Source: Deltaproteobacteria bacterium
GTDB taxonomy: Bacteria; Desulfobacterota; Desulfomonilia; UBA1062
Assembly (NCBI GenBank): GCA_018434685.1
Contig: JAHDOV010000004.1
Coordinates: 249,857 to 313,856 of the forward strand
Reading direction: 5' to 3'
Length of the DNA: 64,000 nt
Shown here: one piece after another, positions 1 to 64,000 of the stretch
Layout: each line of letters opens with the position of its first letter
Numbering within the stretch: position 1 is the stretch's first letter
Notes under the pieces: model-generated
The model's input: the letters and a program-made list of their open reading frames with translations, nothing else
Told to the model about the DNA's origin: nothing
Database searches by the model: none
Translations under genes and position numbers: made by a program

Positions 1-177
1 GTCATAGGTGTTCTTTCTGATGGCCTCGATCCCCTCTTCAGCCGTTTCAAAGGCATCGAGAGAACACCCTTCACCTGCAAAGAAGAGGCTCAGGGAATCC
101 CGGATCCACTCGTCATCATCGATGAGCAGGATCTTTAGGTCCTTGAGTTTTACAAAGAGATTGCCCGTTGTTTTCAT
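1..177 (-). CDS. Response regulator receiver-domain protein (partial, runs off the window's left edge)
   Basis: Not in ORF track. Manual translation from ATG at 177: MKTTGNLFVKLKDLKILLIDDDEWIRDSLSLFFAGEGCSLDAFETAEEGIEAIRKNTYD, a typical REC N-terminus (KILLIDDD). ATGA overlap with the upstream stop. Confidence 0.88.
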   Translation of the reverse strand, partial: MKTTGNLFVKLKDLKILLIDDDEWIRDSLSLFFAGEGCSLDAFETAEEGIEAIRKNTYD

Positions 178-1811
178 GACAAGATATCGTCCTTAAGCCG
201 TTGTCCTGACGCCTGTTGGGGCTCGGGTTTGTTGATGAGCTGAATATGCCGTTTCAGGTCCGTGCCATAGTTTTCCAGGGAAAAGGCGAGAGATTCCAGC
301 ATAACCTTTGCGTAGAGGGGATTGTATCGGGCCCATTTTCTGTTCTTGTCACAGAACTCGGACCGGCTCAGGGTGAATTCGACCCGGTCGAGGCCTTCGC
401 CGTAACTGCGCTTGTTCTCATGCATTTCTTCGATTTTCTGCCCGTAGCCGGTCTTCCACAGGTCGTCGGCAAGATCGGCAAAAACAGAGGAATACTCATC
501 GAGAGACCGGGTAATCTCCGGGTTTTTGACGAGGGCCTCTGCTCCTTTCTGGGTCGGACGGGCCTTGAACCTCGTGCAGGCGGTTCTCCAGATCTCTGGA
601 TTATCAATAAGCATACAGGGCCGCAGCAGGTTGTCGGTATGGGGCTGGTTCATCCGGATAAAGGTGAAAAACGGCGATTGGAGAGCCTCCACCAGGGTAC
701 ACTGATGGATGTTATGGGTTGCATGATGGGCAAAGATGCACGGCTCAACCTCTCCACGGCTGGTGATGTGTAGCAAACGCCTTCCGCCTGCGATACAGCC
801 ATGAACCGTTGGGGCATCGGTCAAGAAATCCATGAGGAACAAGGGATGCCTTTCGCGGTATTCCCTGATAAAGGAACCAATGTCCAGGCGCTGCTGCGGT
901 GTCGGCATGAGGCTGAGGTCAGGGTCTGACCCCTCGGGCATGAACAGGAAATTCCATCCGAACAACATCCCCTGCTTCTCCCAGAAATCCAGGAACTCAG
1001 GGGAGGTAAGGGTGTCATAATTTTTCGAGGTGAGCACGAAGGACATGCCGTACATGAGCGAGCGTCTTTTCAGGAGCGATACCGAAGCGAGCATCTGCTC
1101 GTATACCCCGTGGCCGAAGAGATCATCGGTGTCCTCCTTCGTGCCGGGAATTCTGAAGACCGGGACCATGTTTTTTTGTTCATGGAGTTGGTCTGCCATA
1201 TCGGGTGTGATGCAGGTCCCGTTGGTAAATATCAGGAACAGGCAGTCTCTATGGTTTGCGGCAATGCGGGAGAGGTCATCGAAGAGGAGAAAGGGTTCCC
1301 CTCCGACGATGGTGTAGAGGTGAACCCCGATTTCCTTGCCCCCCTTGATGATCCTGTCCAGTGCTTTCAGGTCCAGTTCGTTATCAGGTGCAGGCTTGAC
1401 GTCGGCTGTCTTTCCCCTGGGGGAGAGATTGTTTCTCATGGTCGGGCTGATCAGGATCGTGAAGGGAGGGCAGAACCCGTATTTTTTCTTGAGAAAATGC
1501 GCTTTTTCCATCCACTCCAGGACACAGCAGCCGAGGAAGGTTTCCACGAAGCTCTTGAGCTGACCGGGGTCTCTTGACAGGAGCTTCCGGAACGACTGGT
1601 TTGTGCCGGGGTGCGCCTGTATCCACCTCATCATTTTCCCGAACGGTCCCTGGGTACTGAACAGGGGATCCAGAGAGGCCAGCATTTTCATCAGGGTCCC
1701 CAGGTGATCATCAGGATTCTTCCGGAGAGTGTGGACAATAAAGTCTGCACTCTTGGCCAGCCCTGCCTGTCTGGAGTTGTTCTCCGCAGTGTCTTGTCTC
1801 CACATAGTCAT
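174..1811 (-). CDS. Radical SAM/SPASM(twitch)-like protein lacking the CxxxCxxC motif (probable pseudo-enzyme)
   Basis: Has ILISPTMR, GGEP, FTNG and GCIAGG..EPC..RPC motifs. The cluster motif position reads NNLSPRGK. Confidence 0.85.
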   Translation of the reverse strand: MTMWRQDTAENNSRQAGLAKSADFIVHTLRKNPDDHLGTLMKMLASLDPLFSTQGPFGKMMRWIQAHPGTNQSFRKLLSRDPGQLKSFVETFLGCCVLEWMEKAHFLKKKYGFCPPFTILISPTMRNNLSPRGKTADVKPAPDNELDLKALDRIIKGGKEIGVHLYTIVGGEPFLLFDDLSRIAANHRDCLFLIFTNGTCITPDMADQLHEQKNMVPVFRIPGTKEDTDDLFGHGVYEQMLASVSLLKRRSLMYGMSFVLTSKNYDTLTSPEFLDFWEKQGMLFGWNFLFMPEGSDPDLSLMPTPQQRLDIGSFIREYRERHPLFLMDFLTDAPTVHGCIAGGRRLLHITSRGEVEPCIFAHHATHNIHQCTLVEALQSPFFTFIRMNQPHTDNLLRPCMLIDNPEIWRTACTRFKARPTQKGAEALVKNPEITRSLDEYSSVFADLADDLWKTGYGQKIEEMHENKRSYGEGLDRVEFTLSRSEFCDKNRKWARYNPLYAKVMLESLAFSLENYGTDLKRHIQLINKPEPQQASGQRLKDDILS

Positions 1812-1894
1812 TCACCCCTTTCCTGTTGAAACCGGCCTGGATCGATGTTCGTTGCCGGGAAACGGAGGTAGCCCGGCTTTGATTTTCGGCCAGA

Positions 1895-2356
1895 TCATGA
1901 TCCTATCCTCGTTGCTTGTTCTTCCTGGTACCCGACGATGGTGGCATGCACGATTTTGTCAAAAAAGAGATTCACGTAGGAGAAGAGCTCGGTGGTCTGG
2001 TTCAGGGCGTAGCCGTCGTCGAGGGATCTCTTTTCCGTGATGTAGCGGTAGATCTTTTTTTTAATGAGGAAGAGGACCTGGATGACCTCACCGAGGGGGA
2101 TTCCCTCCTTGGATCTTACCCTGCCGAGACCCGTATAGTAGGCAAAGACGACATTCTTTGAGGTGTTGTTGTGGAGCCAGCTGGAAAGCCGTTTATACAC
2201 GTTGTAAAGAACCTGGTGCAGCATTTCGTGCAGGATATCTTCCGGAAGATCACGGTAGTGCAGGGTCTCTTCCATGCTTCGAATTTCCGTGTTCAGCTCG
2301 TGGATCAGGAGTTCCTCGTTTTTTTCGATGAGCTCCATCAGGTTGTGGTAAAACAT
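1895..2356 (-). CDS. Stand-alone all-helical protein resembling RsbRD-N/non-heme globin-fold sensor domains
   Basis: 153 aa with YxxLGRxRxxEGIPLxEV and FFDKxxxxxxxGY patterns. AAGGAGG RBS upstream. Confidence 0.65.
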   Translation of the reverse strand: MFYHNLMELIEKNEELLIHELNTEIRSMEETLHYRDLPEDILHEMLHQVLYNVYKRLSSWLHNNTSKNVVFAYYTGLGRVRSKEGIPLGEVIQVLFLIKKKIYRYITEKRSLDDGYALNQTTELFSYVNLFFDKIVHATIVGYQEEQATRIGS

Positions 2357-2469
2357 CGATGCCCTCCTTGTGCGGTAAGAGAACTGTGCTCTTGAAGCAT
2401 AGATGGCGCCGGTATGTGCACGGCGGTGTACCGTGCCGTTGATTTCCCCCTCCCCTCCTTGTTTGAGAC

Positions 2470-2485
2470 AGCATAATACATGCCA
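2470..2485 (-). promoter_or_regulatory. sigma54 -24/-12 promoter for the leftward operon
   Basis: Minus strand TGGCATG-TATT-ATGCT, with correct GG-N10-GC spacing. Confidence 0.75.
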
Positions 2486-2602
2486 TCAAGGTTCACGGGC
2501 GTTTCTTTCCGGGTATATCCTTTAATTAAGAGGACATATCCTGGAAATCGTGTCTGTTCGTGGTCGATGAGGGCAAGCGGGGTGTCGTAGAGGGGGAAAA
2601 AG

Positions 2603-2638
2603 TAGAAAAAACTCTAACTGCATGTAGAAAAATCTCGA
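2603..2638. promoter_or_regulatory. Tandem enhancer-like palindromes TAGA-N6-TCTA
   Basis: TAGAAAAAACTCTA (2603-2616) and TAGAAAAATCTCGA (2625-2638), 22 bp apart. Confidence 0.65.
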
Positions 2639-2912
2639 ATCCTCTGCCTGGCCCGGGTGAGAAAAACAGGATCTTGAGCCAGGCTTTGAATCTATTTCAT
2701 TGATTATATATTCAATAATTAATTCTGAGCCCAGGGAGCAGATCCTGAGGACCGGAACGAATCGATGGTCTGGTGCATGCTGACCGCAGATCGCCTGCAC
2801 GTATTGTCCAGGGCAGGTACCAGGCTATACAGTATTTGCTGGAGCGGTTCTTGTGCTGTCCACCGGTACGGATGCCGTTATCGGGATACGGTGAGTATCT
2901 CCCCAAGAGAAG

Positions 2913-2979
2913 TAGAAGATTTTCAACTTTTTCTCTGAGGGGATAGAGAAATCTCTAACTGACATTAGAAGAAAATCTA
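2913..2979. promoter_or_regulatory. Second set of TAGA-N6-TCTA enhancer-like palindromes
   Basis: TAGAAGATTTTCAA (2913), TAGAGAAATCTCTA (2944) and TAGAAGAAAATCTA (2966). The last two are 22 bp apart. Confidence 0.65.
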
Positions 2980-3075
2980 AAATCGAGCACGGCCCCCGGG
3001 ATGAGCAGGTGGGCTTCATCAACCGTATGATTCTAAGGCGTTAAATATACCAAAGACAATGCCTGATTCAAATCG

Positions 3076-3091
3076 TGGCATAGTTCCTGCT
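3076..3091 (+). promoter_or_regulatory. sigma54 -24/-12 promoter, rightward
   Basis: TGGCATA-GTTC-CTGCT. Confidence 0.7.
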
Positions 3092-3325
3092 CCATATGGA
3101 AACCAGGATGCATCACCTGAGACCTCTTGTTTTTATCGTGCCGTTGGAAGGCCCAGGGCGGGAGGATATACACGGCAGTACGTTCTGGCATTTCCTTCAG
3201 GATGGTGCCCGGGGGATGAGCATGCCGGCATGCATAAGCCAGTTTTTCCCAGGGGGAGTCGCAGATATATAGTGTGAAAATTCGCTCAAAATGGTATAGG
3301 TTGGGGTAGGTTGCGGGGTGACGAG

Positions 3326-4726
3326 ATGACTCAACCAACATTATTCAAAGGCAAGTTGTCAAGGAAGAACAAGCACGAGGAAAACGAATCCATCTACCGT
3401 CAGTTTTTCGAAGGTTCTCCGGATGCGCTGTATGTGACGGACGCCGAAGGCGTGATTGTGAACGTGAACAAGGCGTTCATAGAGTTGTTCGGCTACACAA
3501 AAGAGGAGATCATCGGCCAAGACATCCGCACCATTTACGTTAGCGATGACGAGAAGACCCGGTTCTGGAAACAGATTAAAAAGGAAGGATCTCTGATTTC
3601 CGCCGAGGCCCGACTGGTCCGGAATGACAGGACCGTACTCATCTGTCAGCATTCCTGCTATGTGACTACGGATTCACGGGGGGATAGTGCGGCTTACACG
3701 GGCATTGTCCGGGATATTACCGCTGTCAGAAACGATCAGGAGGCGCTACGGAAAAAGACGCGGGAACTCTCCGACAAGGTCAAGGAACTCGATTGTCTCT
3801 ATGAGATCTCCACGGTCATAGAGAGGAAAGGGCACACCTTTGACGATATCGTCAAGGGCTTCCTGGAAGTCATTCCACGGGCAGTGAACTATTCCGGGAT
3901 TACCTGTGCCCGCATAACCCTCGACGGGGAGGTTTATACCAGCAGGAACTTTCAGCAGACCCCCTGGCGGATGGCCGTTGATATCATGTCGCGGTGTCAT
4001 CTCGTGGGTACCCTGGAAATCTTCTACCTTGAAGAGCGTCCGGCAAACCACTACGGCCCGTTTTCCGATGATGAGAAGCGGGTTGCCGAGATGATCTCGT
4101 CGAGACTCGGGAGATTGCTCGCCCGCAAACAGGCCGAAGAGATGCTCCGGGAAAGCGAGGAGAGATACCGGAGCCTCTTCGAGGATTCCCATGATGCCAT
4201 CTATACCACATCGCGAGACGGGATACTGCTGGACGCCAACCAGGCAACCCTGGACCTGTTCGGCTACAGCAGGGAAGAGATGATCGGCATGGATATCCAG
4301 CAGCTCTACGTGAACCTCCAGGAGCGGATGAAGTTCCAGACAGAGGTCGAGGAGCAGGGTTCCGTGAGAGACTATGATGTCTGGCTGAAGAAGAAGGATC
4401 GCTCCATCATGAACTGTCTTTACACCTCAAGCGTGAGGAGATCAAGAGAAGGAGAGGTCATCGGGTACCACTGCATCGTCAGGGACATCACCGAGCAGCG
4501 CCAGGCAGAGGAGGTGCGGCAGGGGCTCATAGAAGAGCTCACCGTAGCCCTGGAGAAGATCAAGACCCTGCGGGGCCTGATCCCTATCTGCGCCACCTGT
4601 AAGAAGATCCGCGACGACAGTGGGTACTGGAATCAGCTGGAAGAATATATCGAGGCCCATTCCGATGTGGTGTTCAGCCACGGGCTGTGCCCCCAGTGCC
4701 AGAGAAGATTCGAGGAAGACGACTGA
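3326..4726 (+). CDS. PAS-domain sensor protein with C-terminal Cys/His-rich module (no kinase domain)
   Basis: Two PAS/PAC domains ending in RDIT, a GAF-like middle region, and C-terminal PICATCKKIRD..YW..SHGLCPQC. ATG 3326 preferred over TTG 3311. Confidence 0.88.
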   Translation: MTQPTLFKGKLSRKNKHEENESIYRQFFEGSPDALYVTDAEGVIVNVNKAFIELFGYTKEEIIGQDIRTIYVSDDEKTRFWKQIKKEGSLISAEARLVRNDRTVLICQHSCYVTTDSRGDSAAYTGIVRDITAVRNDQEALRKKTRELSDKVKELDCLYEISTVIERKGHTFDDIVKGFLEVIPRAVNYSGITCARITLDGEVYTSRNFQQTPWRMAVDIMSRCHLVGTLEIFYLEERPANHYGPFSDDEKRVAEMISSRLGRLLARKQAEEMLRESEERYRSLFEDSHDAIYTTSRDGILLDANQATLDLFGYSREEMIGMDIQQLYVNLQERMKFQTEVEEQGSVRDYDVWLKKKDRSIMNCLYTSSVRRSREGEVIGYHCIVRDITEQRQAEEVRQGLIEELTVALEKIKTLRGLIPICATCKKIRDDSGYWNQLEEYIEAHSDVVFSHGLCPQCQRRFEEDD

Positions 4727-4755
4727 GGAGCCTTCTCAGGGAAGTCGACAAGAGA

Positions 4756-6294
4756 TCATGGTGCGGCAGGCTCCCTTTTTATGGGCAGCTCTATGATGAA
4801 TTGGGCACCGCCCAGCCGGCTTGCGGTTACCCTCAGCACGCCGCCGTGATCCGTAACGATCCTGCGGCAGAGACTCAATCCAATCCCGGTGCTGCCGTCT
4901 TTTGTGGTGTAGAACGGATCGAATATCTTGTGTCGTCTGTCCGGGGTAACCCCGGGGCCGGAATCTTCCACGCTCATGATGATGGATTCTCCCCGGGCGA
5001 ATGAGGATATCCTGATCTTCTTCCCCTCGTCCATATCCTTCATGGCCTCGGCTGCATTGGTTATGAGGTTCAGAATCACCTGCTCTATGAGCTGGGGGTC
5101 GGCATAGCACGGCGGGGTGTCCGTGCTGAGGCAGAGCTGAACCTCAACACCGGTCTTGCGCAGGGTGACCGAAGACAGCGCCAGGGCATCTTCGATGGGA
5201 TCGTTGATGGCGATACGGCTGAACCGGGGTTCGCTCGGTTTGGAAAAATCCATGACCCGCTTGATGACCGATTCGATCTTCAGCGAGGCCGAATGCATCT
5301 TTTCGAGAACATCCAGGGCTCTTTCCAGGCCATCTCCCCGCACCAGGATCTTTTCCAGGGCATCGAGGTAGATGTTGATACCTGACAGGGGGTTGCGTAT
5401 CTCGTGGGCTATGCCGGCAGCAACATGCCCGAGCGACGTCATCCGGTCCTGTACATGGAGGAGCCGTTCCAGTTCCCTGGCCATGGTAACATCCATGATA
5501 TTGATGAGGATCGCCGGGCTCCCCTGATATTCAATCGGGCTTGCACGACAGTGCAGCCACTTCATGTCATGGAGGTCGTCCCTGTTGCCATGGGGGAAAA
5601 ACCGCACGACCATGCCGGGGTGCTTTTCTTTTCCCGACAGGAGGTCCCTGTAGAGGGATTTCACCAGCGGGACATCATCGGGATGGATGTGCTCATACAC
5701 TGAGGGTGCATGGGTTATGGGGAGCGGTCCCAGGAGCCTCTGCTGTTCGGGATTCCGGTAAATGATCTGTTCGTCCTGAATGATGGAGATGCCGGTGAGG
5801 GAATACTCCACCAGTTCCCGGAAAAGTTGTTCGCTCTTGGTCAGGGCGTCCTGGGCCTGCCGGTACCCAGTGATATCATGGCCGGCGGAGATGACGGTGG
5901 CAGTGGGCAGCCTGAAGTTCGCCCACAGCTGGATGCGTGTGGAGCCGTCTTTGTTGGTAACACGATATTCGCGGAAGTTTCCGTCCGGATTGGTTTTATT
6001 CCGCAGGGCCCGCCCGTATTCCCGGGGATCGGGATACAGGATGGCCAGAGAATCATCGAAGGCCAGGAGTTCCTCTTTGCTCCACCCGAGCATTTTTTCA
6101 CACTGGGTATTCCACAGCAGGCACCGGCCCCGGGCGTCGAAGGCGTCAATCATGATCGGTGCCTTTTCAAAGATCGTCCTGAATTTCTCCTCGCTTTCCC
6201 TCAGAGACCGGATCGTCTCTTCCTGCAGGGCAATCTTTTCGGTCAGCTCCTCTAATCGGTTCTCCAGGTCTTTCCGTCTTGGTTTCGGCGCCAT
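4756..6294 (-). CDS. PAS-domain sensor histidine kinase (NtrB-like)
   Basis: AHEIRNPL H-box, NLITNA, DSGPG, FDPFYTTK and GTGIGL. GGAGG RBS before ATG 6294. Confidence 0.93.
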   Translation of the reverse strand: MAPKPRRKDLENRLEELTEKIALQEETIRSLRESEEKFRTIFEKAPIMIDAFDARGRCLLWNTQCEKMLGWSKEELLAFDDSLAILYPDPREYGRALRNKTNPDGNFREYRVTNKDGSTRIQLWANFRLPTATVISAGHDITGYRQAQDALTKSEQLFRELVEYSLTGISIIQDEQIIYRNPEQQRLLGPLPITHAPSVYEHIHPDDVPLVKSLYRDLLSGKEKHPGMVVRFFPHGNRDDLHDMKWLHCRASPIEYQGSPAILINIMDVTMARELERLLHVQDRMTSLGHVAAGIAHEIRNPLSGINIYLDALEKILVRGDGLERALDVLEKMHSASLKIESVIKRVMDFSKPSEPRFSRIAINDPIEDALALSSVTLRKTGVEVQLCLSTDTPPCYADPQLIEQVILNLITNAAEAMKDMDEGKKIRISSFARGESIIMSVEDSGPGVTPDRRHKIFDPFYTTKDGSTGIGLSLCRRIVTDHGGVLRVTASRLGGAQFIIELPIKREPAAP

Positions 6295-6685
6295 GGTCTC
6301 AGAACCTCCGCGTCCCAGCTGCTGTATGTCGGACATTCCCATCGTGGTGGTCCGGCGGGTACCCGTTGCGTGTGAACACCGGTTGTTTCATCAGAATATA
6401 GCAGATCTCACTCTAGGAATATTTTCCTTATAGGGCAAGGCTTTTTTATTCTGGCAGTTTTTGGGGCAGAGCGATTCGCTGGCGGAAGCAGGATAACGGT
6501 GCGGCTGAGCGACATTGATCGAGCGAGCAGCCTCGGTCGAAATTTCAGGGCAGGATGTAGTTTTCCCTTTTCATTTCGGCCTGATTTAGGTAAAAGAGCA
6601 CTTTTCCTCCCTGGTGGATTACTGCTGGAATATTTGAAAATGCGGTGCTAAGAAGGGGAAAAATTGCTTTAGAGAAGGTGTCACG

Positions 6686-7570
6686 ATGGAACATGCGATT
6701 AACAGGGCAAAGATCCTTGTTGAGGCGCTACCCTACATTCGGGATTTCAGGGGAAAGAAGATCGTCATCAAATATGGCGGGCACGCCATGGTGGACCCTG
6801 AATTGAAGAGGCTCTTCGCCCAGCAGATCATTCTCTTTCACTATATCGGCATCCATGTGGTCGTGGTGCACGGCGGGGGACCCCAGATATCAACCGTGCT
6901 GAACCAGATGGGTATCAAGTCGAGCTTTATCGACGGCAAACGGATCACCGATGCGCGGACCATGGATGTCGTGGAAATGGTGCTCGCCGGCGGTGTGAAC
7001 AAAGAGATCGTAAGCCTGATCAATTCCGAAGGAGGAAAAGCGGTGGGTCTGTCCGGCAAGGATGGCGGGCTGATCAGTGCACGCAAGCTCTACCTGTCGA
7101 GAAAAGACGCACAGGGGAACAAACTCACCGATGTCGATATGGGGCATGTGGGAGAGGTCACCCACATCAATCCCGATATCATCGAGGCAGTGGAAAAGGC
7201 CGGCTTTATCGCCGTGATCGCACCGTCCGGTGTGGGCGATGACGGCCTGACCTATAACATCAATGCAGATACCGTTGCTGCGGAAATTGCACGGCACCTC
7301 GGGGTCGCCAGGCTCATCATCCTCACGGACGAGAAAGGGGTGCTGGACAAGGATGGGAAATTAATATCGAGCATGCACTGCGGCGAGATCCCGGAGCTCA
7401 TATCCTCGGGGACCGTGACGGGAGGGATGATTCCCAAGCTGGAGTGCTGCATACGGGCCCTTGACGGAGGGGTGATGAAGGCTCATATCCTCGACGGCAG
7501 GATCCCCTATTCGATCCTCCTGGAACTCTTTACGCACTCGGGTATCGGCACGCAGATCATCAAGGAGTAA
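6686..7570 (+). CDS. argB: Acetylglutamate kinase
   Basis: VIKYGG, VHGGGPQI, NINAD, GGMIPK. Confidence 0.97.
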   Translation: MEHAINRAKILVEALPYIRDFRGKKIVIKYGGHAMVDPELKRLFAQQIILFHYIGIHVVVVHGGGPQISTVLNQMGIKSSFIDGKRITDARTMDVVEMVLAGGVNKEIVSLINSEGGKAVGLSGKDGGLISARKLYLSRKDAQGNKLTDVDMGHVGEVTHINPDIIEAVEKAGFIAVIAPSGVGDDGLTYNINADTVAAEIARHLGVARLIILTDEKGVLDKDGKLISSMHCGEIPELISSGTVTGGMIPKLECCIRALDGGVMKAHILDGRIPYSILLELFTHSGIGTQIIKE

Positions 7571-7575
7571 ACGAC

Positions 7576-8739
7576 GTGAGCTATGTAATGGAGACGTATT
7601 CCCGGTTGCCGATCAGGCTTGTTCGAGGCAAAGGCTGCCGGGTCTGGGACGACGAGGGAAACGAGTACCTCGACATGATTTCAGGTATTGCCGTATGTAA
7701 TCTCGGACATGCCCATCCGGCAGTGGTAAGGGCGTTGAGGGATCAGGCGGGCGAGCTGTTCCACTGCTCGAACCTCTACCGCATCCCCCAGCAGGAACTC
7801 CTGGCCCGGATGCTTGCCGAGAATGCCTTTGACTCCCGGGCCTTTTTCTGCAACTCCGGTGCCGAGGCGAACGAAGCGGCCATAAAGCTCGCGAGACGAT
7901 TCTGCAATTCTTCAGGGAAGCGGGGATCTCACATCATCACCTTCGAGGGATCCTTCCATGGCAGAACGCTCGCAACCGTTGCCGCCACCGGCCAGGGAAA
8001 GTTCAGGAAGGGGTTTGATCCTATCCCTTCGGGATTTTCCACGGTCCCCTATGGAGACATCGATGCGCTCGAAGCAGCCATTGACGAGAGGGTTGGCGCG
8101 GTCATGCTGGAAGCTATCCAGGGCGAAGGGGGCATCAGGATTCCACCCGCAGGGTTCCTGCAGCGGGTCAGGCAGCTCTGCGACGAAAAAGGCCTGCTCA
8201 TGATCCTCGATGAGGTGCAGACCGGAATGGGCAGGACCGGCAAGCTGTTCGGGTACATGCATGAAGAAGTCGTTCCGGATATCATGACCATGGCAAAGGC
8301 CCTGGGCAACGGGTTCCCGGTGGGGGCCATGATCGCAAAGCCCCACGTGGCAGAGGCCTTTACCCCGGGATCGCATGCCTCGACCTTTGGCGGCAACCCC
8401 CTGGCCATGGCATCGTCCATTGCAACGCTCAACGTCATGATCGAGGAGCGCATACCGGAAAAGAGCTGTGAGCAGGGACGCTGCTTCGTGGATCGTCTCG
8501 GCAGGCTCAAGGCATCTCACCCGGCCATCACGGCCATCAGGGGCAGGGGGCTCATGATCGGTGTCGAATTCGATGCCGACATCGCCACGCTCAATGCCGA
8601 AGGTCTGAAAAAGGGCATTCTCCTCAACATCATCCAGGGGCGCATCCTCAGGCTTGCACCCCCGCTCGTGATCACCACTGAGGAGATCGACGAGGCCATC
8701 GAAAAGATACATGCCGTTCTTACGGAAAAGGGGTTATGA
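7576..8739 (+). CDS. argD: Acetylornithine aminotransferase
   Basis: NSGAEANE, SFHGRT, DEVQTG, AKALGNG, HASTFGGNP. Confidence 0.95.
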   Translation: MSYVMETYSRLPIRLVRGKGCRVWDDEGNEYLDMISGIAVCNLGHAHPAVVRALRDQAGELFHCSNLYRIPQQELLARMLAENAFDSRAFFCNSGAEANEAAIKLARRFCNSSGKRGSHIITFEGSFHGRTLATVAATGQGKFRKGFDPIPSGFSTVPYGDIDALEAAIDERVGAVMLEAIQGEGGIRIPPAGFLQRVRQLCDEKGLLMILDEVQTGMGRTGKLFGYMHEEVVPDIMTMAKALGNGFPVGAMIAKPHVAEAFTPGSHASTFGGNPLAMASSIATLNVMIEERIPEKSCEQGRCFVDRLGRLKASHPAITAIRGRGLMIGVEFDADIATLNAEGLKKGILLNIIQGRILRLAPPLVITTEEIDEAIEKIHAVLTEKGL

Positions 8740-9641
8740 TGGAACACCGGGATTTTCTTTCCATTACCGATCTGTCTCCGGAAGAAATACAGCAGGTCTT
8801 CTCCAGTGCACAGGAGCATAAACGCGCTCTGCCGCAGCAGTGTCTGTTGGGCAAATCCGTGGTCCTCATTTTCGAGAAGGCCTCCACCAGGACGCGGATC
8901 TCCTTTGAAGTGGGTGTGGCCAGAATGGGGGGGCACCCCATTGTGCTGACCCCCCAGGGTTCACAGATGGGACGGGGAGAGCCTTTGCGTGATACCGCTC
9001 GGATCCTGGCCGGATACTGCGACTGTATCGTGATGAGGACCTTCGGCCACGACCGGGTGGAGGAAATGGCACACTTCGCCGATGTCCCGGTGATCAATGC
9101 ACTGACCGATCTCCTCCATCCGTGCCAGGTCCTTGCCGACTGTTTCACCCTGACGCAGCGTTTCGAAGATCTCGCAGGCAGGAAGGTGGCCTGGATAGGG
9201 GACGGCAACAACATGGCGAACTCCTGGATCAATGCCGCCGCAGCACTGGGTTTTGAACTCGCGCTTGCCTGTCCGAAAGGGTACGATCCCGACGAGGCCG
9301 TGCTGAGCGCTGCAGTGGAACGCGGCGCGAAGGTGCGTATTGTCAGGGATCCTGCCGAGGCGGCCTCGGGTGCCATTGCCGTAAACACCGATGTCTGGGC
9401 AAGCATGGGGCAGGAAGACGAGGCCGGCAGCCGCAAGGGGGTTTTCGAGGCCTTCCAGGTAACGCAGGCACTCATGGACCGGGCCGCACCGGATGCGGTG
9501 TTCATGCACTGCCTGCCTGCCCACCGGGGTGAAGAGGTAACGGAAGACGTGCTGGAGGGAAGCGGGTCGATCGTGTGGGAACAGGCACAGAACAGGCTCT
9601 ATGTACAGGAAGCCATTGTTGAGTTCTTATTAAGACAATAG
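8736..9641 (+). CDS. argF: Ornithine carbamoyltransferase
   Basis: STRTR, HPCQ, HCLP. Confidence 0.97.
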
Positions 9642-9654
9642 GGGTGTGACTATC

Positions 9655-10857
9655 ATGAGTGGAAAAAAGGTTGTATTGGCGTATTCGGGCGGTTTGGACA
9701 CATCGGTAATCCTCAAGTGGCTGCAGGACGAATTCGACTACGAGGTCATCTGCTATGCCGCTGATGTGGGTCAGGCAGAAGAACTCAATGGCCTGGAAGA
9801 AAAGGCCAAGAAGACCGGTGCATCGAAGATCTATATCGATGACGTCCGGGAGGAGTTCGTCAGGGACTACGTGTTCCCTGCCTACCGGGCAGACGTGGCA
9901 TATGAGGGGACCTATCTGCTGGGGACCTCGCTCGCCAGGCCTCTCATTGCAAAGAAGCTCATCGAGATAGCACGTGCCGAAGGTGCCGGAGCCGTGGCGC
10001 ACGGTGCAACAGGCAAAGGAAACGACCAGGTCCGGTTCGAGCTCACGTTCTGGGCGCTCAATCCCGCCATCAAGGTTATCGCCCCGTGGAAGATGGACGA
10101 GTGGAAGCTCACCTCGCGCGAAAAGATGATCGATTACGCGGCAGCCCACGGCATTGACGTGCCGGTCACCAAGGCCAGGCCCTACAGCATGGACCGGAAC
10201 CTGCTGCACATCAGTTTTGAAGGCGGTATCCTCGAGGATCTCTGGAACGAACCGCAGGAGGATATGTTTGTGCTGTCGTGTTCGCCGGAGAATGCCCCGG
10301 ACCGTCCAACCTCCGTCGAGATCTCCTTCAGGGACGGAGACCCGGTGGCCATCGACGGCCAGGAGATGAGCCCTGCAGAGCTGCTGGCATCACTCAATGG
10401 GCTCGGCGGGAAAAACGGCATCGGCAGGGTGGATATCGTGGAAAACCGTTACGTGGGGATGAAATCCCGCGGGGTATACGAGACGCCGGGGGGGACGATA
10501 CTCAAGATCGCCCACCGGGGCATCGAGCAGATCACCATGGACCGGGAGGTCATGCACCTGAGGGATGAACTCATGCCGCGCTACGCTGCGCTCATCTACA
10601 ACGGCTACTGGTTCGCACCGGAACGCCTTGCCCTGCAGAAATTCATCGATGAATCCCAGAGAGGCGTCACCGGTGATGTCAGGGTAAAACTCTACAAGGG
10701 CAACTGCAGCATCACCGGGCGCAGGGCCAAGGCTTCGCTCTACAACCCCGAGATCGCGACCTTCGGAGAAGACGAGGTCTACAATCAGAAGGATGCCGCA
10801 GGATTCATCCGCCTCAACGCCCTGCGGCTCAAGATGCGCAAGCAGATGGAACCATGA
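9655..10857 (+). CDS. argG: Argininosuccinate synthase
   Basis: [31 protein letters not shown]. Alternative start GTG 9646. Confidence 0.98.
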
Positions 10858-12248
10858 AAGACAAACCGTGGTCAGGCAGGTTCAATCAGGATACCGATGT
10901 AGTGGTGGAGGCGTTCACCGAGTCAGTTTCATTCGATAGCCGCCTCTACCGGGAGGATATTCAGGGGAGCATTGCCCACGCGCACATGCTGTGCGCTGCG
11001 GGAATCCTCACCGCAGCCGAGGCGGAGGCCATTACCGAAGGGCTTGTCGGGATAGGGGAGGAAATCGAAAACGGGTCCTTTTCGTTTGATCCGGCACTCG
11101 AAGATGTCCACATGAACATCGAGGTCGAACTGACCCGTCGGATCGGCGAGGCCGGAAGGAAGCTCCATACGGCGCGCAGCCGCAATGACCAGGTGGCTAC
11201 CGACTTCAAGCTGTACGTGCGGGAGGAACTCTGCCGGACAGAGGAGTCGCTCAGGCGGCTCATGACCTCCCTCATCGAGAAGGCCCGTGAGCACGTGGAC
11301 ACCATCATCCCGGGCATGACGCACCTCCAGCATGCCCAGCCGGTCTCCCTTGCCCACCACCTGCTTGCCTACGTTGAAATGTTCCTGAGGGACCACAGCC
11401 GGATTGTGGATACGAAAAAGCGGCTCAACACCTCACCGCTCGGCAGTGCTGCGCTTGCCGGGACTCCCCATCCTATCGACCGGGAGATGACCGCTGCTGA
11501 GCTGGGGTTTGACGGACCGAGCCGGAACTCCATGGATGCGGTGAGTGACCGGGATTTTGCCCTGGAAGCGGTTTTTGATGCGGCCACCATCATGATGCAC
11601 CTGAGCAGGATGGCAGAGGAGATCATCCTGTGGAATTCCAGCCCGTTTTCCTTCGTGGAGCTTTCTGATGCCTACTGTACCGGCAGTTCCATCATGCCCC
11701 AGAAGAAGAACCCGGACGTGGCAGAGCTCGTACGGGGCAAGGTGGGCAGCGTGTACGGAAATCTTGTGGCCCTTCTGACCATGATGAAGGGCCTCCCGCT
11801 GGCGTATAACCGGGACATGCAGGAAGACAAGATCCCGGTGATGGAAACCCTCGATACCGTGCGGCAGTGCCTCGAGGTCATGGCGGGGCTCATCGCAGGG
11901 CTTCGGGTGAATCAGGAGGCAGTGCGGGAATCTCTGAATAGAGGCTTCATCACGGCAACCGACGTGGCGGACTTCCTCGTGGACAAGGGTGTGTCCTTCA
12001 GAGAGGCGCACCGAATCACCGGCGAGCTCATTTCATCGCTCATCGGGCAGGGAAGGACCCTGGGCGAATTGACCCTCGACGAATTCCGCAGCTATGCAAA
12101 GGAATTCGATGAGGGGATCTTTACGGTAATCAGGCCGGAGAATTCCGTGGACCGGAGAACGAGCTTCGGCGGCACGGCCCGAAAGAACGTACGCCAGGAG
12201 CTGAACCATGCGCAGGAGAGGTTGGCAGGCCTTGAAAACACAGACTAG
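10854..12248 (+). CDS. argH: Argininosuccinate lyase
   Basis: [21 protein letters not shown]. Confidence 0.98.
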
Positions 12249-12612
12249 GGTTGCCCTGGGCTTCGTTCTCATGGTGCTCGTCTGCGCGGGGTGTGGCCGG
12301 AAACTGCCGCCGCTGCCACCGGGTGAGCCCGATCCTGTTGAGATCGTATCCATCCGGTTCGTGGATGATGTGGTCGTCGTAGAGGCCAGGTGCAACGCGG
12401 CAGGTGCCGTGGTGGTGCTCCTGGGCAAGGCAAAGGGCATATGCCCTGCGTGTACCGATGACCTCCGGAAAAAGGATGAGCTGTCCCTGGGCGAGCCGGG
12501 TGTGCTCGTTCTGAAGGATACAGCCCCTGACGATGATTACATGGTCTACCGTCTCGCGTTCGAAAAGGGGACCACTGCCTGGATGACACCGGCACGGATC
12601 GTGCGCAGATAG
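12232..12612 (+). CDS. Small lipoprotein (CGxKxP type, in the usual slot upstream of lysA)
   Basis: Signal peptide and lipobox CAG-C followed by GRKLPPLPP. Probable TTG start at 12232 after GGAGAGG. Confidence 0.75.
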   Translation: MKTQTRVALGFVLMVLVCAGCGRKLPPLPPGEPDPVEIVSIRFVDDVVVVEARCNAAGAVVVLLGKAKGICPACTDDLRKKDELSLGEPGVLVLKDTAPDDDYMVYRLAFEKGTTAWMTPARIVRR

Positions 12613-12703
12613 GCAGGGCCCGGAACAGGCATACCTGAGGGGCTGAAAACGCGACGAACCCCGGCTGCCTCGCGCAGAAGAAACGAAGAGGAGACAAGAG
12701 AAC

Positions 12704-13960
12704 ATGCATGATTTTCAGTACAAACAGGGAACATTCCATTGTGGGGAGGTTCCCTTGGAAGAGATCGCAAAGGAGGTCGGCACACCGTTTTACTGCTACA
12801 GCCTGCCGACGCTGGAGCGCCATATCCGCGCCTTTGAAGATCCTCTTCAGGATGTGGACCACCAGACCTGTTTTGCCATGAAGGCAAACTCGTGTCTGGC
12901 CATCCTGAACACCATGGCCCGCCAGGGACTCGGTGCCGACGTGGTCTCCGGCGGGGAGCTCTACCGAGCGCTTCATGCAGGCATTCCTGCCCACAAGATC
13001 GTGTATTCCGGCGTGGGGAAAACCACTGACGAGATCGACAGGGCAATCCGTGCGGGGATCATGATGTTCAATATCGAGAGCGAGCAGGAGCTCGAGGTGA
13101 TCAATGCCCGTGCCGGACAACTGGGTAAAAAGGCCCCGATCTCCATCAGGGTCAATCCCGATGTGGACCCCCATACCCACCCTTATATCTCCACAGGTAT
13201 GCGTGACAACAAGTTCGGGATCGATATCGAGGGCTCCATGGCACAATACGTGAAGGCAAGAGAGATGGAGAACATCGAGATCGTGGGGATCGACTGCCAC
13301 ATCGGGAGCCAGCTCACCGACGTGACCCCCTTTATCGATGCAGTGGAGCGGCTCAAGGTCCTGATTGCCAACCTGGGGAAGCTCGGAATCGAGTTCCGCT
13401 ATCTCGATCTCGGCGGCGGCCTGGGGATAACGTATTCCAACGAAGAACCCCCGAACCCCAAGGACTATTGCACTGCCATTCTCGAGGCCGTGGGTCCCCT
13501 GGGGCTGAAACTCATCTTCGAACCCGGCAGGGTAATCGTGGGTAACGCCGGGATCCTCGTCACCCGGGTCCTCTACCGGAAGGAGACCAAGACCAAGACC
13601 TTCATCATCGTGGATGCCGGCATGAACGACCTCATACGGCCGGCGCTCTACGGCGCCTATCACGAGATAACCCCCGTGGAGGAGCACAATGGCGGCACGG
13701 AAAAGGCCGACGTGGTGGGGCCTATCTGCGAATCGAGTGATTTCCTTGCAAAGGAGAGAGATCTCCCGAGGTTCGTCAGGGGTGACCTGATCGCAGTCAT
13801 GTCTGCGGGTGCATACGGCCATACAATGGCCTCCAACTACAATTCCCGGCCCAAGCCGCCCGAGGTTTTGGTGGATCGCACCCGGTTTTATGTGGTATCA
13901 AAGAGACAGTCGTATGAAGACCTCATGTCCGGGGAGATCGTACCGGATACAATACGCTAG
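12704..13960 (+). CDS. lysA: Diaminopimelate decarboxylase
   Basis: AMKAN, HIGSQ, EPGR, GPICESSD, GAYG. Confidence 0.97.
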   Translation: MHDFQYKQGTFHCGEVPLEEIAKEVGTPFYCYSLPTLERHIRAFEDPLQDVDHQTCFAMKANSCLAILNTMARQGLGADVVSGGELYRALHAGIPAHKIVYSGVGKTTDEIDRAIRAGIMMFNIESEQELEVINARAGQLGKKAPISIRVNPDVDPHTHPYISTGMRDNKFGIDIEGSMAQYVKAREMENIEIVGIDCHIGSQLTDVTPFIDAVERLKVLIANLGKLGIEFRYLDLGGGLGITYSNEEPPNPKDYCTAILEAVGPLGLKLIFEPGRVIVGNAGILVTRVLYRKETKTKTFIIVDAGMNDLIRPALYGAYHEITPVEEHNGGTEKADVVGPICESSDFLAKERDLPRFVRGDLIAVMSAGAYGHTMASNYNSRPKPPEVLVDRTRFYVVSKRQSYEDLMSGEIVPDTIR

Positions 13961-13973
13961 GCGGAGGTGAAAG

Positions 13974-14846
13974 ATGTTTTCTGGCGCAATAGTAGCGATC
14001 GTAACCCCCTTTTGTGACGGGAAGGTCGATGAAAAGGCCTTCAGGGAACTCATCGACTTTCAGATAGCAGGCGGTGTTTCAGGGATCGTACCCTGCGGGA
14101 CCACCGGGGAGTCCGCGACCCTTTCTCACGCAGAGCACGAGCGGGTCATCGATATCTGTGTTGAAGAGGTGGGGGGAAGAGTGCCGGTCATTGCCGGTAC
14201 CGGCTCCAATTCCACGAATGAGGCAATCAGGCTCACCAGGCATGCAAAGGATGCCGGTGCAGATGCGGCTCTGCTGATCACCCCGTACTACAACAAGCCG
14301 ACTCAGAAGGGGCTCTACGAGCACTATGCAGCGGTTGCCGCCGCATGCGATATCCCGCAGATCCTCTACAACGTCCCGGGAAGGACCGGGGTGAACATGG
14401 GGATTGAGACCGTCACCGCCCTGGCGAAGATCGACACCATCGTCGGGATAAAAGAGGCGAGCGGCGATCTGGTGAAGTGCTCCTATATCGTGAGGGACAC
14501 CGATGATGACTTCTGCCTCCTGTCCGGGGAGGATGCCCTGAACCTGCCCATACTGTGCGTAGGGGGAACCGGGGCCATCTCGGTAACGGCAAATGTCATG
14601 CCCGGAAAGGTCTCCGGCATGATCAGTGCCTGGAAGAACGGGGATGTCCAGGCGGCACAGGAGATCCACTTCGAGCTGCTCGAGGTCAACGAGGTCATGT
14701 TCATCGAGACAAATCCCATACCGGTGAAGACGGCACTGGCGCTCATGGGCAAGGTGAAGGAGGAGTTCAAGCTGCCGCTGTGTGCAATGGCACCGGCGAA
14801 CAGGGGAAAACTCTCGGCGGTACTGAACAAATACGGGTGCATATAG
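13974..14846 (+). CDS. dapA: 4-hydroxy-tetrahydrodipicolinate synthase
   Basis: GTTGES, YNVPGRTG, GIKEA, NPIPVK. Confidence 0.97.
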   Translation: MFSGAIVAIVTPFCDGKVDEKAFRELIDFQIAGGVSGIVPCGTTGESATLSHAEHERVIDICVEEVGGRVPVIAGTGSNSTNEAIRLTRHAKDAGADAALLITPYYNKPTQKGLYEHYAAVAAACDIPQILYNVPGRTGVNMGIETVTALAKIDTIVGIKEASGDLVKCSYIVRDTDDDFCLLSGEDALNLPILCVGGTGAISVTANVMPGKVSGMISAWKNGDVQAAQEIHFELLEVNEVMFIETNPIPVKTALALMGKVKEEFKLPLCAMAPANRGKLSAVLNKYGCI

Positions 14847-14877
14847 GGGCCCGTTACCCGAAGGTGGAGGAAGAAAC

Positions 14878-15678
14878 ATGATTCATGCCGGGGTTGTGGG
14901 CATTGCAGGACGGATGGGCTCACTGATTGCGCGGGGAATCGTCGATGCGGACGACATGGTGCTGGCCGGTGCACTGGAGGCGGGGGGTCATCCCCTGCTC
15001 GGCAAGGATGCCGGGATGGTCCTCGGTGCCGGCCCGCTCGATACGGCAATTACCTCCAGGATAGAGGATGCGTTTTGCACCTGCGACATCATAGTCGATT
15101 TCACCCTGCCCGTGGTGACCATGGAAACCTTCCGGTATGCGGCTGCCGAAGGCAAAAAGCTCATTATCGGCACTACCGGGTTCAGTGATGATGAGCTCAC
15201 TGAGATCAGGGGGTGTGCCGGGAAGATCGCGGTTGTCATGGCGCCCAACATGAGTATCGGGGTGAATGTGATGTTCAAGGCGGTCTCCATACTGGCCGGG
15301 CTTCTGGGGGAGGACTACGATGTGGAGATCGTCGAGACCCACCACCGGCTCAAGAAGGATGCCCCCTCGGGAACGGCCCTCGGACTCGCCCGGGCCATCG
15401 CCGAGGCCAAAGGGGTGGATCTGGCGGATCATGCCCGCTATGAACGCCACGGTATCATCGGGGCCAGACCGGACGGTGAAATCGGTATCCAGACGCTTCG
15501 TGCCGGAGACATCGTCGGGGATCACACCGTGCTGTTTGCCGGGAACAACGAGCGTATCGAGATCACCCACCGCGCTCACTCGCGGCAGAATTTCGCCCGG
15601 GGCGCACTGCGGGCTGTACGCTGGGTGAGCGACAGAGAACCCGGGCTGTACTCCATGATCGACGTGCTGGGGCTGTGA
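14878..15678 (+). CDS. dapB: 4-hydroxy-tetrahydrodipicolinate reductase
   Basis: GxxGRMG, GTTG, ETHHRLKKDAPSGTA. Confidence 0.97.
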   Translation: MIHAGVVGIAGRMGSLIARGIVDADDMVLAGALEAGGHPLLGKDAGMVLGAGPLDTAITSRIEDAFCTCDIIVDFTLPVVTMETFRYAAAEGKKLIIGTTGFSDDELTEIRGCAGKIAVVMAPNMSIGVNVMFKAVSILAGLLGEDYDVEIVETHHRLKKDAPSGTALGLARAIAEAKGVDLADHARYERHGIIGARPDGEIGIQTLRAGDIVGDHTVLFAGNNERIEITHRAHSRQNFARGALRAVRWVSDREPGLYSMIDVLGL

Positions 15679-15679
15679 G

Positions 15680-16423
15680 ATGAAGATAGGCAGGGCTCAC
15701 ACGACAGATGGAAGGATTGTCCAGTATGCGACCGAAGACGAAACAGAGTTCTTCGGGTGGGATCCCCAGACCAGCCGGAAGTTGCAGCCCCTCGAGATCG
15801 AGAGGCTCCTTGTCCCGGTTCTTCCCGGCAAGATCGTCGCGGTGGGGCTCAATTACCGGGACCATGCCAGGGAACTCGGCCTCGAGCTCCCGAAGGTGCC
15901 GCTGCTGTTCATGAAGCCGTCTACGAGCGTGATCGGTCCGCTTGATGATATCATCTATCCGGCTCAGACCTCGAGGCTCGATTTCGAGGCAGAACTCGCC
16001 GTGGTCATAAAAAGGACCTGCAAGGACGTGAAGGCCTCGGCCGCACAAGATGTGATCCTGGGCTACACCTGTCTGAACGACGTTACGGCACGCGACCTTC
16101 AGGTTTCGGACGGCCAGTGGACGCGGGCAAAATCGTTCGACACCTTTGCGCCCATCGGTCCGTGGATCGAGACCGGCATCGAGGACCCGCATGCCCTCGC
16201 AATCAGCGCCCGCCTCAACGGGGAACTCAGGCAGTCCTCGAACATGGAAAATCTCATCTTCTCTGTCTATGAACTCATCGAGTTCATAACAGGGATCATG
16301 ACCCTGAACCAGGGCGATGTAATCGCCACGGGCACGCCCTCGGGGATCGGGCCCATGCAGAGAGGTGACGAGATAGTGATAGAGATTGAAGGCATCGGTG
16401 TCCTGAAGAACCGGGTTGTGTGA
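15680..16423 (+). CDS. Fumarylacetoacetate hydrolase family protein
   Basis: GLNYRDH, FEAELAV, NDVTARD, KSFDTF, TGTPSG. Confidence 0.93.
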   Translation: MKIGRAHTTDGRIVQYATEDETEFFGWDPQTSRKLQPLEIERLLVPVLPGKIVAVGLNYRDHARELGLELPKVPLLFMKPSTSVIGPLDDIIYPAQTSRLDFEAELAVVIKRTCKDVKASAAQDVILGYTCLNDVTARDLQVSDGQWTRAKSFDTFAPIGPWIETGIEDPHALAISARLNGELRQSSNMENLIFSVYELIEFITGIMTLNQGDVIATGTPSGIGPMQRGDEIVIEIEGIGVLKNRVV

Positions 16424-16914
16424 TGAGGGGGTACCTCTCTCTGGGGTCCAATCTCGGAGACAGGGAGGCATATCTCGATCAGGCCATGAACGCACTTGGT
16501 GCCTGCGGGGTACACATCATCAAGACCTCGAGCGTGTACGAGACAAAACCCTGCGACGTTCCCGACAGGCAGGAGAATTATTACAATCTCGTGGTGTATG
16601 TGGAGACGGAGTTGTACCCGGCCGATCTGCTTGCACTGTGTCAGGTGATCGAGAAGGATCTCGGCAGACAAAGACCGTATGTGCATTCCCCCCGAACGAT
16701 CGATATCGACATCGTCTACCTGGAAGGGATAACCGTGTCGACCGATACCCTGAGCGTACCGCATCCTGCACTTGAGGAGAGGTCCTTTGTCGTTTATCCC
16801 CTTTGTGAAATTGCCCCGGATATTGTTTTACCTTCGGGCAGGCCTATAATAGAGGTAAAGAACACCCTGGGAGATGACGACATAGTCAGGATGTGGAAGA
16901 TCGACCATGGTTGA
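16423..16914 (+). CDS. folK: 2-amino-4-hydroxy-6-hydroxymethyldihydropteridine diphosphokinase
   Basis: LSLGSNLG, PRTIDIDI, VPHP. Confidence 0.95.
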   Translation: MRGYLSLGSNLGDREAYLDQAMNALGACGVHIIKTSSVYETKPCDVPDRQENYYNLVVYVETELYPADLLALCQVIEKDLGRQRPYVHSPRTIDIDIVYLEGITVSTDTLSVPHPALEERSFVVYPLCEIAPDIVLPSGRPIIEVKNTLGDDDIVRMWKIDHG

Positions 16915-18436
16915 GACTCAGGAGAAAAAATGGAAGATCCTGATCGCGGACGACAACCGTGACGTCAACGAGGTGGTCAAAAACACCTTGTGCGAATACG
17001 GGTTTGAGGTAATCCAGGTATTCAACGGGCAGGAGGCGGTGGATGCCTTTCTGCAGTACAAACCCGATCTGGTATTCCTCGACTACCGCATGCCGAAGCT
17101 CGACGGCATCGGTGCGCTCACCCGGATCAAAGAAATGGACGAAAACGCCGCCGTGGTCTTTATCACGGGCGAGGGATCGGAAGATGTCGCGGTAAAGGCC
17201 ATGAAGGCCGGGGCGAACGACTACATCACGAAGCCCATTTCCCTGCCGGACCTGGTTCACATGGCAAACACGCTCATAAAGGAACATGAAATCCTCGTGG
17301 AGAATGTCCGGCTCAAGGCCAGGGGGGATGCCTACAAGGATTACCTGGTAACCATCACCCAGACCATGGGTGAGGCCGTGGTCACCATTGACGGCAAGGG
17401 CTCTATCCAGTTCATGAACTCCATGGCCAGGAATTTCTGGGGTGATCTGGATGAGATGAAAAACAAACCCGTGGATGTGATCATCCCGGACCCCTCGGTA
17501 GATATCTTTGCCGACATCAAAAAGGCATTTTCCGACGGGATCGATAATTTCGAAAACGAGTATGCCTTCCGCAAGGCAGACGGCAGCATTTTTTCGGGGC
17601 TCCTGTCAGCCTCAGCCCTCAAGAGTGAAAAATACGCCGGGGGGATTGTCCTTGTCATACGGGACCTGACTGATATTGAAATGATGAGAAGGCAGATGAT
17701 CAATGCAGAAAAACTCGCATCCCTGGGCAAGGTGGTGGAGGGCGTTGCGCACGAGATCAGGAACTCGCTCACCTCTCTCGGTGGTTTTTCCAGGAGGCTC
17801 AGCAAATCCGTGAGCCCGGACTGCACCGAACAGGTGTATGTTGAGTATATCATTGAGGATGTCAAGAGGCTTGAGGCCATGATCATGGACATCGAGGAAT
17901 ATGTGAACTACACCAAGATCCACCGGCCCGATTTCTCCTCGACGAATATCGAGGATGTCATTGATGAAGCACTCATCAAGACGTTCGGTTCGGGTAGATT
18001 CAGCGGTGTGGCCTATGAGGTGAACGTGCCGGAGAACCTCGACACGATCGAGGCCGACCAGAGCTATCTGGTGGAGGCCTTCTGGCATCTGCTCGTGAAT
18101 GCCTGTGAATCCATGCATGGCAAGGGGAGCGTCGAGATCAACGTGAGTCTGCATCCGCACTATGTGATCATTGACGTCGTGGATACGGGCAAGGGCATAC
18201 CGGGAGATGAGATAAAGGATATCTTCAACCCCTTCTATACCTCGAAGGTGAGCGGGGCCGGGCTTGGTCTCTCGAAGGTTTATATGATTATCGAGGAACA
18301 CGGGGGGTATATTACCGTGCAGAGCGCGGTGGGGAAAGGCACGAGAATTCGGGTTCTACTCCCCAGAAAACGTGTGATCAAGGCTGTTCCTCCCCAGAAT
18401 ACCACGGCACCGAAAGGGCGCTGGACCAAAGACTGA
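16907..18436 (+). CDS. Hybrid REC-PAS-histidine kinase
   Basis: N-terminal ADD..LDYRMP..KP receiver, PAS, AHEIRN, DTGKG, GAGLGL. Confidence 0.93.
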   Translation: MVETQEKKWKILIADDNRDVNEVVKNTLCEYGFEVIQVFNGQEAVDAFLQYKPDLVFLDYRMPKLDGIGALTRIKEMDENAAVVFITGEGSEDVAVKAMKAGANDYITKPISLPDLVHMANTLIKEHEILVENVRLKARGDAYKDYLVTITQTMGEAVVTIDGKGSIQFMNSMARNFWGDLDEMKNKPVDVIIPDPSVDIFADIKKAFSDGIDNFENEYAFRKADGSIFSGLLSASALKSEKYAGGIVLVIRDLTDIEMMRRQMINAEKLASLGKVVEGVAHEIRNSLTSLGGFSRRLSKSVSPDCTEQVYVEYIIEDVKRLEAMIMDIEEYVNYTKIHRPDFSSTNIEDVIDEALIKTFGSGRFSGVAYEVNVPENLDTIEADQSYLVEAFWHLLVNACESMHGKGSVEINVSLHPHYVIIDVVDTGKGIPGDEIKDIFNPFYTSKVSGAGLGLSKVYMIIEEHGGYITVQSAVGKGTRIRVLLPRKRVIKAVPPQNTTAPKGRWTKD

Positions 18437-18635
18437 ATGCGCCGAAGCAGCCGTTGATGGGCATAGACGCTGGTTCTTTACGGTGTGCACAGTCCCCGGT
18501 TCCCCCAGGACTGGTCGGGACAAGCGCTGAAACAGCACAGGCGCGAGGCCCGTTCATGCTGAATAAGGTGAGACCGAAGCCTGATCCGGGATCATAAAGA
18601 TTGAATAAAAACATTATAATGACGATAAGGGCGAT

Positions 18636-19244
18636 ATGCATTTTGTCTGCAGGGCACATGATGGCGTTTCACGACACACGAGTATACTCGTGCTGTGTTT
18701 TCTTGCCGTCCTTGCCTTCACTGCATCTTCTGCCTGGGCAGATATCTTTGTGAAGCGCCAGTCCGACGGGACGCTGTCTTTCAGCAACTGTCCCAGGGGG
18801 GAGGACTGGGATATCTACTATCGGGAGCGAGCCCAGAGGAGAGGGTCGGTGGCGGTGAAAGGGCACTATGAGCAGCTGATAACCGACATTGCCATCGGGC
18901 ATGGCCTCGACCCGGATGTGATAAAGGGCATAATTCAGGTGGAGTCGGCGTACAATCCCCGGGCGCTGTCCTGCAAAGGGGCGATGGGGCTCATGCAGCT
19001 CATGCCGGAGACAGCGCTCGACATGGGGGCCGAAAATCCGTGGGACCCTGTTCAGAACATAACCGCCGGGACCAGGTATTTTTCCCGTCTGCTCAGTCGC
19101 TACCAGGGGGATCTGCAAAAGGCCCTGGCTGCATACAATGCAGGACCTACAATCGTAGATGCATACGGGGGAATTCCTCCCTACCAAGAGACCCAAGAGT
19201 ATGTTAAGAGTGTACTTGCGATTATCAATGGAGGGAGGGAATGA
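18636..19244 (+). CDS. Lytic transglycosylase (SLT domain) with signal peptide
   Basis: VES, GAMGLMQLMP, AAYNAG, PPYxET. Confidence 0.93.
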   Translation: MHFVCRAHDGVSRHTSILVLCFLAVLAFTASSAWADIFVKRQSDGTLSFSNCPRGEDWDIYYRERAQRRGSVAVKGHYEQLITDIAIGHGLDPDVIKGIIQVESAYNPRALSCKGAMGLMQLMPETALDMGAENPWDPVQNITAGTRYFSRLLSRYQGDLQKALAAYNAGPTIVDAYGGIPPYQETQEYVKSVLAIINGGRE

Positions 19245-19250
19245 TCAGGA

Positions 19251-19787
19251 ATGAATCTGGCAAATGCTTTGACCATATCCCGCATCGTTGTGGTGCCGGT
19301 CATTGTCATACTGCTCCTCTGTGACGGCCTCATACCTTCTGTCATCGCAGCAGTCCTGTTTGTTGCTGCAACGATAACCGACTATCTCGATGGCTATTTC
19401 GCCAGGAAATACAACATTGAATCCGATCTGGGCAAACTGCTCGACCCTCTGGCCGACAAATTGCTTATCGCGTCGGTCATGATCATGCTCATCCCACTGG
19501 ACAGGGTGCCGGCATGGATAGCAGCCATCATCATCGGCAGGGAACTCGCTGTTACCGGGCTGAGGAGCATCGCATCGGAAAAGCACATCATCATTGCGGC
19601 AAACTGGCTCGGGAAATACAAGACCGCATTCCAGTGTGCAGCACTCATCCCGCTACTTATCCACTACCCGATCTTCGGCATCCAGTTCCAGCTTGCAGGA
19701 GAATTCTTCCTGTGGATTGCGCTCTTCTTCTCTGTCTGGTCGGGATATGATTACATCTCCAGCTATGTCAAGCAGACCCTTGCGTGA
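19251..19787 (+). CDS. pgsA: CDP-diacylglycerol--glycerol-3-phosphate 3-phosphatidyltransferase
   Basis: DYLDGYFAR..GKLLDPLADK. Confidence 0.95.
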   Translation: MNLANALTISRIVVVPVIVILLLCDGLIPSVIAAVLFVAATITDYLDGYFARKYNIESDLGKLLDPLADKLLIASVMIMLIPLDRVPAWIAAIIIGRELAVTGLRSIASEKHIIIAANWLGKYKTAFQCAALIPLLIHYPIFGIQFQLAGEFFLWIALFFSVWSGYDYISSYVKQTLA

Positions 19788-20114
19788 GGAATAACCAGAC
19801 AGCTCTGGGAATTCACGACCCACTACCTGCCTGGATTGTCCGTGACCCAGAGATCTCTGTGCCCTCACTTGAGGGTGAAAAAATCGTGGCGGTCCTCCTG
19901 GTCTGTTCGGGTGCGCATGGAAAAAATCGCCCAATAAGTAGAATATAGTACCTTCCCTTGAATCGGAGGGCAGGAGGTCTCGGCATGGGAACGAGGTATA
20001 ACTATAAGGTATTATTGGTTTATCATTGTTGTTATAGAGGGTTGAAGCAAGCAGAGTCCTTGTATCGTACTGCTGTGCCATGATGGGGATTGTGGCATGC
20101 CAAGGCACGACTGT

Positions 20115-20335
20115 GATGTTGCGCGCTGAATAGATGAGAACAGCTGAGAGATCCGAAGGCAGGCAGAGGGCACCTCAAGGCGGCCAAGCTTGTTGCTATT
20201 GAAAAAGTTCTCACGAGCAAGTTCGTTTATCTCAGGTTCAATATATTGAAAACCGGCGGGAAAAGGGTGACGGCAGAAATCACCTTGAAACGAGAAATGA
20301 TACAGTCCATGAGAGGGTCACTATACATGCCCTGA
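20115..20335 (+). pseudogene. Decayed fragment of an HMG-CoA reductase paralogue
   Basis: DVAR*IDENS*EIRRQAEGTSR /frameshift/ AKLVAIEKVLTSKFVYLRFN joined to ILKTGGKRVTAEITLKREMIQSMR. Aligns to two separate segments of the intact gene downstream. Confidence 0.8.
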
Positions 20336-20654
20336 AATCCTTTATGCAGCACACTGGAGGGAATCAAACTTCAGCATTCTTATCAGCAGCAGCGGTTGCA
20401 GGTGTGGATTGAATACCATTCCGAGGTGATCGTCTCATGCTGCACAGTTCGGGTTTAAAGACTGTGGGGTTAAGCAGGCAAGAATTGGAGAATAGTTTTC
20501 TTCTCTATGTGGCAAAATATTACCCATCGGCAAAATGCCCACCATTTTTAGCAAATAATATAATTGCATGATATAACTAGCCATATGACTTTTTATACAA
20601 GTAAGTAGCTGTCAATTGACTAGTATTATTTTGCTGATAAAACCATGTATTCAC

Positions 20655-20670
20655 TGGCACGATCTTTGAA
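20655..20670 (+). promoter_or_regulatory. Probable sigma54 promoter (variant -12 element)
   Basis: TGGCACG-ATCT-TTGAA. Repeated GGCAAAAT elements at 20511 and 20529, separated from it by an AT-rich stretch. Confidence 0.6.
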
Positions 20671-20757
20671 TGCCAAAGACCACTGTCATTATTTTCTGAT
20701 CTTACAAGTCGGAAATGACTTGATGGTATTGAATGTTAAACTAAAATAGGGGGAATC

Positions 20758-22365
20758 ATGGGAAATACAACGAAAGAGCCCGGGCTTGTCTTGATCCACA
20801 GCACATCTGAAACAAAGGGACATGTTTCGATTCCCCCGATCATCATGAACAAGATCTATTCTGTGGGCAGCATGAAAAACCTTGAGGATGGGTTGACATT
20901 CAACATCAAGAACCCCTTGAAAGACGGTTTGATTATCGGTATATCCGGCATAACCATAAATAGTCAGGAAATCCCGCTGAATACTGTTGCAGTGAAGAAT
21001 AACGGGACACAACTCAATGCCGACAAAATAAATACGGACCAGCCGCTTCCTTTTCCCATGGGACAGAATGTTGAATTCCACGTGTCTGCAATGGCACTTG
21101 CCAAGAACCAGGAACACACAGTCACTATTTCCTGCTATACGGATACTTATGGCATATTGAACCTCGAGGCAAAAGATTCGGTTATCGAGACGAGGACTGT
21201 CGGGAGAAAACTGCCATATGACAAACAGAACAACTATGACATGGATATTGTCCGTCAGCGGCAGGCTTTTCTGGAAGAGTATACAGGCGTTCATTTTCAT
21301 CATATCAAGCAGCACTCCTTTGATCCGGCTCTGACCCAGGGAAACATCGAGAATTTCACCGGCGTAGCACAGATTCCTCTGGGGTTTGCGGGGCCTCTCA
21401 TGGTCAACGGTGAACATGCCAAGGGGGAATTCTTCATTCCCATGTGCACGAGCGAAGGGACCCTTGTGGCATCGTATAACAGAGGGATGAAGCTCATCAA
21501 CATGTGCGGCGGCGTAAAGGTCACGGTTGTTGAGGATCGCATGCAGAGGTCACCGGCATTTGCCTTTGACTCTGCACGGGAAGGCAGAGACTTCATGCTG
21601 TGGATCGATGAGCACATGGATGAGATACGCACTCACGCCGAATCCGGATCAAGGGTAGCGAAACTGCTGAGTATCGACAGATACATAGCGAGCAGGCTCG
21701 TATACCTGAGATTCAACTACTTCACCGGCGATGCAGCAGGACAGAACATGGTAAGCATGTGCACCTATACGGCATGTAACTGGATCCTCTCCCAGATCAA
21801 TACGGTCAGGCATTTTTATCTGGACGGAAACATATCAACCGACAAGAAGGCATCTTTTATCAACAACCTCAATACCCGCGGCAAAAGAGTGATCGGCGAG
21901 ATTCTGATCCCTAAAGAGATAATGCTTCAACACATGAGGGTCGACCCTGTGACCCTTGACTATCTGTGCAGGGCCTGCCAGCTCGGTGCCTTTATGGCAG
22001 GCGCCTCGAGCAACGGTCTCCATGCTGCCAATGCCCTTGCCGCCATCTTCATGGCAACGGGACAGGACGTGGCAAACGTATCCGAGTCGTCGGCAGGCAT
22101 GGTCTGTACCGAGGTAACACCGGAAGGCGACCTGTACGGATCATTGACTCTTCCCTCCCTGATCGTTGCGACCTACGGAGGCGGCACCGGCCTGCCAACC
22201 CAGCGCGAATGCCTTGAATCGCTTGGTTGTTACGGCCATGGCAATGTCATAAAATTTGCAGAGATAGTCACAGCCGCAGCAACCGCAGGAGAGATCTCCC
22301 TGGCAGGAGCGATAGCATCCCTGGACTGGGCCACAAGCCATGAACGCTTTGGCAAGAATCGCTAG
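20758..22365 (+). CDS. Class I-type hydroxymethylglutaryl-CoA reductase family protein with extra N-terminal domain
   Basis: NIENFTG, PMCTSEGTLVAS, TGDAAGQNM, DKK, ATGQDVA, GGGT and a C-terminal His. About 140 aa beta-rich N-terminal extension. Confidence 0.88.
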   Translation: MGNTTKEPGLVLIHSTSETKGHVSIPPIIMNKIYSVGSMKNLEDGLTFNIKNPLKDGLIIGISGITINSQEIPLNTVAVKNNGTQLNADKINTDQPLPFPMGQNVEFHVSAMALAKNQEHTVTISCYTDTYGILNLEAKDSVIETRTVGRKLPYDKQNNYDMDIVRQRQAFLEEYTGVHFHHIKQHSFDPALTQGNIENFTGVAQIPLGFAGPLMVNGEHAKGEFFIPMCTSEGTLVASYNRGMKLINMCGGVKVTVVEDRMQRSPAFAFDSAREGRDFMLWIDEHMDEIRTHAESGSRVAKLLSIDRYIASRLVYLRFNYFTGDAAGQNMVSMCTYTACNWILSQINTVRHFYLDGNISTDKKASFINNLNTRGKRVIGEILIPKEIMLQHMRVDPVTLDYLCRACQLGAFMAGASSNGLHAANALAAIFMATGQDVANVSESSAGMVCTEVTPEGDLYGSLTLPSLIVATYGGGTGLPTQRECLESLGCYGHGNVIKFAEIVTAAATAGEISLAGAIASLDWATSHERFGKNR

Positions 22366-22445
22366 AATACAGCGGAGGGAACCATAAAAGAACACAGAGG
22401 TAGTCTTTTTATCTCTGACTCCACCGTCGATACAGGCACGACGCC

Positions 22446-22648
22446 TGGTGATGGCCCCCAAAAATCAATACCAATTATGCGGCTATTTTTTGTTTGTACC
22501 AGACTGGAGAGGAATACCCGAGTTCCTGGCGAGGACGTTCGGTCTTGTACTCTGAGATCCAGTCTTCAATAATTCACGTTGCTTCTGCAACGGTCGGGTA
22601 TGCTTGGAGCCAGATGCATTCTTCCTTCAAGGTTCCCATGAAGTGTTC
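22446..22648 (-). mobile_element. IS3-family remnant: transposase C-terminal fragment plus probable right terminal repeat
   Basis: Minus frame 22648-22475: EHFMGTLKEECIWLQAYPTVAEAT*IIEDWISEYKTERPRQELGYSSP..AA*, followed by TGGTATTGATTTTTGGGGGCCATCACCA. Confidence 0.82.
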
Positions 22649-22689
22649 CCCGTGCACGGGAGAGCGGGCACCGGTATGGGGCACCTCTT

Positions 22690-23079
22690 TTAGGGAGCCG
22701 TTTTAAGGGGTTTCTGCTGCTTATAGAAGGCGGCGGTATCCCTGTGCATGAGGAAGAAGGTCGCCAGGGCGAACAGGAGAATGTTGATCAGGCAGACACC
22801 TGTCGGGAGAGTGCTCGCTGTATGGGCAGGGGGTGGAGAGACCAGGGCGTACACATTATTTGCCATCATCAGGATATTGAATATGACACAGAAGATTCTG
22901 CCCCAGGGTTTTAACGAGTAGACCACCACACCACACACCAGGGCAAGGGTGATCGGCACAAGAGAGATGGTGGAGGTCATGACGGCCTGGGATAGAATGG
23001 AGAAGACCCAGGCGGAAATGGTAAAGACAATGCCGAGGCGGGCACTGAGGGGGAATGATGAAAATTGGACCTTGTTCAT
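22690..23079 (-). CDS. Hypothetical membrane protein (about 4 TM)
   Basis: Hydrophobic segments, GGAGG RBS. Confidence 0.75.
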   Translation of the reverse strand: MNKVQFSSFPLSARLGIVFTISAWVFSILSQAVMTSTISLVPITLALVCGVVVYSLKPWGRIFCVIFNILMMANNVYALVSPPPAHTASTLPTGVCLINILLFALATFFLMHRDTAAFYKQQKPLKTAP

Positions 23080-23115
23080 ACATAACCTCCTAAGACGCTG
23101 GTTGGTTCATGGGGT

Positions 23116-23832
23116 TTATTTTTTCGGGCCGTAGCGATCTTTAATATAGAAAGCAAACCCCTGAGAGATCTCTGTGGTAAGGACTTCTTTCTTTTGATCA
23201 CGGATGAGAGACATGAGCTCAGTGGGTGTGACTATGCTGATGTCGTCATACGTTTTGACGTCAAGGCGCTCCACATCGGGAATTACCAGAACCGGCTGCG
23301 GCATGACGTCGACCTGGTAACCCTTTTTGAGTACGATGTTGACGAGGTGACATAACCGCCACAGGTTTCCGGTCAGCGTCTCTATTGTCCGGCCTCCCTG
23401 GAACAGGATGTTGTCCCGAATTTCGAGGTCTCCGCTGCCTTTTGCCTTTTCAATGAGGAAGATCCCTTTGGGAGCAATCACGAGGAATTCAATATGAAAG
23501 AGCTCGAATGTGATATTGTGAATAATGTAATGAGAATCGTCCAGTTTCAGCAGTTGCTCTGCGATCATGCTGTCCTGCCGGAGGCTTTCCAGGTAATCCT
23601 GCTTGTTGAGCATCAGTTTCCATCCCTTGGGGTTCACCTTGAACGAGACGTATAACATGATTGCAAGGATAATAATGAGAGGTACGGAGGAAGAGGATAA
23701 CTGTTCGAACCAGTCTTTCGAGAAATCAATCATGAACCCGACAGTCGCTATCATGACAATCGCCATGAAGGCCAGGTGTCTCAGGAGCGACCTGGAGATG
23801 TCCTGGGGGGGGAATCCTTCTATATATGCCAT
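23116..23832 (-). CDS. Membrane-anchored NERD-like domain protein (degenerate motif)
   Basis: Two N-terminal TM helices, then HNI..IEFLVIAPKGIFLIEK resembling the NERD signature. Confidence 0.65.
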   Translation of the reverse strand: MAYIEGFPPQDISRSLLRHLAFMAIVMIATVGFMIDFSKDWFEQLSSSSVPLIIILAIMLYVSFKVNPKGWKLMLNKQDYLESLRQDSMIAEQLLKLDDSHYIIHNITFELFHIEFLVIAPKGIFLIEKAKGSGDLEIRDNILFQGGRTIETLTGNLWRLCHLVNIVLKKGYQVDVMPQPVLVIPDVERLDVKTYDDISIVTPTELMSLIRDQKKEVLTTEISQGFAFYIKDRYGPKK

Positions 23833-23838
23833 ATAGAT

Positions 23839-23867
23839 ACTATCCTTGAGGAAACGTGCTTTGTCAA
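23839..23867 (-). promoter_or_regulatory. sigma70 promoter predicting a leaderless transcript
   Basis: TTGACA-17 bp-GATAGT, then 6 nt, then ATG. No SD. Confidence 0.55.
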
Positions 23868-23891
23868 CGGTATGTATTCTGTGTGGAAGGT

Positions 23892-23917
23892 TGAGCCCCT
23901 CCCGCAGGAGGGGCTCA
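23892..23917 (-). terminator. Hairpin downstream of the 4-hydroxybutyrate operon
   Basis: TGAGCCCCTCC-CGCA-GGAGGGGCTCA, a perfect 11-bp stem. U-tract is weak. Confidence 0.6.
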
Positions 23918-23962
23918 TGGGGCTTAAATAAGATTGAGTATTCGCTTGTATACCATCAGGTT

Positions 23963-25396
23963 CTACTGTTCGTTCTCCATGATTTCTTTAATATCCTGTG
24001 CAATCTTTTCCGGTGAGTCGCAGGGGAAGATAGGCTCTTCAGGTTCGTAGGCTTTCTTCCACTTGCCGCCGGCATAGATCAGGCCTGTGAGGACCAGTGC
24101 TGCGCCAAGACCCCATGCCGCGCCTCTGGTTGCGAGGATGGCTCCGGCAACACCGGCAATGCCGAGGTCATTGAATGACCGGGACTTCAGTACGCCGACC
24201 CGGACACTGACATAACCCTGGATGAGCATGGTGGATGCCAGACCGACACCGAGGATCGGTTTCACCGTGGAGACGATCGGGGCGAGGAAGTAACCGGTCC
24301 AGGTACCCCAGCGGAACGATCCGGCTCCGCCGTTGATGGATTCCATGGCCTTGGGGCCGTGTTTGTAGCGTTCGCATACAACCACCTGCATGGCCGCCCA
24401 CAGCGGTCCGCACATGGAGATGTCCGGTCCGAGAATGCTCATGATGGTGTTACGTGCGCCGAAGATGATGTGGGATCTGTTCGGGTTGTAGTCGACGTTC
24501 TCGTCAGGCCGGTATTTCTGTGCGTCGTTGAGAAGGGCCTGTGACTGGATGACGTCGCCGAACACCACGATATATGCACTGATAACCATGGGAAGACCGG
24601 TGAGGAACATCTTCAGCGGAGGCAAGGGGATGGCGCCCATCATGGTGAAGTCTCTGAACAAGGTTGTGAAATCAGGCCTGGTGAAGATATTGGTGTCATA
24701 CGTGGGCCATGGAAGCTCGCCCAACATAGGCCCCACGAAGATTGCCAGCGCCAGGGCAGGCATCATACCGAGGTTTCCGATGTAGTACAGCAGCTTGTTT
24801 TTGCGTCTGAGTTGCTTGAAGCTTTCCGAGAAGAGAATGAGGAAAGCAATGCCGATACAGATAGTGATGGTCCAGGGATTTGAGTCGAAGCTCTTGAGCC
24901 CCTCTCCCGGTTTGAACACGAGCATGACCGCTGCGAAACCAGCACCAACAAGGATTGCCGACTGGACCGCGTTCGGGATGATAGCGACAAATTTCTTCGC
25001 CAATCCGGTGACGCCGAGGAATATACAGAACAGGCCAAAGGTAAGTTCGAATGCGATCAATGACTGCATACGCTCCACACCCGGTGCAAATGTCTCGCAA
25101 TATGCGACCAGCAGGGGTATGGCCGGCGTTACCCAGCCCGGTACAACCGGGTCGCCGAACGTGACATGGGCGAGGTAGAGTGTCCCATTCAGAATAACAA
25201 TGGCCAGGGCTACCTCGAAAGACATTCCGAGCTTGCCCGTAAGCACCGGAATGATGGCGAGACAGACGGTACACATCAGGAGACCCTGAAGGTAGTCTGC
25301 AATCTCGAACCGGTAGTGAATCCCTGGCAGCCTGAGAGTTAAAGGCCCCAAGGGAATACCGGGCTGAACCTCTCCGTATTCTCTTTTAATACTCAT
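23963..25396 (-). CDS. Polytopic membrane protein, probable solute permease
   Basis: About 12 hydrophobic segments, last gene of the abfD-abfT operon. Substrate inferred from context only. Confidence 0.75.
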   Translation of the reverse strand: MSIKREYGEVQPGIPLGPLTLRLPGIHYRFEIADYLQGLLMCTVCLAIIPVLTGKLGMSFEVALAIVILNGTLYLAHVTFGDPVVPGWVTPAIPLLVAYCETFAPGVERMQSLIAFELTFGLFCIFLGVTGLAKKFVAIIPNAVQSAILVGAGFAAVMLVFKPGEGLKSFDSNPWTITICIGIAFLILFSESFKQLRRKNKLLYYIGNLGMMPALALAIFVGPMLGELPWPTYDTNIFTRPDFTTLFRDFTMMGAIPLPPLKMFLTGLPMVISAYIVVFGDVIQSQALLNDAQKYRPDENVDYNPNRSHIIFGARNTIMSILGPDISMCGPLWAAMQVVVCERYKHGPKAMESINGGAGSFRWGTWTGYFLAPIVSTVKPILGVGLASTMLIQGYVSVRVGVLKSRSFNDLGIAGVAGAILATRGAAWGLGAALVLTGLIYAGGKWKKAYEPEEPIFPCDSPEKIAQDIKEIMENEQ

Positions 25397-25463
25397 GATA
25401 CCCCCTTTTATTATTTTTCATTCGATGCTTGCAGGGACAGTTTCTTTCGCATCGTTGTTGCCG

Positions 25464-26756
25464 TTACTTCCTGAATATTCTGGCTGCTTCGCGCTCGAGG
25501 TTCTCCCGGAAGTCAGGGTGTGCGATGCTGATGAGCGCCTTTGCCCGCTCCGGCACCGATTTGCCGCGCAGGTTGGCAATGCCGTATTCGGTAACGATGT
25601 AGTGCACATCGGTGCGGGGAGTGGTCACACTTGCTCCCTCGTCGATATGGGACACAATGCGGGAGGCGGTTCCCTTTGCAGCGGTAGAAGAGAAGGCCAG
25701 GATCGAACGCCCACCTTTTGACCACTGTGCGCCCCGGACAAAGTCCAGTTGGCCGCCGCTGCCGCTGAACTGACGATAGCCGATGGTGTCGGATACCACC
25801 TGTCCGGTGAAATCCACCTGAATGGCGGAGTTGATGGACACCATGTTGTCGTTTCGGGCGATGATGCTGGGGTTGTTGGTGTAATCCACGGGAAACATCT
25901 CTACGATGGGGTTGTTGTGAACGAAGTTGTAGAGTTTCTCGGTGCCCATGAAAAAGGTGGCCACCATCTTGCCATTGTGGAAGTTTTTCTTTTTGCAGTT
26001 GATAACTCCCTGATGGAACAGGTCAACGACGCCGTCTGAGAACATCTCGGTGTGGATGCCCAGGTCTCTCTTGTCTTTCAGCGAGGCGAGCACAGCGTCC
26101 GGAAGTCCGCCGATTCCCAGCTGCAGGCAGTCGCCGTTTCTGACAAGCTCTCCACAGTTGCGGCCTATGGCTTCGTCCACCGGGTTGATCTTGGCCGGGT
26201 GCAGCACGATGGGTTTTGTCTCGGTCTCCACGATGTGGTCGATCTGTGAGACGTGAATGAAAGAATGCCCCAGAGTTCTCGGCATATAGGGGCTGACCTC
26301 GGCAATAACCAGTTTGGACTTCTCAGCTGCCGGTTTCGTGTAGTCCACCGATATTCCGAAAGAGCAGTAGCCATGTTCATCGGGGGGTGAGAGAAGGCAA
26401 ATGGTTACATCAACCGGCAGGGCAGAATCGAACATGGAGGGGATCATGCTGAAATGACATGGGGTGAATTTGGCCCGGCCTTCCTCGATGGCCTTGCGGC
26501 TCGTGCCTCCGGCAAAAAAAGAATTGTGTACAAAGTGTCTGGCATTCTCTGGAAGGCAGTACTCGGCCTTGCCCATTGCCACCATGTGAACGATCTCCAC
26601 ATTCTGATAGCTTTCTTTGTTGGCCACTATTGCCCTGAGCAACTCCTGCGGTTCGCCTGTTGCATGACCGTTGACCACGCGATCCCCTGACTTGATGTGA
26701 CTGACTGCCTCTTCAGCTGTGGTAAGCTTGCTTTTATAGATGTCGTGCCAGTTCAT
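25464..26756 (-). CDS. cat2: 4-hydroxybutyrate CoA-transferase (acetyl-CoA hydrolase/transferase family)
   Basis: LQLGIG, GIHTEM, SGSGGQLDF, VTEYG, LISIAHP. Adjacent to abfD. Confidence 0.85.
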   Translation of the reverse strand: MNWHDIYKSKLTTAEEAVSHIKSGDRVVNGHATGEPQELLRAIVANKESYQNVEIVHMVAMGKAEYCLPENARHFVHNSFFAGGTSRKAIEEGRAKFTPCHFSMIPSMFDSALPVDVTICLLSPPDEHGYCSFGISVDYTKPAAEKSKLVIAEVSPYMPRTLGHSFIHVSQIDHIVETETKPIVLHPAKINPVDEAIGRNCGELVRNGDCLQLGIGGLPDAVLASLKDKRDLGIHTEMFSDGVVDLFHQGVINCKKKNFHNGKMVATFFMGTEKLYNFVHNNPIVEMFPVDYTNNPSIIARNDNMVSINSAIQVDFTGQVVSDTIGYRQFSGSGGQLDFVRGAQWSKGGRSILAFSSTAAKGTASRIVSHIDEGASVTTPRTDVHYIVTEYGIANLRGKSVPERAKALISIAHPDFRENLEREAARIFRK

Positions 26757-27028
26757 CAGATATCTCCTTTAAGTTCCTTGATCAGTGCTTCTGTATCTTT
26801 CTCACTAGTGATGATCCGTATGTGTTTCCCTTCGAAGGCATCTAAGTTTGCACAGGCAGTGTCGCATCCCATGACTGCCAGGATGAAATCGATGCCGGGC
26901 TCATCGGGTGAGACGAATTCAATCGTCCCACCCAGTTCCTTTTTAATACGTTTGACCATATCGACCCGATCGTAGCGCGGGGAGCATCCCCCGCAGTACT
27001 TCAGGCCTATCTTTAGAATGTTATTCAT
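26756..27028 (-). CDS. Small Cys-motif protein (KYCGGC...GCxxxC)
   Basis: 90 aa, overlaps both neighbours. Confidence 0.8.
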   Translation of the reverse strand: MNNILKIGLKYCGGCSPRYDRVDMVKRIKKELGGTIEFVSPDEPGIDFILAVMGCDTACANLDAFEGKHIRIITSEKDTEALIKELKGDI

Positions 27029-28475
27029 CCTCCGGGATACCACATAGATGCTTGGCGACGTCCGTCTTTGCTTTCATGTTGATCTGCCGGGCGATCATGA
27101 TTCGCTGGGCCTGGGGTGAACCTGCTCCGTGCATACTCTCGGTGAGATAGCCTACAGCTGCGGTACCCAAGGTTATGTTTTCGATCAGCCTCAGCATACG
27201 CATTCTGTATTCCGTAGGGACATCCGGGTTGGCCTTGTAGTATTTCTCGATCCATTTGCCAATTTCCGGTGAGCGCAGGTCTTCTTCTGACGGTAGTGTC
27301 ACCATGAGTCCGCCGGCGATATCCTGTGCGAGCCGGGCGATCTCGTAGGGGAAGCGGGTTACGTTCTGCTTGCAGACATTGGCAAGGAGTGTGTTTACGT
27401 AGTAGGTGCCGCTAGGTTCTTTGTGACCCTCGGCTGCGCAGGCAATAGAACCGCAGAACAGGGTCTCGTTGAGGTGGTTCATCTCGATGATCTTGTCTTT
27501 CACGTGAGATGCCTTGTTGGCCCCGTTGTATACGGCAATGTTCTGGGTGGCGCCGATAAGGACATCACCGACACCGGCTTTGCAGGCGTAACTCTGGCGG
27601 TGGTACGATGCGAACTGTTCCACGAGCTGACCGGCAAAATCCCACTCTTTGTACATGAATACTCGATCCCAGGGGACAAAGACATCTTCGAAGACCACCA
27701 GTGCTTCGTGGCCGCCGTAGAGCTGGTTGCCGCGATCCAAGGTGCCCTTTTCCAGCTTGCGGGTATCGCATGACTGACGGCCCATGATGTAGATGATTCC
27801 CTCGGCATCAGAGGGAAGGGCGAACGAAATGGCATAGTCCTTGTCTTCCTCTCGCATGCTGATGGTGGGCATGATGATGATTTCATGGGAGTTCACCGCG
27901 CCGGTCTGGTGGCATTTTGCGCCGCTGACCACGATCCCGTCGGGGCGTTCCTCGACCACGCGCATAAACAGGTCCGGATCTGCCTGCTGGTGCGGCGCCT
28001 TGCTGCGGTCACCCTTGGGGTCTGTCATGGCGCCGTCACAGGTGAGGTCGTTTTCCTGTACGAATTCGAGGTATTTCAAAAAGCGCTTGTTATACTCTGT
28101 CCCGTACTTCTGGTCGATATCGTAGGTGGTCATGGACAGGGCGTTCATTGCGTCCATGCCCACGCAGCGCTGGAAACAGCAGCCGGTGAGCGATCCGAGC
28201 AGCCGGCCCATCTTCGATTTCTTCACGAGATCTTCCGTACTCTGGTGAATACTGGTGAAGCGGTTGATTTTCTTGCCCGTGATATGGGAGGTGGTGGTCA
28301 TGAGGTCCTCATATTCAGGGTAGTGGGCAAATTCATAGGTGGCGGCCACAGCATTCATGGAGGGGCGTATGATCGGATCGTCCACCGGGTTTTCCACCCG
28401 CTTGCCGAACATGTAGACTTTTAAATGTAACTTCCTCAGGCTGTCTTCGTACTGTTGAGCGTTCATCATTGGCAT
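27021..28475 (-). CDS. abfD: 4-hydroxybutyryl-CoA dehydratase
   Basis: CFQRCVG and HRQSYACK cluster ligands, GAMTDPKGDRS, GGHEA, ESMHGAGSP. AAAGGAG RBS before ATG 28475. Confidence 0.93.
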   Translation of the reverse strand: MPMMNAQQYEDSLRKLHLKVYMFGKRVENPVDDPIIRPSMNAVAATYEFAHYPEYEDLMTTTSHITGKKINRFTSIHQSTEDLVKKSKMGRLLGSLTGCCFQRCVGMDAMNALSMTTYDIDQKYGTEYNKRFLKYLEFVQENDLTCDGAMTDPKGDRSKAPHQQADPDLFMRVVEERPDGIVVSGAKCHQTGAVNSHEIIIMPTISMREEDKDYAISFALPSDAEGIIYIMGRQSCDTRKLEKGTLDRGNQLYGGHEALVVFEDVFVPWDRVFMYKEWDFAGQLVEQFASYHRQSYACKAGVGDVLIGATQNIAVYNGANKASHVKDKIIEMNHLNETLFCGSIACAAEGHKEPSGTYYVNTLLANVCKQNVTRFPYEIARLAQDIAGGLMVTLPSEEDLRSPEIGKWIEKYYKANPDVPTEYRMRMLRLIENITLGTAAVGYLTESMHGAGSPQAQRIMIARQINMKAKTDVAKHLCGIPEDE

Positions 28476-28521
28476 GGGGTTGCTCCTTTCTGTGAGAATA
28501 TTTCCGGAATGCCCTGTGTAA

Positions 28522-28537
28522 TTCAAGTATGATGCCA
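28522..28537 (-). promoter_or_regulatory. Probable sigma54 promoter of the abfD operon (variant -12)
   Basis: Minus strand TGGCATC-ATAC-TTGAA. A sigma54 activator gene lies upstream. Confidence 0.7.
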
Positions 28538-28635
28538 ACGAGTGTGCAAGATAATATAAATCAAATAAAACAGCATGTTGGAGAGCAAACCAAGGGTATT
28601 CTCAAGGGAGGCCGCTGCTAAAAGATGATAAAATA

Positions 28636-28854
28636 ATGCAAGACCGCATCATGGATGAAGGAAGATTCTGTAAGAGGACTGTTCCAAAGATGATTGATTA
28701 TAAAATAAACCAATCAAATCCATAAAGTAATTGCAATGATGCAAACCTGCATCATGCGGAAGAGGTCAAGGGGGGCTTTGTGTAAATGACTGTGGTCATT
28801 AAGAATAAAGGATAAAGATATCATATGATTAACAGCAATAATGCAAAACTGCAC
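28636..28854. promoter_or_regulatory. Three enhancer-like palindromes ATGCA-N4-TGCAT
   Basis: ATGCAAGACCGCAT (28636), ATGCAAACCTGCAT (28739, inside a perfect 8-bp-arm palindrome) and ATGCAAAACTGCAC (28841). Confidence 0.7.
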
Positions 28855-28933
28855 CAGTCAGGATAGCGCAGCGTTCATTCAATTGAGCACAATACAATAA
28901 ATAAAATAAAAAATACGATATATTGGGTAAATT

Positions 28934-30751
28934 CTAAGGCTCTTTGATCTGTTTGAGCTTGCGGGTGATGGTAGAGGGGTCCATCCCGAGGTGAGGCGCG
29001 GCCTGCCGTGCATTGCCGTAGCGCTTTACCGCATCGCGGAGAATGGCGATCTCCATGTTCTGGAGGTACTCTCTGAGGGAGCACCCGAGACACCTGTCGT
29101 CAAAATTCCCCGAGGTATGAAATTCTGCCGGGAGGTGGTGCAGGGTAATGATATCGCTGTGGGTGATTACCACCAGCCGCTCGATGAGGTTGACGAGTTC
29201 CCTGACATTTCCCGGCCAGGTGTACGAACGCATCCGCTCCAGGGCATCCCGGCTGAAACTTTTTTTCCGCGAGTGTTTGCGGTTGAATTTCTTCAGGTAC
29301 AGTTCGATCAGCCGGGGTATGTCCTCGCCACGGTCACGAAGGGGGGGGATATAGATGGGTATGACATTGAGACGGTAGTAGAGGTCCTCGCGGAACTTCT
29401 GCTCCTTGATGAGCTCCCTGAGGTCCTGATTGGTGGCACACACCACCCGGACATCGACCTTGAGCGGCTTGGTTCCTCCGACCCGGGTGATCTCGAAGCT
29501 CTGCAGCACCCTCAGGAGCTTTGACTGCAAGGCAAGGGACATGGATTCCACCTCGTCGAGAAAGATGGTGCCCTTGTGGGCAACCTCGAAGAGTCCCATT
29601 TTCCCTTCTCTTTTTGCCCCGGTGAAGGCCCCTCTCTCATAGCCGAACAGTTCACTCTCCAGCAGGGTCTCGGGTAAAGCGCCGCAGTTCAGTTTTACCA
29701 GGATACCGTCTTTGTTGCGTCTGGAGCGGGCATGAATCTCTTCTGCCACCCGTTCCTTGCCTACCCCTGTCTCTCCGTAAATGAGGATTGTGGTATCGGT
29801 GTCACTTACCCGCTGGACAAGATCGAATACCGATTGCATGCCCTTGGAGGCGATAATGAAGTCGCTCCCCAGGCTCTGCATCTGCTGGAGCTGTTCCTTA
29901 TAGGCGAGGGTCATCTCGATGGAATGTTCCAGCTGCTTGTGGAGATTGACCAGATCGGTCATGTCGCGGACATTCGTGACCACCATGATGATCTTGTCGT
30001 GTTCGTCGAAGATGGGGTTTCCCGTTACCAGGACTTCCTTGCCTGTTTTCAGCTTCTGGGTAAGTGTTACCACGCCGTTTTTTTCAAGCACCTTCAGGGT
30101 AACGCTCTCGCTGTAGTACCCATCTCTGACCAGGTCACGCATGTTACGGCCCAGCACCTCCGATGCATTGATGCCGGTGATGATCTCATAAGCCCTGTTG
30201 AGCTTGATGGTATTGGCATCTCCGTCTGTGACATAAATGCCATCGTAGGAAGAGTCGATGATGGCCTCCACCTGTTTGTTGAGTTCCTGGAACTCAAAGA
30301 GCCGCTGCGAGATATCGTCGAACACATCCATATCCTGAATGATGCTGATTACCCCGACGAAGGCATCCTTCCATATCAGGGGGGTGCGGTTGGCAACAAG
30401 TGGCCGGATCCCCTTCTGTATCGGGACACCGATTTGGGGTTCTCGGTTGGCAATGATTTTTTTGAAGTCGATCCAGCGCACCGGGTCGATCTCGGATACG
30501 TGCATCGTCTCGGTAGAGATGTCTTTTTGAATGTCGAGAAGTTCTCGTGCCTTGTCATTCATGAAAATGAAATTGCCATCGAGGTCGGTGGCGGTGATGC
30601 CAAAGTAGCACGAGTTCAGCAGTGCACTGGCCAGGGTGTCTTGCTGCGAGAGGATTTCTCTGATGAGAATGTCTCTGTCTGCCTTCACGATAGAGGTATT
30701 CTTGCACGAAAGCAGGGTATTTTCAATTGCCAATTCGGGCAATCCGGGCAA
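28934..30751 (-). CDS. PAS-domain sigma54-dependent transcriptional activator
   Basis: Two PAS domains, GETGVGKE, ESELFG, GAFTGA, WPGNVREL, C-terminal HTH. Start codon uncertain. Confidence 0.95.
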   Translation of the reverse strand: MPGLPELAIENTLLSCKNTSIVKADRDILIREILSQQDTLASALLNSCYFGITATDLDGNFIFMNDKARELLDIQKDISTETMHVSEIDPVRWIDFKKIIANREPQIGVPIQKGIRPLVANRTPLIWKDAFVGVISIIQDMDVFDDISQRLFEFQELNKQVEAIIDSSYDGIYVTDGDANTIKLNRAYEIITGINASEVLGRNMRDLVRDGYYSESVTLKVLEKNGVVTLTQKLKTGKEVLVTGNPIFDEHDKIIMVVTNVRDMTDLVNLHKQLEHSIEMTLAYKEQLQQMQSLGSDFIIASKGMQSVFDLVQRVSDTDTTILIYGETGVGKERVAEEIHARSRRNKDGILVKLNCGALPETLLESELFGYERGAFTGAKREGKMGLFEVAHKGTIFLDEVESMSLALQSKLLRVLQSFEITRVGGTKPLKVDVRVVCATNQDLRELIKEQKFREDLYYRLNVIPIYIPPLRDRGEDIPRLIELYLKKFNRKHSRKKSFSRDALERMRSYTWPGNVRELVNLIERLVVITHSDIITLHHLPAEFHTSGNFDDRCLGCSLREYLQNMEIAILRDAVKRYGNARQAAPHLGMDPSTITRKLKQIKEP

Positions 30752-30892
30752 GGGCCTAACACAATGAAATCAAAACATTAAATGCCTTTACGCGGAAGAA
30801 CCCCTGTCTCAGGGTTTCACGTGCACGGGCAGATGCCGTCAATGAGCGTAGAAGGGTCCCCCATAACCGGTAGATGTCGGGTATGGTTGAAT

Positions 30893-31096
30893 TCAGATCT
30901 TGTCGCTAGTGCTGATGCCCAGGTGGGTATACAGTGGGCAGTATCCCGATGCGGCACTGGAGAGCAGGGCACCGCTTGCGACCAGGGAGAGTGCCGTCAC
31001 GAGCCGCACCCTGCCGCTTTTTATCAGGACAATAATCAGTGCCGCTGCCACCACGAATCTGCTGATCCTGTCGAGAAAACCGACGTTTGGTTCCAT
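30893..31096 (-). CDS. YgaP/DUF2892-like small membrane protein
   Basis: NVGxxDRxxR, two TM helices, GYCPLYxxLGIST. GGAGG RBS. Confidence 0.85.
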   Translation of the reverse strand: MEPNVGFLDRISRFVVAAALIIVLIKSGRVRLVTALSLVASGALLSSAASGYCPLYTHLGISTSDKI

Positions 31097-31152
31097 TTCA
31101 TACCTCCGATTACACAGTAGTCTCTTATTTTCAGCTGAAAGACTGCCGCATG

Positions 31153-31683
31153 TCAACCACCATTCCAGTACGAGCCGGCGATAAATGCCCTGATTCCCTC
31201 CAGGGCCTCCCGCCTGGCACATTTCTCCAGATCGATCAGGACATGATCGATGTCCCTGGACAGGGAGCCAAGAAAATCAGCCAACAGCTCTGAGCGCACC
31301 ACCAGAATGCTTCGGTGACGGGTTTTCTCCAATGAGGCAAAGATGGGATAGTGCCCTTTTTTTTCCATCTCGAGCGGACCGAATTCATCGAAGACAAAGG
31401 GGAGATCCGGCGTTATCTCCTGGAAGTGTGTGTTGACGAGATCGAATACCTGCGGATAAAAATAAAATCGCCCGGTGCTCACCTGTGTCGCAATAGGGCT
31501 TGTGGTTGCCATGGGAACGGATCGGTGCTCCGGGAGGATAAGGAGCGAGATCCCGGTAACCGTACCTGCAGAAACCTCCTTGAGGCTCAGAAATCCCTGC
31601 ACCGGAATATCGAGCCCGATGAACAGTTCCTTGAGCAGGGATGTCTTGCCGCGGCCTTTTTCACCGCTCAGCACGAGCATCAT
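31153..31683 (-). CDS. Small P-loop NTPase (THEP1/DUF2478-like)
   Basis: GEKGRGKT Walker A and FVFDEFGPLE Walker B. Confidence 0.82.
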   Translation of the reverse strand: MMLVLSGEKGRGKTSLLKELFIGLDIPVQGFLSLKEVSAGTVTGISLLILPEHRSVPMATTSPIATQVSTGRFYFYPQVFDLVNTHFQEITPDLPFVFDEFGPLEMEKKGHYPIFASLEKTRHRSILVVRSELLADFLGSLSRDIDHVLIDLEKCARREALEGIRAFIAGSYWNGG

Positions 31684-32660
31684 GGCTTGACTCCACCTCC
31701 CAATGAGATTTCCTGGGGATATGTTCCGTAAAAGGTTATATAAAAATGACGCGCTTCCTCGCTCATGTCAAACCGTAGCTGGTCCGGGTAGAGGGTATTG
31801 GCAAGCCACATGATCCCGAGGATGGATTCCGGCGACGGGAGATCCCAGGCATCGATGTAGGAGGGGAAGGTGTGGATTTGTCTGTTCCTGAGAGCAGTCA
31901 GGGTCGAAAGGGCCTTGTCGTTGAGGATCTCCGTGCTGCTGACTCCCTGAAAATAGGGGACCATGACCATGACATCGGGATCCCATGAAACGAGGTGTTC
32001 GCGGGATACCCCAACCCAGCCGCCTTTGAGCTCATGAGATACATTTATCCCGCCGGCATATGTGATAATATGATCCTGATAGAAATCCCCCCCGATTGTT
32101 GTGAGTGTTCTTGCGCCGATGAGATAGACCTTTTTTTTCGGCGAGATGCCAGATGTCTTTGCCGCTATATAGGCAAGCTTGTCCCGGTAATAGGCGGCAA
32201 TCTTTCCTGCATGTTCCTGCTGACCCAGGACGTCTGCAATCATGGACAGCCCGGCGAGCATGGCATCGGGGGTTTCCACCTCGAGACAGAAAACAGCTAT
32301 TCCTGCCTTCTCCAGGCCTTCTACAACCGGGCCGGGCGAGGTGAACACCACATCGGGCTGTAAGCTCAGGATCTCCTCGAGGCTGGAGTGGCGATCGGCA
32401 ATTCCGGCCTGCGCCAATCCGGGATAGAAGATACGGGTGACCCTTGTGGGCATGGTGGAGACGCCGACGATCTTTCCTGCAGCCCCGAGTACCAGGAGCA
32501 TCTCGGTTGCGACTCTGTAGGGAGAGGCTATCCTCGTGATATCCTCCGGAACGGATACCCTTCTGCCCGTCATGTCGATGACGTCCCGGGCATGAAGATT
32601 CGCTGTTTGCAGGACAATCAGAACCAGTACAGACAAGACCAAGGTGATGCGGTTATTCAT
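31680..32660 (-). CDS. ABC substrate-binding protein (BtuF/FecB-like fold)
   Basis: Signal peptide, DMTGRRV, EEILSLQPD, AGGINV, WDLPSPES. Confidence 0.9.
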   Translation of the reverse strand: MNNRITLVLSVLVLIVLQTANLHARDVIDMTGRRVSVPEDITRIASPYRVATEMLLVLGAAGKIVGVSTMPTRVTRIFYPGLAQAGIADRHSSLEEILSLQPDVVFTSPGPVVEGLEKAGIAVFCLEVETPDAMLAGLSMIADVLGQQEHAGKIAAYYRDKLAYIAAKTSGISPKKKVYLIGARTLTTIGGDFYQDHIITYAGGINVSHELKGGWVGVSREHLVSWDPDVMVMVPYFQGVSSTEILNDKALSTLTALRNRQIHTFPSYIDAWDLPSPESILGIMWLANTLYPDQLRFDMSEEARHFYITFYGTYPQEISLGGGVKP

Positions 32661-32796
32661 GGAAGCACCTCCAGTTTTCGTGATCGTGCAGGGCCGATTC
32701 GGGGCATTCTATGGGTGAGAACCTTGGGGCCTGGATAAAGTTGGAAAAGCGCAGTACGTCCAATATAGCCGGAGCAGGGGTTCTTAAGGTTGCAGG

Positions 32797-33807
32797 TCAC
32801 AGGTTGTCTCCATTGGTCCTCTTGAGCAGATAGGCAAAAAACGGGGCTCCGATGATTGCAGTTACAATGCCCAGGGGGATCTCCTGCCCGGTTATCATCC
32901 TGGCAAGGTCATCAACCACAAGCATGTATGCCGAGCCCATGAGCGCGGAGGCCGGCAGGAGCCGGTCATGGTCCGCGCCGACCATCATCCTGCACAGGTG
33001 GGGAACGACGAGGCCTACCCACCCGATAATCCCCGCTATGGCAACTATGGAGGCAGCAATAAGGGTGGAGCACGTAATGATGATGATGTAGAGGACTGAT
33101 GTATTAATGCCGAGCTCCTTCGCCTCATCCGTGCCGAGCGAGAGGATATTGAACCGCCATCTGAGCATGATCAGAACAATGATGCAGAAGATGATCACCG
33201 GTGCAGTTGTCAGCAGGTCGTCTATCTTGACAGATGCCAGGCTCCCCATGAGCCAGAACACGATTGCGGGAAGCTTGGTATAGGTATCTGCAACATACTT
33301 GAGCAGCGAGATGAGGGCAGAGAAGAAAGACCCCACCACGACACCTGCGAGGACAAGGGAATAGGTTGAGAGCCTGTCTCCGAGTCGGGCTATAAGGTAG
33401 GTGATGGTCACTGCGATCATCCCGAACACAAAGGCGAACAGCTGGATCATCTTTGTATCGCTGAACAGGAGAATGGCCAGGGCGGCGCCGAATCCACCGC
33501 CTGAAGATACCCCGAGGATGTAGGGGGAAACCAGGGGATTCCTGAATATTCCCTGGAAGGAGGCCCCGGTGATCCCCAGGCCTGCACCGACGATCATGGC
33601 GATCAAGATCCGGGGGAGCCTGACGTGGAAAAGGACGATGTTTTCCAGGTGGGTTGCCTCGTCGATGGAGGAAGAGAGAGGATGTGCCAGCACCGAGAGC
33701 ACCTCTGAAATGGGGATGCGGTACCTGCCGAGAAACAGCGAAACGAGAAAGATGACCACATTCAAGGCGACCAGGGAACTGAGGTAGTGTCTGAAGGGCT
33801 TCATCAT
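32797..33807 (-). CDS. FecCD/BtuC-family ABC permease
   Basis: RLPR, FRNPLVSP, GIIGWVGLVVPH, EIPLG. Confidence 0.94.
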   Translation of the reverse strand: MMKPFRHYLSSLVALNVVIFLVSLFLGRYRIPISEVLSVLAHPLSSSIDEATHLENIVLFHVRLPRILIAMIVGAGLGITGASFQGIFRNPLVSPYILGVSSGGGFGAALAILLFSDTKMIQLFAFVFGMIAVTITYLIARLGDRLSTYSLVLAGVVVGSFFSALISLLKYVADTYTKLPAIVFWLMGSLASVKIDDLLTTAPVIIFCIIVLIMLRWRFNILSLGTDEAKELGINTSVLYIIIITCSTLIAASIVAIAGIIGWVGLVVPHLCRMMVGADHDRLLPASALMGSAYMLVVDDLARMITGQEIPLGIVTAIIGAPFFAYLLKRTNGDNL

Positions 33808-34829
33808 TTTCCCAGTACCTGCGTGATCTCATGCCTGTCAGGGGTGTATCCGTAACACGTGCTGTAGAAAGAGACCATCTCCTGGGCCATGTCGAAGCGC
33901 ACCTCCTTCGGGTAGAGTTTGCTGGCAAGCCACATGATGCCGAGGAGCGACTCGGGCGTGGGGACATCCCACGAGCCGATGAAGTAGGGCGACATGTACA
34001 CATTGCCTGAGAGTACCGCGCGAAGTCCGGCAAGACGCGGGTCTTTCGTAAAGCTCTCAACACGAGCGGTTCCGTAATTGCCGATGAAGATACAGTCCGG
34101 GTTCCATGCCAGCAGGTGCTCGACGGATATGCTGCACCAGCCGCCGCGTGCCTGGTGAGCCACATTGGTCCCTCCGGCATACTCGATGACGAAATTCTGG
34201 TAGTAGTCACCGCCGGCAGTACTGAGCATATCCGGTCCGGCAAAGTATACCCGTTTCTTTTCCGGCAGGGTTGAGGTCGTTTCCTCAATAGCATCGAGGT
34301 GTCTCCTGTAGAAGTCCACCACCTCTGCTGCACGCTCCTGTCTGTTCATGATCTCTCCCACCAGAACGATGCCCTCCATGAGGGCTTCCGGGGTCTCGAG
34401 CTTCAAACAGACAGTCGCTATGCCGGTGTCATGAAAATTGCTGCCCCGGGAATTTCTCATGTGGGTAAAAACCACATCCGGTCTCATCTTGATGATCTCT
34501 TCTGCGGAGATGTCTCCGTTCGAGGACTTCCCGGGCCGGTATATCCGGTCTATGGGGGGATAGATCCTGCTCATGACGGGGTTCACATCCATAGCGGAGA
34601 TTCCCACGAGCGTCTCCTGGGCCCCTACGAGAAAAATGAGCTGGGTAGCGATGGGGTAGATGGCAGTAACCACACGGTTGACCTGCGCGGGGATATGAAC
34701 CGTGTTACCGGCCATGTCCACTATGAGCCGGTCATTCTTCGTTGTCCCTGATTCTGACGGGTAGAGCATGGCCAGGGCAAAGAGGATGATGACCAGGGCA
34801 GGCAAAGCGAAAACGACAATCTTTTTCAT
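33804..34829 (-). CDS. ABC substrate-binding protein (BtuF/FecB-like), paralogue of 31680..32660
   Basis: DMAGNTV, AGGTNV, WDVPTPES. Confidence 0.9.
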   Translation of the reverse strand: MKKIVVFALPALVIILFALAMLYPSESGTTKNDRLIVDMAGNTVHIPAQVNRVVTAIYPIATQLIFLVGAQETLVGISAMDVNPVMSRIYPPIDRIYRPGKSSNGDISAEEIIKMRPDVVFTHMRNSRGSNFHDTGIATVCLKLETPEALMEGIVLVGEIMNRQERAAEVVDFYRRHLDAIEETTSTLPEKKRVYFAGPDMLSTAGGDYYQNFVIEYAGGTNVAHQARGGWCSISVEHLLAWNPDCIFIGNYGTARVESFTKDPRLAGLRAVLSGNVYMSPYFIGSWDVPTPESLLGIMWLASKLYPKEVRFDMAQEMVSFYSTCYGYTPDRHEITQVLGK

Positions 34830-35638
34830 GAGGTGAAGTTCCCCCGGCTGAGATGATCCAGGGCCGGCATGACCCCGCGGATGAGATTTTCCTTTCTTAT
34901 TTCTTCCACATCCACTGCATAGACCTGTTTGATGTTTCTGCTGTTTATCACCTCCTGGGGCGATCCCCTGGAGATGATCCTACCTTGGTGGAGGATCATG
35001 ACCTCATCGGCATAGTTCAGTGCGTGGTTCGGATCGTGCGTTGCAATGATGGCGAGAAGTCCTTTGTCCCTGACGAGCCGTTTGAGAATCGACAGGACAC
35101 GGATCTGGTTTCTGAAGTCCAGGTGATTCGTGGGTTCGTCGAGGATCATGATCGGTGTGTTCTGGGCAAGGGCGCGGGCTATGAGGACGAGCTGGCGTTC
35201 ACCGCCGCTGATCTTGGTATAGAGCTTATCGGACAGGTGTGTAATCCCGGTCTCATGCATGGCCTCCTGCGCGATGGCCTTGTCTTTCTCGGACGGATTC
35301 GAGAATGAACCGATATAGGGGGCCCTGCCCATGATCACCATGTTGCTCACCAGGTAGGGAAAAATGATCGTATGTTCCTGCGGCACGACACTCATCAATC
35401 GTGCGCATTCCTGTCTGCTCAGGCTCTCAATGGATCTGCCGGCAATGGTAATGCTGCCGGCATCACGGGAAAGGATACCGGAGAGGCATCTGAGAATGGT
35501 GGTCTTTCCGGAGCCGTTTCCGCCCATGAGCGCATAGAGCATGCCCTTTCTGAACTGAAACGATATATCGTCAAAGACACGCTTGTCTTTCTCGTAGCAG
35601 AAACCGAGATGTTCGACCTCGAGCAGGGGCATGTTCAT
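34826..35638 (-). CDS. ABC transporter ATP-binding protein (FepC/BtuD-like)
   Basis: GGNGSGKT, ISGGERQ, LDEPTNHLD. Confidence 0.95.
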   Translation of the reverse strand: MNMPLLEVEHLGFCYEKDKRVFDDISFQFRKGMLYALMGGNGSGKTTILRCLSGILSRDAGSITIAGRSIESLSRQECARLMSVVPQEHTIIFPYLVSNMVIMGRAPYIGSFSNPSEKDKAIAQEAMHETGITHLSDKLYTKISGGERQLVLIARALAQNTPIMILDEPTNHLDFRNQIRVLSILKRLVRDKGLLAIIATHDPNHALNYADEVMILHQGRIISRGSPQEVINSRNIKQVYAVDVEEIRKENLIRGVMPALDHLSRGNFTS

Positions 35639-35639
35639 T

Positions 35640-36269
35640 TCATGAATCCTGCACGAGGCGGAAGGTGATGGGTATGCTCAGCGTCAGGGTTTCATCTGGC
35701 GGGGGAGGGAAGATACAGTGCTCTATCGTCGTGAGCGAGGCCCTGTCGAGAATACCGTAGCCCGATGGATTGGTGATCGAGATGTTGCTTACCTTGCCGG
35801 ATGCATCAATGGTGAAACGGACGTTGACGGTTCCCTCGAGCCCTCTCCTCCTGGCGCTGCTGGGGTAATAGAGGTTATGGCGAATGATCTCGAGGATCTG
35901 CTTCTGGTAGAGGTTCACCATGAGATCTCGATCTACGGCCTGAGGAGCTGCCGGGAGATCCTCCTGTACCGGCTGTGGATCAACAGGGGCTACCTGTTCT
36001 TCCACCGGCGGCTGCGGGGGCTCTTCGGGTTCCGGTTCCGGTTTAGGCTTCGGCTTCGGTTTAGGCTTCGGTTTAGGCTTCGGCTTGGGTGGCGGCGGCG
36101 GTTCCGGGGCGATGACCTTTTCCTGCGGCTGCTCTTTCTGGACCAGGGTCACCACAACCGGCTGGTACCGGGGTTTCATAATATTCGACGCATCCAGGAT
36201 CTCGGTGATTGCGAGATGGATGAAGAGCGATAGAATTATGAAGAACAAAAATTTAATGAGATTTTTCAT
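35640..36269 (-). CDS. tonB: Energy transducer TonB
   Basis: N-terminal TM with His, PK/PE repeats, YPxxARRxGxEG. Confidence 0.92.
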   Translation of the reverse strand: MKNLIKFLFFIILSLFIHLAITEILDASNIMKPRYQPVVVTLVQKEQPQEKVIAPEPPPPPKPKPKPKPKPKPKPKPEPEPEEPPQPPVEEQVAPVDPQPVQEDLPAAPQAVDRDLMVNLYQKQILEIIRHNLYYPSSARRRGLEGTVNVRFTIDASGKVSNISITNPSGYGILDRASLTTIEHCIFPPPPDETLTLSIPITFRLVQDS

Positions 36270-36651
36270 CGGTCACAATCGATATCTTGGTGAGGCCGGT
36301 TTTCCTGAGGGTGTCGAGGATTTCTATAAACACCCCGTACGGCCCGTCTTTATCCTCAAGGAGCAGGATATCCCTTCCCGGGGGTATCCTGACTATGTCA
36401 TCAAGGGTGGCAGGGGAATTGTTGAGGGTAAATGTCCCGTCGCTCGCTATGGCAATGGTGTATGGGTCTGTATGATCCTGGGGCATCGAGGTTTCTGCCT
36501 CGGGCAGGGTCAGATCCATGCTGGGCTCGATGTACGATGTTGTCAGCAGGAAAAAGATGAGCAGGAGAAAGACGATATCCACCATGGGCGTGACATCGAG
36601 AGAGGAAAACCCATCGCTTTTGGATTTATTGTTTATCCGTATCATTGCCAT
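36253..36651 (-). CDS. exbD: ExbD/TolR family protein
   Basis: DVTPMVDIVFLLLIFF. Confidence 0.92.
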   Translation of the reverse strand: MAMIRINNKSKSDGFSSLDVTPMVDIVFLLLIFFLLTTSYIEPSMDLTLPEAETSMPQDHTDPYTIAIASDGTFTLNNSPATLDDIVRIPPGRDILLLEDKDGPYGVFIEILDTLRKTGLTKISIVTDEKSH

Positions 36652-37171
36652 GCTCGATGATCTCCAGTTCTGCCTGTCGTGCTGTCATCTTGGCGATTCT
36701 GCCTACGAGATGCGAAAGATAATGATACATGAAGAAGGTCACGATCGCCACGATGAGACCTTCTGCCGTGGTAAGCAGCGCGACCCAGATACCCGAGGCG
36801 AGAATCGCGGGCTTCACCGTGCCCCCCATCTCGGAGACCTGCTTGAAGGCCTGGATCATGCCGAGGACCGTACCGAGCAGTCCCAGCAGGGGCGCTACGG
36901 TGGATATCAGCCGAAGGAAGGTGATGCTCGAGGACAGGTGCTCCACCTTGTCTTCTATCCTGTATGCAATCAGCTCCGAAAGCTGCCCTGCAGGCATGCC
37001 GGCATGTTCTCGCATCAGGGAAAGGATGGTCTCCATAAAGGCCTTGCCCTGCTTTGAACGGACTCGCTCCCAGTGCAGGGAGATGAATCGTTCCAAAAAC
37101 AGGGCGAGGGAAATAACGGAGATTCCTGCCAGGATATACCCTACAATGCCACTTTTTTCTAACCACTCCAT
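36626..37171 (-). CDS. exbB: ExbB/TolQ/MotA proton channel family protein
   Basis: APLLGLLGTVLGMI, GIxxALLTT. Confidence 0.92.
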   Translation of the reverse strand: MEWLEKSGIVGYILAGISVISLALFLERFISLHWERVRSKQGKAFMETILSLMREHAGMPAGQLSELIAYRIEDKVEHLSSSITFLRLISTVAPLLGLLGTVLGMIQAFKQVSEMGGTVKPAILASGIWVALLTTAEGLIVAIVTFFMYHYLSHLVGRIAKMTARQAELEIIEHGNDTDKQ

Positions 37172-37253
37172 GTTATACTCCTGATGATATCGACCCCGGG
37201 AAGCAGGAATGCCGCCCGGGGCACGTGCTGTACTGTTTTTCGTCGGTGCGCGT

Positions 37254-39323
37254 TTATAGCTTTGCCGTAGCCTTTATGAAGAATGTTCTCCCGGTGCTCT
37301 CATCATAGCTTTCCCAGTAGGTTTTATCAAATGCATTGTAGATCGCGCCGGTTATCTCAAAGTGCTCTGACCGGTACCCGAGATTGAAATCGATGACGGA
37401 ATACGGATCGTAACCGTCCATACGGTAGTCGTAGATATCGCTGTTGTCATCGTTCATGTACCGGTCTCCAACATAGCGCAGCGTGAGGTTGGAGAATACC
37501 GTGCCGTCGTCGTAGTCAAGGCCGATATTGAAGGCATTCTTGGGTATATCGGTGAATTCTTTCCCCTCGATCTGTTCGGCCAGGACAGGATTGTCGACAT
37601 CGCTGATTCTCGTGTAGGTCTTGGTGAAATTGAAGAAGAGGCCGAGATCGTTGGTGATGGTGAGATCAACCGTGGCCTCATAGCCTCTGGTCCATGCCTC
37701 GGCAACATTCTCATACCGGTAATCATTGTTGCCGTCACCGTCGAGGTCCGCAGTATCAACCTGGTAAATCAAGTCGTTGAAGTTGTTTGTGAAGTAGGTG
37801 AAGCCGACCTTGACAACAGGAGAAAGTTTCCTGTCGAGACCCAGCTCATAGGATCTTGTCGTTTCGGGGTTGAGATCCGGGTTTGGCAGAGAAGTGCCGC
37901 GGCGCCCCCGGGAATACTTGAATGCCTCCCACAGGGTCGGGCCCCTGAAGGCATCACCAGCAGATGCCCTGAATGTGGTATTGGCGTCCGGTCTGTACAC
38001 CAGGGAAATCTTCGGCGAGACATAGGTCTCGGAGGAGCTTGGCGTGTCTATGGGGAAACCCAGGTCTGCGCTGTTTGTTTCTGCATTGAAGGACTTCCAG
38101 GAATCATAGCGGGCGCCGGCGTAGAGGGTGATGGTATCGGTGGCATCGAACTGATCCTGAAGGTAGAAGCCGATGGTCCTTGTGCTCCCTTTTGTCATCT
38201 GGTCGTCGTCGGGCTCCGGGGTGCTTCCCTCGTCCACCGATGATACGCGGCCCTGGGTCCAGTCCGTTCCGAGTGTGAGGATGTTTTTGTTCAGGGTGAT
38301 GTTGGTCTGCAGGCCGGCGTTATAGTGAGAGTTCGGACGTACAGAGTCTCCGGAGTTGTTGTTCCAGATGAAGAGGTCCTTGTAATTGTCTGTCAGGCCT
38401 GCATTGAAAAGAATTTCGAGATTTTCGATATCGGCATTGTAGTAGGAGAGCAGATAGTTGTTCGTGGCATGCTCCCGGTATGAAGCAGAGAGGTAGGCGC
38501 CGTCGAATGTCTGTGTTGCCTCGGGATCAAGCTTGTAGGTGGCATGGGTGTACTTGAGGTTCAGGTAGGACTCTGCGCTCATGTCCCAGGAGATCCCCGC
38601 GGTCAGTGCGTTGCTGCTCGATTCGAGGCGCTGATACCCCTGAATATAGGTGACCCCGCCATCGGCCGTGGGGACCTCGACGGTATTGGTGCCGGGCCGC
38701 GAGGTGGTGCTTGTCTCTTCGGGATCATCCATCTTCATGGACCGTGCCACGATGCTGTAGGTGAGATCGCCGAAACTCCCGCCGTGGCCGATGGAGGCGG
38801 TTTCGGTCTTGTAGCTTCCCCTGCCGTACGACACCTCGAGCGGGGAGTGATCGGTCTTGGTGATGATATTGATAACACCGCCCATGGCCCCGCCGCCATA
38901 GAGTGAAGACGTAGGTCCGCGGACCACCTCGATGCGGTCGATGTTCTCAACAGGGATGCTCCACCAGTGGATATTGCCTTCGTAATTGTTCATCGCCTGT
39001 CCATCCAGCAGGACGAGGGTCTGTGAGGCATTGGGCATTCCGCGCAGGTGGATCGGGGCAAAGGAATCGGACAGTCCGAGAACGCCGTCACGTCTCTCGC
39101 TGTAGACGCCGGGAAGATTTCGCAGCGCCTCGTCTGCAAACCGGGCATTGGTCTTTTTAATGGTCTCGCTCGTGACGACATCCACGGTTGCCGGTGATTC
39201 CTCGATGTTCTGCTGGGTCTTTGTGGCGGTTATCACCACCTCCTGCAGTTGCTGTTGTTCTGCAAGAGCAGCGCTGCCCATGAATAATGACGCAAGTAAC
39301 AACGTGATGCATAAACGATTCAT
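37254..39323 (-). CDS. TonB-dependent outer-membrane receptor
   Basis: Signal peptide, EVVITAT TonB box, RIEVVRGPxSSLYG..GGVINIIT plug, NPDLNPE. Confidence 0.95.
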   Translation of the reverse strand: MNRLCITLLLASLFMGSAALAEQQQLQEVVITATKTQQNIEESPATVDVVTSETIKKTNARFADEALRNLPGVYSERRDGVLGLSDSFAPIHLRGMPNASQTLVLLDGQAMNNYEGNIHWWSIPVENIDRIEVVRGPTSSLYGGGAMGGVINIITKTDHSPLEVSYGRGSYKTETASIGHGGSFGDLTYSIVARSMKMDDPEETSTTSRPGTNTVEVPTADGGVTYIQGYQRLESSSNALTAGISWDMSAESYLNLKYTHATYKLDPEATQTFDGAYLSASYREHATNNYLLSYYNADIENLEILFNAGLTDNYKDLFIWNNNSGDSVRPNSHYNAGLQTNITLNKNILTLGTDWTQGRVSSVDEGSTPEPDDDQMTKGSTRTIGFYLQDQFDATDTITLYAGARYDSWKSFNAETNSADLGFPIDTPSSSETYVSPKISLVYRPDANTTFRASAGDAFRGPTLWEAFKYSRGRRGTSLPNPDLNPETTRSYELGLDRKLSPVVKVGFTYFTNNFNDLIYQVDTADLDGDGNNDYRYENVAEAWTRGYEATVDLTITNDLGLFFNFTKTYTRISDVDNPVLAEQIEGKEFTDIPKNAFNIGLDYDDGTVFSNLTLRYVGDRYMNDDNSDIYDYRMDGYDPYSVIDFNLGYRSEHFEITGAIYNAFDKTYWESYDESTGRTFFIKATAKL

Positions 39324-39968
39324 GGTGATTCCTCCTGTTGGTATAATATTGTATCTCTATAAACATAATAAGGACTGGTCCTGTCAACCTGAAAATCAAT
39401 TATTTGGGGAGGATGTCTCCAGCAGAGGGGAAGGGAGGCAATCACAGCTCAATAGAGAAGACAAGGAGGTGTTCTGCATCTTGCTGTAATTGCCCTCCCG
39501 AATACGGAGGCTCTAGTTTCATCGAGTCCTCTTGGTACCGTGATTAATATGCAACAAATAACATAACAATAATATCCGGTCAATACTAAAATGCACAGAC
39601 AAGAGAATAAATGGGTTCATGGATTGTTGCTTGCGGGAATAATGCATATGGTGTCACGGATGTGCCCCGACCAAGACCACAAAAGTTGATTGATTTTAAG
39701 AAAGTAAAGATGGATCAGCGCTGTAGTTCATCAGGATCAGGGGAGGATCTGCCTGCGATGGGGGATGTTTTTCCGGGAGACGGATTTTTTCCGCGCCGGG
39801 CATGGAGGATGAGCTTTGAGGAAAAAATATCTGACCAGGGTGCGGCGACATGCGGGTGCCTGACCGGCAGGAGCTTTTCTTGATGATCTCATGACAAGAG
39901 AAAGAGGGGGGGGTGTATTATGCAAACAATAACATATAATTAAAATGAATGATGGCTCAGTTTTTTTG

Positions 39969-39997
39969 TTGTGCTCTTGCTTCTGTTAGGTTAAAAT
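39969..39997 (+). promoter_or_regulatory. Possible sigma70 promoter of the fdh operon
   Basis: TTGTGC-17 bp-TAAAAT. Confidence 0.4.
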
Positions 39998-40035
39998 GGT
40001 AGACACGTTAAAAATTATATAACAGGGGGGGCTTT

Positions 40036-43000
40036 ATGAATATAAGTAGGAGGGGTTTCCTGAAGCTTTCAGGTGGGACCCTTGCCGCTGCGGGCATTGG
40101 CGCGAGTGTCGGTGTAAGGACTGCATCGGCACAGCCTCTGAAAGTGCGCTACGCCAAAGAGGTGCCCACAATCTGTCCTTACTGTGCGGTCGGATGCGGA
40201 ATCATCGCCCATGTAAGCAATGGTAAAGTCATCAACACCGAAGGCGATCCGAACCATCCTGTCAACAGGGGATCGTTGTGTTCCAAGGGCAGCGCGCTCT
40301 ACCAGATACCCAACAACGACAAGAGGCTGGACAAGGTGCTTTACCGGGCCCCTGGTGCTGATTCCTGGACACAGGTGAGCTGGGATTGGGCTCTGGACAA
40401 GATCGCCCGCAATGTGAAGACCGCCAGGGACAAGGGATTTGTGAAGACCAACAGCAAGGGCGAGGTCGTCAACCGGGTTGAAAATATCGCGTCGCTCGGC
40501 GGGGCAGGTCTCGACAACGAAGAGGTATACTCCCTGGTGAAATTCAAAAGGGCCCTCGGCCTGGTCTATATAGAGCACCAGGCGCGGATTTGACACAGCT
40601 CCACCGTCGCCGGTCTGGCGAACTCATTCGGACGTGGGGCAATGACAAATCACTGGATAGATATTCAGTATGCCGATGTCATCATGGTCATCGGGTCCAA
40701 TGCCGCAGAGAATCACCCGATCTCCTTCAAGTGGGTCAATGAGGCGAGAAACAAGAGAGGGGCGAAACTCATCAGTGTTGATCCCCGGTTTACCCGGACA
40801 TCAGCAACGGCAGACTACTACGCACGTCTGCGATCGGGCTCCGACATAGCCTTTATCGGGGGCATGATCCATTATGCGCTCGAAAACAACAGGATACAGA
40901 AGGACTATGTGGTTAATTATACCAATGCCGCATTCCTGCTGGACCCTGGGTTCAAGGGGCCTGCCGATCTGGATGGCGTCTACTCGGGACTCACCAATGG
41001 CAAGTATGACAAGTCCACCTGGAGTTACCAGATGGATGAGAACGGCAATCCCCGGAAAGACCCGACGCTGACGGATCCCAACTGCGTCTTCCAACAGATG
41101 AAGAAGCACTATGAGCGCTACGATATGAAGACGGTCTGCAAGGTTACCGGAGGAGATGCCAAGGAGTATGAAGAGATATTCGATCTCTACACCTCTACCT
41201 GCAAACCCGAAAAATCTGCTACCATCATGTATGCAATGGGTGCTACGCAGCACACATACGGATCCCAGAACGTGAGGGCCTATGCGGTACTGCAGCTCCT
41301 TCTCGGGAACATCGGCGTTGCCGGCGGCGGGATCAACGCACTGCGCGGCGAGAGCAACGTGCAGGGTTCGACAGACCATGCAGCCCTGTTCCATATCCTG
41401 CCCGGCTACCTCCAGACCCCGAAGGCATCCCAGCAGACCTATGAAAGGTATCTCACGGAGAGCACTCCGGTCACTAACGACCCCATGAGTGCAAACTGGT
41501 GGAGCAACTATCCCAAGTATGCGGCCAGCCTGCTCAAGGCATTCTGGAGAGAAGAGGATCTGGAGACGGCATACAGCTACCTCGGCAAGATCGAAAACGG
41601 CAAGAACTACTCCACCATCCCCATCATCGAACAGATGGCAGGCGGCAAGATCAAGGGGCTGTTCTGCTGGGGCCAGAATCCGGCCGTGGGCTGTCCGAGT
41701 TCCCGTCTTGTGAGAAGGGCCCTTGCCAAGCTGGACTGGCTGGTGGCAGTGGACCTGTGGGAGACCGAGACGGCAGCGTTCTGGCAGAAGGAAGCTGGCG
41801 TGGACCCCGCATACATCAATACAGAGGTGTTCCTCCTTCCGGCAGCTGCATCCATGGAAAAGGAAGGTTCCATATCCAACTCGGGCAGATGGGCGCAGTG
41901 GAGGTGGAAGGCCACCAATCCACCGGGCGATGCGCGAGACGACCTCTACATCATGACCGAGCTCTTCTTCAAGGTTCGGGAACTCTACGAGAAGGAAGGC
42001 GGGGCATTCCCGGAACCGATTCGCTCTCTGAGCTGGGAGTATGCAACCGCAGGTATGGACGGACATGCCCACCACCCGAACCCACGTGAGGTTGCCAAGG
42101 AGATCAACGGATTCTTCCTGAAAGACACGGAAATCAAGGGCACGGTATACAAGGCAGGACAGATGGTGCCGAGCTTTGCATTCCTGCAGGATGACGGATC
42201 AACGTGCAGCGGGAACTGGCTCTACTGTAACTCCGTCTCGGACACTGAGAACCGGATGATGCGCCGCGACACCTCCGACCCAACCGGTCTTGGCTTCTAC
42301 CATAATTGGTCGTGGTGCTGGCCGGTGAACAGGCGGGTCATTTATAACCGTGCGAGCGTTGACATGCAGGGAAGACCCTGGGCGAAAGACAAACCCGTTA
42401 TCTGGTGGGATGCCCTCAAAAAGACCTGGTTGGGTGATGTTCCCGACGGCGGATGGGCACCGGGCAGCAAATATGCATTCATCATGCTGCCTCACGGACA
42501 CGCGCGGCTCTTTGCACCGGGTATGGCCGACGGCCCGTTCCCGGAGCACTATGAACCGCTGGAGTCCCAGGTGAGGAATCTCCTTTCCGATCAGCAGGAG
42601 TCACCGGTGATCTTCCGCTGGGACAAGGCGGTCAAGGAGCAGGTGTGCGATCCCATGCTCGTAGAGGGTGCTGCAGCCTGTGTGTATGGCAGTCCTGACA
42701 AGGACAAGTTCCCTATCGTCTGCACCACCTATCGGGTAACCGAGCACTGGCAGGCCGGACAGATGACCAGATGGCTGCCCTGGCTCGGCGAACTCGTACC
42801 GAACATGTTTATCGAGTTGAGCGAGGAGCTGGCGAAAGAGAAAGGCATCCGCAACGGGGCCAAGGTGAGGATTACCTCGATCAGGAACCTGGAGGGTATC
42901 GTGGCATACGCCATGGTTACCAAGAGATTCAAACCCTTTGAGGTGGATGGGAAGGTGCTTCATCAGATTGGCATGCTGTGGCACTTCGGATATAAAGGGA

Positions 43001-43110
43001 GGGTGACCGGAAGCATTGCGAACGACCTCACACCGCTTATCGGAGATGCAAACACCATGATCCCTGAGTACAAGGCATTCCTGGTAGATGTAAACAGGGA
43101 GGAGGTGTAA
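40036..43110 (+). CDS. fdnG: Formate dehydrogenase alpha subunit, selenocysteine-containing (UGA 40591-40593), Tat-exported
   Basis: ORFs 40036..40593 and 40642..43110 are in frame: HQARI-U-HSSTVAGLANSFGRGAMTNHW. SRRGFLK Tat motif, CPYCAVGC, LRGESNVQG. Confidence 0.95.
40594..40625 (+). promoter_or_regulatory. Bacterial SECIS element
   Basis: TCGCC-GGTCT-GGCGA hairpin (40607-40621), with loop GU at +23/+24 from the UGA as in E. coli fdhF. Confidence 0.85.
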
Positions 43111-43113
43111 GTC

Positions 43114-43905
43114 ATGGCTGAATATATCAAGCTCATTGATCTGACAAAGTGTACCGGCTGCCGGGCATGCCAGGTGGCCTGCAAACAGTGGAACGAGCTT
43201 CCTGCAGAGAATACAGGGTTTACCGGTTCACTCCAGAACCCTGCGGATCTGTCGTATGACACCTGGACGCTCATCAGGTATGACGAATTTGAGAAGGGCT
43301 CGGGTGTGAACTGGATCATGCGCCACGATGCATGTATGCACTGCGACTGGCCCGCATGCGTCAAGGCGTGTCCATCGCCCGGCGCACTGGTAAAAACCGA
43401 TACGGGCGCCGTGGTTCACGATTCGAAATTCTGTATCGGCTGCAAGGCCTGTATCGTCGCCTGTCCGTTCGATATCCCGAGATATTCGAAAAAGGAAGAG
43501 AACATCGCAAAATGCACGCTCTGCTACAACAGGATCATTGACGGAAAGGCCCCTGCCTGTGTGACCGCATGTCCCACCGGGACACTGCAGTTCGGACCCA
43601 AGGCCGACATGCTGGCGAAGGCCCATGCACAGGCAAAGGCGGTCGGCGGAACCGTGTACCCCAGCAACCCCAACTATGAGACCCATGTGCTCTACATCAT
43701 GCCGGCAGAGGTCAAGCTCGCCGCACTCCAGCACGTAAACCCGGACCCGAAGATGCCGACCACCATCCTGTGGTGGAAGAACCTGTTCAAGCCCTTTACC
43801 CTTATCGGTATGGGCGGTGTAGCCGGCATGGCTGCACTGCACTACTTTATCAAGGGACCGCACAAGGTTGAAGAAAAAGAAGAAGGGGGTGAGGCAGATG
43901 GCTAG
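43114..43905 (+). CDS. fdnH: Formate dehydrogenase iron-sulfur (beta) subunit
   Basis: Four 4Fe-4S Cys groups and a C-terminal TM helix. Confidence 0.92.
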   Translation: MAEYIKLIDLTKCTGCRACQVACKQWNELPAENTGFTGSLQNPADLSYDTWTLIRYDEFEKGSGVNWIMRHDACMHCDWPACVKACPSPGALVKTDTGAVVHDSKFCIGCKACIVACPFDIPRYSKKEENIAKCTLCYNRIIDGKAPACVTACPTGTLQFGPKADMLAKAHAQAKAVGGTVYPSNPNYETHVLYIMPAEVKLAALQHVNPDPKMPTTILWWKNLFKPFTLIGMGGVAGMAALHYFIKGPHKVEEKEEGGEADG

Positions 43906-44533
43906 TACTAAGGAGAAAATGGTGTATGTCACCACCGCCGAAGAGCGGATCATTCACTGGCTGCTGGCAGGGAGCTGTCTGTTTGCCCTGCTCTCCGGCC
44001 TGGGCCTGATGTTCCACTCGTGGGAGATCATCCCGACGCTGCTGGGCGGCTACTATGCAACGAAATGGATGCATATCTTCGCCGGCGTCGTGTTTGCCTT
44101 TTCACTCGTTGCGGCGAGTATCATGTGGTGGGATCACTGCAAGTTTGTTGCCGATGATGCAAAGTGGGTGGCACAGGCAGGAGGCTATCTCTGGGAGGCA
44201 CACGACCTGCCGCCGTGCGGCATGTACAATGCCGGCCAGAAGCTCTTCTTCTGGTTCGTATTCGTGTTCGGGATCATCATCGTGCTCTCGGGTCTCGTGA
44301 TGTTCAACCCGCTTCCCTACAATGTCACCCTTGCCCGGTGGGCATATATGCTCCATGTGATGAGCGTGGTGGTGATCGGTTCATTTTTCGTAATCCACCT
44401 CTATCTCGGTACCGTCGGGAACCCCGGAACCGTCCAGATCATGTTCCATGGGTGGGCGACGAGGGCTTACTGCGAGTTTCACAAGGGGAAATGGCTGGCC
44501 GAGCGGGAAGCCAAAGGCGAAAAAGCCGAATAA
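43898..44533 (+). CDS. fdnI: Formate dehydrogenase cytochrome b (gamma) subunit
   Basis: ERxxHW, YNAGQK, four TM helices with His ligands. Confidence 0.92.
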   Translation: MASTKEKMVYVTTAEERIIHWLLAGSCLFALLSGLGLMFHSWEIIPTLLGGYYATKWMHIFAGVVFAFSLVAASIMWWDHCKFVADDAKWVAQAGGYLWEAHDLPPCGMYNAGQKLFFWFVFVFGIIIVLSGLVMFNPLPYNVTLARWAYMLHVMSVVVIGSFFVIHLYLGTVGNPGTVQIMFHGWATRAYCEFHKGKWLAEREAKGEKAE

Positions 44534-44548
44534 ACATGAAACATTAAA

Positions 44549-44578
44549 AAAGCCAGGGGACATTCGTCCCCTGGCTTT
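44549..44578. terminator. Bidirectional intrinsic terminator
   Basis: AAAGCCAGGGGAC-ATTC-GTCCCCTGGCTTT between convergent genes. Confidence 0.85.
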
Positions 44579-44687
44579 ACGTTCCCGAGTAATTTTCCTA
44601 ACAGATTTTCTACTGCCGCGATTCAGGAATACAATGATATGTCAATGGGTATCCGTTATGCGCACATGAACAGCAATTTGTATTTTA

Positions 44688-45788
44688 TTAGGTAAAGACA
44701 CAGTCACCATCTCCATCCTGAATAATAATTTCGTTAAAATCTACCTCCTTAAATTTATTGGAGAAGTGATATAATTTGACTCGGTTTATTTTGTACAGAA
44801 AGGGTAATCTAATTTTATTGAGATTATTTATGACATCTCTATTGTAAGTCTTAAATATATCGATATTCATTTCACATATCAAAAAGCCTATGAGATAGAG
44901 GATAGGGGTCAATGCACTGGGATCACAATACAGGTACGGAATAGTCATGATGTTGTTTTTCACCTTGAGCATAACAAACCCAGTCATCGTATCGTTTATG
45001 TCATATACCTTTATATTGAGATAGAGAAACCTCTTGGAGACAGAGGAGAAAAAATATTTTTGGACAGTCTTGTCTGCGACAGGAGATGAGATGATCCACG
45101 GGTATTTGATTATCCAATTGAGGTTTTTTGCGTTCCTTGTTGATAATTCATTTCGTCTATGGTCTCTTATAAATTGATCTGTCTGTTCATCCAACTCCGC
45201 TATGAATTCTATAGAAGCTGGTTTGTAAGAGGCGTTTTTCTGTCTCCAAAAAAACAGACGAAGATCACCAAACACATTGACCAGCCGATCTACACACTTG
45301 AGCACAGGGCTCAGCCAGCTGAGCTTCGGGAATTTTTTTAGGATGAAATACTTGCTGCAACAACGCGCGATAAATTCTATTCCCTCGACTTTTCTCAATG
45401 TGGAGATCTTGTTCGATGCCTGATATACATTTTCAGCATCATCTGTGGCGCCCGATGTCGCGAGAGTATGGTGATTTAATACCGTTAGTAATAAGAAACC
45501 GCCTGTCCCGGCAAATCGATGATTTGGGTCAACCCACCAGGTAGTTGCCCACGCTATCTTATGTTCAACGTTGTTGAGATGAATCTTGTCAGGTAATACG
45601 CCGATATAACCGATTATACTATCCTCATGGTGCGCGACAAATAAAACGATATCATTCCCATCAGCATTTGGATTGTTGATGTACGAGATCACTCGCTGCT
45701 TTGTGATGGGGAAGATGTTTTTACTCCACAATGTGCCTTGCTGGAGTTCCTTTTTCAGGTCATTGATCGTGTATTTTACAATCTTCAT
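44688..45788 (-). CDS. GNAT-fold acyltransferase-like protein
   Basis: IGYIG..WWVDPNHRxxGxGxxL acyl-CoA-binding-like motif. Paralogue of 50022..51122. Confidence 0.7.
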   Translation of the reverse strand: MKIVKYTINDLKKELQQGTLWSKNIFPITKQRVISYINNPNADGNDIVLFVAHHEDSIIGYIGVLPDKIHLNNVEHKIAWATTWWVDPNHRFAGTGGFLLLTVLNHHTLATSGATDDAENVYQASNKISTLRKVEGIEFIARCCSKYFILKKFPKLSWLSPVLKCVDRLVNVFGDLRLFFWRQKNASYKPASIEFIAELDEQTDQFIRDHRRNELSTRNAKNLNWIIKYPWIISSPVADKTVQKYFFSSVSKRFLYLNIKVYDINDTMTGFVMLKVKNNIMTIPYLYCDPSALTPILYLIGFLICEMNIDIFKTYNRDVINNLNKIRLPFLYKINRVKLYHFSNKFKEVDFNEIIIQDGDGDCVFT

Positions 45789-45796
45789 GTCAGATT

Positions 45797-47620
45797 CTAA
45801 TCATTGAGCTGTTTGGGATTATTCATCAGGTCTCGTGTCCAGGTTACCCCCTTGAGTCCAGTATGTAAGACAAAAGAGAGGAGATCACTTTTTGAGATAT
45901 AATTGTCCCGAATCTCAGAAAGATAACGTCTGAGAAGAACATTCATTGAATCGATAGTTCTGTGACGGTAGATGTTACTCGAATAGTGATCAGCATATTC
46001 TATGGTTAACTCGGCCCTAGTCCCTGGGCCAATTTCTGCAATGACAGCGATATGATCGGCATTCTTCTCACAAGACATGATTTCTCCACCAACGATGTTG
46101 ATTGCCTGTATAGATGCAGGCTCCGGTTCTGTCTTCTTGATGTAGTATGTTTGTTTATTTTCCGAGTCATTGACGATGTGTAATGGATTCGCATACATTT
46201 TGACGTCGATATTGCCATCAGGCCTGCTCCTTATGAGGCAGGTCTGTTTTACAATGGCTTCGAGATTTTCCCACCGAATAGAGCTGTCAAGGGTTCGTAT
46301 CTCTCGAATAAAATCCTCGAGATTTTGATAACCATGCTTGAAATAAGTATGGTGCTCGACGATGAGTAACGATTTTCCAAAAAATAAATCAAAAGCGAAA
46401 TCCTCAATACTTGCCGGATATCTTCTTAAAAATAATGGAAATTGCGAGTAACGCATAACGATAGGTTCCATGCAGTCTGATAATTTTAACTGGATGTTGT
46501 TTTCCCAGGCTATGGCTTCTGTATTCACTGCAGCACAATAAGTATTGTATTTGAGCATTTTCATCGAGTTGTGGGAAAAAATCCCTCTGGGAAATATCAT
46601 CACCTTTTGATAGGGCACGCCTGTGGTTCTCTCATGTTCGTCCATCCGCTGGGTTGCAAGGGTGATCTTGTGGTTTAATTCACTGAGATCATTGATTGCG
46701 AATTCATTATGGGTATGCTGGGAGCCATGGACACATAGAGATAATCTATCCGGCCGTTCAAGAAAAAGGCGGGCTGTGTCCTGGTCGGTTTTTTTATAAT
46801 TGATGGGGATAAAGGCAATAGTTGCACGGATGTTATGCCGGTCCATTACCTCGAGCAGCGTCCGATAGTTCAAGAAGCCGTACTTTCTCTTGAGCAGAGG
46901 ATCATCGATGATTAAATTTGCATAGACCTTTTCGGTATGCCAGCATGTATCCCCGAAGACATATTTAAGAAACATTACTTCCGGTACCAGTTGCGAGAAA
47001 TAATCGCGTATTCTTTTTGGATTTTCGAGCTTCATGTCAATATCGACAATTTGATTATTTGCTACGTAAAAGACGTCACACCTGCATTTCTTGCATTTGA
47101 CAAAAAATGGATGATCGTCAATGGTAATGAGAGAGATCATATCTTCATGATCATAAATTGCATTAAAGGTAAAATCGTGTTCCCTGTGGATGGGCCCGAA
47201 CGAAAGACCATGAAAATGCCTGGTAATATAGATATTCTCATTGCTTATCGTGTAGTTTTGTGCGCTACGACTCAGAGGATATACGCTCCTGAGCTTTCCC
47301 CCGCTTAAAGAACTTATTGTCCGGGCAGCAGCATCATTCGGGCTAATATTATAGACAAGCACAGAGGCGTTTCTAGAAATGAAAAATTCTTTCAGCTCCT
47401 CGATGCCGCCGCTTACATGCACTCTGGAAAGGGCCTTACAGTTTATTACTGCACAGGCATCATCCGCTGCTGGTTGCTCTTGCAGGCGGTTCAGGGCATA
47501 GGCAGAATCATCCAGGAAAATGACCTGGGATTTCAATCCAAGAAAAGTAATAATCTTAAGTAGATTCAAGTCATTGCTGTCCAGTTCCTGCAAGCACAGC
47601 ATAGTAACTTGTGAGGGCAT
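45797..47620 (-). CDS. Large hypothetical protein with central polysaccharide deacetylase-like domain
   Basis: IIDDP, TIAFIP, VHGxxH and FPRG motifs. Confidence 0.55.
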   Translation of the reverse strand: MPSQVTMLCLQELDSNDLNLLKIITFLGLKSQVIFLDDSAYALNRLQEQPAADDACAVINCKALSRVHVSGGIEELKEFFISRNASVLVYNISPNDAAARTISSLSGGKLRSVYPLSRSAQNYTISNENIYITRHFHGLSFGPIHREHDFTFNAIYDHEDMISLITIDDHPFFVKCKKCRCDVFYVANNQIVDIDMKLENPKRIRDYFSQLVPEVMFLKYVFGDTCWHTEKVYANLIIDDPLLKRKYGFLNYRTLLEVMDRHNIRATIAFIPINYKKTDQDTARLFLERPDRLSLCVHGSQHTHNEFAINDLSELNHKITLATQRMDEHERTTGVPYQKVMIFPRGIFSHNSMKMLKYNTYCAAVNTEAIAWENNIQLKLSDCMEPIVMRYSQFPLFLRRYPASIEDFAFDLFFGKSLLIVEHHTYFKHGYQNLEDFIREIRTLDSSIRWENLEAIVKQTCLIRSRPDGNIDVKMYANPLHIVNDSENKQTYYIKKTEPEPASIQAINIVGGEIMSCEKNADHIAVIAEIGPGTRAELTIEYADHYSSNIYRHRTIDSMNVLLRRYLSEIRDNYISKSDLLSFVLHTGLKGVTWTRDLMNNPKQLND

Positions 47621-47640
47621 TATTTCTCCTCTCTCTTTTC

Positions 47641-48132
47641 TCAGGCTTTCAGAGGGATTAAACCATTTTTAAAGTCAGTATAGCTGGTATCCAGTGTGAG
47701 GGGGACAGTGACTCGTGCAATGGGTTTTGCAGGAACGCCACCCACTAATGTATAGGGAGGCACATCTCTGGTTACCACGCTACCAGCGGCGAGTGCGGCA
47801 CCCTCGCCTATGGTGACCGTTTGTCCACCGGCTGCCGCAATGATGCATCCAGAGCCGATCCACGCCTTGCTGCGTATGATAATCTTTCCCGGACCCCTCA
47901 GGTGGGCGACTAAAGTCACCCGCAGGGCAATCACCACGTCCTCCTGAATCTCGATACACTCGGGGTATTCGTTTTCTATATAGACTTCCTCGCCGATGAA
48001 GACCCTTCCCGATATCTTGACGCCACGCATGCGATGTAAGAAGGGACGTAAGGTAATTGTGCCAGGCGAAAATCTCGCAGCAAGATGGAGGACCCTGTTA
48101 ACCAGGCCACGTAGCAGAGTCTTGTTTTGCAT
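47641..48132 (-). CDS. Left-handed beta-helix acyltransferase
   Basis: Hexapeptide repeats, [16 protein letters not shown]. Confidence 0.9.
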
Positions 48133-48426
48133 TCGATACCTCCTCGATCATTTTCGACAGGTTACCCATTCCTGTCTCCAGCAGCCCTGGAAGGGGTGAT
48201 AACCTCATATGACGATTGTAAGTCACTATGATCTTGACACCTATTTTAAACATGATTACTTTTCACATATAAAGAAGAATAGCAGTCGTGTGTTCGGGTA
48301 TTAGTTTCATGACATCGGAACAGATTTGTATTTTGCTTGGAAGATATTGTATTTTTCCTCGGGGGCAGCGAAGAGAAGCTTTCTGTTTACGCTGAAGGAT
48401 CATTGATGTTTTGTTTCACAAACAAC

Positions 48427-48442
48427 TGGCATGAATTGTGCT
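48427..48442 (+). promoter_or_regulatory. sigma54 promoter
   Basis: TGGCATG-AATT-GTGCT, about 50 bp upstream of ATG 48492. Confidence 0.65.
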
Positions 48443-48491
48443 TATTGTCTCTCATTGAAATAAATCACAACAAGGAAAACGGAGACAACTT

Positions 48492-49913
48492 ATGAAAAAG
48501 AATGAAATACACATTAGAGTTAGTATGATTTTAAGTGTAATGATACTATTATTGCTGATTTCAGCCCCAGGTTGGGCAACAACATATTATGTCTCGAACA
48601 ACGGGAGTGATAGTAGCAGCGGGACATCCACGGGCAGCCCCTGGAAAACCGTTTCTAAAGTTAACGGCGCATCTTTTTCTCCTGGGGATAGCATCCTGTT
48701 TGAGCGTGGAGATACATGGAATGAACAACTCAAGCCATCGTCTTCCGGTTCGACTACCGGAGGCTACATCACCTATGGGGCGTATGGAAGCGGAAACAAG
48801 CCCATACTGAACGGCAACGGCATCGGGTATATGATATACGATGGGTCCGGGAGGGATTATCTGATCTTTGAAAATCTGGATGTGAGATCTGCCAGCCAGG
48901 CAGGCATCTATAACGTTTATGGAAGCACACATTGGTATATCCAGGATTGCATCGTCCATGACATAGGGTCTCTTTCTTCAGAGGTCGGTACCGGATTCTT
49001 GAATAGAGGTTCGTATATAACCGTGCGGCGATGCACCTTCTATAATAACGGTCGGCATGGGATGAGCATCTGGAATGACAGCTCATCCGCTCAAACGGAT
49101 GTAGTATATGAATATAACGATGTTTATAATTTCAACCATACCGGTATTGACATTCAGGCCGGCAGTGGCACCGTCGGCGCTATGAAAAATATCACCATTC
49201 GGTATAACAAGATACATGAAGTTGATTCTTGGTCTGCTCCTGCCATGTATGTTGACGGAACCTCCTCCTGCAATGTCAACAATCTGCGGATATATGGGAA
49301 CATAATGTACAATATAACTGGCAGGGGCATAGTACTGGGTGTTAATTGCAGTCCTGTGTATATCTATAACAACACCTTGTATGACATATCCGATCAGGCA
49401 TATGCGCTGCGTAACGCTAGTGGCACCGTATATATCCATAACAACATCGGCATGAACTCAGGTACGTATAATCTTCGGGTAGATGACTCTACTAATAAGC
49501 ATATCGATTATAACTGTTGGTACCAGGGATCGGGGTATTCCAGTACTATCGCTAATGTGAATGGCTCGAGTTACAGCAATTGGACATCATATAAGAACGC
49601 CACAGGATTTGATGCTCATTCAATATGGGCAGTGAACCCGAATTTTACCAATGCCTCCTCTGGCGATTTTTCTTTAAGATCTGACTCGGTGTGTGTGAAT
49701 GCGGGCACGAGCCTTGATGGCACCTATGCAGATGCCCTGGGATCCGGTTCCTCGTGGCCAGGCGGTGTCATCCTGCTTGATCAGAATGCAAATGGCTCTT
49801 CCTGGGATATCGGCGCATTTCTCTATGGTTCGGGTTCACAGTCCTCAACACAACCAGACATAGATGTTGTCGCTCCAAATCCTCCAATTGGACTTTCTCT
49901 CCGAATGCAGTGA
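48492..49913 (+). CDS. Secreted right-handed beta-helix protein (polysaccharide lyase-like fold)
   Basis: Signal peptide, TYYVS..GSDS..G..PWKT, PGDSILFERG, Asn-ladder repeats, DFSL..S...NAG, DIGA. Confidence 0.82.
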   Translation: MKKNEIHIRVSMILSVMILLLLISAPGWATTYYVSNNGSDSSSGTSTGSPWKTVSKVNGASFSPGDSILFERGDTWNEQLKPSSSGSTTGGYITYGAYGSGNKPILNGNGIGYMIYDGSGRDYLIFENLDVRSASQAGIYNVYGSTHWYIQDCIVHDIGSLSSEVGTGFLNRGSYITVRRCTFYNNGRHGMSIWNDSSSAQTDVVYEYNDVYNFNHTGIDIQAGSGTVGAMKNITIRYNKIHEVDSWSAPAMYVDGTSSCNVNNLRIYGNIMYNITGRGIVLGVNCSPVYIYNNTLYDISDQAYALRNASGTVYIHNNIGMNSGTYNLRVDDSTNKHIDYNCWYQGSGYSSTIANVNGSSYSNWTSYKNATGFDAHSIWAVNPNFTNASSGDFSLRSDSVCVNAGTSLDGTYADALGSGSSWPGGVILLDQNANGSSWDIGAFLYGSGSQSSTQPDIDVVAPNPPIGLSLRMQ

Positions 49914-49935
49914 TCTATAGCTTACGGTGATCCAA

Positions 49936-49970
49936 CGGGCTCGGCTGAGAGGATATTTCAGCCGAGCCCG
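49936..49970. terminator. Long hairpin between convergent genes
   Basis: CGGGCTCGGCTGA..TCAGCCGAGCCCG, 13-bp stem. Confidence 0.7.
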
Positions 49971-50021
49971 GCTATATCTCCCGAATCTAAAGAGGCCTTT
50001 TGAAACCGTTGATCTGTTCCT

Positions 50022-51122
50022 TTACGTAAAGACACTATCTCCTTCTCCATCCTGGAAATTACGGCTCGAGAAATCATAATCTTTTAGTTTGTTAGATATG
50101 TAGTAGAGGAGCGACAAGTCTTTCTTGTAGAGGCAAGGGAAATTCAATTCCCTTATTTTATACATAATATCAATGTGGTATGTGACGAATATGTCTATTT
50201 TCATTTCAAACATCATAAAGACTATGAGAGACGCGATATCGTTTATGGCTGTTTTATTAAAATAAGCAAAAGGAATATTCATTGTATTATCTTTCACCTT
50301 GAACATTATAAAGCCGATCATAGAATCGGTTTCATCAAAGACCTTTACATTGAGATACAAAAATCGCTTAGATATTGAGGAAAAAAAATACCTCGCGCTG
50401 GTGTTATCTGCGCGTGGTGCAGACAAGATCCATGGAAACTTGATTATCCAATTGAGTTCCTGTGCTGTCCTTCTCGAGAGCTCTTTCCGGCTCTGTTGTC
50501 TGATGAAATGGTCTGTCTGTTCATCTATTTCCGTGATAAATTCGATATGGTCTGTTCGGTACCTGGGTTTGTTTTTTTTCCAGAGGAACAACCTAAGATC
50601 AACGAACTTATTCATGATCTTGTCCATAACTTCAAGGGCAGGACGAAGCCTCCTCAGTTTTGGGAATTGTTTTGGGAGGAGAAAACTGCAACAGGATCGT
50701 ACGATAAAGGCTGTTCCCTCGGATTCTCTCAATGTCGAGAACTTACCTGATGCGTCAGCTACCATTTTGCCGCTTCGTGTAAAGCCCGATGAGCAGATAT
50801 CATGGTGTTTGAAGGCGGCTAGTAATAACGAACGGCCGATTGTGCTGCCCCTGAGTCGCGGGTCCACCCAAATGGTACTTCCCCATGCTATTTTATATTC
50901 AACATCATGCAGGTAAATTTTATCTGGCAATACGCCAAAGTAACCAATAATACTATCATTGTCATATGCCACGAACAAAACAACATCATCCCGGTCTGCC
51001 CTGGGATTATGTATGTGTGATAGGGCCCTATGTCTCGTAATGGGCAGCACAGGGGTATTCCAGAAGCTGTTTTGTTGCAGTTTTTCTTTCAAGTCATTCA
51101 CTGTATATGGTTGTATTTTCAT
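50022..51122 (-). CDS. GNAT-fold acyltransferase-like protein
   Basis: WVDPRLRGSTIGRSL. Same length as, and collinear with, 44688..45788. Confidence 0.72.
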   Translation of the reverse strand: MKIQPYTVNDLKEKLQQNSFWNTPVLPITRHRALSHIHNPRADRDDVVLFVAYDNDSIIGYFGVLPDKIYLHDVEYKIAWGSTIWVDPRLRGSTIGRSLLLAAFKHHDICSSGFTRSGKMVADASGKFSTLRESEGTAFIVRSCCSFLLPKQFPKLRRLRPALEVMDKIMNKFVDLRLFLWKKNKPRYRTDHIEFITEIDEQTDHFIRQQSRKELSRRTAQELNWIIKFPWILSAPRADNTSARYFFSSISKRFLYLNVKVFDETDSMIGFIMFKVKDNTMNIPFAYFNKTAINDIASLIVFMMFEMKIDIFVTYHIDIMYKIRELNFPCLYKKDLSLLYYISNKLKDYDFSSRNFQDGEGDSVFT

Positions 51123-51898
51123 GACAGTTCCACTGCACTGAGGTGATCCTCAACAAGAGGATTACTACTGGTTAATGCGTCACTTACCGTAGCGAGTGTG
51201 AGCCCGCTGCGCTTTGATTCTTGTAAAATCAATTGTAACGCATTGACGGTGGTCGTTACATCGCTTGAATGAGAATCATTGTGTCTGCCGTCATGCAATA
51301 ATATAACTGCACCGGGTTGAAGGTTCTCTTTTACGTGCCTGAAAATCATGTCTGCGGAATTCTGTTCGTAATCTTTCGGATTCACGTTCCAGAAAACAGG
51401 CTTCCTTCGGTGCATGAACATATAAAGACAGACTATCAGGTTTAATTTTCCAAATGGCGGCCGGAATAGAATCTGTTTATTCGAATCAGCAAAAATCCTG
51501 AGTGATTGCTGTCCCAGAATATGATCTCTCATGGACTGCCCAGGGCTGCATTTCCAGGGATGAGTATGTCGATAGCTGTGCTCGCCGATCTCGTGACCTG
51601 CTTTAATGATTCTCTTCATCAGGTGCGGGTATTTTTCTGCATTCATGCCTAATACAAAAAAGGTCGCTTTTGCATTGGCTTTTTTCAATAGATGGAGGAT
51701 CTCAGGTGTTGATCTGGGATGTGGTCCGTCGTCAAAAGTAAGACAGACCTTTTTGCTGATCTTGATGGCCGAGAGAAATCTTTTTCGCAGAATAATCTTC
51801 AAACACCATGGAAATATGATGTACAATGATGAAAGGAAGAAGATAGTAAGGTATGCTTTCCTTAACATTTTCAATAGGTCCGTGCTATATCCGCTCAT
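51119..51898 (-). CDS. Polysaccharide deacetylase (NodB/CE4)
   Basis: TFDDGP, HSYRH, RPPFG, LLHD. Start probably 51898 or 51868. Confidence 0.9.
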   Translation of the reverse strand: MSGYSTDLLKMLRKAYLTIFFLSSLYIIFPWCLKIILRKRFLSAIKISKKVCLTFDDGPHPRSTPEILHLLKKANAKATFFVLGMNAEKYPHLMKRIIKAGHEIGEHSYRHTHPWKCSPGQSMRDHILGQQSLRIFADSNKQILFRPPFGKLNLIVCLYMFMHRRKPVFWNVNPKDYEQNSADMIFRHVKENLQPGAVILLHDGRHNDSHSSDVTTTVNALQLILQESKRSGLTLATVSDALTSSNPLVEDHLSAVELS

Positions 51899-53126
51899 GC
51901 TTCGAAAATCCTGTCGCCTTGCTTGGTTCCTGCTGCTGAGGGGAACGTGCTTGTGCAAGAGATTGTACAAGCATGGTGAGCTCTTTTTTCTGAAGTTCCC
52001 ACCGGTGACCCTGGTAAACAGCTTTGCCTCTGTCCAGAATCTCTCTGAGGGAATCAGGTCTCTGATACATTTCAAGGATCACCTGTGCAAGGTTCTCTGG
52101 ATTGCCTGGCGAGAAGAAACAGATCGAATCTTCAGGGAAATAATCCAGTATTCCTCTTGTTCGCGGAGCAATTACCGGCTTGCCCAGACAGAGATATTCG
52201 AAAATACGAGTCGGAAAAGCCAGATCCCAGTGTTTGCTCGGTTTATTCGGAACGAGGCCTATGTCTGCGGCTTCGACGGCGGCAACAATTTTTTCCGCAG
52301 AGACGTGACCATGATAGTGGACGATCTCTTTCAGATTCAGCTCAGAAACTCGGTTTATAAATTGAGGTACAAAATCCCCGTCGCCATAAACCTCAAAGGT
52401 AAGTGATGGTGTTTTGTGACGAATCGTGGCAAGCGCTTCAAGAGCAACACCGATACCGTTTCTTTCAACGATTGTTCCGTGGTACAAGAGTACAAAGCAG
52501 TCTTCGTTTCTCTGAGTAATAAGGGGCTTTTGTTTACAGGTATTGCAAAAGATTGATTCCTGTGGTGAGTTCATAATAATGTGTATCTTGGAAGCCGGAC
52601 AACCTCGAGAGACAAAGAGATCCCGAAAAGCAATATTTGGTGTCAATACGAGATCAGAAAACAAGATACAGAATTTTTCCATAACACGAAGAATGCGAAT
52701 AACCACATGATCCTCGTCTATGGAATATTTGGCCATAAAGACCTCCGGCATGGGATCATGCAGGTCCAGAATTAACCGGGCACCTAAAATCTTTGGTATC
52801 AGTGCACTTATAACTAATATATCAGGCATGTTGTGAACATGCACAAGGGTAAAGGGTTTGCGTATGTGTAATAGGGATATCATGATCGCAGACCGAAGGA
52901 TAAAATACAAGTATTCGAATAAATAGCGCAACTTGCCGCTGCGTCTGCGTGTTATGGGAAGCCTGTATACTTCCACCCCATGGACAGTCTCTCTCTTGGC
53001 CTCTGCCCCTTTTCTGAGGCAGATGACCTCAACCGCCATACCTTCCTCAACAAGAGCCTCTGCCTCTCTGCGTGGCCGGGGATCATCCGGATAATACGAG
53101 AACACTATCATACAGACTCGAATCAT
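51885..53126 (-). CDS. Glycosyltransferase family 4
   Basis: HVHNMPD, DLHD, PTRIFEY..GKPVI. Confidence 0.9.
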   Translation of the reverse strand: MIRVCMIVFSYYPDDPRPRREAEALVEEGMAVEVICLRKGAEAKRETVHGVEVYRLPITRRRSGKLRYLFEYLYFILRSAIMISLLHIRKPFTLVHVHNMPDILVISALIPKILGARLILDLHDPMPEVFMAKYSIDEDHVVIRILRVMEKFCILFSDLVLTPNIAFRDLFVSRGCPASKIHIIMNSPQESIFCNTCKQKPLITQRNEDCFVLLYHGTIVERNGIGVALEALATIRHKTPSLTFEVYGDGDFVPQFINRVSELNLKEIVHYHGHVSAEKIVAAVEAADIGLVPNKPSKHWDLAFPTRIFEYLCLGKPVIAPRTRGILDYFPEDSICFFSPGNPENLAQVILEMYQRPDSLREILDRGKAVYQGHRWELQKKELTMLVQSLAQARSPQQQEPSKATGFSKHERI

Positions 53127-54025
53127 TTTGTTTTCCAAGGAATGATGTTAAGAAATTCTGCTTTTACCCTGGTTTTTTCCCTTGCCTGAAGATCCCTCAC
53201 TATGGACTCAGGAAGGATCTGCGATTCACGATGTAGAAAGGCCCAGCAATAACCAGTCGTTCGGAAGATGCTTCCCAATAAGTATGGTTTTTCTTTTATT
53301 CGATAAATCATTTTGGCAAGTTGAAAAAAAGGGTGAACACTCAGGATATAGTCAATCTCTCCCTGCCGGAACCTTGTATGAAGGACATTCCTTTGTCCTG
53401 CCGCGGTCCTTCGATAATGTAACACGGTACAGTGGGGGAAGGACTCCACGAGCCAGCCTGACCCCAAGGCCTTTATCTCTGCAACCGTATCAATTCCACC
53501 TTTGGTAACGGGAATATAACCATCAATGTCTTCAAAACACTTTCTCCTGAACAACTGTATAGCCCCTGGGACACTGCGCGTTGTATTTGCAATACGTTCC
53601 CTGAAGATGCCGTCCCTTGGTTCCCAAATCCAACCTCCTGCAATTCCTAATGCTGGATTCCTTGAGAATTCTTCCAGTATACTTTCGAAATAGTCTGAAC
53701 TAAAGGAAACATCTGCATCAAGATTTCCGATGAACTCATAGTCATCGTCTTTTAAGAGCGAGTATCCCCGGTTGAATGCCCCGACCTTGGATGCGAAATT
53801 ACGGTTGCTGCTCGAGGCAACAGTTACTAATTCAATGAAGGCATGGCGGGAGGCATACCCCTTCACGATCTCCTCTGTTCGATCCGTAGATCCATCACTA
53901 ACGATTATCCATTTTCTTGGTTGAATAGTCTGAGAGATTACCGAGGAAATGGTTTTCTCGATATACGCCTCTTCGTTACGGGCTGGTGTAACGAGCACAT
54001 ATGACATAGCTTTATGAAATGACAT
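53123..54025 (-). CDS. Glycosyltransferase family 2
   Basis: TPARNE, DGSTD, LDAD. Confidence 0.92.
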   Translation of the reverse strand: MSFHKAMSYVLVTPARNEEAYIEKTISSVISQTIQPRKWIIVSDGSTDRTEEIVKGYASRHAFIELVTVASSSNRNFASKVGAFNRGYSLLKDDDYEFIGNLDADVSFSSDYFESILEEFSRNPALGIAGGWIWEPRDGIFRERIANTTRSVPGAIQLFRRKCFEDIDGYIPVTKGGIDTVAEIKALGSGWLVESFPHCTVLHYRRTAAGQRNVLHTRFRQGEIDYILSVHPFFQLAKMIYRIKEKPYLLGSIFRTTGYCWAFLHRESQILPESIVRDLQAREKTRVKAEFLNIIPWKTK

Positions 54026-55103
54026 TTGAAGATGCCTCTTTGAGATTATTGTGCTTGGTTTTAAAATAGTCTCCGCATGTTACCATTATCGTGCTCAGCT
54101 TGTTCTTGCAGCTGTCAAACTGCTGAAAAACAGGGGTGTCTATTCCTGTCGAACCGGCGAGTCCTTTTTTGAACTGATACCCCCCGGGATTCCTGTCGGG
54201 ATTTATGCCGCCGAGATCATACCAGGTGCATCCCTGCATCTTTGCCCATTCCATCATTTTCCAGAATAATAAATGAGAGCCGTTTACTCTGTTTTCGATA
54301 TCGAATGAGCTCGAGGCTGCAAGGAGGTTGATCGCGATATCTCCAATGGCACTGCAGACAAGGGCTGAGCAGAGATTTCCATTGGACGTGCATACCATCA
54401 CGTGCATCTTTAATCTCTCAGGTAAATCAGATTGAATCAAACGATAGTCATCAATATCAACATGTTCTACAAATTTTTTTCGGGCATGCATCTGTCTATA
54501 AATATCCGAAAAGATATTATATAACTTAAGGTCCTGACCCTGAATGATTTCCAGGCCGTTCTTTTCAGCTTTCTTCAGATTGTTACGCCACTGTCTTTGC
54601 GTTGCAGTACGGAGGTACTGTAATGAAGGGCTTAAATTTATGAGGAACGTCCTTCCTGATTTTGAACAGGGAGAACAGGCAAAACCCTCGTCCATCATCA
54701 CCCCCATGATGTCCCCATAAGAATCATGGGTGGTCGGTGCAAGGATTCTCAGATGCATACGACGCGTGTCGACATATTCGTATTTCAATGCTCGAATCAC
54801 CTGCTCCAGTATCTCAATACCACTATCATTTCCAGATAAGTGCCATAAAGGCCCGCCAAGCACATAGGCTATTCCAGCAGGCAGCAGAGGTGCTTTCATG
54901 ATGGTGATCTGAGCGCAGGCGAGGATCGTCCCGTTTCTCTTTAAGAGCAGGTGGCTCAGGTTCTTATCCCCCCAGCGAATAGAACCATACGACCATGTCT
55001 GATAGAGGGTCGCATCGGAGAAATTCAAAATGATTTCAGACCACGTGGTTTTGTCAACAGAATCAACATCGATAGTAAAATCCTCAGACAGTACCTTGGC
55101 CAT
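54012..55103 (-). CDS. FemAB/GNAT-family protein
   Basis: LYQTWxY, WRNNLKKAEK, YDLGG, YQFKKG. Confidence 0.8.
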   Translation of the reverse strand: MAKVLSEDFTIDVDSVDKTTWSEIILNFSDATLYQTWSYGSIRWGDKNLSHLLLKRNGTILACAQITIMKAPLLPAGIAYVLGGPLWHLSGNDSGIEILEQVIRALKYEYVDTRRMHLRILAPTTHDSYGDIMGVMMDEGFACSPCSKSGRTFLINLSPSLQYLRTATQRQWRNNLKKAEKNGLEIIQGQDLKLYNIFSDIYRQMHARKKFVEHVDIDDYRLIQSDLPERLKMHVMVCTSNGNLCSALVCSAIGDIAINLLAASSSFDIENRVNGSHLLFWKMMEWAKMQGCTWYDLGGINPDRNPGGYQFKKGLAGSTGIDTPVFQQFDSCKNKLSTIMVTCGDYFKTKHNNLKEASSNVIS

Positions 55104-55113
55104 GATCCCCCCC

Positions 55114-55971
55114 TTAAATCCACATCTCGTCTTTGCAACGATAGTTGTTTGAGGTATTTATTTTTAATAAGTTATAAACTTTTCGTTTCATAGAGATTCC
55201 CAGGAGAAGCCACTGGTAGGCACCCATAATCTTCAACCAGAATTCCAGCACCCAGTCATCCGGGCTGGCAGTAATCCTGCCCAATAAAAATCCATCCGAC
55301 CCAGATAGTGGCGATAGCGGCCATGAGCAGAAAACCTTCAGGTACCCGGCCCTCTTGGCAAGAGCCAGCACATTGTTGTTATAGGCTCCATATGGAAGGG
55401 AGAGACATGCGATCTGACTGTGCAGGAGTTCCTCCAGGCATTTTTTTGAATCAACGAGTTCTGCCAGGGCTTCCTCTTCATCGAGGAGGGTTAAAAACCG
55501 ATGTCTAGCAGTATGAGAGCCTATTTGTATGAAGTCTGTCGGGAGTGATAGTAATTGCTCAGGGGTCATGACAGATTCGTTGATAGAGTTACTCTCCTGG
55601 TTGGTTATCCACCCTGGTCTTTGCCCCAGATATCCTGTGGGGATAAACAGGGTCGCAGGGATGTTGCGTTTTAACAGTTCAGGAATAGCCTTTTCAACAA
55701 CGCACTCGAATCCATCATCAAAGGTAAGCGCCACAAAATGTCGTCCTGTATCCAGAGGTATCTCGGCATCGGGAAATATCGTATGATATCTTTTGAGCAT
55801 ATTGATTTGACGTATAAAATTCTGATGCTGCGTGTCACTGATCGAATGGTACGTGAGGATTACGAGGGTTGAGGGTGAGTTCTTGTTGAAAAGCGAGCGA
55901 ATCAGCAGATAACATCTATAAGATATTAGAAACAAAACAGATATGATTATTTTTAATAAACGATTGATCAT
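55114..55971 (-). CDS. Polysaccharide deacetylase (IcaB/PgaB-like)
   Basis: LTYH, TFDDG, GSHTxxH, PYG. Start probably ATG 55971. Confidence 0.88.
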   Translation of the reverse strand: MINRLLKIIISVLFLISYRCYLLIRSLFNKNSPSTLVILTYHSISDTQHQNFIRQINMLKRYHTIFPDAEIPLDTGRHFVALTFDDGFECVVEKAIPELLKRNIPATLFIPTGYLGQRPGWITNQESNSINESVMTPEQLLSLPTDFIQIGSHTARHRFLTLLDEEEALAELVDSKKCLEELLHSQIACLSLPYGAYNNNVLALAKRAGYLKVFCSWPLSPLSGSDGFLLGRITASPDDWVLEFWLKIMGAYQWLLLGISMKRKVYNLLKINTSNNYRCKDEMWI

Positions 55972-57305
55972 GCCGCGATGACCCCCCTTGTCATGAAATA
56001 GAGATGTTTGATTGCTATAATCCAGAAGATCCAAAACGCCATTGATTCAAAGCTCCGGCTGCTGGATATGGCGCTTTCAAAAAAGTTTGTCAGCAATAAT
56101 TGTATCATCATCACCAGGAAAAGCGCCTTGTAGTAATCTCCTGGGAGATAGAGTATTTTCCATATAGGAGGTATAATAATTGCCAGCCATATGAGCAGTC
56201 CCATGAATCCCAGGCCAATGGCAACCGACAGGTAGCCGTTGTGTATCGAGCTTTTTGCACTGCCCATCCACAATTGGGATTTATTTGATTGAAAACGCGG
56301 ATCCTCCCATATTTTTCCCTCGACGGCATATCCGTATCCAAGAAGGGGTCTTTCAATGGCCAGTTCAAGGCTTCCAACCCAGAACTGAGTTCTTCCGGTG
56401 AGGTGGGTTATGCTGTTACCTTCAGCCCGCTCAAAGCTTGGGAGTTGACTTTGCACGAGGAAGTATCCGCCAAACAGGACGAAAGCAGCTATCAGGAGGA
56501 ACGTGAGCTTTTTCTTGAGAACGATTTGCCAGGCGACAAAACCAATGAAAGAAGCAGCGAGAGACGTACGGGATCCGGATAGTACATGCATCAACAACAG
56601 CACAGGCAGAAGTGAGATAACGAATATCCTGCCTGGAGTGCCTTGGCGATTATACTCCCACAGCAATATTGGGTACGATATCATACAGAAGCCGCCCAAC
56701 GTATTGGGATGAGACATAAACCCTTGGAAGCGGCCCGGTGCCTGCCACCACCATGCCCGATCGGGAAACAATACAAGTGTGCTGACATTTAAAATCGTTG
56801 CGGAGACGATGATGAAAAAGAAGATATCTATGGTTCTATCCATATAGGATGAGTCTCTCAGCCAAAAGAAAAGTCCCATTAAGAAACAGAAGAATGCGAT
56901 AAATTCGGTGGAACGGATAAAGGTAAATGTCCGATCGATAGAATAGCTTGTCGATAGTAACGCGTATAATAAAAATATTCCAAAAATAAAAAGAGATCCC
57001 GGAATCTTTTCGTCACTGGATGATTTCAAATGGAAGAATTTGAATGCACCGATACTACCGGCAAACAGCACGATGCTCAGTCGAATATAGGTAGAAGGCT
57101 CTACAACGGTTGCCCCCAGTACTTCCTCAGGACTCTGCGGAATATTCGTTGCAAAGAGAAAATGAACCCATGGAGAAAGAAGGAGCATAAGTATTACAAG
57201 CTCATAGCGTCTCTGAGACCAGAAAAATATAATAATTACTAAGAACAATCCAATGGAACCGATGAGCGATAAAGTCAACATGTCCATATTATGAGTGAAG
57301 GGCAT
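55968..57305 (-). CDS. O-antigen ligase/polysaccharide polymerase (Wzy-like)
   Basis: Polytopic, HPN, SGSRT, LTGR, GYG, HNGY. Confidence 0.85.
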   Translation of the reverse strand: MPFTHNMDMLTLSLIGSIGLFLVIIIFFWSQRRYELVILMLLLSPWVHFLFATNIPQSPEEVLGATVVEPSTYIRLSIVLFAGSIGAFKFFHLKSSSDEKIPGSLFIFGIFLLYALLSTSYSIDRTFTFIRSTEFIAFFCFLMGLFFWLRDSSYMDRTIDIFFFIIVSATILNVSTLVLFPDRAWWWQAPGRFQGFMSHPNTLGGFCMISYPILLWEYNRQGTPGRIFVISLLPVLLLMHVLSGSRTSLAASFIGFVAWQIVLKKKLTFLLIAAFVLFGGYFLVQSQLPSFERAEGNSITHLTGRTQFWVGSLELAIERPLLGYGYAVEGKIWEDPRFQSNKSQLWMGSAKSSIHNGYLSVAIGLGFMGLLIWLAIIIPPIWKILYLPGDYYKALFLVMMIQLLLTNFFESAISSSRSFESMAFWIFWIIAIKHLYFMTRGVIAA

Positions 57306-57319
57306 AGTGCATACCGGGG

Positions 57320-58780
57320 TTAGGAAGAGATAACGGATTTCAGCTTGGCTGCAGAATTTTTGAAGATGATCCGTTCCTGCTTGTTGAAGAAGAGGCCATT
57401 GTATAACAACACCACGCTTGTTGAAAACATGAGGCCCCAGCCACTGTAAAAGGCAATCTGGCCAAGATTATTCAATAAGAAAATCATGAACAGAAAAACA
57501 GAAAACAGCAGTACGATAGCTGATACGCTGTACCATTCTATATGAAGGGACAGTGCCCGTGTGCCGATGAGAAAGAGGGTGAATCCAACTATAAAAAATG
57601 AGACATTGGATGCGATGACCGCACCATGCCAGTTCAATGATGGAATAAGCAGATAATTCAACACCAGACAGAACACTGCACAAGCTGTCATGGTCAGGCC
57701 GATGATGTGTGTCTTTTCTACAGCACTGAGGAGGGTTTCACTGAAATAGTGGACACCGAGCAGAGCGGTCAGAGGTAATAGCTGCAGGAGTACGTCAAAG
57801 GCCTGGGCATATGCAGGGGGTGCGATAACTGGCAGTATGATGTGCGAACCCAGGATGATAATGAAAGACATGAAGGTGATCGAGAGGAGAAAATAGATAA
57901 ACATTCTAGGAAGCTGATCTTTTATATGCGTGTCTTTCAAGTGGGAAAACACATAAGGCTGAAAGGCCAGTTGAAAAGGCAGAATAACCGTGATTGCAAC
58001 CAGTTGTGATAATTTAAACCCAAGCGAATACACGGCAACAGTTTCGAGGTCATGGTAATAACTCAAAAAATAGATGCTCGATTCCACCAGAACGGAACCT
58101 CCTACCATTGAAAAAACAAGAGGAAAACCGAACCGTACGAGCCGCGGGATCAGGGAGGGTGTAATCCACAGACCATTCTTCATGATCACTTCCAAGGTTA
58201 TATAGCAGAAGATAATGGTGTGGGTGAGGATATATGCGCTCAGTGCGCCGATGATACCGAGGTGGTACATCCGCAGGGCTATAAAGGTGGTGATAAAGAG
58301 CAGGAGTGCCGAAGAGATGCCCACGCTCATGAATTTCATGGCCTGATGACGTGCCCGGTAATAAGACATGACGTGAAGGCTTAAAGACTGTACAAAGGCA
58401 CCGGTGCAGGTAAGGATTATGAGAACATGAACGGTTTGCGTGTGAAGGACGGCCTGGAAAAAGGGAAGCAGGAAGAACACCGCAAGAGAAGTGATGGATA
58501 GCCCCCCCAAGACATTGACCAGGAGTGTTGTTCCCAATAGTGCCCCTATCTGTTTATTATCCAGATACTCCTGGGTAAAACGGATAAGGCTCGTGCGCAT
58601 TCCAAGGCTCATGAGAATAAGCATTATCTGTATAGTTATCAGTAGGGTTGCCAGTAAGCCATAATCTTTCAATGTGAGACTATGGGCATAGAGAGGAACA
58701 AGCAGGAATGAAGCCGCTTTCAGGCCCACATTGCCGATCGCATAAATTGCCGTATTCTTGCCGAATAATATCAGGCTCAT
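57320..58780 (-). CDS. Polysaccharide flippase (Wzx-like)
   Basis: Many TM helices and a KNTAIYAIGN..LLVPLY..YG start. Confidence 0.87.
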   Translation of the reverse strand: MSLILFGKNTAIYAIGNVGLKAASFLLVPLYAHSLTLKDYGLLATLLITIQIMLILMSLGMRTSLIRFTQEYLDNKQIGALLGTTLLVNVLGGLSITSLAVFFLLPFFQAVLHTQTVHVLIILTCTGAFVQSLSLHVMSYYRARHQAMKFMSVGISSALLLFITTFIALRMYHLGIIGALSAYILTHTIIFCYITLEVIMKNGLWITPSLIPRLVRFGFPLVFSMVGGSVLVESSIYFLSYYHDLETVAVYSLGFKLSQLVAITVILPFQLAFQPYVFSHLKDTHIKDQLPRMFIYFLLSITFMSFIIILGSHIILPVIAPPAYAQAFDVLLQLLPLTALLGVHYFSETLLSAVEKTHIIGLTMTACAVFCLVLNYLLIPSLNWHGAVIASNVSFFIVGFTLFLIGTRALSLHIEWYSVSAIVLLFSVFLFMIFLLNNLGQIAFYSGWGLMFSTSVVLLYNGLFFNKQERIIFKNSAAKLKSVISS

Positions 58781-58787
58781 GGATTTA

Positions 58788-60023
58788 TCATTCAGATCGA
58801 GGGGATCCGGTCAGATCATGGGGTTCATAGAGAGGGGATGTCTTCTCATCATAGTCGAAATCCTGTATCAGGTGTGCGATAAATGAAATATCTTGCCTGG
58901 ATAACCCGGGAAACATGGGCAGCGACAGTATTTCACGGCAAACCTTCTCGGTGACGGGATAGGCACTGTACGAGAATTGTCGACCCATGTAGGCCCTTTG
59001 TTTATGGAGCGGGGTGGGGTAGTGCAGCCCCACATCGACATTGTGGGCTGTGAGATACTCCTTTAACTCATCTCTCCTGGCTGTTCGCAGTATATAGAGA
59101 TGATACACGCTCTTACACAATGCTGATTCTGCAGGCGTGATCACCTCCTCGAGCTCTTCGAGGAACTCATTATACCACCGGGCAGCCTGCCGTCTCCTGG
59201 CTATCCAGTCATCGAGGTATCGCAGCTTCACGCTAAGGATTCCTGCCTGTAGAGTGTCCATCCTGCCGTTATACCCCTCGAGTTCATGACAATATTTCTG
59301 TGACTGACCATGATCGCGAAGCATCCTCGCCTTGTGGGCGAGTTCCTCGCTGTTGGTGGTTATCGCCCCTGCCTCGCCACAGGCACCGAGGTTCTTCCCG
59401 GGATAAAAGCTGAAGGCAGCGGCCACTCCCATGGAGCCTGCTGTCTCCCATTGTCGGCTCAGGCTCGAATAGTACTGGGCCCCATGGGCCTGACAGGCAT
59501 CCTCTATGACCTTCAGATTGTATTGACGGGCAAGGTCAGTGATGGGGTCCATATCCGCCATCTGACCATAAAGATGAACCGGGATCACTGCGCTGACAGG
59601 CCTTTGGGTGAGGCGGTGTACGGGCATGAGGGTTGCGGCATCCCACACACAGTGTGTTTCCAGATAGTCCCGGAGTTTTTCAGGATCCATATTGTAGGTC
59701 TGTTCATTGATATCGACAAAGTCCGGAATGGCACCTGCCTGGGAAATGGCTTCTGTAGTGGCAATAAATGTGTTCGGCACGGTGAGGACGATGCTTTCTC
59801 GTTCAATGCCTGAAGCCATCAATGCAAACCGCAGGGCATCTGTTCCACTGCCGACCGCTACGCAGTAATTCACGTTGCAGTACGCAGCAAACTCTCTTTC
59901 AAAATTTTCCACCACCGGTCCGCCCACAAATCTGCCGGACAAAAGGATATCGGTGAACAGTTCCACTAATTCTTCCTTGAGTTCACGATGAGGTGTAGCA
60001 AGATCGAGGAATGGTATTGTCAT
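58788..60023 (-). CDS. DegT/DnrJ/EryC1 sugar aminotransferase
   Basis: SGTDAL, VHLYGQ, EDACQAHG, SFYPGKNLG. Confidence 0.94.
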   Translation of the reverse strand: MTIPFLDLATPHRELKEELVELFTDILLSGRFVGGPVVENFEREFAAYCNVNYCVAVGSGTDALRFALMASGIERESIVLTVPNTFIATTEAISQAGAIPDFVDINEQTYNMDPEKLRDYLETHCVWDAATLMPVHRLTQRPVSAVIPVHLYGQMADMDPITDLARQYNLKVIEDACQAHGAQYYSSLSRQWETAGSMGVAAAFSFYPGKNLGACGEAGAITTNSEELAHKARMLRDHGQSQKYCHELEGYNGRMDTLQAGILSVKLRYLDDWIARRRQAARWYNEFLEELEEVITPAESALCKSVYHLYILRTARRDELKEYLTAHNVDVGLHYPTPLHKQRAYMGRQFSYSAYPVTEKVCREILSLPMFPGLSRQDISFIAHLIQDFDYDEKTSPLYEPHDLTGSPRSE

Positions 60024-60168
60024 GCTCCTCTCCTTTCTGAAAAGTGATTCCTTCCTGATTGCGTTGTTGAAAAAGATAGATTGAACCTGTTTGAAGAGAC
60101 TGCGGTCAAGTCGTCGCTGATGGTCGTATGCGCAGCCTCTTTCCTTTAGCCAGGCTCCGTGCAGCCGG

Positions 60169-60699
60169 TTATTTTTTAGGAAATGCCCTCAATATCCTTG
60201 CCGGATTTCCGGCAACAATAACGCCTGGGGGGACATCTTTCGTTACCACACTGCCCGCGCCGATGATGGCATTTTCATGGATAGTGAGCCCGCAGAGTAT
60301 GGTTGCTCCCGACCCGATACTCGCGCCCTGTTTCACCACCGTGGGGATGCACACCCAGTCCGATTCTGTCTGCAAGGTGCCATCGGGATTTGTGGCACAG
60401 GGGTAGGAATCATTGATGAAGGTGACATTATGGCCGACAAAGACATTGTCCTCGATTATGACGCCCTCACAGATAAAGGTATGACTGGAGATCTTGCAGT
60501 TTTTGCCGATTCGAGAGTTTTTCTGTATCTCGACAAAGGCACCGATCTTCGTGTTTTCGCCGACACTGCAGCCGTACAGGTTGATGAATCTGGATAGTTT
60601 TACATCCTTGCCGAGCAGGACATCCGCAGCTATGCAGACATGGCTGGAATCGTTCAGCATGCAGGTATTGACAGGGATTGATGTTTTGACCGATGACAT
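60169..60699 (-). CDS. Hexapeptide N-acetyltransferase (WbpD/FdtC-like)
   Basis: KISSHTFICEGV, FIND, GAGSVVTKDV..GNPAR. Confidence 0.9.
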   Translation of the reverse strand: MSSVKTSIPVNTCMLNDSSHVCIAADVLLGKDVKLSRFINLYGCSVGENTKIGAFVEIQKNSRIGKNCKISSHTFICEGVIIEDNVFVGHNVTFINDSYPCATNPDGTLQTESDWVCIPTVVKQGASIGSGATILCGLTIHENAIIGAGSVVTKDVPPGVIVAGNPARILRAFPKK

Positions 60700-60720
60700 G
60701 ACAGAACCGGCAGGGGAGTC

Positions 60721-61740
60721 CTATGTCGCCAGCCTCACCGGCCTTCCTTCATTCCGCAGGGATTCCGTGGAGGCCTCCATCATCTTGACCACCCTCAGGC
60801 CGGCGTGCCCGTCATTGATCGGTTTCCTGTCATTGAGGATGCAGTCCACGAAATATTCTGCCTCGACCCTGAGGGCTTCGGTTTCCTGGATCTTGGGAGA
60901 CCAGATATCTCCCGATCTGTAGCTCACGAGGAGGTTGTATATCCCTTCCCTGTTCATGACCTTCACCCCCTTGTCGTAGACCCTGATCTTCTCGTCGGCA
61001 TCCAGGTCGTTCCATACCACCATCTTCTTCTCACCGCCTATGAGGGTGGTACGAACCTTCACCGGGGAGAGCCAGTTCACATTAAAATGAGCGATGATGT
61101 TGTTGTTGAAAAAGACCGTAAGAAAAGCCACATCTTCCAGCGAATTGCCGAAATGCGGTCTGCCGTTGGCTGATATGGCCTCCGGTTTCTCATCGATGAT
61201 ATAATCCATTATGGAGAGGTCATGGGGTGCCAGATCCCATATCACATTCACGTCGTGCTGAAAAAGCCCCAGATTCACCCTCATGGAATCGTAGTAGTAC
61301 AAGTCGCCGAGCAACCCCTCATCGATCAATTCCCTGATCTTTCTCACCGCGCCGGTGAAGAGAAAGGTGTGGTCGACCATAATCTTGAGATTCTTTCTCT
61401 CCGCGAGTTCAATCAGTTCCTCGGCCTGTGCAACACTGGAGGTGAAGGGTTTTTCCACGAAGATGTGTTTCCCGTTCTCCAGGGCCTTCTTTGCCAGTTC
61501 ATAATGGGTAAAAACCGGCGTGACGATGGCAACGGCGTCGATTTCCGGGGAAGAGAGTATTTCATGGAAATCCGTGGTCAAATTGATCGCCGGGTAATTC
61601 TTTTTCGCACATCTGAGGGCATCGCGGTTTATATCACAGACAAAAATGGATGTTATCAGTTCAACCGCACTGAAATTTCTCACGATATTTGGCCCCCAGT
61701 ACCCATAACCCACTACGGCAACAGTAAGAACTTTTTGCAT
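60721..61740 (-). CDS. Gfo/Idh/MocA oxidoreductase
   Basis: GYGYWG, EKP, DLAPHD. Probable start ATG 61740. Confidence 0.92.
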   Translation of the reverse strand: MQKVLTVAVVGYGYWGPNIVRNFSAVELITSIFVCDINRDALRCAKKNYPAINLTTDFHEILSSPEIDAVAIVTPVFTHYELAKKALENGKHIFVEKPFTSSVAQAEELIELAERKNLKIMVDHTFLFTGAVRKIRELIDEGLLGDLYYYDSMRVNLGLFQHDVNVIWDLAPHDLSIMDYIIDEKPEAISANGRPHFGNSLEDVAFLTVFFNNNIIAHFNVNWLSPVKVRTTLIGGEKKMVVWNDLDADEKIRVYDKGVKVMNREGIYNLLVSYRSGDIWSPKIQETEALRVEAEYFVDCILNDRKPINDGHAGLRVVKMMEASTESLRNEGRPVRLAT

Positions 61741-62702
61741 TATGTCCCTCCCGCAAATAATTTTGGTATGGATATGTGCGAGCAAAAAGTCTTGACCTCG
61801 TTTTTGCTACACGCATGAATAAACTTTTTGATCAGTGACTCAAGTGAGGTGCATCGCGTCCAGTCGGTCCTCAACTCTTCGATATCCGATTCAAAGGCCG
61901 GATCCGCAATGCCCGGCTCCAGATCAACGAAGTCGGCCTGGACTTTCTGGTGGGTAATGCCCTCAAACTGGGCAACCACCTGTTCTGTTTTCAAGGGATC
62001 AGTAGTGATGAGATATCTCGGGGAATCAGCTGCCAGGGCCGCTTGTATCACAAGATCCACCACGTCATCGATGTAGAGGATAGTGCAGAGGTGGCCCTTG
62101 TTTACGATGATTCTCTGATTCTCAAAGGCGCCGGCATACAGTCGACTCATCAGGTGGGAAGGGTTTTCCCCGCAGGAAGCCACGGAGCAGAGCCGAAGAT
62201 GTACCACAGGCCTGCCGGCTTCGGAAAAGTATGCATCAAAGAAGTGCTCTGCGGCGAGCTTGGCAATACCGTAAGGGGACAGTGGACGGGGTTCGGTTTC
62301 AGCGGAAACGGGATTCTCATTGAGGTGACTGAACACCTTCAGGGTCGATATGTTTACAAAGCGCTTGACCGGCTTTTTCACGAGCCATTCCCACAAGGGT
62401 ACGAGGCAGTGAATATTGCTGTCGATCTCAAAAAGCAACTGCGCGGTGTATGAAAGGCTGCGATCCACCCTCCAGTGGAAATTGATGACATAGTCCGGTG
62501 CCATGAGCCGGTTCAGGTCTTCAGTGGTGGTAACCACAAGCGGTTCGCTCCTGGCCTTCCACGGGATACGTTTTGGCTTGGGCGGATAACCCGGCAGTAC
62601 CAGGGGCAGTACCGTGGCCCCCAGTTCTTCCAGGCGGAGAACCGTCTCGCAGCCCAATCTGCCGGTAGCGCCGGTTACCAGAAATGTCTTTCCTTCCAGC
62701 AT
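61740..62702 (-). CDS. NAD-dependent epimerase/dehydratase family protein (divergent)
   Basis: TGATGRLG, YGIAK. Confidence 0.8.
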   Translation of the reverse strand: MLEGKTFLVTGATGRLGCETVLRLEELGATVLPLVLPGYPPKPKRIPWKARSEPLVVTTTEDLNRLMAPDYVINFHWRVDRSLSYTAQLLFEIDSNIHCLVPLWEWLVKKPVKRFVNISTLKVFSHLNENPVSAETEPRPLSPYGIAKLAAEHFFDAYFSEAGRPVVHLRLCSVASCGENPSHLMSRLYAGAFENQRIIVNKGHLCTILYIDDVVDLVIQAALAADSPRYLITTDPLKTEQVVAQFEGITHQKVQADFVDLEPGIADPAFESDIEELRTDWTRCTSLESLIKKFIHACSKNEVKTFCSHISIPKLFAGGT

Positions 62703-62705
62703 GGC

Positions 62706-63704
62706 CTATTCCCAGCCCCTGAGGACCTCCTGCGAGAGCAGTTCTTCGGGCGATTTCGGTAACGATTCAAACCATGCAATCGTCCGGCCCATGCCCTCAT
62801 TGATGACTGTTTCCGGGGAAAACCCCAACATCTCTTTAAACTTGGTATTATCTCCGAGATGAAACCGCACATCTCCGGGTCTTGGTGCCTCGCTGCGGAT
62901 AAATACATCCGGTTCAAGATCATAGTACTGACAGATCAGTTCAGCGATGGTTCTGACCGATGTTGCAACCCCGCTGGAAAAATTGATACAGGTTCTCCGG
63001 CAGGCAGGATTCTCGGCAACGGCCAGCACTGCCCGGGCAGCGTCTTCGACATAGATGAAATCACGGGTCTGGCTCCCATCACCAAAGATGACCAGGGGCT
63101 GTCTGTTCATGGCGCGGACAATCATCTTCGGTATCAATTCTCCGCGGGAACCCTGCCAGTGCGAGTTCGGCCCGTACATGTTGAACGGCCGGATCGTTGT
63201 CCACTCGAGCCCGTAGGTCCTGCCGAAGGAGTACACATACATGTCCTGGGCCACCTTGGCCGCGGCATAGGGGGTCTCCGGGTTGAGCGGATGGTCTTCG
63301 TCCATTGGGTTGTACAGGGCGGTTCCATACACTTCCGAAGACGAACAATTCAGGAATAACTCGATGCCGTTGCGTCTCGCCACATCCAGGCAGTTCATGG
63401 TGCCGTGAACGATCACCTCGTTGACCCGGTGCGGATCCCTGATAGACTCACGCAGCCCCAGTACGGCAAGGTGGATGACGATACTGCACCCGGCAAAGGC
63501 CTCTTCAACCTCATCCATGCAGGTAATGTCGCCCTCGATGATGTTCAGCCTGGGATGGGCGGCAACATGCTCTAAATGAAACATCTTTCCGTTCGAGAAA
63601 TCATCGAGCACAACGACATCATGGTCATGTTCCAGCAACAACCTGACGACATGTGAGCCAAGAAAACCCGCTCCTCCGGTCACGACGATCCTTTTGTTTT
63701 TCAT
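62706..63704 (-). CDS. NAD-dependent nucleotide-sugar epimerase/dehydratase
   Basis: TGGAGFLG, SSSEVYG, YAAAK, RPFNMYGP, RDFIYV. Confidence 0.93.
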   Translation of the reverse strand: MKNKRIVVTGGAGFLGSHVVRLLLEHDHDVVVLDDFSNGKMFHLEHVAAHPRLNIIEGDITCMDEVEEAFAGCSIVIHLAVLGLRESIRDPHRVNEVIVHGTMNCLDVARRNGIELFLNCSSSEVYGTALYNPMDEDHPLNPETPYAAAKVAQDMYVYSFGRTYGLEWTTIRPFNMYGPNSHWQGSRGELIPKMIVRAMNRQPLVIFGDGSQTRDFIYVEDAARAVLAVAENPACRRTCINFSSGVATSVRTIAELICQYYDLEPDVFIRSEAPRPGDVRFHLGDNTKFKEMLGFSPETVINEGMGRTIAWFESLPKSPEELLSQEVLRGWE

Positions 63705-63729
63705 TGTCAGTCTATCCCCTTGTGCTCCT

Positions 63730-64000
63730 TCACCGGTGAATCTGCCGCTGGGAGTTGTCCAGGATCTGGGTCACGATGCTGGGGATGGTGAGCAACAGTA
63801 TCTTGGTATCCATCCACAGCGATCTGTGGCTCACATAATTGATATCCATGCGGATCATTTCCGTGAAGGTTGTCCTGTTTTTCCCCTGTATTTGCCACAG
63901 GCCCGTGAGACCGGGATGGGTATACGCGCGCATGGTCTGCCATTGCTGATAATTCTCAACAGAATAGGGAACATCCGGGCGTGGTCCGACAAGGCTCATT
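63730..64000 (-). CDS. Priming sugar transferase (C-terminal part, start outside the window)
   Basis: MSLVGPRP, PGLTGLWQI, DxxY. Confidence 0.92.
   Translation of the reverse strand, partial: MSLVGPRPDVPYSVENYQQWQTMRAYTHPGLTGLWQIQGKNRTTFTEMIRMDINYVSHRSLWMDTKILLLTIPSIVTQILDNSQRQIHR

Follow-up and report, generated by a model that had tools for sequence, protein, structure and literature searches.

The left end of the window (the whole stretch of DNA analysed, 64,000 nt) is occupied by an operon in which a radical SAM/twitch-like homologue, here called P0001, lies between a stand-alone protein with a sensor-globin fold and a single-domain response regulator (Table 1). The open reading frame of P0001 contains no stop codon, and the matching strain contigs contain no indels. 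Because contigs of three of the other four runs (X3, X7 and X9) have ACG as codon 1, translation more likely begins at Met3 (window 1805). The stop codon overlaps the ATG of the response regulator (ATGA), whose gene extends 237 nt past the left window edge (L022 9764-10177). In G001, G003 and G011 an orthologue of this regulator comes after the intact radical SAM gene; throughout, G000 is the genome of P0001, and G001 and G003 are sister species with an intact orthologue.

Table 1. Features at the P0001 locus, with positions in the window.
Feature	Position	Strand	Basis
Response regulator, 137 aa, single-domain (start of gene)	1..177	(-)	Pfam Response_reg 2.7e-24
P0001, radical SAM/twitch-like homologue, 545 aa	174..1811	(-)	ORF
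Auxiliary-cluster domain: C339 (797-795), C358 (740-738), C399 (617-615)	615..797	(-)	alignment
L330, replacing family Trp of DFW-x-DAP	822..824	(-)	alignment
F232, Arg in 119/119 aligned homologues (SkfB R223)	1116..1118	(-)	alignment
R220, at family Ser 'ribose motif' position (SkfB S211)	1152..1154	(-)	alignment
GGEP, residues 170-173, retained 'GGE' AdoMet motif	1293..1304	(-)	invariant in family alignments
Degenerate cluster loop N127-N-L-S-P131-R-G-K134-T135, vs family C-N-L-x-C-x-G-C-Y	1407..1433	(-)	DNA and homologue alignment
Sensor-globin-fold protein, 153 aa, stand-alone, operon gene 1	1895..2356	(-)	AF2 and Foldseek
Sigma54-type promoter-like site TGGCAT-N5-ATGCT	2470..2485	(-)	~115 nt upstream of globin gene
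PAS-PAS protein with Cys-rich C-terminal tail, divergent	3311..4726	(+)	syntenic in G001, G003
PAS histidine kinase	4756..6342	(-)	syntenic in G001, G003

The globin-fold protein was modelled with a pLDDT of 87 (AF2) and has a weak Pfam match to HisK_N (E 0.007). Foldseek matches it to sensor domains of the globin-coupled kind, to pXO2-61 (TMt 0.79) and to RsbR-N, and its alignment shows no invariant His. The non-heme globins pXO1-118 and pXO2-61 reportedly bind fatty acid. The promoter-like site upstream forms a conserved island (TGGCAY..TATGCTGT) amid otherwise diverged intergenic DNA of G000, G001 and G003. The signalling neighbours are found beside the intact orthologues of G001 and G003 as well, and are therefore not specific to the form of the protein found here.

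The cluster loop and the AdoMet-contact positions

In canonical members of the radical SAM enzymes, one of the largest enzyme superfamilies, the motif CxxxCxxC ligates the catalytic [4Fe-4S]-SAM cluster. P0001 lacks this defining CX3CX2C triad and has N127, P131 and K134 in its place: codons 127-134 (window 1433-1410) read N-N-L-S-P-R-G-K. An earlier note on this DNA had described the loop as degenerate, with its spacing and its N, L and G kept, and both the DNA and the alignment bear this out. Among the 119 homologues listed, 116 span loop columns 127-134, and Cys is found at columns 127 and 131 in all 116 and at column 134 in 115, the sole exception being P0019 with CNLKCRGR. In the codon alignment P0001 has AAC, CCC and AAG at the three positions where the same-genus orthologues have TGC or TGT; each Cys codon differs by two to three substitutions, and restoring the triad would take at least seven base changes. 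The surrounding residues R126, N128, L129, G133 and A136 are conserved and in frame, and by eye the two alternative frames over the loop DNA contain no Cys motif. Together these observations exclude a frameshift or a single error as the origin of the loop, as the note had also argued.

The changes are not confined to the triad. P0001 matches 76 of the 83 family columns that are conserved at 90% or more, and its seven deviations compare with 5-10 in the sisters and 0-11 across the family. One of the seven, S220R (Lys in other strains, from a variant at window 1153), is common to the intact sister orthologues and so does not belong to the triad loss. The string RIPG..TDDLFG, which the earlier note had read as drift accompanying that loss, is thus present as described, but its Ser-to-Arg change has to be taken out of the account. 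The six remaining changes are private to P0001, and five of them (C127N, C131P, C134K, Y135T and R232F) align with SkfB C117, C121, C124, Y125 and R223: the three Cys are cluster ligands in SkfB, Y125 orients the adenine of AdoMet, and R223 contacts the AdoMet carboxylate and ribose. With the three defining Cys set aside, two of the six contact columns are changed against one of the 74 others (hypergeometric p ~0.014). All three AdoMet contacts considered beyond the triad are replaced in P0001: the Ser of the ribose motif (S220R), the Arg (R232F) and the aromatic residue that follows the third Cys (Y135T). To judge from its sequence, P0001 can no longer hold a canonical radical SAM cluster, in agreement with the earlier view of the catalytic site as dead, and would no longer make the 5'-deoxyadenosyl radical.

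Fold, auxiliary-cluster domain and family placement

The AF2 model of P0001 has a mean pLDDT of 92.0, with residues 131-140 at 65. Its closest folds are SuiB (Z 23.5, rmsd 3.4, 304 aligned residues) and SkfB (Z 23.4), and with GGEP in place it retains the partial TIM-barrel core and GGE motif of the radical SAM superfamily. The score against Pfam Radical_SAM (PF04055), 27.2 bits over residues 141-251, falls just below the cut-off of 29.5 because the N-terminal motif is absent from the match. In the C-terminal half, the SPASM domain (PF13186) is a seven-Cys motif that binds two auxiliary clusters, whereas P0001 has three invariant C-terminal Cys and scores 16.8 bits against a Pfam SPASM cut-off of 21.5. 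These three, C339, C358 and C399, are the only invariant C-terminal Cys of the whole family. The domain is better termed twitch-like, with one predicted cluster. Every motif that had been listed as retained (GGEP, FTNG, GCIAGG with C339, EPC with C358 and RPC with C399) is present, and with them the auxiliary-cluster Cys. The helical C-terminal tail is no extra feature of this protein, as had been supposed, since all near relatives of 520-550 aa carry it.

At the level of sequence, known structures were reached through the family rather than through P0001 itself: phmmer with P0001 alone found nothing in the PDB at E values up to 0.01, whereas the family profile did. The closest matches, by structure and by profile, are the twitch/SPASM radical SAM enzymes SkfB, SuiB and anSME, whose structures have been solved. 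SkfB is matched by the profile at E 1.9e-22, with the AdoMet motifs aligning column for column. These enzymes are peptide-modifying, however, and share 15-18% identity with P0001, which differs from them in a 110-residue helical N-terminal domain and the helical C-terminal tail, both family-own, and in having three conserved auxiliary Cys only and no SAM cluster. Tes/GDGT-MAS, the tetraether synthase of archaea (PDB 7TOL/7TOM), resembles the family in its radical SAM core, auxiliary clusters and lipid-tail substrate, and matches the P0001 model at Z 16.2 (rmsd 3.4, 243 aligned residues), but is far more distant from P0001 than P0001's own family. The structural matches to GDGT-MAS are weaker than those to the peptide-modifying enzymes, and decide the question of a lipid substrate neither way.

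From the sequence comparisons and the taxon range we infer that P0001 and its relatives probably belong to Mss, the bacterial membrane-spanning lipid synthases. Mss (T. maritima Tmari_0825) is described as a group of radical SAM proteins restricted to anaerobes and a remote relative of Tes, with homology taken at E of at most 1e-50 and identity of at least 30% (Sahonero-Canavesi et al. 2022, PMC13159169); the accession given for T. ethanolicus Mss in the accessible text of a further paper is WP_129545148.1 (PMC11214058). In indirect support, the anaerobe taxon range matches the taxa of the P0001 homologues, and a Dictyoglomus protein (P0109) matches P0001 at E 2.5e-88 with 38% identity. The P0001-family profile reaches GDGT-MAS at E 1.3e-9. 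A search seeded with a Clostridium locus returned Clostridium-type relatives only and did not reach Thermoanaerobacter. P0001 differs from Mss in having no CxxxCxxC, and is for that reason predicted to be unable to carry out SAM-dependent tail-to-tail coupling. The signalling operon of its genus clade, intact members included, is a further difference, being unmentioned in the available part of PMC13159169. Annotation resources are less specific: the ESM Atlas gave generic 'radical SAM/SPASM' clusters only, and NCBIfam holds no model specific to the family, intact members included. One NCBIfam entry, TIGR04347 'pseudo-SAM/SPASM protein', is similar in that curated radical SAM/SPASM homologues are named pseudo-SAM, a likeness known by name alone; P0001 scores 27.3 bits against its cut-off of 525 and is a non-member, with a separate origin in another family.

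Selection at the locus and triad loss elsewhere in the family

The gene of P0001 is kept by purifying selection and does not appear to be decaying. NG86 dN/dS of G000 is 0.155 with G001 and 0.132 with G003, compared with 0.135 for the intact pair G001/G003; these long-range values are rough, because dS to the nearest species is 1.8-2.1 and thus near saturation. The rate of evolution is not raised either: the end branch of P0001 in the tree (0.50) lies within the 0.31-0.55 spanned by the sister paths, and the Tajima relative-rate chi-square exceeds 3.84 in two of 20 comparisons, the other 18 being not significant. Within the species, contigs from four other metagenome studies are ~97% identical to the P0001 DNA. 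The strain comparison rests on 40 of 150 differences; among those listed, 29 fall inside the ORF, 17 synonymous and 12 nonsynonymous, giving a pN/pS of ~0.20 (binomial p 2e-5 against neutrality for the same 29), a ratio that between such close strains gives no date for the loss of the triad. Purifying selection, which the earlier note had raised as a check on its reading, is thus borne out at both distances. As a homologue of active enzymes that has lost the catalytic residues and is under purifying selection, P0001 has two of the features by which pseudoenzymes are defined. No RNA run is among the runs listed for this stretch, which says nothing for or against expression.

The strain contigs also bear on the loop itself. 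Record 6 of run X2 covers positions 1375-1552 (178 nt) with 4 differences, fewer than the at least 7 required, so this contig cannot encode the triad. The Cys-less motif is certain in X2 alone: for X3 and X7 none of the differences listed falls between 1363 and 1710, and the X9 contigs do not reach the loop region. G000 (99% complete, 58 contigs) contains no intact paralogue, its second match having 26% identity.

The Cys-less clade that the earlier note had envisaged does not exist around P0001, whose nearest relatives (60-64% identity) all carry the triad. Elsewhere in the family the expectation fares better. The triad-deficient state needs 5 changes on the 97-row tree, and at least three other lineages (P0203/P0390, P0212 and P0234) are, as aligned, independently without the triad, with nearly the same residue pattern; one of them is a clade of two proteins that share 70% identity. 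Y135, S220, R232 and W330 are also lost in most triad-less lineages, the Trp330 position being replaced in two of the three others. GGEP and C339, C358 and C399, by contrast, are retained in every one of them, which suggests that selection acts on those elements.

Competing explanations and a possible role for P0001

The same data could in principle be produced by a gene newly inactivated, a pseudogene in the making that is still open for want of time. Of four further species in the genus, two, G002 (79% complete) and G004 (94% complete), yielded no such locus; the genus can therefore do without the module, and on this account the enzyme would have become dispensable in G000 as well. The sporadic singleton losses elsewhere in the family (P0212 and P0234, with P0019 partial) fit the same course. 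Yet each Cys codon has taken 2-3 substitutions while the neighbouring codons stayed conserved, 1638 nt remain without stop or frameshift, 76 of the 83 conserved columns are retained, evolution has not sped up, dN/dS is the same as for the intact pair, and the strains carrying the Cys-less allele show a pN/pS of 0.20 over the 29 listed differences. We consider recent inactivation improbable. The loop might also be an assembly or sequencing artefact of the metagenome-assembled genome, which is indeed in 58 contigs, with a best-matching run that may be the assembly's own source. However, the ~97% identical contigs in four other studies, among them X2 over the motif itself, and the nature of the changes, which are in-frame multi-base substitutions, make such an error hardly credible.

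If catalysis persisted, it could do so in two ways. P0001 might still be an enzyme, free of the SAM cluster, for instance one that uses its auxiliary cluster for redox or lyase chemistry on the family's lipid substrate, or that binds SAM or methionine in a non-radical manner through GGEP. GGEP and the three auxiliary Cys are retained in every independent triad-less lineage, and a mechanism dependent on the auxiliary [Fe4S4] cluster has been proposed for Tes and postulated for Mss, according to the available part of PMC13459092. We nevertheless think it unlikely: it has no precedent in the literature searched, the operon contains no second enzyme able to supply a radical, and the loss of Arg232 and Tyr135, at the positions of SkfB AdoMet contacts, speaks against SAM binding. 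Alternatively the SAM cluster site might have been rebuilt from C95 and C200 plus C96 and C114, so that radical chemistry goes on. C95, C200 and C487 are private to P0001, and C200, right after the TNG motif, replaces a Leu present in 98 of 119 homologues. However, C96 and C114 are also common to intact relatives, the other triad-less lineages have no such compensating Cys, and the changed AdoMet-contact positions 135 and 232 speak against a working site, which makes a rebuilt cluster very improbable.

The explanation that we favour, with moderate confidence, is that P0001 is a selected radical-dead orthologue, of a family widespread among anaerobes that is probably Mss, which has kept its auxiliary-cluster Cys and is maintained for a non-catalytic job. 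Because the catalytic residues are lost while selection is retained, the role is most likely non-catalytic. The conserved residues suggest that P0001 would still fold and bind an auxiliary Fe-S cluster, and that it probably still binds the hydrophobic ligand of the family. Translational coupling to the response regulator, the non-heme sensor globin ahead of it and the sigma54-type promoter lead us to conjecture that P0001 may act as the ligand- or redox-binding part of a globin/receiver signalling module, and a sensor role is plausible. A broader proposal, speculative and on balance rather doubtful, is that triad-less forms that keep the auxiliary cluster constitute a new class of Fe-S/lipid-binding signalling proteins, P0001 with its globin and receiver reporting the state of membrane lipids or redox. 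Our full-text literature search found no paper on a non-catalytic radical SAM protein by title or abstract, and the only precedent is the name of TIGR04347.

If true, the proposal would mean that a new class of signalling proteins has arisen repeatedly, in at least four independent lineages, from a radical SAM family that couples lipid tails. Should the family be Mss, metagenomic surveys in which each Mss homologue stands for a capacity to make membrane-spanning lipids (brGDGT precursors) would over-count such genomes. The locus also raises the questions of what a lone auxiliary Fe-S/twitch domain is capable of, and which parts of the fold remain under selection after radical chemistry has been lost. 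For these, the genus provides a natural experiment, with intact (G001, G003) and cluster-less (G000) orthologues in the same operon of sister species.

Replacement of the Cys triad

The query (P0001), the radical SAM/SPASM homologue without SAM-cluster Cys, reads N-N-L-S-P-R-G-K-T at codons 127-135 (window 1433-1407). Of 7321 candidates from 5.8 billion protein clusters, 1548 are relatives with E ≤ 0.001; the best 120 of these 1548 were listed, giving 119 listed homologues, 116 of which span the motif stretch. Among the matches listed, Cys stands at the three triad positions in 116/116, 116/116 and 115/116 of these, the sole exception being P0019, a homologue in which the third Cys alone is missing. 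In the query the triad codons are AAC, CCC and AAG, versus TGC or TGT in the same-genus orthologues, and the R, N, L, G and A residues beside them are retained. A hidden-frame reading fails because the query's other two frames lack the Cys motif. Given this in-frame replacement amid preserved neighbours, the earlier note described the motif correctly. It had also noted drift in the region that contains position 220 and called the C-terminal helical tail extra; in fact the intact sister proteins have S220R too, and every near relative of 520-550 aa has the tail.

The host genome (G000) comprises 4.29 Mb in 58 contigs with a completeness score of 99.19%, and the stretch is present, whole or in part, in 20 public runs from 12 studies. 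We compared contigs from four runs, each of a different study and none of them the possible source run; their identity to the stretch is ~97%, without indels. The motif is covered by contigs of runs X2, X3 and X7, those of X9 lying elsewhere in the stretch. X2 record 6 covers 1375-1552 with 4 differences, whereas at least 7 base changes would be needed to rebuild the triad; the motif also lies within X3 record 15 and X7 record 23, with no difference between 1363 and 1710 among the 40 listed (of 150). An assembly artefact is excluded. At the start of the ORF (window 1803-1811), codon 1 (ATG) is ACG in X3, X7 and X9 contigs. A Shine-Dalgarno-like run, GGAAAGGGG, lies 9 nt before Met3 (window 1805), which is probably the protein start (543 aa).

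Constraint and retained sites

The query groups with the intact sisters P0002, P0003, P0004 and P0007 (SH-aLRT 100) in a 49-row tree, on an end branch of 0.50 versus 0.23 + 0.08-0.32 for the sisters. Tajima relative-rate tests with four sisters and five outgroups gave chi-square > 3.84 in 2 of 20 comparisons (unique changes, for example, 62 vs 58, 57 vs 65 and 49 vs 50). The earlier note had proposed dN/dS as a check for purifying selection, and such selection is found: NG86 estimates are 0.13-0.16 for pairs with G000 (0.155 with G001 and 0.132 with G003, other species of the genus, at a dS of 1.8-2.1, near saturation), against 0.135 for the intact orthologue pair. Identity is 60.6% for G000-G001 and 77.3% for G001-G003, a ratio in line with the neighbouring genes (70-80% and 84-89%). 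Of the differences between close strains, 40 of 150 were listed, and the ORF contains 29 of these 40, 17 synonymous and 12 nonsynonymous; pN/pS from these 29 sites is 0.20 (binomial p 2e-5 versus the neutral expectation). Overall, the protein shows no sign of relaxed constraint.

The query retains 76 of the 83 columns with conservation of at least 90% in the listed homologues, differing by C127N, C131P, C134K, Y135T, S220R, R232F and W330L. Leave-one-out deviations range from 0 to 11 per family member, and the four intact sisters have 5-10, so seven is an ordinary number; it is the position of the changes that stands out. The family profile aligns to SkfB, a radical SAM enzyme of solved structure, with E 1.9e-22. 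According to the SkfB structural work (PMC6231123), the cluster ligands are C117, C121 and C124, Y125 assists in orienting the adenine, the ribose motif is S211, R223 binds the AdoMet carboxylate and ribose, and G160-E162 form the GGE motif; these correspond to family positions 127, 131, 134, 135, 220, 232 and 170-172. By this mapping, five of the six private changes at conserved columns fall on cluster or AdoMet contacts; with the three defining Cys set aside, 2/6 contact columns are changed versus 1/74 others (hypergeometric p ~0.014). GGEP is kept. The AF2 model has pLDDT 92.0 and pTM 0.93, and the former cluster loop (residues 131-140) a mean pLDDT of 65. The query has private Cys at C95, C200 and C487. 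Its sequence predicts that radical initiation is lost; judged by conservation, the protein would still bind the auxiliary cluster and a hydrophobic ligand.

Recurrent loss and family identity

All family proteins collected were checked for a Cys triad preceding GGE. Eight of 343 lack CX3CX2C: the query, P0019 (a partial loss), P0167, P0178, P0203, P0212, P0217 (a 340-aa fragment) and P0234. The distant members P0167 and P0178 keep three Cys in CX5CX2C spacing (CNMVPICDSC, CNINPPCAGC). A second search, seeded with three of these eight, listed 120 matches, 4 without the triad, of which P0390 was new. For the six triad-deficient rows of a 97-row tree five changes are required, and the well-supported branches allow no fewer. 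Two of these rows, P0203 and P0390 (mutually 70% identical), form a clade with support 100, and the others have intact nearest relatives. GGEP and C339, C358 and C399 are retained in every triad-deficient lineage. All four full-loss lineages have other residues at Y135 and S220; three of them have W330 replaced, and three have R232 either replaced or missing. Such convergence points to a repeatable path towards a form with the auxiliary-cluster domain but without the SAM site.

Pfam and NCBIfam give generic radical SAM/SPASM matches only, for intact members too. Named matches come from Dictyoglomus, Thermotogota, Caldisericia, Synergistaceae, Armatimonadota, Chloroflexota and Actinomycetota, along with many Clostridia, Thermodesulfobacteriota, Patescibacteria and Woesearchaeota, all anaerobic. 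This range agrees in unusual detail with that published for Mss, the bacterial membrane-spanning lipid synthases, whose homologues include Dictyoglomi and Woesearchaeia (PMC13159169, section 9; PMC11868695). Judged by taxon range, the family is probably Mss. The intact genus-level clade (P0002, P0003, P0004, P0007) is itself drifted at conserved columns (ribose-motif Ser->Arg, CxGC->CPSC, A136S, H362R) and may not be a typical family enzyme either. DUF2229, which PMC13159169 names as part of the Ger enzyme architecture, scores above cut-off in 5/5 genomes of the genus searched, as the single domain examined.

Gene neighbourhood

Twenty of 40 related genomes have a match at E ≤ 1e-20. G000 contains no second copy, and the next match to the query has 26% identity (E 2.9e-4). 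Of the four other species in the genus, G001 and G003 have positional orthologues in which CNLxCPSC is intact and which are flanked on either side by the same genes. Searches of the remaining two, G002 (79% complete) and G004 (94% complete), found no query match and no orthologue of the adjacent globin gene (best matches 43-45% identity).

Features of the locus and related sites
Feature	Position	Strand	Description
Radical SAM homologue ORF	window 174-1811	(-)	545 codons, uninterrupted
Single-domain response regulator	downstream		137 aa; ATG overlaps stop of radical SAM gene; Pfam Response_reg 2.7e-24
Globin-like protein	upstream		153 aa; model pLDDT 87; resembles globin-coupled sensor domains and RsbR-N
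Sigma54 promoter-like TGGCAY-N5-TATGCTGT island	~115 nt upstream of globin gene		conserved in G000, G001, G003 amid diverged DNA
PAS-PAS protein	window 3311-4726	(+)	73% identical in G001 and G003
Kinase/PAS-PAS interval, G000	window ~4726-4756		no gene
argB, argD, argF	window 6686-9641	(+)	ordinary; after kinase gene; same order in G001, G003
Fusion protein	L022 7279-9738, just left of window	(+)	819 aa; 4Fe-4S ferredoxin + GltD-like pyridine-nucleotide oxidoreductase + nitroreductase
NtrC-type sigma54-activator response regulator	L023 4157-5566 (G001); L024 3701-5110 (G003)		469 aa; between PAS kinase and PAS-PAS gene
Closest G000 homologue of NtrC-type regulator	G000:C36:163165-164550		68% identity; other contig
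Sensor-globin paralogue	L110 392-880 (G000:C1)		162 aa; 38% identity
DUF2229	G000:C56:48961-49605; G000:C36:100685-101323		in two very long ORFs (1416, 1393 aa)

The receiver, which also follows the radical SAM gene in G011, another related genome, has, by comparison with CheY, the acidic pocket, the acceptor Asp and the Thr and Lys residues. The 153-aa protein structurally matches the B. anthracis non-heme globins pXO2-61 (TMt 0.79) and pXO1-118 (0.72), and no invariant His was found among four homologues. Further upstream lie the PAS-PAS protein and a PAS histidine kinase. Sensor globin, receiver, promoter island and PAS neighbours are all shared with the intact orthologues, so the signalling context belongs to the clade rather than to the Cys-less form in particular; that the query signals together with the receiver and globin is our conjecture.

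The PAS-PAS protein terminates in a Cys-rich tail (…CATCKKIRDD…HGLCPQC…) rather than in a kinase or another known output domain. The NtrC-type regulator, used as query, hits 31 places in G000 at E ≤ 1e-40. Sensor-globin paralogues number 3-6 per genome of the genus; the one at L110 lies tail-to-tail to an Lrp/AhbA-like gene, and after the latter come an AhbD/NirJ-like radical SAM gene and hemB. The gene for the 819-aa fusion is convergent to the receiver gene and syntenic in G001 and G003.
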